NCBI GenBank assembly: GCA_002633005.1
Contig: NMRA01000010.1
Location: forward strand, 613,252 to 677,251
DNA length: 64,000 nt
Reading direction: 5' to 3'
Origin: Phoronis australis
Taxonomy: Eukaryota; Animalia; Phoronida
Shown: piece by piece, positions 1 to 64,000 of the stretch
How the letters are laid out: every line of letters begins with the position of its first letter
How positions within the stretch are numbered: position 1 is the stretch's first letter
The notes under the pieces: model-generated
Databases searched by the model: none
The model's input: the letters and a program-made list of their open reading frames with translations, nothing else
Told to the model about the DNA's origin: nothing
Translations under genes and position numbers: made by a program

Positions 1-1035
1 CACAATTTGATAAATAAATAAAACGGGCCATTAGTAAAACATCTAACAAATTTGCTTTTGCAATCATTTTTGTGCTTAACACACGTTCCTATGATTGGCA
101 CTTTGACAATAAAGACACATGAAACTTGAGATGTATCATATTGGATCCTGATAACAAAAAACCATTCACGTGCACAATGGAAGCAGAATAGAAACATGAT
201 TTCCGCATTTGTTGTCCTGAAAATGGCGACAAAGAGACAAACGTTACTCTGCATCAGAGCAACACCGATGATAACCTGCCAGACACGACAGTGGTTTTAC
301 AACAAGAGAGAAATACCAGCAGCTCTGCTATTTCATGCGACAATTCTGCTTGATCTTCTCCTCATTTTCACCTGAACAGGATACAGATAAAAACGAATTA
401 CATGGTGCATTGTATATTTAAAGAAATCAAATACTGGTTAACTGTTGATACCTTCCATTTATTTTTTATTTTTGTCAATTTTTTGCAGGGCTGGACAAGT
501 GACTGTTTATCGCGACTAGAATGTATAATCTGTAATAAAACGCCACGTCACTTTTGTCACTTTCAGGAAAATATTCCGAGACCATTTTAACAAATAACAA
601 CACGAATTGATAATGAACATTTTTATGCTTTTTTGCTCAAACGATGCAACAGCAACCCACCAGACATGGACAAGTATCAAGGAAGCATGGATTGATTAAA
701 ACAAATTCTAGTGAACTAGAAAACAATGAATCTTGACTTGAAATTATGCCATACTCCCCTCCCCCCCAGCAATGTCAAACTAAACACTGTAAAAAGCTAC
801 TGCTCCACAATTAATGTTTGTTAAAAAATCACCGTGTGATTATCTGGAAGGTTGATGTACCACTATATATATCTATAGTTTAATGTATTGGACAGATTAA
901 TTATTTACAAGAGGGTAATAAGTTGGACAAAAATAAAGTGGGTATGCATTTTAACTTTCAGGTTTAAATAATTTAAAAATGATTAATCAAGGTAAAGTAT
1001 ACAGACTGAAAGACTAGACCCTAGCTAATCACTAT

Positions 1036-1484
1036 AGTGCCATACACACAGAGACTTACGCTAGAACAAGTTACGCTAGGAGCGAGTTGTCGCTAGGTTT
1101 GGAGGCTCTGTGGACGCTATTCAAACTAGCGCAACTTGCCCCACTTGTGACAACTTACTCCACCTTATCAAGGTGGGGTAACTGGTTCTAGGGTAACTTG
1201 CGCCACTTCTACAGCATTCTTTTGTGGCCGCAAAAAGTGGTGTAGGGCAGAATTAATTATCGCCCGTGGTTACAAACAGACCGGTTTTCTCTTGCGGGCC
1301 ATATTGGCATTAGGTGTTCATTGTCATGCACAGAGCCACAACTACTGCCTTACCCTAGTTATCGGATGTGTGTGTGTGCGTGTGCGTGTGCGTGTGCATG
1401 TGTATGTGTGTGTGCACGCTCCACTTAAAACTGAAGTTGCACTTACGCAAGTTGCTCTAGGGAAGGCTGTGTGTGGATGGGACT
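1036..1484. mobile_element. MITE-like element with imperfect TIRs, internal CAAGTT(A/G)CGCTAG-type repeats and a (GT)n-like tract
   Basis: Left AGTGCCATACACACAG versus right reverse complement AGTCCCATCCACACACAG; repeated internal motif; (GT/GC)n at 1367-1413. Confidence 0.5.
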
Positions 1485-1845
1485 TTTGATACTACTGACT
1501 GTGACTGAAACTAAAAGCACCTACCGGTACTTTAGATTGTTCATAAGTTTTTGGTAACACAACAAGTTTTATATTGACTACACAACAAAAACTATGAAGC
1601 ACGCAAGATTCCTTAAACAAGCAAATCTATTTTCACGAATTATTCATTCACAAATAATTCTCATTTCTAAGATAATCCCATCAGTAAAATTCTATTGAGC
1701 GGCTTACATATCGATAACATAACTTAAACCATCAAACCTATCGTCATTTCTTTATATCAATACCGGTTAGGGACTCAGATTGCTCAAACTTGGACTCAAC
1801 ACGAAAACATTTGGTCCTAAGTTATTAAAATTATCAAAAACTTAC

Positions 1846-2082
1846 CGAAAGTGGGTCTGGCATAACCATATAGGGCATAGGGTTGACTGTATTCACGGTA
1901 TTAAGTGGAACGTAAGTGACGGTGTACGGACTATACACCATAGGGTTGATGACTGCTGGGCTGCCCGTCAGCATTGTGGCAGGCGTTACTGGGCTGGCAG
2001 CAGACAACATGGTTGGATCAACGAGAAGACGAGTAGCTAAATCCTCCTTAAACGGATGCATGAACAGCGTATACGACCAACG
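1846..2082 (-). CDS. Candidate alternative in-frame exon of the TIA-like gene (Pro/Thr/Val/Met/Tyr-rich)
   Basis: Open frame ...PTMLSAASPVTPATMLTGSPAVINPMVYSPYTVTYVPLNTVNTVNPMPYMVMPDPLS ends exactly at a phase-0 GTAAGT donor; two in-frame AG acceptors (exon start 2082 or 2046). Confidence 0.5.
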
Positions 2083-5000
2083 CTGTTTAACCAGAGCAAG
2101 CACAAAACAAGCTCAATAGGGTTCAATAGGCAGATAAAATCAGATACACTAACAAAAATGTTAGTAGAACCAGCACACAACAGGTGGTCTTCCCAAGGCA
2201 GGTAAAGTTCAACTAGAGAGGGTAGTAAATGTCACAGTGTTTCAGTTTCACGCTGGTGGACTGCAGTGTGTTATCACTTCCTGTAGTAGTTAACTTCCCC
2301 GAGGTGTTGATTCCCAAGCGTGACTCAGCCCTGATCACAACCAATACAGGCTCAGTTACTGTGTATACAACTGGCCAACATATGTACCCACATGCACAAC
2401 TTGGGCACAATTAAAAAAGTTGAGGATTCACTGCCAAGTTTCCAACATGTGAAACTTCAATGAGAAAAATGATCAAATTCCTCTCCAAGTATCCTCCGCA
2501 GACAGTGCAGCCGATTGGAGCGATGTGGTGATGTGGTGCTCTCTCGACGGCTTTTTGAGCAAACACTGAGGACGTGCGTTGCCTATCTGACATATGAGGG
2601 TTCTGAATTATGCAGGAGACTTAATCAATAATGTATTCACCAGAAATCACCTATGTTGTTAACATAATGCAGCAGATATCTCTACAGGTCATCAAGTTTT
2701 AGAGGAAAAACTGCCCGTAGAACGACAGTCCAATCACTTTCGCAGAAGCACCTCGTTCTAACGACAACCTGTTAACATTCATGTAGCGATAAAAAAGAAA
2801 TGATTATTGGTACTTAAACGCTTAGACATATTCTGACAAGCTACCTCTTTTGTGAGACAGACAACAGGTTGGGCTTACGTTCTAAAATTTCACAAATGTA
2901 TTTAAGAAGTGCAACCAACTCTTGAAAATTCAATTCAAAATTTAGCACCAATAAAACCTTACACAAAGTTACAACTTGTGAATATTCAAATTACTGTTTT
3001 CCAACTTAAAAAACAGTGAAATTTCAGAGAACATGTGAACCAAATATTGGGTTGCAATTCATATTGGAGATATAAAAACATCATTGGTTGTTTGCGTCAC
3101 CCAATAGAAATTGAGCATGTTTGAATAAGCATGCTTCAGAGAATCTATTGAAATTTTATCAGGGATATGTATTATCCCCCCAATATTACGGACACGACAC
3201 ACGACACATGGACATGCATCTGTTGAAACATAATCGTGTTTCCGTCAAAATAATTGATCCCATTACAAAACTGCCCACTTGCAAGTTTCCCAATGACCAA
3301 CAGGGGAACTGGGACGGACACTTCTTATTATAACTTTTTTCTTTCACAAGGTCTATAGCCAGTATGAGGTCTTACAAACCTCAGAACTTCTAGTAAATAA
3401 TTCCAGTAACTTTTTGTTTTCAAAAATAAAGGAACAACTACAGTTTCTTTTACACGGGGTATCACAGAGATGAGGATTTGATATAGAAATGAAAATTCGG
3501 AAATGAGTCAGAAAGAGGGTGCAGTGCGAACACAAAAGCAATTTATGTTGGATTACAATGAGCTCGTAAATTTTTTTTTATCAAAAATATCGTACCTCAG
3601 ATAATATGATACAAGCTTGAACGATGACCTTGGACTACATACACATTGCAAGGTTTCGCTTGGACAGAGTTCAAAGGAAAGGACAGATGTCATTTTGTGC
3701 ACAAACACATATGCAGATTTAAGTGATCTAATTAGCCATTAAATTATTAAGCCCTCTAATTGCTTGGATAGATATGACAATTATCATACGTCAATATCTC
3801 AAAATAGAGATTGAAACTAAAGGCTAGAACACGCACACAATTCAAATAAATTGACAATGTATAAGCAATTGTGAATTTCTAACTTATCTGAAGGTATAGT
3901 TCATCCTGTTTAGCTGAAAAAAACCCCCGGAATCTAATTAGGGCTTTTACTCTTGTAAAATCAGTATCATAATATTCCTTACGGTTATAGGATTCTATTT
4001 CCTTTTCACGACAAGGAACAATATGAGACTGACTATGAGAATACAAAAGGCCCAGTTCAATTTTTGTATTAAGCCAACTAAACAGGATGAAATGTACCTT
4101 TAGAACTACCATGTGATCACGTTACTTCCCTACGTCAACACCAAGTCGCAAAAAAATATAAAAACTATTCTGACATGCAAGTTGTAATTTCCCTCATCTG
4201 TTCATGACAAAAGCAAGCGGGAATACGGCAAACAGAACGGAAATTCCTCAAATAAAAGGATAGGCAGCAGACAGGATTATTTATCTCTAATCATCGTGAG
4301 ATTTCGTCATGGATTAGCCAGTAGGCATTATACACAGATAGTGAAACCTGTAATTTCCAAACTTTGATGTGAACAAGCTACAGAAGTTGGTGATTTAGAA
4401 TGACAGACATGGACAACAAAGAAGATTACACATTAGGGTCCCAGGTATAACTTCTTCACACGAAACTCAACTCGAAAATTGACCAATAGCATGGCACACA
4501 TCGGAATAAGTTTATACCCAAGTTTGTACCCAAATAATGCCACAGGATTAGTTAAAGTTTCCAGTCCGAGTCTTCAGTTCGGAGTTCAGGTCCTGGGCAC
4601 TAAAATGCACTACATGACACACACTTCACGACAGCCTGGCCAACAAAGCAGAAAGTCCAAAAATTTAGAGGACGAAAAAATTGTTGACAGAGAAAATAGC
4701 TGCGTAACTAGCCGACACACACAGCACATTGTCCATAAACATTTTAATAGCGTAATTATATCAACAAATATAAAACATGCAGGACAGCCGAGTTGAACAG
4801 AACTACAAACTTTATAATAGCATTATCCTTCTTGTCTGAGCGATTACCATAGGGGAGTATTCATGATCCTTGAAACTGGTTCAAGTCTTTATTTAGACAG
4901 ATCACTTAAATGTATAGTTACTATTGCTTAGTTCAGAAAAAGCTGTGCTGTGGATAAATACTTCTAAATGCCAACCCCTACTTAAATGCACATAGGCACT

Positions 5001-6626
5001 GAAACCATCCAATTAGAGAGTGACACAGGATTTCAAATTTCTTTTGTGAATAGACAGTGGTGAAATATAACAAACAGTGTGAAATTTTAGGAGATATTCC
5101 ACATTATTCTACCACTTCAGTACACACAAAAATACTGCTGCAATCATTCAGTGTATAGGAGAATTTGGTAATATTTTCAGTGTCGGCTACTGGAGGCCGC
5201 TACTCTTGAGCAGTTCCTCGGAGCTTTTCCTTGTAAGAAAGGTAACAAATACTGTGAAATCATAAAAGATAATGTATGGTAAAATCTTACTAATTAAGGG
5301 CTACAACACAAAGACTAGTGAAGCTTTACTAAGCAAAGGAGGAAAGTCGACCACCATGACAACTGGCACAAGAACTTTGACACAACACAACTGTTAGTAC
5401 TAAGAAACCATTTTTATTAATCTTTTAACACAACAATTACTTTTCAGTAAAAGATGTTTAACTTTAATTTCTTAGTTTTTGGTGGTCAGCTAGAAATTTA
5501 ATGATATGAGTACATCCCTGTGCAATTAATCTTATTTGAAAATCGATACCAAAATAACGCAAATACCAGAGGAATGTAAGATAGAAATTACTGTCTCTAC
5601 AATATAATTATTTTTCCGTTAAGGGAATGTGCTGATAATTCACATAAGCAAGAGAAACTGACAAAAATGTTGTTAATAATGGCATAATAAACTTCCATGA
5701 TAAGCATAATAATTATGGAGATTAGGACAAATTTTGAATAAATCAAAACCTAAATAGATGCACATTTCTACTTAACCAAGACCTTTACTGGTAGGTAGAA
5801 TTGAAACTTTAGAAAACAAGTAAATGATATCGCTGTAGAGAGCAACAATTGAATGCAAACTACAACCAAGACGACGAGGATGAAAATTAGAACACAATAT
5901 GGCGGAAACAGCAACATTTTATTTTATCGTAATTTTCAACAAGAGTGAACAAGAAGACAACTTTGACTATTTGAAAAGTTTACACAGTACGGCTGCCGTC
6001 AACGATGAAAATTTGAACAATTTTTGGCTATACAGTGAGTGCTAGAAAAGGAAAAATATCAGTTTTGACCATTCTTTTTATTTGAATTAGAGGAAACTTT
6101 ACCGTTTTTGGTAAACCAAAAATGCAGCAAAAAATCAGTTAATAAAAGAGCAGTGTTCGCTAAATATGAATAACCGGTAAATCATAGCATGAAACCGGTT
6201 ACATACTCAAGATAATAGTAGAAAGATCATTTGAGACACCAAGTTTCAGAAAGATGTGTCATAGGATACTGGAGCTATGGATCTGAAAATGGTCACCACA
6301 GCAATATACACCACATTTTAAAGACTTTTTTCACCAACTATATTCTCTTTCCCGTACAATAACCTTTAGGGTTGCTGTGCCGACACAACAAACGTTTATT
6401 GCACGACCATATCAAGACAACTGTACAAAAGACTTTAGACTTGTGCCACATGCAGTGCCCCCTTTTGACAAATAGGACAGTTGAGATTGGCAGGTTCATC
6501 ATTCAACCCGTTTCTCCTAGACCAGTGCACAAGTTAGAATTTTAACCATGAATTAACAAACAAACCTTTACTCAATGTCTACATTGAATGAATTTAGAAA
6601 AGGCAATTATAGCAATTGCCGTACAG

Positions 6627-6737
6627 GCCAATCACATCTTGACTTTAATAATTATTCATGATGTCACACAGAAACTGATATCATACTGGCCAATCATATC
6701 TTGACTTTAGTTATTATTCCTGTCACACAGAAACTGA
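6627..6737. repeat. Imperfect tandem duplication, about 62-bp period, 2 copies
   Basis: GGCCAATCA(C/T)ATCTTGACTTTA..ATTATTC..TGTCACACAGAAACTGA occurs twice. Confidence 0.85.
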
Positions 6738-6783
6738 ATGACATTACTCTTATTTGGAGTACCCGGTATATTAATTAGATGTC

Positions 6784-7118
6784 CGGGCCCTCAATCCCTT
6801 GATTTTGGGGCCGAATACCGGCTCCATTCCCCTCTGAAAAGTATTGAAATATCACACATAACTCCCATCATGAGGCCCAAAAATTCCCCTTGATTGAAAA
6901 GTTCCCTTTGAGGTTTGAATCACTTGTAACTCACACAAGTAACAATTTGAAAGAGTGTAAAAAGTCAGGTTTGGCTACTTGAGGCAGAGCCCATGAGTGC
7001 TTGCAACAGGGTGGCAATGCTTTGATGGTGATCAGGAAGTAGAATTTTCCCTTCACCACAAAATATTCCCTTCTCAGAAGGCACAGGCACCTTTCCCCTC
7101 AGATAAACGAGGGCCCTG
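6784..7118 (+). mobile_element. About 330-bp MITE (CAGGGCCCTC...GAGGGCCCTG termini), copy 1
   Basis: Short terminal inverted repeats; colinear similarity to the reverse complement of 16082-16401. Confidence 0.75.
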
Positions 7119-7944
7119 GATGATTACTAGCTGAGTAAAGGTCAAGAGGTCAAAATGGTATGAATTTGACCAACAATTTAAAAAACATCAAAGCTTGTCG
7201 CATGCCTATTCCACCAGGACATTGAACATTACCTTCATATTCAAAATACAACTTGAAATTAGCTTTGACAGTTTCTATTCTACTTTTGTGCGAACTTAAA
7301 ATAAATTTGATACAGCACAAAAGGCAATGGACCCTAAGTAATTTCTTTAAAATGGACTTGTATCATCTTTTCAAATAAAAATGTATCCAAAATAGCAAAT
7401 GTAGGTAGTAATAAGTACCAAAATTCAAAAAATGTTCACATCACTTACATACACAAGGGCATTAATATGACATGAAGCCCATGGCCAACCACCAAACTAG
7501 TGAAATGAATATCACTTCGCTTTTTTGAAAAATGCTAAAATTTTGTCATTCACTGGAATAAAAATAAGCTGTTTATTCAAGAGATTTGGCAGAGCTTGCT
7601 ATAAGTCATTAAGTAGTCATCGTTTTAAGACATTGACTAATTTATAAAACAATTGAATATTTTTCTATTTCAAATAACAGATTATTAAGTTTGAAAAGTT
7701 TTCATATCGTATGATTTTAACACTCTGTGAAGTTGTATAAACTCATATTTTAGGCCCATACCTTCATATTGACCACTGTTCTGGTAACAATTGAATTATT
7801 TTTAAAAACGTTTTATGAAGTAATGCAAACCTCATCGTGATTCAATTATGGAATCTTTTTGTTCACAAACAACTACTTAATCTCAGGGCCACCAGCACCT
7901 TACCAAAATCTATAATCCGGATTCTAATGTTATACTTGTTTTTA

Positions 7945-10419
7945 CCGTAAACGTTCGGGTTAACACCCTGGGCGGTTAAATTGGCAAATCCAAAAATTTG
8001 GGAGTGGGCGGTTAACCAGACATGGGCGCTTAAACGTGAAATTTCAAGAAATCAGGGGTGGGTGGTTAACCGAACATGGGCGCTTATTACGACAAACAAC
8101 CGCCCAGGGCGGTTAATCTTACCTCATGATCCCAGTCCCCACACGTAGTTGGAACGCGTAGCACTTTTTCGAGCTTTCGCCACGTCGCCAAATGACGGTA
8201 AAAATGCCATAACAGCGGATGATCCCAACAAAGGATCTGTTGCCCTCAGATTAATTATTTCAATTTACAAAACTGCTGAGTAATAGCCTGTGCCGTTCTG
8301 CCGTCTTGTTAGAGCTGTACCTGTAGAGCGCAGACGACTATGCAGCGCTCCACTTGGATAGCAACTATCCTCACTGACGTGGTGACAGTGCAAAGTGCGC
8401 GCGTGCAAGCTTCAAATGCTGCCTAGGTCACAGCAGTCACGAGTTAGTTGTCAAATTCTGAGTTAGAGAGCAGTTTTAAATTATTTGTAATTAAAGTTTG
8501 AAAAACTAATTCAGGTGTTTTTTTGCGTTTGGGATGTTTATGTTCGAGACTCCGTGATTCAATGACATTTTCAACGTAAGGTTCTACGGCTGTTTTATTT
8601 TGACCGCCCGGCGGAGGTTGGCAGACATAAGCCAATCGTCTATCAAAAGTTACCGCAAAGGCATTACTCAAAAAAGTGCTTAAGATTTTTATGTTAAAAA
8701 ATACTAACACTATAAATGGGATAGTAGAGTCTGAGAAAGAAGTAGTTCATACACAAGTACCCGAGTCGGTAAAAATAATTAAAAGACGAAGCCCCCATTA
8801 TTTGGGTAACCGGCTCCAGTGGTTTGTCGGTGTTGTTGGAAACAGGACTCAGCGCTAGGCATAACGAGCTGCAGGTCGCAATGGCGACCTGAATTTTGAA
8901 AATGCTAGCCGAGATTTTGGTCATCTTGTATTTAGTCATAACATGCGACCTGAAACTTTCAATGTACGGGCCACGGCATTCATATGTGATAAAACGTCAC
9001 AAAACAGCGATGTTTCTATTCATTGTTAAACGATCAACTTACAAAATTTTGTGGTGGAAAAACACATTTTTATTTTACATGCAAGATTTCCAGATTACCT
9101 TATTATATAACCTACAATATCGTACTGCGACACTGTTCGGTACCGCTGTTTGCGAGCAATGTCCCCGCAAACGATCGCGACTTGGAAATGTTGGCAAGTA
9201 ATCGGCCTTTTCAATATGCGTATCGTTTTTAATGGCAAAAGACAGCGGCAAACAGATTCTCAAGACCTTCTTTCCGGGGTTGAGCGCGCGCATATGAGTC
9301 ACCTGTCAATCACATGTGCAGTCAAGGTAACTTGCACTCCAGAGCGTGGGAACTCACGCCAAAGTCGCACATCAAAAGAAAACAGCGACAGCGGCTTGAC
9401 TGTAGGTTTAAGCTGACCGGGTATTTATTTGACCCTGAACTTGGGCCTCCTGCTCTTTAAAAAAAAAAACTTACCCCAAAACTGCAACGCGAAGTCTCAG
9501 TTCTGATAATTCGGGGCTCGATGTTCCCTAGGCCCCAGGGGTTCACCCCCTCCCACTGCTGCCAATTGACCTATCGCAAGCTCCGCCCCCTTGTGTAATG
9601 TTGACTAACAAAGTTTTACCCCCGTGTTGTTTGCCGGGTAAAACATCGGCTTGGAAACGAAGGTGCGCTAATAATGCTGTGTTCTAAATGGTCAGTTAAG
9701 CAGTCACTCAAAATCCTGGCGATAGGTCAATTTTCAGTCTGCCTACGTTGTAGATATTTCAAACTCAAATGAGAAGGATTTTGTTCCGGTTGAAACTAGC
9801 CAGTGAAGAAACAAAATTATTCGGGAGGGCTAAAAAGGCAGGTAGAAACAATATTCACAAAGTTAAGGGAATTCTTCAAAATCCGAGAGCTTCCCACCTA
9901 AAGCGAATTAGGAGTGTCGGCAAGACCAATGTCACCTTTCTTTGGCTTTATTTTTTCGAATATATGTTTTATCCAGAGCACTGCAGATGGAAACTTAGGG
10001 CGGCAGACGGCACCACTGAAATTGTAGGTATTGAAGCCGGCGGGGTTCTTACTTTTGCGAACATGGGAAGAAAATAAAGTGGCAAAGCGTTCAAGGTATT
10101 ACATTTTAAAGCAAATCCATGACCCGGGACAATAATTTGTTACTTGTACTATAATTCACATTGCCAAACGACTGTCTTTGACGCTGTCATTGCATTCTTT
10201 ATTATCATCGATTTTTATCTAAAAATGGGTAATCCCACGTAATCATCAATCTTCAAAAGTCCGGGATGGGCGCTTAACTGAGAGGTGGGCGCTTAACTGG
10301 AAATCTTCAAAAATTGCAGAGGGGTGGTTAACCGAGCAATGAGCGGTTAAATTGAAAATCTACCTAAAGTAGGGGATGGGCGGTTAAGTGAGCATGGGCG
10401 TTAACCCGAACGTTTACGG
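7945..10419. mobile_element. Non-autonomous Tc1/mariner-superfamily (Tc2/pogo-like, CCGTA-terminated) DNA transposon, about 2.5 kb
   Basis: 24-bp TIRs CCGTAAACGTTCGGGTTAAC(A/G)CCC with one mismatch, TA on both flanks (7943-44, 10420-21), multiple subterminal GGGCGGTTAA/GGGCGCTTAA repeats, CpG-rich interior; no transposase ORF recognised. Confidence 0.85.
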
Positions 10420-10584
10420 TAAATATACGGAAACTATAAACTACTGAGTGAATGCAAACCTGCATCAAGGCGTGGTAGTTCCCACCAAAAGTACAAAAGG
10501 TGGGTTTTAAGTCAAAAAATGTTCACCGACTTCCGAAACACGCCATTTGGGTGTGCTGACACGCAACTTTCAATTGCATTGATA

Positions 10585-11470
10585 TATTTATTTATTTATT
10601 TATTATGATATTTAAAATGAAGTGGCATCTTCAGTGATATAAAACAGTAATATAATACAATAAAGTAATGAAACAAAAATAAAATGCATGTAACACAGAT
10701 ACAAGTAAAACAGGCTGAGAATTAAGATAATAAATAAATGACGAAGGTTCGTGAAAATTGGATTCAGAGAGATAAAATAAATAAAGATATATCAGTCTAA
10801 ACAGTGAGAGTATTTACAACAATGAAAAATGACATAATTGAGACAGGTAGGGTGCAAAATGATTCCGTAAATTACAGCCACTTTTCAATATTAAGTTTGA
10901 AAGTATTAATTAATTGAATCGGACCATTTAACTTCTGGGCTAAGAGAGTTCCATACTGCAGCAGCAGCAAAATAAAAGATCTTTTGCCGGTCTCGGTTTC
11001 AATTTTTTAAAAGAAACGTTACCAGACCGTGTAGAATATACAGCTTGACTGCTACTGAATTTGCGGCTGCGATATGCTGGAGCCAAGCTATTGACACATA
11101 TGTATGCAAAAGTCAAAGAGATATTCATTTCTTTATTTTACTTTCATAAATCCAAGCTTGGAATACAAGTCATCGACCCTGGTGTCCCTAATTCTAGTAC
11201 CCAGGATAGCCCTGGCAGCTCTATTTTGGATTACTTGGAATTTGCTGACAAATTTGTCACTGGTATGCCCCCAAACTGGTAAACAATAATCAATATGAGG
11301 CTGAATAACAGAATGGTAAAGTGTCTTGAGAGTGCTTACATTAAATTTACCTACTAGACGTTAAAGTACACCGATTTTCTTTTATAATTTTGTTGTGATG
11401 AGATCTTTGTGCATATTAAATATAAGATTGGGATCTAAATAACCAAATGACGTAAGTTGACTGCTTTACA
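10585..11470 (-). mobile_element. 5'-truncated, decayed LINE (CR1/L2/Crack-like) reverse-transcriptase C-terminal fragment with (TAAA)n tail
   Basis: Frameshifted minus-strand translation ...DPNLIFNMH...KKIGVL*RL...LKTLYHSVIQPHIDYCLPVWG...KFQVIQNRAARAILG...GKRSF..AAAAVWNSL...NTFKLNIEKWL*; (TATT)n on plus at about 10587-10605. Confidence 0.88.
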
Positions 11471-14400
11471 ATGACTGTTGTGCGACTGCAAAACATGATA
11501 CAGTTTCCAAAACATAACTGATTGTTCCTGTGTCATTTCCCAGCATCCCCTGGAGCTTTTTTCAAAATCTCTCCTCCATGTTTTGGTTAAAAAAATGTTA
11601 GCTGACTGACCTTTGAGTGATTGACAAATGTTCGAAGTCCAAAACCTGCCAGCTTCCTTACATGAATTATTTAAGGGAAGTAATCGTATAATAAGACAAT
11701 TATTGACTTTCACACTCGGTCAATAAGAAAATCAGTAAACCAGAAAATATATGAAAGCTGGTAAAACACCAAGCTGATGTCGCACAACAAAATTAATCCA
11801 TTTTCAAAAGAATTTCAACAATTAATTCAATTGCAGGTGACTTTTCGGTAAGTTACTCACGTAAATTTCGAATTTTTGTCAGAGGTGCCTCGGAAAACAT
11901 TTGAAGATTAGTACTAGACAAAACATGTAAATTAAAACTCACGACTCCCTTAATTTATAGAAAGACCTGTTGCACCAACAGAATTAAAATCCCAGCAAGT
12001 AGGTGAATTTAACACCAGAAAATTGACTTTGATGTGTTGTGAAAACTGAGCTTCAGAGTCACTGGAGTAATAAGAAAGTGTTTGTGACAAAAACAGCATG
12101 TGGCATTGTTAAGTAGTTGAGTTGGTGTTTTATTAAAAAATTCAACATTTTACCACTTTTAGCACTTAATTTCATTACTATTTGAACGTAAACACGATTC
12201 TTCATTGTTAAAAAATCACAAACTTTCAAAGTACTTTGATGAACCAAGCATCAGCAGCTGATATCTTCAGTGTCCGTCAATTACTGAGACAAGTAGGAAT
12301 GGTTCGGCTAACTTCCAGTAATTGCATCAAATCTTGTCTTGTACTAGAAAAACTTAAAGATATCTCAAACCTTATTCACAAAACTTGGTCGGTGTTACAA
12401 TATTTCACACATATCTAGCAAAATACCTTATATTTATTTTCAGAGAACTTCAAATATGAAATATAAACCGTGTAGCGAAAAAAGATTCAGCAGAACCACC
12501 TTGGAACCACACGATCACGTGGAAATTTGTTTACTACTCATCCAAAGTCAAAGGTTACAGGGCTGTCACTCAAACTGAATCTCCCACCAGGCACAGAGCA
12601 GCTACGAATCGCATGTACCTTCAGTTTTTTCATTCACTGAATATCCATAAACAAATAATGAGTCAACGAGGTGTACATGTAAAAGAAAGATGCCGGGGAA
12701 AAACAAGACAAAACGTAGTTTTGACCCTCTGGTAGTTGTACATCTGAACGCATACAACCGTTGAAAACAAATGCTCCGAGTTACCGCACGCCTCTGTGAC
12801 TTTTTGTTCACGGACACCCAAATTCATTAATTTGATACGTAATTTGATATTTCCTACTTCTATCTCAAGTTCACGATGCGATTTAACCACTGACTTGATT
12901 TCTGCTGTCCATTTCATAACTGGTTTTGTATCAGTTTGCCAGCACATGGTGGGTATAACAATGAACTGATGATCTACTTTTAATTAGGTCAACAGTTGAT
13001 CCCGCCTACTGGACCAGAGACCGTCACAAAATTAACGTTTTAGCAACAACGAAGTTAATTGTGGCATTGCAAATTCAATTGACATAGCGAGTGAACGTTG
13101 AAACAGTGAACATAGTTACGGCATGATAGTATAAGTTAAACTGAACGAAAACAAGTTTTCACCGAACAATTAAGCTTGAGATTTTCATGTCTCACAACTT
13201 AATTGGATTTTTCTCAGCTTCGGCAAATCGACATAATTTGAACTTAGGAACACGACTTCTCGGAAACGGCTCAGTGGATTTCGCAGAAACTTTCCATGCT
13301 TGATATTTATTCATCAGTCACAGAAACAGTGTTATAATACATACTTGTACTAGATGACAAAGAACGGTTAGAATGGAGGGCATTAAAGAAGGCTCGAGAT
13401 GACTTTCAGTCAGAAAGGGAATATACAGAGTAAACACATTTATTAATACAGCTTCCCAGTAAATATATATCCAATTAACTTTGATACAAGTCAGCTTAAT
13501 AAGGCCTAATGTGAGGAGTGGCAATAAATGGGATTTACTATCAGTGGAAGTCCTCTGCTGCATTAAGTTGGACAATTGTGATTTAATTAGTACCGCATGG
13601 TCTGTGACAATGGATTAGTGTGTCCCAGAGGGGGCAGTGCACTGCAGCGGTAATCAGTTTAGGCTCACGTCACTTAAGGATTAATTGAATCGATAAGCCA
13701 CACCAGGGATTCATTCTTATACACATCACCATGAGAGTGTGTGAGAGTGAGTGAGTGAGTTTGGACAAACTTGTGAGAACAGTGATTGAAAACCTTTGTT
13801 GCTTGAAGCCCACACAGCAGTAATTAGGAGAAGATATATGGTAATTCTCCACAAAAATAATTACTAAAACTGTCATTTTTCTATTTCCAAAGGCTGATTA
13901 CATCACTGCAAACAACGGAAATTTAACCAAAAGTTGCATTATGGCATATACATGAAGTATGCTCGTGGTGGACTTAAATTTTATTAATCTTTATTTTTGT
14001 GGAGAAATTTGACTAGAGTTTCACTTGTCGGCAACAGTGTGTGCTAAATAAGTGAAAAATTGGCATATGCATCAATTTCATCTTGTCACAAAATTAGACA
14101 GGTCTCTTCGTCCATAATAGAAGACAGAACCCTTGCAAGAGAGGTTTTCATAAAAATAACTTTTATTTCATGAACAAATCCAAAGTTGCATAAAAGAAAA
14201 ACGAAATGATAATTTGTAAAAGTAGTGTTTTGAGACTTCATCTTGAAGATTTATATAAAACGAAATTAGGTCATTTTATTGATATTGCTGTTTAACTATG
14301 AATGCACCTTTTTTGTTAAATTTTACTCAAGACACAGCCACACGACCCAGTCAATGGCAGGCTGGTATAAAGTCAGGCTTTCTACTACTACAAAATGTAT

Positions 14401-16081
14401 ACTTTAACTGAATAATATTTCATAATTTTGTACATATTTGGGTGTGTTCATAAGTGTGGAGCTATGTTCATGAGTGCACCAGCCGTGTTGTTCTGGTAGA
14501 CAGCATACTCCCTTGGCAACTGGAACTAAACTGCAGACAACCAATGACGACCAATCAGTTCGTCTCATGGTTAAAAATCATTTCTAATCTGACCAAAGAC
14601 CAACATCTAAATGACTTTATATTGACTGAAAGAGGCCTAAATTAATTTTTTAACCAAAAGTTTTGTTATTCGACAGATGGCGCCCGTTTACTGGTCCTTT
14701 AAATTCCCCAAGTATCAGTCCAAAACAAAACTCAGGGGATAACAAATTTAACAAATAAAAATAAATAAATAAAAATACAAAATTCTTTAAAAACATCATA
14801 CAACAATGACAACAAGTTCAAATAGTGTCAATGATGCTGTGAGATGACACAACATTCCAAGTTCTGATGCCTGACTGATGCCTGGCAATAGCTGCCACCT
14901 ATTGACCAGCAGGAACATTACATTTTGTGCAGAGTGGTTTTTTCTCCTCAGAGAGGTAAGAGTTGTTTTAGTTTGTGCACTTGAACCTTCACATAAGCCG
15001 GATAAGTTGATAAAATCGATCAGTCCGGTTGGATTTGACTGATGCAAGTTTTATTGTATGGGTAACTTGAAGACAACTAAAACTGTTCGTGAAGAAAACA
15101 CATACAGACAATATACTCCACACTGCTGTTATCAAATTAGGTTTTGTTTACAAATGGGGTATTGCCAAACAGGAAATAGACCTAATTTACACGGCAGACA
15201 TTAAAATCCAAAGCGAGGCTCACTGCGATAAACAATGCGGAAGTTAAATGCGTGAATTAAATGGCCGGTCTTTCGAGTCCAACCTGGATATTAAATCTTA
15301 AAAATGTGTCGATAATTAACCGCAGAGACGCAGAAAAATACATTAGAGAACAAGTCAATGCACCAAAGAGTTGTCTGACAACAGGGTATAAGGTTTTTTC
15401 AGAAAACTAGGTTCGAAACATGAAAAGTAATTATGACCAAACTGCGGCAATCGTAGTGTTACGGATTAGGTATTATGCTGGATAAACGGTTACGTTTTTT
15501 CTTGTAAATTGTCGATAAAAATGCTTTCTACACGAACCAGGTCATCTTCTTGTATTGTTGGCGAGCTGAAGATATATTCGACAGTGGTGGCTCATCTGGT
15601 TTAACTTGTTGATCAAGAATATTTATATCAAGCATAGCCTAGCCCGCCCTGTGATCCTGGTGAGGTAAGGACTACCGGGACTAACAGTTGATTTGTCATT
15701 GATCTGGAAGTCTAGAATAACTGAAGTTATTAAATATATTTTTATTAAAAAACAGGCTCGTAATTGAAAATAAAATTATTTGACCATTTTTTAAATTAAA
15801 AAAAATAAAAATTGGAGCACAGCCCCAGAAATCGCTTTCACATTATATCCAGGTTCTCATTCACTCCCTTGCACACACTCACGAGTAATTATTTTACCAT
15901 CAATTCTGCTTTCTTGGTTTTAACAATTCTTACGTCTATTTCATGTGTTAGGTTTCAATTCAATCTGGACCAAGTTGAATTTTAAAATTAAAACACCAAA
16001 TTCGATCGTCCAAAGCATAACCTCATTTTAGAGCTCAATTTCAGTTAACTGGACAGAGCAAGCATAGTAATCATATTTCTT

Positions 16082-16401
16082 CAGGGGCCTCGTTCATCGG
16101 AGGGGAAAGGTGCCCGTGCATTCTGAGAGGGAAATAATTTCGCCGAGTGAGGGGGAAAATCTACCTCCCGATCATCATCAATAGCACCCCCGTCCTGTTG
16201 CAAGCTCTCATAGGCCGTGTCTCAATGTGCTCTTTCAAATTGTCACCTGTGTGTCGGTTACAGGTGATTTGAAATTCGGAGAGAACTTCACATTAGGGGA
16301 ATTTTTAGGCTTCATGGGGGGAATTTCGAGGGACTTTTCAATATTTTTGAGAGGGGAATAGGACCGATATTCGGCCTAAAATAGAAGGATTGAGGGCCCT
16401 G
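16082..16401 (-). mobile_element. About 320-bp MITE, inverted copy 2 of the 6784-7118 family
   Basis: CAGGGGCCTC...GAGGGCCCTG termini; shared blocks such as TTCTGAGA, TGTTGCAAG, TTCAATA, TTCGGCC, GGATTGAGGGCCC. Confidence 0.75.
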
Positions 16402-18096
16402 TCCGTTTGGAAAGAAAAATGCATCATGTTTCAACCCTTAGTGACTGCCACGAAAACACAGCCTGGCTGGCGGAAGATTCTCCGGTCCGATGCTTGGCAA
16501 CCGAGATGCGACAAAATATGACCCGACTTTTCGAAAACAAAAAAATTTTACACGGACATATTTTCCTTAGTCGCGGCATATGGCAACGACCCAACGCTTC
16601 CGAATCTCAACGTCCGGCGTGAATTAGGTCTATACGTAATTTTGAATTTACTAAACAAAGATTTCTCTGTTTTCGTAAGTGGAAAAACAGGTTCTCTACA
16701 AGTAAAAGTATTGGTAGCGTGAAAATCTAACAAACTCTTGATCGAGCAGTGTTACTTTCACTTTTTAAATTACTTTTGAGCAAGTAAAAGTGAAAGTAAA
16801 TTGTAAAGAAAAATAAGTTCTATAATGACTGTATGTTAGTGACATGTACACTTTTCTGCACTATTTGCACTATTTGCACTATCTTTTTTACTAAGCAAGA
16901 ACAAGAACATTGATACAGCACAACTATACGTGTTTAGCAAGATGTCATTGAACACTATCACTTATAGAGGTGGAGCAAACAGCACCTGATTGTCTTGTTC
17001 AATGACAACGCCACGCTTCATTGAACCCAAAACAATGTCAAGGCACAAGTGTACTACGAATGATCATCACCGACTATGGTATTGTGATCAGACAGAGTGG
17101 ATACTGCAGCAGTCAAGCATGGTCACATCTTTTTGAACGTGTAAGGCAGTGTAGAATTATTTACTCTACGCAAGCCGAAGTTTTCAGCTCAACTGGTGTT
17201 CTACAAAGGCATCAATTGGGAAAATTCTTTTGTTTTACTTCCTGTGTTTTGTACAACTTGCCTCTCATCTTGCCACCAATTTTAGGGAAAGCAAATGCTT
17301 TAATGTTATCTTTCGTAAACAGGGAAAAAAAGAGGAAAATTTCCCAGGTGATGTATTGTTCCACAAATAAATAGGCTTGTGTGATAGAAATGTTTTTTGT
17401 GTTATAAAATTTAAGTGAAATAAATGTTTTTGAATGAATAGACCCAAGATACTGATAAGAGACGAAAAAAGTGGAAACCGGAAATCAAATAAGAGGAAAC
17501 CAGACACCAAAAAAGAGGAAATCCTTTTAAATGAGGAAAATTCCAAGACCTTAGTAATATACAGATCCTTGGCTGTCTCACAAAGACATTTTCAGTCTCA
17601 ATTACAGTAGTCCTGGTTTGTATTTACTACCCATACAGCAACAGGATGTGATGTAAATGGCCCAACAAAAAGCCTGCATCTTGCTTCTGTGTTCACTTCC
17701 ATTAAGCAAACACAATGTCCGACTCACAACTGAACGCAGTCTGTGTCGGTCATTCGAGTTTCCTGAACGGACATGAATGCAGAACCAAGATGCACTTCTT
17801 TTGCTGGGCCGTTCACAGTCACTTTCTAAACACACGCCAAGGGAAAAAATAATTAACTCCAAAAACATCTTTCCAAGAAAACAAGAATCTGTAATTTCCA
17901 GCAAATGTAACACCAAAAAGGGTTGTTTTCCTCTATAAGAGTAAGCCTAGTAAATGGTCACCAACTTCATAAACTTGTGAAGAGTCAGACTGTAGTGACC
18001 TATATCCCATCAACTGTTGACAATCTAAAATCAAGCATGTAAACATGAGGTGCATGTTTGGCTGCAAACAGTTAAACATGTGAGAGGATATCATAC

Positions 18097-18192
18097 CTTG
18101 TCGAAGCACCAACGCCCATTCATTGAACAGAGGGCCACAGCAGCACTTTTAGGGTCTGAGAACTCAACAAAGCAGTAGGGATCACAGCCGGG
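18097..18192 (-). CDS. TIAL1: TIA-1/TIAR-like coding exon 3 (RRM1 RNP1)
   Basis: TTTTTCAG acceptor, PGCDPYCFVEFSDPKSAAVALCSMNGRWCFDK, donor GTATGA; phase 0-0. Confidence 0.93.
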
Positions 18193-21100
18193 CTGAAAAA
18201 GATGTGTGTTCGACTCTTTAAAATCATAGGTCTGGGGATAACAGTAGGCGTACACCTCTAAAACTTTCTAAAAAGGTCAGCACCTGTAACTTTCTAAAAA
18301 GTTCAGCATCTGTATCAAGAGGAAAGTGCACATTATCAGAGTTACTCTTTCGAGTGCGAGGGTTTTGCCAAAAAAGTATGTGCGACAAAACAAAAAATAT
18401 CATGTTACATCTGACGTATGTCCATGTGTGCTCAACCAGGATCCTTCCTAGAAAATAAAGTGCCACTTTAACATTGGTAACAGGGTACGAGTTAAAACAG
18501 GCTGTTCTTACAAGAAACAAAACAGTTGCTAAGTCGTTCCCTAAAAATGTTTATGAACTAACAGAACAAGCTAACCATGTAGACGAGGGGTTCCAGTAAT
18601 GATACATGTGATTCATTTTCCAGCTGCACTACAGATCAACTGATTGTGAAACTGATAATTAACATGTGTCTTAAGCTGGCATCAGACAATTGCACGTTTA
18701 AGCTGCATTCAACAGAGGGCGCCGGAGCAAGAGTGCATACACAAAACTGCTAGAGAATGTACAGTTCTGTTATGCCTCATCTACGAGGGTTCACTTCTCC
18801 CACCAGAAATTGCCCAAATTGAAACAACTACAGCATACAAGAGAAGGAAGGGAGTCCTATAAAGCTGTTGCCTAGTTCCACCATAATGTAATGTGTACAG
18901 GTGTTATTGATTCACCTGACCCTACAACAGTAACTTATGATTTGAACTACTTACCATCAAAAAAAAACTGGGTGGAGTTCATCAACGCTAGGATCTTGCT
19001 AAAAACTAGCCAAAATCATATGTTCTCATTTGAAATACATGGCAATATCTCACATAATCTCGCAAAGTCTTGCTTTTTGAGTGAGGTCCTAGCATTACTG
19101 AACTCTACTCTGGTCTCCTCTTTGTTCTTTAATAAGTTAGAGTCGATTTCTGGGGCTCAACAATAACTGAGAGTTTCTTATTGCCTGACACCATGCTCAA
19201 TAATTTACCTCGTCACGAGGGGTTATTTCATGGTCTCTAGCAATAAAAAACTGTCCAAAAATCACCCCGCCTCGTAAAAGTAAGGAATGGGATAAAGTGC
19301 TTAAAATCACTAATTTTGTATTAAAAACACCAAAACTGAGAACACCCGCAAACATTACTTGACGACATGTTAATTACCTAATCTCAAGATGCAAACAATC
19401 GTTGCTCGATACATACTGCATAAAATCGGACAGCCAATCACAGCACTAGTAATCCTTCACTGCATTCACTGTGAATATTCGTCAAATATTGCTGCTCGTT
19501 ATCCCATGGTTTATGGTATAGCAAGGAAATGCGAAGCATTGCATATGTGGTGGTTGTGACAGCTTAGTATTTCACCACGCTGTGGCTCTTTTCACTTTTT
19601 TTGGGACATCAGAGAAGCACGGATTTGACACAAGTTAGTACAAGAAACTTGAGTGTTCATACGTTACACTCATGTCCGTGGAGCTAAGAAACTTTTAATA
19701 GAATTCGTTTTTTTATTGCTTTCTCGTTTTTGGACAGTGAATTCATGACTGTGATAAGTAATGCTATAAAAGGAGATGAAATGTAAGTCACTTGAAAACG
19801 AGGTAAATGGTGGTTATAAGCACTGTAAAACCAGTTTTACGAACACAAGTGGTCTACATGAAAAGTTTTAACTTTGATTAATTTTTTTAATGGAAGATGG
19901 GTTTATAGCAGCTTTGATGAAAAATTATACCCTGACAGCTACTGGTAACGGTAAAGGAAGGCAATGACTTAACTGATGACACCATAGTTAATTCACAGCC
20001 ACAAACGAACTTAACAGCTGGCACAACCAAACAGGCAGTCCATAGGTTTGTGATCTTGATTCCACTTACCTCATGGATAAGTTTACATGTTTCAACCTTT
20101 CCGAACTGACCAAATAAATAGGCAATGAAATCTTCTGTTACAGATGGGTCAAGGCTGCCAACGTACCTGGAACAACAATTGTGGAAATGCTTGAGAATAA
20201 GACGGGGAGACATTGGTCGTTCAAACACTAAGACTGATACGTAAGGTAAAATCTAAATCTAATGGCTTTCGGATTTCATTTTTTTCAGTTCCATCTACTG
20301 AGTAGGCGAGGATCTTTAACATTATAACGACGTTGGAGCATAGTGCACTGTAAACTTAATGCCACTAGCATGCTGTCATGTGTTGCTCTTTTCCTGTCTG
20401 AAAAACGTGCAACGTTTGTCAATAAATAAAATTTCTTGCATATATTGAATTTCGTGGTATATTCAAGCATAAGAGCAGCCAGATAGATATTCTGAATAAC
20501 ACAAGCAACAAGTTTCAACATTTTTGTCACTAGGTTCCCATTTGAGGAGACAGTGTGGCCTAGTGCGATAGGTTCCCACTTTCTGTGCTTAAGGTCATGG
20601 GTTCGAGTCCCACTGGGCGACACTGCTAAACCCTTGAGTCAGGTTTCAAGTTCCTCAGCTTGGTTTTATGTATATATTAATAAAGCACAAAAATGGTTCT
20701 AGGTGGTCATTGCAATGGACCTAAAGTGCGACCTGGGCACATCTGGTACAAAGTGTACCAGACGACTGCTTGCAATTATTTTTTTGTTCCCATTTGCTGT
20801 CAGTCGCACTGACGGTACTTCTCGTGCACTCTGTAAGTACATGTCACTGTTGTGAGGTCATAACAACACTCGAGCAGTAAAGGTGCTTCAACCATGTTGT
20901 TGAAGACTGGATTTGTTCACACTTGTAAAGCGTTTCAATGTGTTCTTTTGAATCTAGCACTTCTAAGAAAAACAAACAATACCAAAGCCATATCGGACAA
21001 TAACTTTAATTACTAAACGTTCCAATGCCCACCGACACTTGATTGACAACACAGCCATGTGTGTATCTCAGTGTACATCAGTGTATATTAGTGTACATCA

Positions 21101-24099
21101 CTGTATATCAGTGTACATCACTGTATATCAGTGTACATCAGTGTATATTAGTGTACATCACTGTATATCAGTGTACATCAGTGTTGCACTGTATATCTTT
21201 AAAAACAGCACATGAAGAGCATGACATACAGCCTTGAGATCAACATGTCAAGTGTTTATCTCACGTTGCACACTATTTTGATAACAGCGAGATACAATGG
21301 TTGAGAGCAGCTTGAATGCTACGCTGGACAGCGAAAATACACTTAACAATGGTACAGAAATGGACTTAATATAAATGCTCAGATTTTACCCAAAACGCAG
21401 ACTAATTACTGCACGGTAACGAGTTCCATAAATACAGAAAGGTTGGCACCTTTTTTGTGTTGCATCTTCTTTCTGAAGTCAGCATAGTTGACAACATTCC
21501 AAACTGAAAAAGCAGGATACCTTAATCTAGGTAAGCCTACGACAAGATGTCTGCAGCAACACTCAGAGACATCATGCTGCTTTTTACTTCAGTTTGCAAC
21601 TGGGAAATAGAAGTTATAGTGCAATGAAAAATATACAAAAATATGCAGCCACGGAATGACACAATGGCGTGTCATATATATATTGTCGTGTATGTCAAAA
21701 TGCGGGACATTGTGATTTTGTGGTAGTACGCAGCTTTAAAAAGTAGGACAGTCCCACCACAAAAAAAGACAGTTGACAACTTCGTTTCAGTGCCAAGCAG
21801 ATCAATCTTCATCTAGTTTTTTTGACGGACTGATCTCGCTTACCGAGTCGGCAAGTAATAAGCTTACATAAAAAAGTATACGAGATAATACATGCTATAA
21901 AAAAATATTGGGTAGTGATTGATTAAATCAAAGGCATTTTGCCGCTTAGTTCGTGCTAAATTGTTTTTTTTTCTACATCCACAAAAGAATGAATCCAGGA
22001 TGTACGAGTTATGAATTTTAATATTTATTCAATAAATTTCATCAATGAGAATGTGTGGTAGTAGGGAACATCAGACAAATAACTTTAAAGTATTGTGTGG
22101 TGCTAGTTCTCAGACAATCCCATACAGGTGTAGGAAACACGTAGCCCCTCGGTTGGCCATTTAGGGGCTACAATACTTCCCATAGCTTTCTGTACGAATT
22201 TCGTCCCATATATTTTAAACGGGCAATAGGCCAAATCTGGCCACCGATTTAGAGTTTTCACCTCGTCAAAAATACATTCCACACCTAAACTATCACTTAA
22301 GAAAGAGCTCACTTTCTTAAGTGGTCCTTTCTACTTCTACACGTCTTCGATGAAGCTTAGTTATGAGAATTAAGGCGACTTTGGCGAAGGATTCCAACTC
22401 CACTTTTTTGGTTATCGTTAACTTTTTCACCACGCGCACATTAACCACAAAGTATTTCAACTGAGTCACGTGAGTTAGGCAAAGGCTAGCGCAAGACTAG
22501 CGCGTGACGTCACGTGACACTTGCAAAATAGCATGGGAAGGTATCAGGTGAAATTTGTAAGATTTGTGTCCCTTGGACGTTTTATGTCAACATGCGTGAC
22601 TTCAGGTAACTTCCCCAAAATGGCTCCCGGTAAGAGAAACTCGCCGCGAACCGCGACAGATTTTCATCGATTTGTTCAAATTATCTTGTCTGAATCGTCT
22701 CCAGACTTATGGTATGTGTTGATTATAACTCCATGTGCATATATGCATGTTTCATGTGATTTTGCTTCCTGTGTTTTGAAATTCGTAGCATTTGTGGGGA
22801 CGTACTATCGCCCCTGTATGCCTGCGGCATCCAGGTGGTGCCAATGTGGAATTGCTCATAGTGTTTTACCCACACATGGAACTTTGATCAAGTTCTAAGG
22901 GATGTGTTGTAGATGTGCTTCCGGTGAATTATATGAGCCTCTGTTAGCTACTCGCTAATGGGCAATTGCCCATTAGCTGAATGGTTAGCACGCTTGCCAG
23001 TTTTATGGGGGTCGCGGGCTCGATTCCCGAGTCGGGTGATCTCGGCTATTACTACAAATGGCGTAGTTGGCAAACGGATGATCTACCGATGAAGCACTGC
23101 CAACTAGTACCCACGGATCTCGGGACGGCGCGTGTGGAAGGTTCCAGTAGTCAAGGACCTGTATGAGAGACTACCTTGTGTTCACCTGTGTTGTGGTGGT
23201 AAAGGTACCAAGGGACGTTGATGACCTGTATGCGAGACATCCTGGTGTTCACCTTCCTGGTGGCGTGCCTGTTCCGTAGGGAAGGGGGGAATGTTGTAGA
23301 TGTGCTTCCGGTGAATTATATGAGCCTCTGTTAGCTACTCGCTAACTCGCTAACAGGCAATTGCCTATTAGCTGAATGGTTAGCACGCTTGCCGGTTTTA
23401 TGGGGGTCGCGGGTTCGATCCCCGGGTCGGGTAATCTCGGCTATTACTACGGATGCAAACAAAGAGCTGTTTGGATACTTTATTTAATTACACTTTAAAC
23501 TATACCTGGGATACCACTCAAGACAAGTCAACCAACTTCTGATTGACATAAGTAGCAGCTACAAAATTCGTCTCGGCCTCTAGACAAGTTGTTTCTCATC
23601 TTGGAAAACTTTCTTTACAAGCCTAGAAATCGCATTTAATTTGAGTGCGAGAATAATTTGAGATAATGTCAAGCGGTCTCAATCAAAGGCTGTTTTGTGA
23701 TGGAAGGCAGCTTAAAATCAAATCCCAACAAATAGAAGGCAACATGAACAAGAGTGCTTTCCTTGTCTGCCGATGGGGACTAGCATTTGACAATGTTCCT
23801 GATACAGAAAAAAGCTTGGTTTATACGGATACACGGCTTTTCCAGGTTCAATTCCCTTATGAGGGTTTGATTTGACTAGAAAATTAGTGCAGCATTAACG
23901 ATGTAAAACAACATTTGGTCATTTCTAGCATGTGATTGTGGACGTTTTGTCGAGCATGTTGTCGAGTGTTGTGATGTGTCAACCGGCTACAAAAGTACAA
24001 GATGTTGGCTTACGGTCACCGTATTTATTCTGAAAGTACTCACAGTGTGCGACCTTTGACCTCATCATCGCCGTGTTCTCCGTGATTGTGTTGAAACAT
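18097..24099 (-). CDS. TIAL1: TIA-1/TIAR (nucleolysin, Rox8-like) RRM protein, 5' part; exons 24044-24099, 20070-20166, 18097-18192; gene continues beyond the left edge
   Basis: Spliced translation MFQHNHGEHGDDEVKGRTL|YVGSLDPSVTEDFIAYLFGQFGKVETCKLIHE|PGCDPYCFVEFSDPKSAAVALCSMNGRWCFDK matches TIA-1/TIAR RRM1 (TLYVGxL RNP2, DPYCFVEF RNP1). All junctions are GT-AG with compatible phases. The symbol is family-level (TIA1/TIAL1 co-ortholog). Confidence 0.9.
20070..20166 (-). CDS. TIAL1: TIA-1/TIAR-like coding exon 2 (RRM1 RNP2)
   Basis: CAG acceptor, YVGSLDPSVTEDFIAYLFGQFGKVETCKLIHE, donor GTAAGT; 97 nt. Confidence 0.93.
20548..20660 (+). mobile_element. Degenerate tRNA-derived SINE head
   Basis: A-box-like TGGCCTAGTGCG and B-box GGTTCGAGTCC followed by CCCTTGAG; no intact cloverleaf. 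Confidence 0.65.
21060..21197. repeat. 10-bp minisatellite CA(G/C)TGTA(C/T)AT
   Basis: About 13 consecutive units. Confidence 0.95.
22905..23451 (+). mobile_element. Complete TRIM (miniature non-autonomous LTR retrotransposon) with tRNA-like Pol III sequence inside both LTRs
   Basis: LTRs at 22905-23056 and 23292-23451 (TGTTGTAG...CTACTA[C]A/G-like ends); PBS TGGCGTAGTTGGCA at 23059-23072; PPT AGGGAAGGGGGGAA at 23278-23291; TSD GATG at 22901-22904 and 23452-23455. Confidence 0.93.
24044..24099 (-). CDS. TIAL1: TIA-1/TIAR-like coding exon 1
   Basis: ATG at 24099, MFQHNHGEHGDDEVKGRT(L), donor GTGAGT, phase 2 matching the next exon. Confidence 0.8.
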
Positions 24100-27000
24100 C
24101 GGCAAAGATATAAAATTGGTGATCCTAAACGCTTTCAAACGATACGGGAAATAGTTTTCGGAATGGAAATACTAAACCCGATGGTACGCATGTACAATTG
24201 GAATTGTGGGTAAAGTGTTTCCGGTACCACCAGGTGACCGATAGATGTCGACACTGGCACATTCAGGATGGGGCCTTCCTTCCTCACGAACATTTTTTCG
24301 GGAGCTCAATTGATTCCTCATAATCCGCGATTCTTTTCCTAAACAACACCACAATTATTTTTTATGGTAAATTGATTTCTTTTCTTAAGAATACAGGCAC
24401 CGCCTTTGTGTCCGGTGTGCAGCTTATAGCACTAGTAGTGAATGCGGACGGCAGCCAGTTAGCTCGGCCGAACACTGAATTCGCAGTTAAGAATTTGTGG
24501 CCAGCGCACACTCAGAGAATGCAACAAAGGCAAGGAATATTGCGAGACCGGTTTTGTGAGAGCTAAATTAGTCCTATAATTCGCTTTTCGTTTTTAAATA
24601 GATGACGGAAAATTGCAACTTTAAACGGGCCAACACACTGAACGTCGCCTTCGTGCCATTCAATTTACATTGCTGCCCCCTTTAGTCCACCACAACACTG
24701 ACAATGGAAACAAATATTTTTTGTGAATTTTTTAATCATAGTGAGTCATGTACTGTATCTAGTAAATGACACTGAAGCCGGAAAGTGCTGCGATTATAAA
24801 CAATGTACATACCACTCAGGATACTCTTTTCATGAACTGAGGCCTTGATGATGGTCTTGTTCGTCTAGGTAGTGAAGTCAGTGATGGCAAATTTATAAAT
24901 TAAAAAAACACTTCTGGAACTTAATTAATTAAGAGACATACTTCAGGAGCCAATTCTGGGTGAATTAAACCAAACGGTCTTGCAAAATGATAACTAAGCT
25001 GACTCAAAGATAGACCCCCGATTTTAAGAATTATGTTCCCCCAGTCAGTTGGTTTGTTGCAAAGGGCCCCCTGGCCTTTGTAGTGTTCCTAACTTGTGAA
25101 TTGGCCCTCATATAGATCGGCAAATTTAATCGAAATTGCATTCCTCTAGTATACTACAGGCGGCAAAAGTACCTCAACACCGTGAATTGTACTGCACAGT
25201 ACCCCACCGTGACAGACATCTTAAGGCCGTTTAATTTGTTTTGGCTCAACTCACGCCCGTCAAGTCTCAGCAATGACGTCAAAACTGTGTTAGATTTCCC
25301 AGTATCCTATTTGAATCCCCCGGCCCATGGAAAATTGGTCGCTATTATAATGACCAGTTTAAAGAGCGAACGTCAAATCGTTTGAAATTCCTTCAGTTTC
25401 CTTGTTTTGTATGTTTGGATCGGGAAGGGCATGAAAGCCACCTTTTTTGTCTTGTGATTATTATTGATTTGAGTCTTCATAAATAGCCTACAGAACCCTA
25501 GAGTTCTGTTATATAAACTGCATTGCCGTGAGTGACTGATAGAAGTGACGTCACATTTTTACGCGGCTCTTAAGATATCCTATCGCGCATTTGCTCTTGT
25601 CGCCCAACCTCACACTCTCTGAAATGGGTTCAGTTGTTGAGGGATTATTGTTGTTTTATCACGAGTATGCTGTTGTGACTGACTAAATGGTTCATGTGTT
25701 AAATGAAAATAAATATCCGTAAATAAAACAACAAAAATGGATCAGTGATCATTTACGTATACTTATTCTACTTTTCGACACACAAGTGTATCCTTTAGAG
25801 GATCTGGATCGTCTCTTTTAGTTTCGGATTTATTTTCTACGTTATGAAAATATACTTACGAGTCGTATACATATAATATGGGCGTTTGTGCGTGGGTCAA
25901 GAAAAAATAAAACTTTAAGGTCACTATGTAAGTCTAAAACCCGAAAAATTCTCCGGACATGCTTTGGCTAACTTTCACACATTATGACTGATGCCCTGCT
26001 CCTCAAAACCCTCTCTAGAAATCATTTTTAAAATGTTCCAATTTTGAAAGAGAAACTGCTAAAATAGGACTTCTTAACTACAATTGTTAAGAAAAACAAA
26101 TGGTAGTCGAGAAAATTACAATATTTTGAAATCACGGGGTGATAAGGGTGTGAAACATCTGTTCTATTTACTGGATGAAAACCGTAGTTTTCGGATTACG
26201 AATCTTGAAAAAAATACCCGAAGTGTTTTCTTTATATTTAATTTTAGTGACTTGCAAACCAATGAGCCTGCAGCGCGTTTTATTCAAGACCAGACATTCG
26301 TGAGTCGGTTGGTAACGTTTGGTCCTACTACCAAACGCTATATCTAAGTATGGTAATGAACACCATATCTGGAGCCGTGTCTATACACTGTAGGATTGTG
26401 AGCTAGACTTCGTACACCATAGCAGTTTAACGCTAGGGTCAACGTAAGGATTAATAAATCATAACACATGAACCATAAAATAACCGAGGACAGATAAATA
26501 GACACCGATCTTTAGTTCGTTCTAAAGCAGACAACAAAACGTCAAAATTAATTTTGAGTTCGGATGGTGTGAAGATTTGACCACAAATAAATAATACGAG
26601 GACGCATCATGCTGTGATGAAAACGTGCTACGGGCTTTGCAGCGACATCTGTTTTTTAATTGGGTCAGTGCTCAAAAACCGTTATTCAACCTAGACCTAA
26701 GAAAATCAGTATTGAGGGGACTTCCCTATGCAAATCTGGTACGTGTATTTGGGAGCTTGTATTTTTTGGATAAAAGGTCGAATACAATAATATATCTACG
26801 TCCAGACATACCGTTTGGCAGCTTGAAATTTTTGGGTCCTGGCACATAAACCGATATGTGCCACTTTGAGGCTTGGGAAGGAAGCTGACCTATACCTAAA
26901 CCACTGCAATAGCCAATTCCCAGGAGATTATTAACAAAAGAGAACCTTTTAAATGATTGCATGTAAGAGAATGGAATTCTTGGTTTTAAATTTTTGGTTA

Positions 27001-27704
27001 CACCGTAATTGACACAGAACTCTGTTCTATTTTGACAGAGCTGAGTCACCTGTGACAGCAAGTCAGCGACAGAGTGATGGCCAAGCACACCACTCTACTG
27101 TAGATCGGACAGAGATCAACACCAGGTTGCAAGAAATTTATGCTGCTGCAGTATTAATATTTCCACTGTCAGGATGTTGGACCTTAAACTAAACTTGTCA
27201 ATACTGGTCTCTAAGGGCTTTACACTTTTTTACCATTAATAAAATACATTTTGATAACATGTACGAGTATTTAATGACAAATAGCATACACACGTGAATG
27301 GAAAACAATACAATAACAACTACAGTACGACATTCGGAAATGTTCACACAGTTCATCACATCACCCAACCCTTCACAATTGTACAGGTCTTTTTAGAAGA
27401 TTTAACATCTGATAGTAGTCACAATACATCTAAGTGAACACTCATCTGTCAGTCACTGTAGTCTAACTGTCGACATGTGAATCTAACTGGGATCCTAGAA
27501 CACGCTGTGGATTTGGGTTAGTGTTGTTCACAAAACAGGCGTCCTCTGGTAGTTGCAAGTTAAACCATTTCTATGATAAATGAGTGATTTCTGAAAACAA
27601 TGAATAAATCCTAGCTAAATGATCAAAATATGCTTTTACCAAGACAAATAGTACATGTTCCAACTGCTTGTTAAATAACGCACATTGTTAGCTCGGTTAT
27701 TCAA

Positions 27705-27710
27705 TTTATT
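27705..27710 (-). terminator. Candidate tankyrase polyadenylation signal AATAAA
   Basis: TTTATT on plus strand about 1.3 kb downstream of the tankyrase stop; not verified. Confidence 0.3.
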
Positions 27711-28643
27711 CACATTCTTATGGTCTTTAATCTGCTCTGAACCACACAGCCTTCCCTTACTCACTTCAGAGCACATACCATGTTTTTCTATTCCAGCTGA
27801 CAACATATAACAATTGTTCGTGAAGTGAAAGTGGCCATGGCAACCCTTCTCTTAATCCGTACAAATCTATACCTTTTAATAGGTATTTGCTGTGTGGATA
27901 ACTAGAAGAGTATTCATGTATTCGAATGGAAGTGTACAAATCATACTAACTATAAGCAGATTTCTCAACATTTCAACGAACTGCATGAATTATTACAGTG
28001 TACAAATTAACAGAGGAATTACCGTACTCAATTTTTAAGATGTTTACATCCCTTTGTCTGCAACTGCATCCCACACATGCAAAAGCAACAATCTACACAA
28101 CTGACAGAAAACAAATCACAGGTAAACAGCTACAAATCTGTACAACTCAGTAATAATACAGATTTTGAACAAACTCTATCATAATTCTTAAACAGAAAAG
28201 AAATACCTTTGGAAAACTAACAACATTGTGTGTCTCAACCAAGTCAATAGACCAACCTTATGTCATTGTGCCTTTGTATACGATTCATTAAACCAAAATG
28301 AGTCCAATGCCCATGCAAACATATCGTGATATTACTCATATTGAGTTGAGGCTTAAGGAAAAACTAAAAAATGGCTAAAAGGCTGGTCAGTTTAGAAAGC
28401 ATTTTGTACAGGTTTAGACGGCATAAATTGTAGCATCAAACAGTTACTGTAGTGATAAAATAGAGTCTGGCCCAATTCAATAATGAGTGCAACAAGATCC
28501 AAATCTTGTTCAAATGCATAAATGCCATCTAGCCCATCAAACTACCTGCATCACGACGCGTACTGTAATTTGAAGCATTATGCCACTGATACATACAGAG
28601 TACACCCTACATCCACTCTCAACTGAACACAGCTTGCTCTTCC

Positions 28644-28716
28644 ATAACCATTACACAGTGTAAATATATAACCATTACACAGTGTAAATATATAACCATT
28701 ACACAGTGTAAATATA
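28644..28716. repeat. 24-bp tandem repeat x3 in the presumed tankyrase 3'UTR
   Basis: ATAACCATTACACAGTGTAAATAT repeated three times. Confidence 0.95.
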
Positions 28717-28984
28717 TTTTCATCCACTCTTCAGTGCCAATAGGGCAGTGTAAAATCATTGTCACATCTTATGTACTTCTCGCTCACAACTTTCTACTGT
28801 TTAAAGACACCGCGTCCCCTACACGATACTACTCTAAGAACAAAACATTACATACACATAAATACTAGACAGTCGTTGCAAACATTGATAGATGACTGAC
28901 TACAAGAATCAACAGGTTGAGCACAGTCTGGTACAGATGGATGGCTCGAGTCCCCAACTTTACAGATCAGGAAGATGCAATCTT

Positions 28985-46318
<17,334 letters not shown>

Positions 46319-46629
46319 TTTGTTTTTGATCTCGCTATTTTCCGTTAATTTCCGTCAGATGTTCGGAAAACAAAACACACCACGATAACGAAAAAATAAA
46401 ATTTACTCACATTGTAAAAGTGAATTATTACTGATTACTTAAACATGATAAACTTAACTAAAAATTAACCTTTCCCATAATGTCCTTTTGAAGGTATATT
46501 TCAATGCAATTTTCTTTAGATTAAGTAATTTTGCGATCGTCATTCGATATGGCGGGAATTTTGCAGGTTGTTGTGATTTAAAGGGTCCTTTTTCTTTATT
46601 CTTACACTTAGTAGGGAGTTAAATCGACA
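46319..46629. promoter_or_regulatory. Bidirectional promoter/5'UTR region shared by tankyrase and GINS4, with an E2F-type site
   Basis: Only 311 bp separate the divergent ATGs; TGGCGGGAA at 46550-46558. Confidence 0.75.
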
Positions 46630-46728
46630 ATGGATGAGCTGAGTGGGGAAGCAGAACTTTTTGACAGTGGCAGCGATGAAGATGCTGAAGAACTAACCGC
46701 TGCTGAAGTTCTGAAGAGACTCGAAGAT
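46630..46728 (+). CDS. GINS4: GINS4/SLD5 exon 1
   Basis: MDELSGEAELFDSGSDEDAEELTAAEVLKRLED, donor GTAAGT. Confidence 0.9.
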
Positions 46729-49700
46729 GTAAGTTATGAGTAGGCTAGTAGATACACGTCACTCACGGGGTGAGATTAATACAGGAACTCATAGTGATAC
46801 TGGGCACTGGTCGGATAAAGCGGACCCTGATTTTGAGAACCAGTTTCATCCACTGAATAATGGGCCCGTTATTCAGTGATTGCCTGGTTCTCAAAATCAG
46901 GTACCGCCCTATCTGACAAGTGCCCTGATACTGATAAGGAGGACTGTAAAGTGTAGCCCCTGGCCCTGTATTAATATTGTCAGCCGAGGGGATACGTGTT
47001 GCCGGTGGCTTGTAGCCTTATAGAGAGTGGCTCTAGAGACGGTGGTACTCCCATAGGGCCTTCATACACTGGAAGCTTTTCGGCGAATTATGCCTCACAC
47101 TGATTAAACCATCAAAGTCACATGGCTGTAAATTTTTTGTGCATAGAATTACACCTTAGGAGGCCGCCGATGTCTTTAATTCCTTCCTACTCTATCAGTT
47201 ACTCCTGTAATCAAACTTTTTTTCAAGCAGTCCTTCGTTCAGTTTCCCAAATCGGTAACTGGCCATTTTTACACTGCTCGCGCCAGGGGATATAACGTTA
47301 TTATATTGTTTTTCAATTTAACAGCTTTAAGGGGCAATGTGAGTTTCGGTTGGCTCCCAGATTTTGCATCTGCCCTTGCGGTCGTTAGCTCATGTTGATA
47401 TGTTTTGTGATGAAGAGACAAGCAGAACTACCTGGGCGGTGCGACATTTCAAGGTCTATGGGAGCTTAAGGCACAGTGGTCCCTAACTATATTTTGATGA
47501 TAGTCTTCACGCAGCCAGCTGACTGGCTAAGTTCTGAGCTGCTTAATACTATATAAGTTATGTTATATTTTGTTGACAAATGAAGAGAGGTATTTGAAAG
47601 AAATCAATTACACAAGTATTTGTTTAAGTTGGAAGGATTTAAAGACAACGACAGCCTCCTAAAGTGTCCCTCTTTGCTTGAAAGATACTACCTTGTAGCA
47701 ACTTAACGAGCCAGTGGTTTAGCCAGTGGAACATAATTTGACGTGCTGAGACAAGGGATGGAAACACTGTCTAATAATCTGCGATACACCAACTCAGACC
47801 TGAAGTTGCTGATTATCAGAGTACTTTAGAATAGATTCTGTGTAAGAAAAATCAGAAGAAGAAATCCCAGGTGTTGTGGCAAAATACTAGTCGGGCGTGA
47901 TAGTACCAAGAAAATCATATTTATGTTGGTATTTACAGGACCTTGTTATATTTCTCTTCATTTTACCTTCTGAAAGAACGACAATCAACCTCTGCCATCT
48001 TGTGCATCATATTAAAATTAGTAGTCATCTGAATTCTAGCCAATGCGAATCCAGGTAAATGTTGGCTTCTTTTATTTCACACAGACTTATACCCCTTTTA
48101 AGAACAAAATTAATACAGGCTATAACTGTTGGTTTTATTGGTTCGTACTCAGGCCTGGCTGAATGAGAAGTTTTCCCCCGAGCTTCTGGAAAATAAGATG
48201 GAGGTGGTCGATTGTATGCTTCAACAGCTCGAATTGATGGAGCAGAACATACGGCAGGCAAAGAAAGGAGATTTCAAACTGAGCATTCACAGAATGGAGG
48301 CGAGTACTCTTGTAATAAATCAGCGTTCGCATGTCATGCTTGTAAGTGCCAGTTCTTTCGACATTTAAAGTGGTAAACTAAAAAACCTAGTGGGCAAATT
48401 TGACAAGTATTCTTGGATGCACAGTGTAATGTTCTTTGCCTGTACTACTCTAACTTAAAAGGCCGGACATTTTAAAAAATTTGGTCAGTCGTTCAGCTGG
48501 TAATAGTCGCTCACGGGATCTCGCATTTTGAAAACCAGTTTCTCCACTGAATAATGGGCATCAAACTAGTTCTCAATATCTGAGACCCCTGCAAGTGACC
48601 GTTGCCTTGCAGTCTCTGTATTTCCTCTGCAACGAGAGAGTTCCATTCGAGATGGGGCTATTATCTATTATCACAAATTGGAGATTAGAAATGAAATGGC
48701 AGTGAAAATGATTAGCACTGTCAAATGACTTGCACATGTTATATTAATGGTCACATGACATCCCTTAAAGTAAACCCCTATTAATGGTACAGGCTGAGAC
48801 TCTACAGGTAAAATAATTGATGTAGATTTTATGCTTAAGGTCACACCTCATCTCGTATACAAAAAGTATATGTAATGGGTACACACTGGAGAAACAAACA
48901 TAAAATGTATATACTGCTGGAAGTGCGTTTTATACACTGTACCATATTTTAGTTTCAGAAAAAACAGTAATTCATTATCCAAGAACATTTCAAATCTTGA
49001 ATATTTTTCAGTCAAGTTTCAAAAGCTTTCACCAAACATGCATGACGCTTGTTCATTTTGATATCAAAATAACATGTTTCTACAATTGTGTGAGCTGTCG
49101 GGTTGTCTTCCTTGTTTTGTATTATTTGTTAAAGTATTCTCTATCAAGTCTTTTGGCAAATTGTGTGACGTGTATAATTTTGAAGTGAACTTGTAACTGA
49201 AGCTGTTATTTTGAACTTTTTAGTGTTTTGTTACACTGAAGTAATCTTTGAGTTTGTTGTAATTTCAGATTGACCGAATCAGATTCATCTTGAGTAGTTA
49301 TTTACGGATAAGATTAAAAAAGGTAATGAAGACTTTTAGCTTTCTGTGCTTTCTAAGCTTTTTCTGTTTTATTTTTACTGAATGGTCTGAAAAGGTCTTT
49401 TTCAAGTGTAGGTAGTTAAAGTTGTGGCCAATAGATGTCCTTAAGAATCCAACTGAAGGGCTTTTGAAATGATTTTCCACTTCTGACTTAAAACTGTAGT
49501 GTAAAAATCTTTTTTAATTTATGTGGGTTACTAATATCTTGAAACAGAAGATATTAAACACTGCACATTAGTACGACGTGATGTGAGGTTGAACATGTAA
49601 GTCATTTTTATGAAAAGTAAAACTGAAAAAATATAAAACTGAAAAAGTGATAAAAAACTCTACACTCCCATCTGTGTTTTATATCTTTGGAAAACAGTTT

Positions 49701-52700
49701 GACAACTGTTCTTAATAATTGACATTTTCAAAACCATGCTAAATTTACTGTTTTGATAGACCTCATAAAAAAGTACTTCAATCTTGAGGGCCGATTTTCG
49801 TATTCCAACTGATGTTTTCCACCAACATTTTACTGACATTTGCATGTTTAAGCCCATACGCTTGTACATATTTTTCTTAAAAGGGTACTAAACCTTGTCT
49901 TGAGGATTTAACCCAATCATCATTTTGTCACCTGCTGGTGCAGCCATTGGGGTCAGTTTTGGAAAGATAAAATCGGGAATTAGCTATAGGCTCATACTCC
50001 CTTAATACTCCCCATGCCAAGGATTGGATATCATGGTTCTTGGTGGGTGGTCTTTTCCCACAGTTGCCGTGTAATTTGCTGAAAGTGTAGGTCACGCTTG
50101 CCCCTTTAGAAGACTTTGAAAGGAGTTTTCAAATTTTCTTCCAAACCTTTCAGGGTTGTCGAGGGTTACATAGCATTATTTTGTTTCAGACAATTGGATG
50201 GGAACGTCGTTTTTGATATTTGTTAATGGCCTAAAACCGGGTTTTGTATCCTTTCAAATTATGTGTTTTTTTCAAGTAATTCTGAATCTTCACTTACGTG
50301 CTATTTTTAAAATTCTTCCTTGATTTAAAATGGGCCTAAATTTAGATGTAGGGACAGCCTTGTATAAAAGTGTGTCAGTCAAAATGCATGCATTCAGAGT
50401 AGAAAATTAAAAGATCACATGCCTGTCTCTAACTCTGACCTCAGTTTACGCTTTCTTTTGAAAATGATCATTATTATAGATAATCCCTTAGTTGTCTGCG
50501 AAGAGTTAATCATGTATAAGCAGCACGAACTTTGTAAAAGCCCCTTGATATGACTGCATGTTAGAACGACCTTGGATGTCTGACATCTGCTGTGTCTACC
50601 TGACCAGGATCAAGTATGATGTCGGAACAAATCAGATTAATTGCACACTGCTTTCTGTGTCTTGTAAACTCTAGCGTGTTTCAGCTTCATGGCATATCAG
50701 ATGAATAAATATATTTATTAAATGATTTGGACTGATTACGAAATAATAACGTCATATTTTGAAGTAAAACATTATCCATATTGATCGCTCATACGTCCAT
50801 TCATTGCTACTATGGTAACAAAATGTTAATTCCTTTTAAAATATTTCTGTGAAGTAGTGCATCTCTCATTATGACTGTATCCTGGCTTCTCCTTGTTCAC
50901 AAGTCTGTACTTTACCACTGCACCACTAGCACACCAATGAAAGTTTTCTAAGCGTTTTCATGTCATCCGGATTCTGATGTCACATGTATTTTTAAATAAC
51001 CATAAGATAGAAACCACCAGATGAATGCAAACTTCCATCAAGACCTTGTTGTTCCCACCGTCACGCTACTCTGCAAATAGTGGGTTTTCAAAGGCTAAAA
51101 TGTTGCCCCCCAAAAATGTGATAATGACCTTGGCCCCTACATTTTTGGGGGCTGAAAACCAACATATTGACCTTGGCTTACGCCAAAAATTGTATCATAT
51201 CGGATGAATTCTTTTAGGCCTCTTTTATTCAAAAACAAAAGCAGGTTGTGTCTATTTTTCCACTGGCCTGGGAGCACATGAAACGCTTAACACATTCCAG
51301 GTCATTTAACGTGAAACCTTGTAATAAACACACTTTTAATGCAAGCCAACTAAAACTACAGACCAGTTTAGTGAAAACTGTATATCCCTCTTTCAACATT
51401 CTAAATTCTGAAAATAGATATGATTTTGATAAAGAATTTTTCATTCAAATTTGGAATTTCTAATTATGTACAAATGAAGTAGCCATCACAGTTGAATGGT
51501 TCTAAACTTAAAAAGTTCAAAATGCAGAACACATCCAGAGCTGTAATTTACAAAATATTTCTTTATATTAAAATTAAAATTCCATTTCACTGAAATCTCG
51601 ATTCATGAAACAATGTCTGTATTCTAAGCTTGTGATAACAATGGAAAGTGTGCCTTCAAGTTAATTATGGATACACTGAATCCTGTCACTATGTTTGGGT
51701 GGATGGTGGAGGGTGTCATGGTCAAACGTGACTATTGTGCTCTGTCCTTTATTTCAGCCTGGGCGCATGTCTGATTCATGGCTTATCCATGATTTTAAAT
51801 GCCCTTCTGTGTGATAACCCACTTTTCTGTCAAGGCTGCCAGGTCGCCTGTCTGCAAATTAAATTTTCCATTAGGTATGTCATAGGTGAAGAGCAGTAGT
51901 ATTAATATGAGTGGACAAAACCTGTGTTAATGATTAGAAGGAGACATGGTTTTAAAAAGTAACAAAACAAAGTAAGTGATTATTGGGTTGAATCTAATTA
52001 TACTACAATGAAAATATTAATGTCAAGCATATTTGTTGGTAATAAGATACAGAACAAAAAACAAAAATACAGGAAAAATTATTATTTTTGTAAGACTTAT
52101 GTAAGCTGTCATGTCGGCAACATAGAAATGAGCATTTAGTCTTTGTTATAATGAAAATTCTAAGGTGTCTGATATATGAATTATTTTCTTATCACAAATA
52201 ATGAAATTATGAATTTTACCTATTTCTGGTAAATTTTATGTGAATTTTATGGAAGCCGTCACAATTTCGTTTCCTTTATCCTTGAGGCTGTGAGTGATAA
52301 TAACTACACTCCTTGAAAAGCTTCATTGGTGAAGTGGAATTAATCTACTCTGGTCAGGTTGTGGCATTAGTGTTGAAACATTAAAGTTTATGTGAAAACT
52401 GAAAAGAAAAGAAACAAAAATAAAACACCAGGTCCTAGTTTTACCTTTAAAGAGATGAGCACAATGAGCGACTCGATATTTACGCGGTGGTTCTCAGGAA
52501 TAAAAGTCCTTCTTTTTAACATTTGAATAGATCGAGAGCAGAAGGTAATTCATCAGCATAAGGGCGTCCATGTGATAAGAGACCCACGTGATTTGCCTGA
52601 ATGCCGGCCTTTCTATGGTAAGGTCCCTTGCTTCACTTGCGACACCTAGTGAATTCTGAGTTCCTCATTGTATTGCCTCATGGATGGTACAAAGGAATCA

Positions 52701-55700
52701 CTCGTGTCTGCGATCAATAATGGTGGCTGTGGTTTATGCTAACTTTGTAAACTCTTTTTGTGAAAGATTCTGGAGGCAAGCACCATAAGATCACGCTGAA
52801 GTCATATCTCACCACTTGGACGTCAATAAAGCCTTATTCGTTCTTTACGGAAACGAGTTTTCAGTCACATCATCACATAGTTGGATGATTTTCAAAATGT
52901 ACAGAAAGATACCGCTGTAGGTGTTAAAGATTATGCGATATATTCGCGTAACTTATTTTTAGCTCCAACTCCCCTTGTTGCTCATAAAATGGGAAGAAAA
53001 GTGTCACATAAAATTGCTGTTTTCAAAACACCAGACACATTTGTTTTGTGTTCTTGGAATACCTCCTTATCAAAGGTGAAGTTTGTTGAAATCACTATAG
53101 TCTTCTTTCGTATTCTGTTCCGTGAAAGCCCGAAAATATTTTGTAAACTTGAAGCTATATGTAGCTTGTAAGCTTTTGTGTGTTAAGAATACAAATTGGA
53201 ACATGAAGCAAGTAAACATTGTGATTATGCCTGTCCAGTACTTTTATGTTACTTGCACTCTCCCTATTGTGAAATTGTAACCCTGTTTTTATTAGAAACT
53301 TTAATCGATTTAAACTCGGTTTGGGATTCAAATCCATTTAGGAAGCTTGAGAAAACTCAGTTGGGATCAATTTAAACTGAACCTGTTCCTGAAGGTGATT
53401 TCGAATCAATTTAACCTAATCTGCGAAGTGTGAATGTGATTGGACTCAGATGGTGGAAGATACATGTATTTGCACACGTGCATTATGCAGATCGAGGCTC
53501 CTGTGTGTATATTTGTTCAAGATTGTCACAAACTTTAATCTTCCTTTCCATCAGCTCGCTGTCAAGGGATTCCCCAAAGAACAAAAAGTTAAAAAATGAT
53601 CATTAAATACTGTGGAAATAATTGAATTACACACCATAATTTACCATTTGTTTTTGTCCACAATTGGTGACATTTTACCATAGCGTAATCGGGGGGACGT
53701 AGCGACTTAAACCATTTGGAAAAAAATCGTCACAAAGTGCATCAATTTTGAACTATTGCAAAGGAAGTGTTTCAGAACCCCAGCTGACCTTGTTTTTTGT
53801 GTTGAGACAAAATATCCGGTCCTATCACGTGATGTATCCAGACAGAGCCCTTGGAGTTTTTACCATATAGACTGTCAATAAATTGCAACACGGTGTTGTG
53901 AAAAGTGCTCTTTGTATTGTTTAAACAGTTGCACAGATGTTGCCTTGAGGGGATAATGGTGTTAATTGAGCTTGGATAAATAACCTGGGGTTTTGTAAAA
54001 CAAAAGTAGGTCAACATCCGCCACAGTGTACTTTATAGTAGAAGTAGTTTATCGGTCAATGACATGACCTGATTGTAAATGGTTGCGAGGAATTATGACA
54101 CTCAGATAAAAATTCCAGACTGTCTCTATTTTAAGTTTCTTTTGGAGGGGTTTCAGGATGCCCATTCACTTAGAAAGGACTTGAAGATAAACAGACTCAT
54201 TTCCATGAGAAATTTATGCCACAAATCTAACCTTCTGGCATTGATTATTTTTTACTCTTTTATTCAATTAAGCTTAAAATAGTCATCATAATGAGTATTT
54301 CTTTTGCAACTTTTAAAACAGTAGATGAGATTAAAACATTTCTGTAGATTTAACAGTTGGAAAAAACAAACTTCTTGTAGAAATTTAAGTTCCCAAAGTG
54401 ACTCTTTTGTGAAAAGTTGAATTTGAAAATACACACCTTTGTATGGAAATCGGTTTTGAAAAATCTGACCATTTCAGAAGGAGGGGTCTACACATCAAAC
54501 TGTAACATGAGGCGCGTGAAGTGCCGAGAAGGGGGTGGTGCATTTACATGAAAACGAGGAACTCTATACTCGCATATGAAACATACATTGCGAATTGTTC
54601 AAATGGTAATTGAGTAAGGAGAAATATAAAAAAATTGCTTCATGTCCGTGTTCTTTGTTGAATCTAGCTGATTCTAAACAAAATATTCATGTTTTACTTG
54701 ACCCCCCCTGGAGCCTACCATTTCCTTATCTGGTAGGTGAGCATCTAATTTACTTTATGTTTTGACTTGGGCAGCCACACTGATAAATACTTGTTTACTG
54801 AGTGTCTGACCTCATATTTCACGCTTATGCATAACTTTGACAGCAACAGCTTAATAGTAAAACAGGTTGAGCTCAACCTAAAGTAAAATGATGAATACTT
54901 GCCAAAAATTTCCTTTAAAAATGACAAGCAGTGGCTTTGCAATTCTTAGTGAAAATGTCAACCAGAAAATATTAATATTTTTGAAAACATGATATACTGC
55001 GGGATATATTTAATAGCTTACCACAAGTCTGGTATTAAGATAATGATTTCAGTGTCAGGAAATATGTGAGCTGAAACTAGAGGACAACTTATTAGTAATA
55101 AACGTCTTTTCATCCGTTCTAAACAGTGGGACGAGAATGGTCACTTACTCAAGAGTCTGCCCTTCATATAATGACTTTGCTCACGATTTCTGCATTCGCC
55201 ATATTTCTCAAATTTCGGACAACGTTTTCAATCTTCACAGTGGGTAATTTTGCCGTCTTTCCAGTTATTCTTGAATTTGTGGCCACCAATATTGCCTATT
55301 TGTTGAATTTGGGACTAGGTCCGACCTTGAGAGCAAAATAATTAATTTTCACTGTCCCAAATTTAAAATTTGTTTCCGTACATATTTATAAGGCTCAACA
55401 TCCTACCAAGACATTCAAGGCCCCATCCATGACAAAAATAAGATTTTCTATACTACTTTCTATCAAATGATGTTCATATTAATACATAGAGTTTAAACCA
55501 ATTTTAATAGTTTCATGTTGTTTTGTGTATTAATTGGGTTCTGCTACATGAGCATATCACTATCTTTCAACTGATAATACAATACGTCTGTTAAACATCC
55601 GCTACATGTTGATACAAGCACGTATTCAAACTAACGAAATAGAAAGAAAAAGACAGAATTACCAAGAAAAAAACAGAATTAGCAATCATGGGAGGAGAGA

Positions 55701-57807
55701 AAGGCAATTTTGTTCTTGGAAAACTAGTGTATCATGTAAACAGTGATATGTTTTGTTTAAGAACAGATTACATGTACGTCATAAACAAAATGGTGAAAAG
55801 ATAAAGGCCACAATATTGGTTAGTGTAAATAATGTTGAAATTTTTCTAAAAAGGTGCAACAAAAAAGACGTGAGTGATTTGTGTGGACTCTAGCAGTTTA
55901 TGTCACTAAGATTAAAAACATTGATTCTGCCATCTACTGTTAACTGGACTGTTTTGTCATGCTGTTTAACGAAATAGTTAGAATTACGTAAATCTTCACT
56001 TATTTAGCATATATAATGGCTTACGTGTAAAATATTATTTTCACAAATTTCTGTACTAAAATAAACTTTAAGAAAGTTTTAGTTCATTGCTTGCATAGTG
56101 TGTGTTGTGCAGATGCCATAAAACAGTTTTTGTTAAATTTTCTATAATTTGTTTGTAGTAATGTAATAAGTCTTTGAAAAGTGGTAAAATTTTAATTATT
56201 ATTTGTGAAGTAAGTGGATAATTATAGCACGGAGTTGATTGCCTAAACCAATCAAATTAGTTGTCCATATATGGGTATCACAGTTATAACAACAGTTCTT
56301 GGAACAGGAAGTACTACCAGTCACCTCCCAGAAAGTGAAGTAAAATCACATCTTATGCAATGACTAATGTAAACAGAAACACAATCTGCTAGACAAATAC
56401 ATGCCTTGTTAGTAATGGATATTTTTCACTATATCAACTGACAGCATGTGTGAAATGTTGTAAAGGATACTTGGGCTTCACATTTCATTCTCCAAATAAC
56501 ACGGTATATCGGTTTTGCAGATTGAAAAATACACGCAGCATGTTTTTGACATGGAGAAACAGAGGAGCGGTGACCGGGATCCCTTGATGACCCCAGAGGA
56601 GTTGAGTTACGCAAAAGAGTAAGTGTTCAGTAGATGCACATATGCTTTTTTATGTGTCCTCACATTTATATGTGAACGCATTATTGATAAACAGGTCTTT
56701 ACCGTAGGTTGCAAGCATTTTTATTAATAGAACACTTGTTGAAATCATGCGTAGTAATGATGGCTGTAACCGTTCTGAGCTCCTCCGTAACTGATTTTGT
56801 CGTACATAAACTTTTGGCATTGGTTGGTAGTGAAAGTGGTATCAAGGAAATGTTTATGCATTCACAGTTCTTGTAGCAGAAGACTTTGAGTACAGCACAA
56901 TTTGGAACAAAGTAGTAGCCTCTTTTTCTTTTTTATTTGTTTTTGTTGTGAATACCCACAGTCTTCATGAAAATTGAATAGCATTCAGTTTGGTGCTACA
57001 TAATTTATGAAACTGATGACAAAATAATGTTTCAATTTCCTCTATGATTTTACCATACTTGTAAGACTTCACTAAACTATCAGTACCAACTTTGATACCA
57101 TCTTTTTTTCTAGATATGCAGAAAGCATTCAACAACATTTGCACTCTGTAGCTCTGCATCATATGCCTCAAAATCTCCAGAATTTGGACCCCCTACAGAC
57201 AGGTACTCTTGTTATATATCATTTCATGTTCAGTAATGTCACGGAAACTGTGATTGCGGTTTGTCACTTTGTGCGAATAAGTTGGGTTGATTAAATTCTA
57301 CACCGTGTAGCTGAGTTCTGTACATTTTTTTAACATGTAAGATTGGAGCAAATTTTGCATTTTGCAGTATTTATGTGTTGAATAATTCGTTTAAGAAAGT
57401 GTGATTATGTCTTTGTGACAAGGTAGGTTTCTGCAGGTACTGCGATCAAATACTGCTTGAATTTTATAAATAATTTAACTTTGCTTTTTTCAATCCTTTT
57501 ACACTGCTAAAATATTCAAGCTGTAATGTATGTGCGCTCACAATGTATTGCTTCAGCTTTTGTAAGATCAATAAAGTTTTTAATCCATTTCTTTGACATT
57601 TGAATTGTTTTAGTTTATCTAAAGACACGGTCGCGTTAATTTTCGTGCTTACAACCTCCAAATGCCTGATTTTGTCTGTCGCAGTTTCTTCATCACTTTG
57701 TCCCATTTCTTATTAGCGGAGAGGCCAAATCTCGATGCCTATGTGTTTGTGAAAGCCAACGAAGATATTGAAGGAATAATTGTAGATGAAGAAACTGAAG
57801 AGCAAAG
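46630..57807 (+). CDS. GINS4: DNA replication complex GINS protein SLD5, 3'-partial; exons 46630-46728, 48153-48299, 49269-49322, 56521-56618, 57114-57202, 57717-57807
   Basis: Joined translation ...LTAAEVLKRLED|AWLNEKFSPELLE...IHRME|IDRIRFILSSYLRIRLKK|IEKYTQHV...TPEELSYAKE|YAES...VALHHMPQNLQ|RPNLDAYVFVKANEDIEGIIVDEETEEQ matches SLD5 motifs (WxNEKxxPELL, RIRxxLSSYLRxRLxKIEK, PxLDxYVF). The terminal exon was not found before 64000. Confidence 0.95.
46800..46927. mobile_element. Palindromic hAT-like MITE in GINS4 intron 1
   Basis: Near-perfect fold-back (GGGCACT...CCTGATTTTGAGAACCAG...CACTGAATAA/TTATTCAGTG...CTGGTTCTCAAAATCAGG...AGTGCCC) with an imperfect 8-bp flanking duplication (ATAGTGAT/ATACTGAT). 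Confidence 0.7.
48153..48299 (+). CDS. GINS4: GINS4/SLD5 exon 2 (ends at GC donor)
   Basis: AWLNEKFSPELLENKMEVVDCM...KLSIHRME, donor GAG|GCGAGT. Confidence 0.9.
48505..48600. mobile_element. Related palindromic MITE remnant in GINS4 intron 2
   Basis: Shares TTTTGARAACCAGTTTC..CCACTGAATAATGGGC with 46800-46927; imperfect inverted arms. Confidence 0.6.
49269..49322 (+). CDS. GINS4: GINS4/SLD5 exon 3
   Basis: IDRIRFILSSYLRIRLKK, TTTCAG/GTAATG. Confidence 0.95.
56521..56618 (+). CDS. GINS4: GINS4/SLD5 exon 4
   Basis: IEKYTQHVFDMEKQRSGDRDPLMTPEELSYAKE, TTGCAG/GTAAGT. Confidence 0.95.
57114..57202 (+). CDS. GINS4: GINS4/SLD5 exon 5
   Basis: YAESIQQHLHSVALHHMPQNLQNLDPLQT, TTCTAG/GTACTC. Confidence 0.93.
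57717..57807 (+). CDS. GINS4: GINS4/SLD5 exon 6
   Basis: ERPNLDAYVFVKANEDIEGIIVDEETEEQ, TAG/GTGAGG. Confidence 0.95.
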
Positions 57808-57865
57808 GTGAGGCTTCCTTGGTGTTTGTCAATTACCCAGATTGATACCATTAATGAGGTGTTAA

Positions 57866-58335
57866 GGCCCCTTAATACTAAATTAACTCCGGTATGAATG
57901 GAGCATCAACGTAAACTGTGATTTTAATTGAATTGTTCTTACCAGCTTCAGTAGTTTGTGACATCGAAGTAAACGGTAGGTGATGCTGTGGTCATCAAAC
58001 TTATCGCAAAACGGCTCTGATGAATCCGGTGCACGCTAATTTTTTTAATGGGATAATTTGGGAAATTTACGTGTACTAATTTGACATAAAACTTATTTCT
58101 AATTCGATTGGTGATTATTCGAGCAAAAATTATTGGCAGTAGCAGTGGCCACTGGCAATAACTTCGATGAGACCGAAGTTGACCGCACTGCAGCATTGAC
58201 GCTCCACTGTTAAATCCACCTGTTCACTGTGAAGTTAGCTGGAGCTGTTAACTGCGATTCAGAGCCGAAGTTAACCATTCATACTGACTGCAACTCCCCA
58301 AAACATCATCACATCAATGTTAGTATGGAAGGGCC
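57866..58335. mobile_element. Possible PIF/Harbinger-like MITE
   Basis: GGCCCCTTAATACTAA versus right-end reverse complement GGCCCTTCCATACTAA; TAA-like flanks; repeated GAAGTT(A/G)ACC internal motif. Confidence 0.45.
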
Positions 58336-58760
58336 ATTAGGCCTGGTTAGACCTATTAGATAAACATTATTACCATTTGTCACACATGTTGTAAAATAAC
58401 AAATTATGAATATAACAAAAGCACAGTGTACAATGTGTAACATTTCAGCTTGGGCTCTTTGTCAGAAGTTGATATAAACCCGTCAATGTCACAGCCTGAA
58501 ATTATTAATCAGTTTGTTTTGTGTTTTTTGCCATTTTGAAATTTGTTTACATATTTCCTACGACTCATGAAGAGTACACATGGTCAGAATGTTCAGTTGT
58601 GATTTAGTAAGTTTTTAAACATAAAGTATGTAGGTCCTTACATGATGGAAAATGCAATTCCAAGCTTATGTCTACAGAGGTCTGCTGAGGGTGTCCTCTA
58701 CATGTTTCATCTCAGCTTTTTGTATGTGTTATTAGTTTTCCTCTGTATCGTATTTCTTCT

Positions 58761-59250
58761 GAGTGTTTCATCTGTGTGTTTAGTCCAAGTGTTTCATCTG
58801 TGTGTTTAGTCTAAGCGTTTCATCTGTGTGTTTAGTCCAAGTGTTTCATCTGTGTGTTTAGTCTAAGCGTTTCATCTGTGTGTTTAGTCCAAGTGTTTCA
58901 TCTGTGTGTTTAGTCCAAGTGTTTCATCCGTGTGTTTAGTCCAAGTGTTTCAACTGAGTTTTTCTGTATGTTTGGTCTGGGTGTGTCATCTGTGTGTTTA
59001 CTTTGAGTTTTGTGTTCGTGTTTCTTCTGAGTGTTTCGTCTTGAGTGTTTTGTCTGAGTGTTTCATTTCATCTGGGTGTTTTGTTTTGAGAGTTTTGTCT
59101 GAGTGTTTCATCAGTGTAATTTGTTTGTGTATTTCATCTGTCTGTTTCATATGAGTGCTTTACTTAACTGTTTTTTTGTCTATGTTTCATCTGAGTGTCC
59201 TGTGTGTGTTTTGTCGGAGTGTCTCATCTGAGTGTCCTGCGTATCTGAGT
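58761..59250. repeat. 26-bp minisatellite (about 7 units) decaying into degenerate TG-rich units
   Basis: GTGTTTCATCTGTGTGTTTAGTC(C/T)AA repeats at 58763-58950, then degenerate GAGTGTTTCATCT units. Confidence 0.92.
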
Positions 59251-59416
59251 GCTCAACTTGAGCTGCTGCACTACTGTCTGCTGCTCTGAGAGCCAATATT
59301 TCTCGTGCGAGGCCTCCCTATACACCACTACAAAAGGGGACAGCCACCAGTTTCAGTGCTCTGCAGCATGAACCAATCACTAAAATTCACTCCTGTGACC
59401 GATATTTGGATGGGTT

Positions 59417-59960
59417 TGACTATTGTGGTGACCTCTAGTGGTAATTTTGTTTCCTTTGTTGCGTCCACTTCTGTATCTCCTAAACCCCTTGCAGGGTCTT
59501 TGTGATACTTTGCACGTACGTTCCCATGAGTGTGACAATAGGTGACAACTTCTCCTACAGATCTGACTACTGCACTGCCTCCTAGTGGCAAGTTCATTTT
59601 TACATTTCCCTATATCTTCGGAGCTTCTGGACAGATTTTCATTCTATTTGGACGATTAGACGTGATTTGTGCCACTTAGTGACCATTTCTGTGATATTAA
59701 TAAACACCCCTAGAAGCATACCATTTGCGTGGCAGTTGTAGGCACCTTTCAGTGCTGCTCTTCGTATTGTGTCTGCCAAGTCACTTGGTGGACCTTTAGT
59801 TGTAAATTTTTTGAAGATCATGCTACCATTGATTTTTCAGGTTGTGATGACTATTGCAGTGTCCTCTAGTGGCAACTTAAGTATTTTGTTGCGTTTTGTG
59901 TATACCTCTCTGCCAAGTGGGAGAGATTCGAATACCACTGTGCCACCTAGTGGCAAATTT
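59417..59960 (-). promoter_or_regulatory. Cluster of co-oriented CTCF-like motifs
   Basis: Minus strand reads CCACTAGAGGTCAC, CCACTAGGAGGCAG, CCACTAGAGGACAC and CCACTAGGTGGCAC, plus one degenerate copy at about 59668. Confidence 0.55.
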
Positions 59961-62900
59961 AGTCTTTTATGCTTGTCTCAGTGAAGGATCATGAAATGTG
60001 AGGGATATGTTTCTACTGACGAGAGCATGGTTGTCATGGATTTTCATGCCCTTCTGACAGTTTTGCTTTTTTGCGCCTCGATGAAGTTTTTGTTGTGGTT
60101 TCATTTTTCTTTTTTTATTATTGAGAGTTTTTTCTGTTGCTCTCGCCTCAATATTTGCTAAGTTTGAAGGAGAATCTCCATGAATTGTGGCAGATAATTA
60201 TTTTTCAAGAAGAGAACAGCAATTTTCCATTTGTGGACTGTTCTGTGCTGTGCTCTTTTGTGATAATTTGACTCCAATTTCATTATTCAGCTTTGATGAT
60301 CACTTCTTTGTTTTTGCCAAGTACCTTGAGGTATCATGTGGCAGATGAGTTTTTGAGGTGACCATTACTGGTGTGAATATGTTGATTATTGCGTAAATCA
60401 GACTTCTGCAGTTGAAATTTCAATTTTCTTTGCTTTGGTCTCTAAATGTAGCTGGATTGTATTTTTCAATTTTCAGATGAGTAGCACTGCCCTCTGTAGA
60501 CGCAATTTCAAGCTTACTAATGTAGCTCACTCTAATGCGTGGAAATGTTTGACAAATGAACAGTCGTAATGTTTTTACCATTTGCAATGCACACGGTGGG
60601 CACACACCAACGCTCTTGTTGTGCTTTTGTTATTTTTTCATTTTCCTTTCCTTATTTGCATAATTGATTAAATCACTTCTCTAATCAATACATGATACTG
60701 GCCTGCTGTATGTGTTCTTTTACTGTCTGCATGTAATAGTGCTCAGGAAGTGGTAAAAAATCATTTAACAGGAAAAAACGGATCAGATGTGCAGACGTGC
60801 CTCATTCATTTCAAGACGCGTTTGCGTCATTAGCTTCCGATATGCTTTGAAACTGAGTAGGAAGGTGAGCTCAATGGAATGTAGATGGATGCATTTTAAA
60901 TATGTGCTTTCGAAAACCAAAACAAAACCAAATCCAAAGTGTCGTTTACGGCAGACAAAGGCCTGCTTAGTGGTAACATGTAAAAACGTGCTAAAATCAA
61001 CGCTTACTAAATGTACGATCAATCTCTGCAATTTTGCCCCAGATGCCATTAACCATTGGAATGTGCATGCTTTGCTGGCGTTCCTTGCTGATTTCACAAT
61101 AAATTTTGTTAAAAGAAATCTTGAGGGTGACAAAGTGAACATGTCGCCCAATAATTTGCAGGGTCACTGGCAAAGCCGGAAAAGATAAAACTTGTGGCGA
61201 CTCGTGCTCTGGCAGGTCTAGGATTTTGCAATGGGGGACCAACCAGCAAATTTTTTTTTTGCGAAAGTGTTTGCATAACCCCTAAAACGACATTTTTGTG
61301 GCTGCTCTCAAACTCCCAGTGTGTATGGAAAATCTTAAGTTTGATGATGGAAAGGCAAGAAAGCAAAAATAGAAGTGAAGGGAGGGTGTCGAAATTGAAT
61401 GTGTTTGGTTCAGGTCGAGAAACTGTAGATCAGTAGATGTAGTTGGCAATAATGCCAGGTGTTGATGAAGAGATTAAGAGTGGAGCAATAACTCCTCAAG
61501 TATTTTATACTTTAGTTACGTAAGAAGTTTTGAAAAATATACCTGACAAATGATGTGCAACCAATGAATTACCGGTAGGTAATAAAAGCACTAAATGTTT
61601 GCCGGTTTGGGCGATATGTTCACTCTTTGAAAACAAATGTGTGACTTTCACACACCAAACTAGCATTAGTACATTGCATTTTGGATGTTACGGCATAAAG
61701 CTGACAACTATATGAGTAAACATGAGGGTTGGTTTCCTGTGTTCATTTTTATGTTCGACATTAAGACCACACCTTCCGGCATTTTAATAGAAATTTGATG
61801 CTTGGAAAGACATATTTTTGCGACCAACTCGGACAACTCAAGGTTAAGTGAAATATCTTCATTAGACACAACAGTTACGCCCACATAAACATAATGACAA
61901 TGCATTCTCTTCCATAACGTTTTTGCGTAACCTTGAACAGAAATAACTATTGCAAGGTCACTAATCGGTGGGACCGATATTCATTCATAAAAACGTTTTT
62001 GTTTCTAAGTCAGAAATATGAAACTGATTCAATTGAGCAAAAAGCGGTATAAAAGTCTTAACGGGGTGAAATACAACTTTAAAAAGATAAAATCTCACCA
62101 ATTGAGAACACGAATTGTCGACAAGTGAAATTTTATTTTCTCGTTTTTGCGTCAAAATTATGTAGCACCAAATTAGTGCTTTTCCATGTTAGTGTTACTG
62201 ACGACAGACAATGTTTTGAAAAATTGTCGGCCTCCACACGTTCAGTGTTAGAAGCCCTTGGGGAGGGCAATTGGCAGTTGTTTTCATTCAAAGTAGGTGA
62301 GATTTCCTTGTATACGTCATCCCCTGTCAATGCTAAAATTGAACTGATGGGTTGTGGATTGGTTCTACATTCTTGTTGATTAGGAGCATGTTGTTAGACG
62401 GTGGATATCAGTCAGGTTAATTGAAATTGCAGTGAAAAGTACTCTTGAAACCATTCTCTAGTGTGATGTCTGTTGTCAGATGTTGTTTGCATATAGCGTC
62501 ACCTAGTGTTAGCTGTGGGAACTCTGTATAACTGGAGTTAATCCCCAGTGGTTTGTTTCAAGCCAGTTGTTGGATCTGTTGTCAATAATGACTTTGCTCT
62601 AGACCGTCAATTTACTGCTTAAATACGGTTTAGCCTCATCATAATATCGAGTCAGCGTTTGCCTATCATTAGCGATCTATTTCTAGCTTGACTTAACAAT
62701 TACTTTTTGATTCAATAGTTTTTATTGGGTAGTCAGGATAGAAAAAATGGGTATTATTTGTTGTGACTTGGGTTCATTGAATTAGCTTCTTTCAGTGGTC
62801 GCATTCTTTATACCTCTCACTTTGTGTTGACTGCAGTCAAGGTTCATTCTGCCGAGCAGTCACAAATGTTAAGCCATTTTAATGGTAGAATGCATTAATA

Positions 62901-64000
62901 AAATGAAAGTCCCGAGAGAGACAGACGGCAGACTCGTACTAAATTGTGTGTGTTCAGCAGTTTCCTGTGTGGATGTTTTTGTACGCATTTAGAGCCAACT
63001 TTGTGTTAGTTAAAGTCCCATAATGTGCTGTTTAGCTGGATAAAAACAAAAGGAGGCCTTTTAATCTCATAAAATCAGCGTTATATTATTCCTTTCTGTA
63101 ATAGAAATTTTTCCACGGCCAACTCAAGTCTACATTAATGCGTAAATGCGCCATTTTCGAATTTGTAATTTTAGGGTTGGCCAACCTGAATTAATTTATA
63201 TGTAATTTCTTGAGTCACTGGTGGTTTCAACGGTCTTTTTGATATCCTATCGTGGTAAAGAAAGTTACAAGACCGTTCTATAATAGTAAAAGGTCCAATT
63301 TGATCCTTTTTAAAACTGGACAAAATGGTGTTTTGCAGCGACTTTGGCGAGAATTTTTTCTGAAATCGTCAGCGTAGATTTGAACCTGAAACTAGTGTCA
63401 CAACCACACGCACTGTTGGCTGAACTAAATGCCACTCGCTGTATGGCAGAGTATTTAAGTGTTATTTAATTGGGAATGTCACTGAATAGCAAATGTCTGT
63501 AAGATAAGACCAAAAAGCAAATAATGGCATTTCAAACCTTGCTTATCCTAGTTTTTGTGCCTGTGTGTAGCTTTTATAAAAAAACTTGGCTGAAATTGAT
63601 ATGGAAGGACGGGTTTTTAAGTTGGTGTGCACAAGTTTCATAATGAGTCGGTGTACAGACCAGAACCAACTTTGCTTTTTTAGCCTAAGGGCAACAGTTG
63701 GCAATTTATGATAAAACTGCAAGAACACAAAAGGATTCTTAAGTTTTTTAGCTATGGTCAATGCTAATAACTTAAGAAAGTGTGTACCGCTGAACAGTAA
63801 TCATTAAAAATTGTGTTTTTCTCACATGAAAAGAATAATGTCTCTCTGGTTTTCAATAGTATAATGAACCAAGCCTGTAAGTGTGCCACTAGAAATTGTG
63901 GTTCACCAATGTTAAACGCCTCATTGAATTTCAAAGCCAGAGTGCATGAGCACTTGAAAAAGAATTTGAGAATGTAATTTTTTATTTCTGTCCATCCAAT

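What the first reader, a model, noticed from the sequence alone, without database searches (positions are those of the whole stretch)
22901..23455. Intact miniature LTR retrotransposon whose LTRs carry a tRNA-like RNA Pol III promoter
Seen: two 152/160-bp direct repeats beginning TG and ending CA (3' copy CG), a PBS TGGCGTAGTTGGCA two nt after the 5' LTR, a polypurine tract abutting the 3' LTR, a GATG target duplication (or GGATG if the terminal A was lost) and a 235-bp non-coding interior. Each LTR contains a tRNA-like segment with A-box TAGCTGAATGGT, a GCT/AGC D-stem, B-box GGTTCGATCCC in a CGGG/CCCG T-stem, and a degenerate anticodon arm. Known: the PBS is complementary, with one G-U pair, to the 3' end of eukaryotic tRNA-Ser (...TGCCGACTACG-CCA). 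Cassandra TRIMs carry 5S rRNA in their LTRs, and I recall tRNA-bearing TRIMs being named Helenus. Inference: this is a SINE/LTR hybrid transcribed by Pol III and mobilised in trans by a Ser-tRNA-primed autonomous LTR element; the family may be undescribed in this species.
Basis: partly seen in the sequence, partly recalled or inferred. Interest (0 to 1): 0.85.

Follow-up and report, generated by a model that had tools for sequence, protein, structure and literature searches.

The report
Helenus-type mini LTR retrotransposon
This is an aged copy of a small, gene-less, many-copy jumping element whose two end-repeats carry tRNA-gene promoter boxes, a kind described in 2024 as Helenus; it is likely transcribed like a tRNA gene and likely copied by a larger retrotransposon's enzymes, so it is a new example rather than a new kind.

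Summary
The element is real: LTRs at 22905-23056 and 23292-23451, a 235-bp non-coding interior, a tRNA-Ser primer site, a polypurine tract and a target duplication. Public DNA runs show a dispersed family at hundreds-fold the depth of the flank, ending exactly at the LTR borders, and a solo LTR in a second organism. A and B boxes sit at tRNA spacing, but no tRNA fold survives. It fits Helenus (Kojima 2024). Its primer site is not among the published families. The host is a lophotrochozoan outside bivalves and gastropods. Pol III transcription is inferred, not shown; RNA reads show no start pile, and conservation of the boxes among copies is not significant. A 4-bp target duplication and a Gypsy helper are favoured, not proven. 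One extra: a hairpin-plus-palindrome module just upstream of the A box looks, by eye, shared with published bivalve, nemertean and fish Helenus and is not mentioned in the paper's text.

The parts
22901..22904 (+). left target-site duplication GATG (22900-22904 if 5 bp)
22905..23056 (+). 5' LTR, 152 bp, TG...CA
   Evidence: loose ends of many contigs and reads fall at 22905 and 23056
22943..22971 (+). hairpin (22943-22959) plus 12-nt palindrome (22960-22971) directly upstream of the A box; likely U3/R boundary and Pol III start region (inferred)
   Evidence: z -4.5 in 5' LTR, -5.2 in 3' LTR, 0 of 200 shuffles each; similar layout by eye in published animal Helenus
22974..22984 (+). A box TAGCTGAATGG of 5' LTR
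   Evidence: no variant at 15% or more in four runs
23001..23004 (+). T4 run between A and B boxes (candidate Pol III terminator when reached in the 3' LTR; inferred)
   Evidence: no variant at 15% or more
23017..23027 (+). B box of 5' LTR, non-canonical in this copy (GGCTC)
   Evidence: other copies canonical in 5610 of 5618 depth units, 42 contigs of run X3
23057..23291 (+). non-coding interior, 235 bp
23059..23072 (+). primer-binding site complementary to the 3' end of tRNA-Ser (AGA/CGA/UGA type)
   Evidence: most copies pair without the wobble
23098..23106 (+). 9-nt inverted partner of the PBS 3' half (23064-23072), 25 nt away
23156..23263 (+). 41-nt direct repeat pair (23156-23196, 23223-23263; 80% alike)
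23278..23291 (+). polypurine tract
   Evidence: the common variant at 23281 stays purine
23292..23451 (+). 3' LTR (160 bp ending CG, or 159 bp to 23450); A box 23369-23379, T4 23396-23399, canonical B box 23412-23422, 8-nt duplication near 23337-23352
   Evidence: depth falls to single-copy level after 23458 and 38 contigs of X1 leave at 23450 into unlike flanks
23452..23455 (+). right target-site duplication GATG (23451-23455 if 5 bp)
20167..24043 (-). host context: first intron of an RRM gene (TIA1/TIAR-like by recall); the element lies antisense in it
   Evidence: exon 1 ATG at 24099, RNA reads on exon 1

Best explanation
This is an aged copy of a many-copy, non-coding miniature LTR retrotransposon with tRNA-type A and B boxes in its LTRs (Helenus kind), likely transcribed by RNA polymerase III from the 5' LTR and likely reverse-transcribed and integrated in trans by a tRNA-Ser-primed Gypsy element. 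Shown: LTR pair, primer site, purine tract, target duplication, dispersed family, solo LTR, boxes at tRNA spacing without a tRNA fold. Inferred steps: (1) TFIIIC binds the internal boxes and Pol III starts near the GGG at about 22960, 14 nt upstream of the A box; (2) it reads through the T4 at 23001 in the 5' LTR, the primer site and the interior, and stops at the same T4 in the 3' LTR (about 440 nt, a terminal repeat of about 45 nt) or runs on to T-rich flank; (3) the RNA is packaged by the helper, primed by host tRNA-Ser, plus strand primed at the purine tract, and integrated with a 4-bp duplication; (4) LTR-LTR recombination leaves solo LTRs. This particular copy is likely a weak or silent template, since its 5' B box is non-canonical.
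For: Structure. Family: summed contig depth over the interior is 318-552 times the unique flank in X1 and 199-415 times in X2 (a rough measure, not a copy number); loose ends with unlike flanks (agreement 0.39-0.5) at 22905, 23056 and 23450; a whole LTR with flanks on both sides in organism B (144 of 152 alike). Boxes: A-box T to B-box G53 distance 44, against 45 in a plain tRNA (the 45 is textbook knowledge); motifs TRGCY, YGG and GGTTC that define Helenus boxes are met by the 3' LTR and by nearly all copies. A common variant (23016, 35% of X3 depth) breaks the T-stem but not the B box, and the acceptor stem pairs at only 3-4 of 7: sequence boxes kept, fold not. Primer: the motif is the reverse complement of the human tRNA-Ser 3' end. 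Helper: the same 12-nt PBS occurs in two sponge GAG-POL Ty3/gypsy elements and one dipteran errantivirus; published animal Helenus share PBS only with Gypsy and make 4-bp duplications; the solo LTR flanks match 3 of 4 as a 4-bp and 3 of 5 as a 5-bp duplication. RNA: over the interior, reads in the orientation that should mean sense RNA outnumber the other about 2:1 in X8.
Against: No direct evidence of Pol III use. Two RNA runs show no pile of starts or ends inside the element; 65-82% of laid reads run on into unlike sequence, as expected for copies inside other transcripts; over the LTR the antisense orientation dominates. Box conservation among copies is not significant: 0 of 6 common variant sites fall in 17 box positions of 152, Fisher p = 1.0. 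The T4 lies inside the unit in both LTRs, and human Pol III stops efficiently at T4 in vitro, though read-through is seen in cells. No helper element was found, because no host genome is held. The duplication length rests on one ambiguous site and one aged solo LTR. The host's own tRNA-Ser was not checked.
Confidence: 0.72

Rival explanations
1. An ordinary TRIM transcribed by Pol II or by read-through from host genes, whose LTR carries a dead SINE or tRNA head as a passenger.
For: No start pile, both strands covered, most reads run on into other sequence; conservation test not significant; T4 only about 40 nt after the predicted start.
Against: Both boxes are kept at tRNA spacing in nearly all copies and in organism B while the stems decay; the same boxes are kept across published families of six animal phyla; the boxes fill about half of a 152-bp LTR.
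Confidence: 0.2
2. Same element, but the helper is a BEL/Pao or Copia element that makes 5-bp duplications (GGATG, terminal A lost).
For: GGATG matches perfectly on both sides; the nemertean Ajax and fungal Helenus make 5-bp duplications.
Against: The solo LTR fits 4 bp better (3 of 4 against 3 of 5); all animal Helenus with a measured duplication in Table S1 have 4 bp; the PBS is recorded in Gypsy elements.
Confidence: 0.15
3. The tRNA-like part is a working tRNA or the element's own primer.
For: D-stem (3 bp) and T-stem (4 bp) can pair; ARAGORN gives an untyped hit on the 3' LTR at 80% score.
Against: Nothing at default or 90% score, no Rfam tRNA hit, broken acceptor and anticodon stems, fold z only -1.2 to -1.6; a canonical PBS for host tRNA-Ser is present.
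Confidence: 0.03
4. A chance local duplication or dimer of a tRNA-derived SINE.
For: Only one copy lies in the 64-kb window.
Against: PBS, purine tract and TG...CA ends at the exact LTR borders; interior and LTR are both many-copy, with sharp common ends; no poly(A) or simple-repeat tail.
Confidence: 0.01

Closest known systems
Helenus (TRIMp3), Kojima 2024, PMC10886601
   Same: Two short LTRs with tRNA-type A and B boxes, PBS, purine tract, under 1 kb (547 bp; published range 311-1263), no functional tRNA, solo LTRs, likely 4-bp duplication as in animal families.
   Different: PBS of the TGGCGTAGT type is absent from the published consensus file (0 hits; Fig. S2 lists Ser-TGA and Ser-GCT types with other sequences). 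No published animal family read here matches it along its length (by eye). Host is not Lingula anatina or a bivalve by the tankyrase tree.
Ser-primed mytilid Helenus-2 families (MyGa, MoPh, LimFor)
   Same: Ser primer, LTR 141-156 bp, interior 226-268 bp; the first 9 nt of the LTR equal those of Helenus-2_MyGa, and an interior stretch matches Helenus-2_MoPh at 18 of 19 columns with one gap; upstream hairpin module.
   Different: Different tRNA-Ser isoacceptor end; similarity is patchy. The interior match has a chance of about 0.001 for that pair but about 0.4 over the whole file, so kinship is suggestive only.
Cassandra and Ajax (5S-type TRIMp3)
   Same: Pol III promoter inside the LTR of a non-autonomous element; Cassandra is reported to start in the 5' LTR and end in the same motif of the 3' LTR (as cited by Kojima).
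   Different: 5S boxes A/IE/C rather than tRNA boxes A/B; 5-bp duplication in Ajax; Cassandra is plant-only and the only one with shown Pol III transcripts.
biv-TRIM (Satovic 2019, PMC6934838)
   Same: Lophotrochozoan TRIM; some have 9-10-bp inverted repeats 25 bp apart in the interior, as here at 23064/23098.
   Different: biv-TRIM has no canonical PBS, and the passages read mention no polymerase III boxes; this element has both.

Membership tests
Helenus (TRIMp3) | Two LTRs, total under 1000 bp, no coding capacity | tested here: met
   547 bp, longest ATG frame 61 codons
Helenus (TRIMp3) | PBS just inside the 5' LTR, complementary to a tRNA 3' end | tested here: met
   14-nt match to tRNA-Ser end; host tRNA itself not checked
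Helenus (TRIMp3) | Polypurine tract abutting the 3' LTR | tested here: met
   23278-23291
Helenus (TRIMp3) | tRNA-derived sequence in the LTR with A box (TRGCY, YGG) and B box (GGTTC) | tested here: met
   met by the 3' LTR and nearly all other copies; this copy's 5' B box departs by one base
Helenus (TRIMp3) | Dispersed repeat family with solo LTRs | tested here: met
Helenus (animal) | 4-bp target-site duplication | tested here: inconclusive
   this site fits 4 or 5 bp; one solo LTR favours 4
Helenus (animal) | PBS shared with an autonomous Gypsy element of the same genome | not testable with these tools
   no host genome held; PBS type recorded in Gypsy elements of other animals
TRIMp3 in the strict sense | Transcription by RNA polymerase III from the LTR | tested here: inconclusive
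   two ordinary RNA-seq runs show no start or end pile; also unproven for all published Helenus
A named Helenus family in Repbase/Dfam | Sequence match to a deposited consensus | not testable with these tools
   no such library on hand; the 2024 supplement has no family with this PBS
Cassandra / Ajax | 5S rRNA-derived sequence in the LTR | tested here: not met
   no Rfam 5S match at E up to 10; boxes are tRNA-type
Functional tRNA gene | Cloverleaf with paired acceptor and anticodon stems | tested here: not met

The most novel reading that the evidence does not exclude
The hairpin, palindrome and A-box module upstream of the tRNA-like part marks one ancient or horizontally spread lineage of animal Helenus that spans bivalves, nemerteans, coelacanth, sturgeon, carp-like fishes and this further lophotrochozoan, against the published view of many independent SINE captures; the module sets the Pol III start and the short terminal repeat, and this family moved termination to a leaky T4 between the boxes and switched to a new Ser primer.
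Probability: 0.35. Interest if true: 0.55.

Novelty: new member of a known kind. Interest (0 to 1): 0.3.

Why it matters
It adds a host lineage and a primer type to a class described only in 2024, and a many-copy family in a species with RNA data is a usable test case for the open question whether any Helenus is really a Pol III unit. If the upstream module is homologous across phyla, the history of animal Helenus would need redrawing. Otherwise it is one more example: this scan's own notes already list 32 such findings in at least 11 genomes (unchecked).

Tried and rejected
No whole genome is held, so copy number, duplication lengths and a helper could not be counted. The 14-nt PBS pattern in viral contigs gave 120 or more matches; none aligned to the element beyond about 18 nt, so they were treated as chance. 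A B-box-plus-PBS pattern in metagenome contigs gave 33 loci; all 33 matches lie in prokaryote-type tandem tRNA genes, none is an LTR element. Run search: no RNA holder listed; this is no evidence either way, and raw RNA runs were laid instead. Rfam gave 4 weak unrelated matches at E up to 10 and none at gathering score. Box-conservation test among copies not significant. The uneven decay of the two LTRs (7 against 1 differences from the majority) is not significant, p = 0.07. Joints from interior back to LTR are not evidence of tandem arrays, since the stretch laid held only one LTR. Interior folding is no better than shuffles (z +1.0, +1.4). Host phylum could not be fixed: sister to Lingula at SH-aLRT 91 / bootstrap 55, no named annelid or phoronid in the set. 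The original Cassandra paper was not held. A computed alignment to the published Helenus sequences was left out, so all such comparisons are by eye or by motif count.

Full report
1. Observation. The window holds two direct repeats, 22905-23056 (152 bp, TG...CA) and 23292-23450/23451, around a 235-bp interior. They differ by 8 transitions in 151 aligned sites (K2P 0.056), an 8-nt duplication and the last base. The primer site is at 23059-23072, the purine tract at 23278-23291. GATG flanks the element; GGATG fits as well if the final A was lost, and both readings give the same empty site. The A box is in both LTRs (22974, 23369). The canonical B box is only in the 3' LTR (23412); the 5' LTR has GGCTC (23017). 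The distance from A-box T to B-box G53 is 44, against 45 in a plain tRNA (the 45 is textbook). An A+B pair arose in 1 of 20000 resamples of the LTR and in 0 of 30 resampled windows; the primer motif within one mismatch occurs once in the window. ARAGORN and Rfam call no tRNA. The D-stem has 3 pairs, the T-stem 4, the acceptor stem 3-4 of 7, and the anticodon arm is broken.

2. Family. There is one copy in the window and no genome is held, so I laid public runs (7 of the 9 listed). In DNA contigs of organism A, summed depth is 45 on the right flank and 318-552 times that over the interior in X1, 199-415 times in X2. The tool warns that this is no copy number; it does show a large family. Contigs and reads leave the element at 22905, 23056 and 23450 into unlike flanks (38 contigs at 23450 in X1, agreement 0.39; 32 contigs at 22904/22905 in X3), so the copies are dispersed. 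Organism B holds a whole LTR, 144 of 152 alike, with other sequence on both sides: a solo LTR whose flanks match 3 of 4 as a 4-bp and 3 of 5 as a 5-bp duplication. In the complete variant table at 15% no row touches the A box or the T4. At 23019 other copies have the canonical B-box base (5610 of 5618 depth units in X3; 120 of 120 reads in X8). At 23068 most copies pair with tRNA-Ser without the wobble (2254 of 2288). A variant at 23016 (35% of X3 depth) breaks the T-stem and leaves the B box. One PBS position, a CpG, varies in 17-20% of RNA reads and 2% of DNA depth. Against over-reading: only 6 LTR sites vary commonly, so finding none in 17 box positions is not significant (p = 1.0).

3. Context and host. 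The element lies antisense in the first intron (24043-20167, minus strand) of an RRM gene (TIA1/TIAR-like is my recall). The neighbouring tankyrase is 81-83% identical to mollusc, brachiopod and nemertean proteins and 69-77% to deuterostome, arthropod and coral ones over about 800 columns. In trees it falls outside the bivalve-plus-gastropod clade (bootstrap 92) and weakly with Lingula (SH-aLRT 91, bootstrap 55) (37 and 24 reference proteins picked). The host is a lophotrochozoan, not Lingula anatina and not a bivalve or snail; its phylum is open, and the two lineid nemerteans of the paper were not in the tree.

4. RNA. Two stranded-looking runs were laid. In X7, exon 1 of the minus-strand gene has first mates on + only, which fixes the convention; I assume the same for X8, from the same study. 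Over the interior, sense-orientation depth is about twice antisense in X8 (23-56 against 9-28); over the LTR antisense dominates. No start or end pile lies inside the element; 65-82% of reads run on into unlike sequence; only 1 of 377 reads in X8 is 99% alike to this copy, and the right flank has no RNA depth in X7. So the family is present in RNA at low level, from other copies, and these data cannot tell Pol III from read-through.

5. Mechanism. Shown: the cis parts of LTR retrotransposition and no coding capacity. Inferred: Pol III starts near the GGG at 22960, copies the boxes, primer site, interior and left part of the 3' LTR, and ends at the T4 there (about 440 nt) or in the flank. The only T4 runs in the element are 23001 and 23396, so the polymerase must pass in the 5' LTR the signal it would use in the 3' LTR. 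Cassandra is reported to start and end within the same repeated motif (Kojima's citation). Human Pol III stops efficiently at T4 in vitro but leaks in cells (PMC3141230). The primer motif is the reverse complement of the human tRNA-Ser end (PMC3299991), and the same 12 nt are the PBS of two sponge GAG-POL Gypsy elements and one fly errantivirus (PMC13524379 supplements). With the 4-bp leaning this points to a Gypsy helper. I put the Helenus identity at about 0.9 and the whole chain at about 0.7.

6. Comparison. Kojima 2024 (PMC10886601) defines Helenus as TRIMs with tRNA-derived LTR sequence, boxes TRGCY/YGG and GGTTC, PBS and purine tract, 4-bp duplications and Gypsy-type PBS in animals. Every feature I could test is met or inconclusive; none failed. 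The PBS type is new to the set (0 hits in the consensus file; Fig. S2). The nearest published families by eye are the Ser-primed mytilid Helenus-2 group; the statistics make this suggestive only.

7. The extra observation. Directly upstream of the A box lie a 6-bp hairpin and a 12-nt palindrome (z -4.5 and -5.2, 0 of 200 shuffles each). By eye the same layout precedes the A box in many published animal LTRs. The 9-nt motif that ends the module in those families occurs 26 times in the consensus file: 2 coelacanth, 21 bivalve and 3 nemertean LTRs, and none in fungal, wasp, Lingula or plant records (line breaks can hide hits). This element differs from that 9-mer at two positions, so it is not one of the counted hits; the likeness is in layout. 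The carp-like fish and sturgeon families show a variant by eye. The paper's text has 0 hits for 'hairpin' and 'palindrom' and argues for multiple origins; figures were not visible to me. Searches for Helenus with TRIM and TRIMp3 found no follow-up on this in the library held. No alignment was computed, so this stays a lead.

8. What I read. PMC10886601: main text parts 1-4 and 6 of 6; supplement parts 1 and 5-11 of 11, parts 2-4 (fungal by file order) by motif search only. PMC3141230, PMC6934838, PMC7215508, PMC13570524, PMC3299991, PMC13524379: passages only, plus three supplement rows of the last. Kalendar 2008: not held, known through Kojima only.

9. Verdict. Real, well-formed, and explained by a published class: a new member of a known kind. 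Interest 0.3. The most novel reading, one cross-phylum lineage marked by the upstream module, has probability about 0.35 and would deserve about 0.55.

Noticed in passing
window 22344-22835: A second many-copy repeat directly upstream (depth up to about 3000 times the flank). In 67 contigs of X1 and 60 of X2 other copies continue past 22835 with a short tail containing CTAG after a GC-rich hairpin, which looks like a Helitron 3' end (recalled motif); this copy lacks that tail.
   Followed up: partly
window 22954-22977: In the 5' LTR two changes private to this copy turn the family's imperfect palindrome into a perfect 24-nt one; one is a CpG transition, so chance is plausible.
   Followed up: partly
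window 23064-23106: The PBS can be folded away by a 9-nt inverted partner 25 nt downstream; perfect in this copy, 8 of 9 in most copies.
   Followed up: partly
window 22925-23059: Depth on the left half of the LTR is 4-5 times that on the right half at 90% likeness, which hints at sister subfamilies that share the left part.
   Followed up: no
window 20533-20623: A tRNA-like stretch with a canonical B box at 20600, ARAGORN hit only at 90% score; likely a SINE head or tRNA pseudogene in the same intron.
   Followed up: partly
window 28988-46318 (-): Intron-rich tankyrase gene, at least 18 exons matched to the Lingula protein; used to place the host.
   Followed up: yes
window 48126-48368 (+): Exon that looks like GINS4/SLD5 (recalled; Pfam gave only a weak unrelated match).
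   Followed up: no
window 6785-7118 and 16082-16399; 13852-14056 and 55995-56207; 46802-46925: Other dispersed repeat pairs (67-73% alike) and a 124-bp imperfect palindrome.
   Followed up: no
L121-L153: 31 of 33 metagenome loci share one tRNA-array junction in large tRNA clusters (up to 30 tRNAs in 6 kb), mostly 54-59% GC.
   Followed up: no
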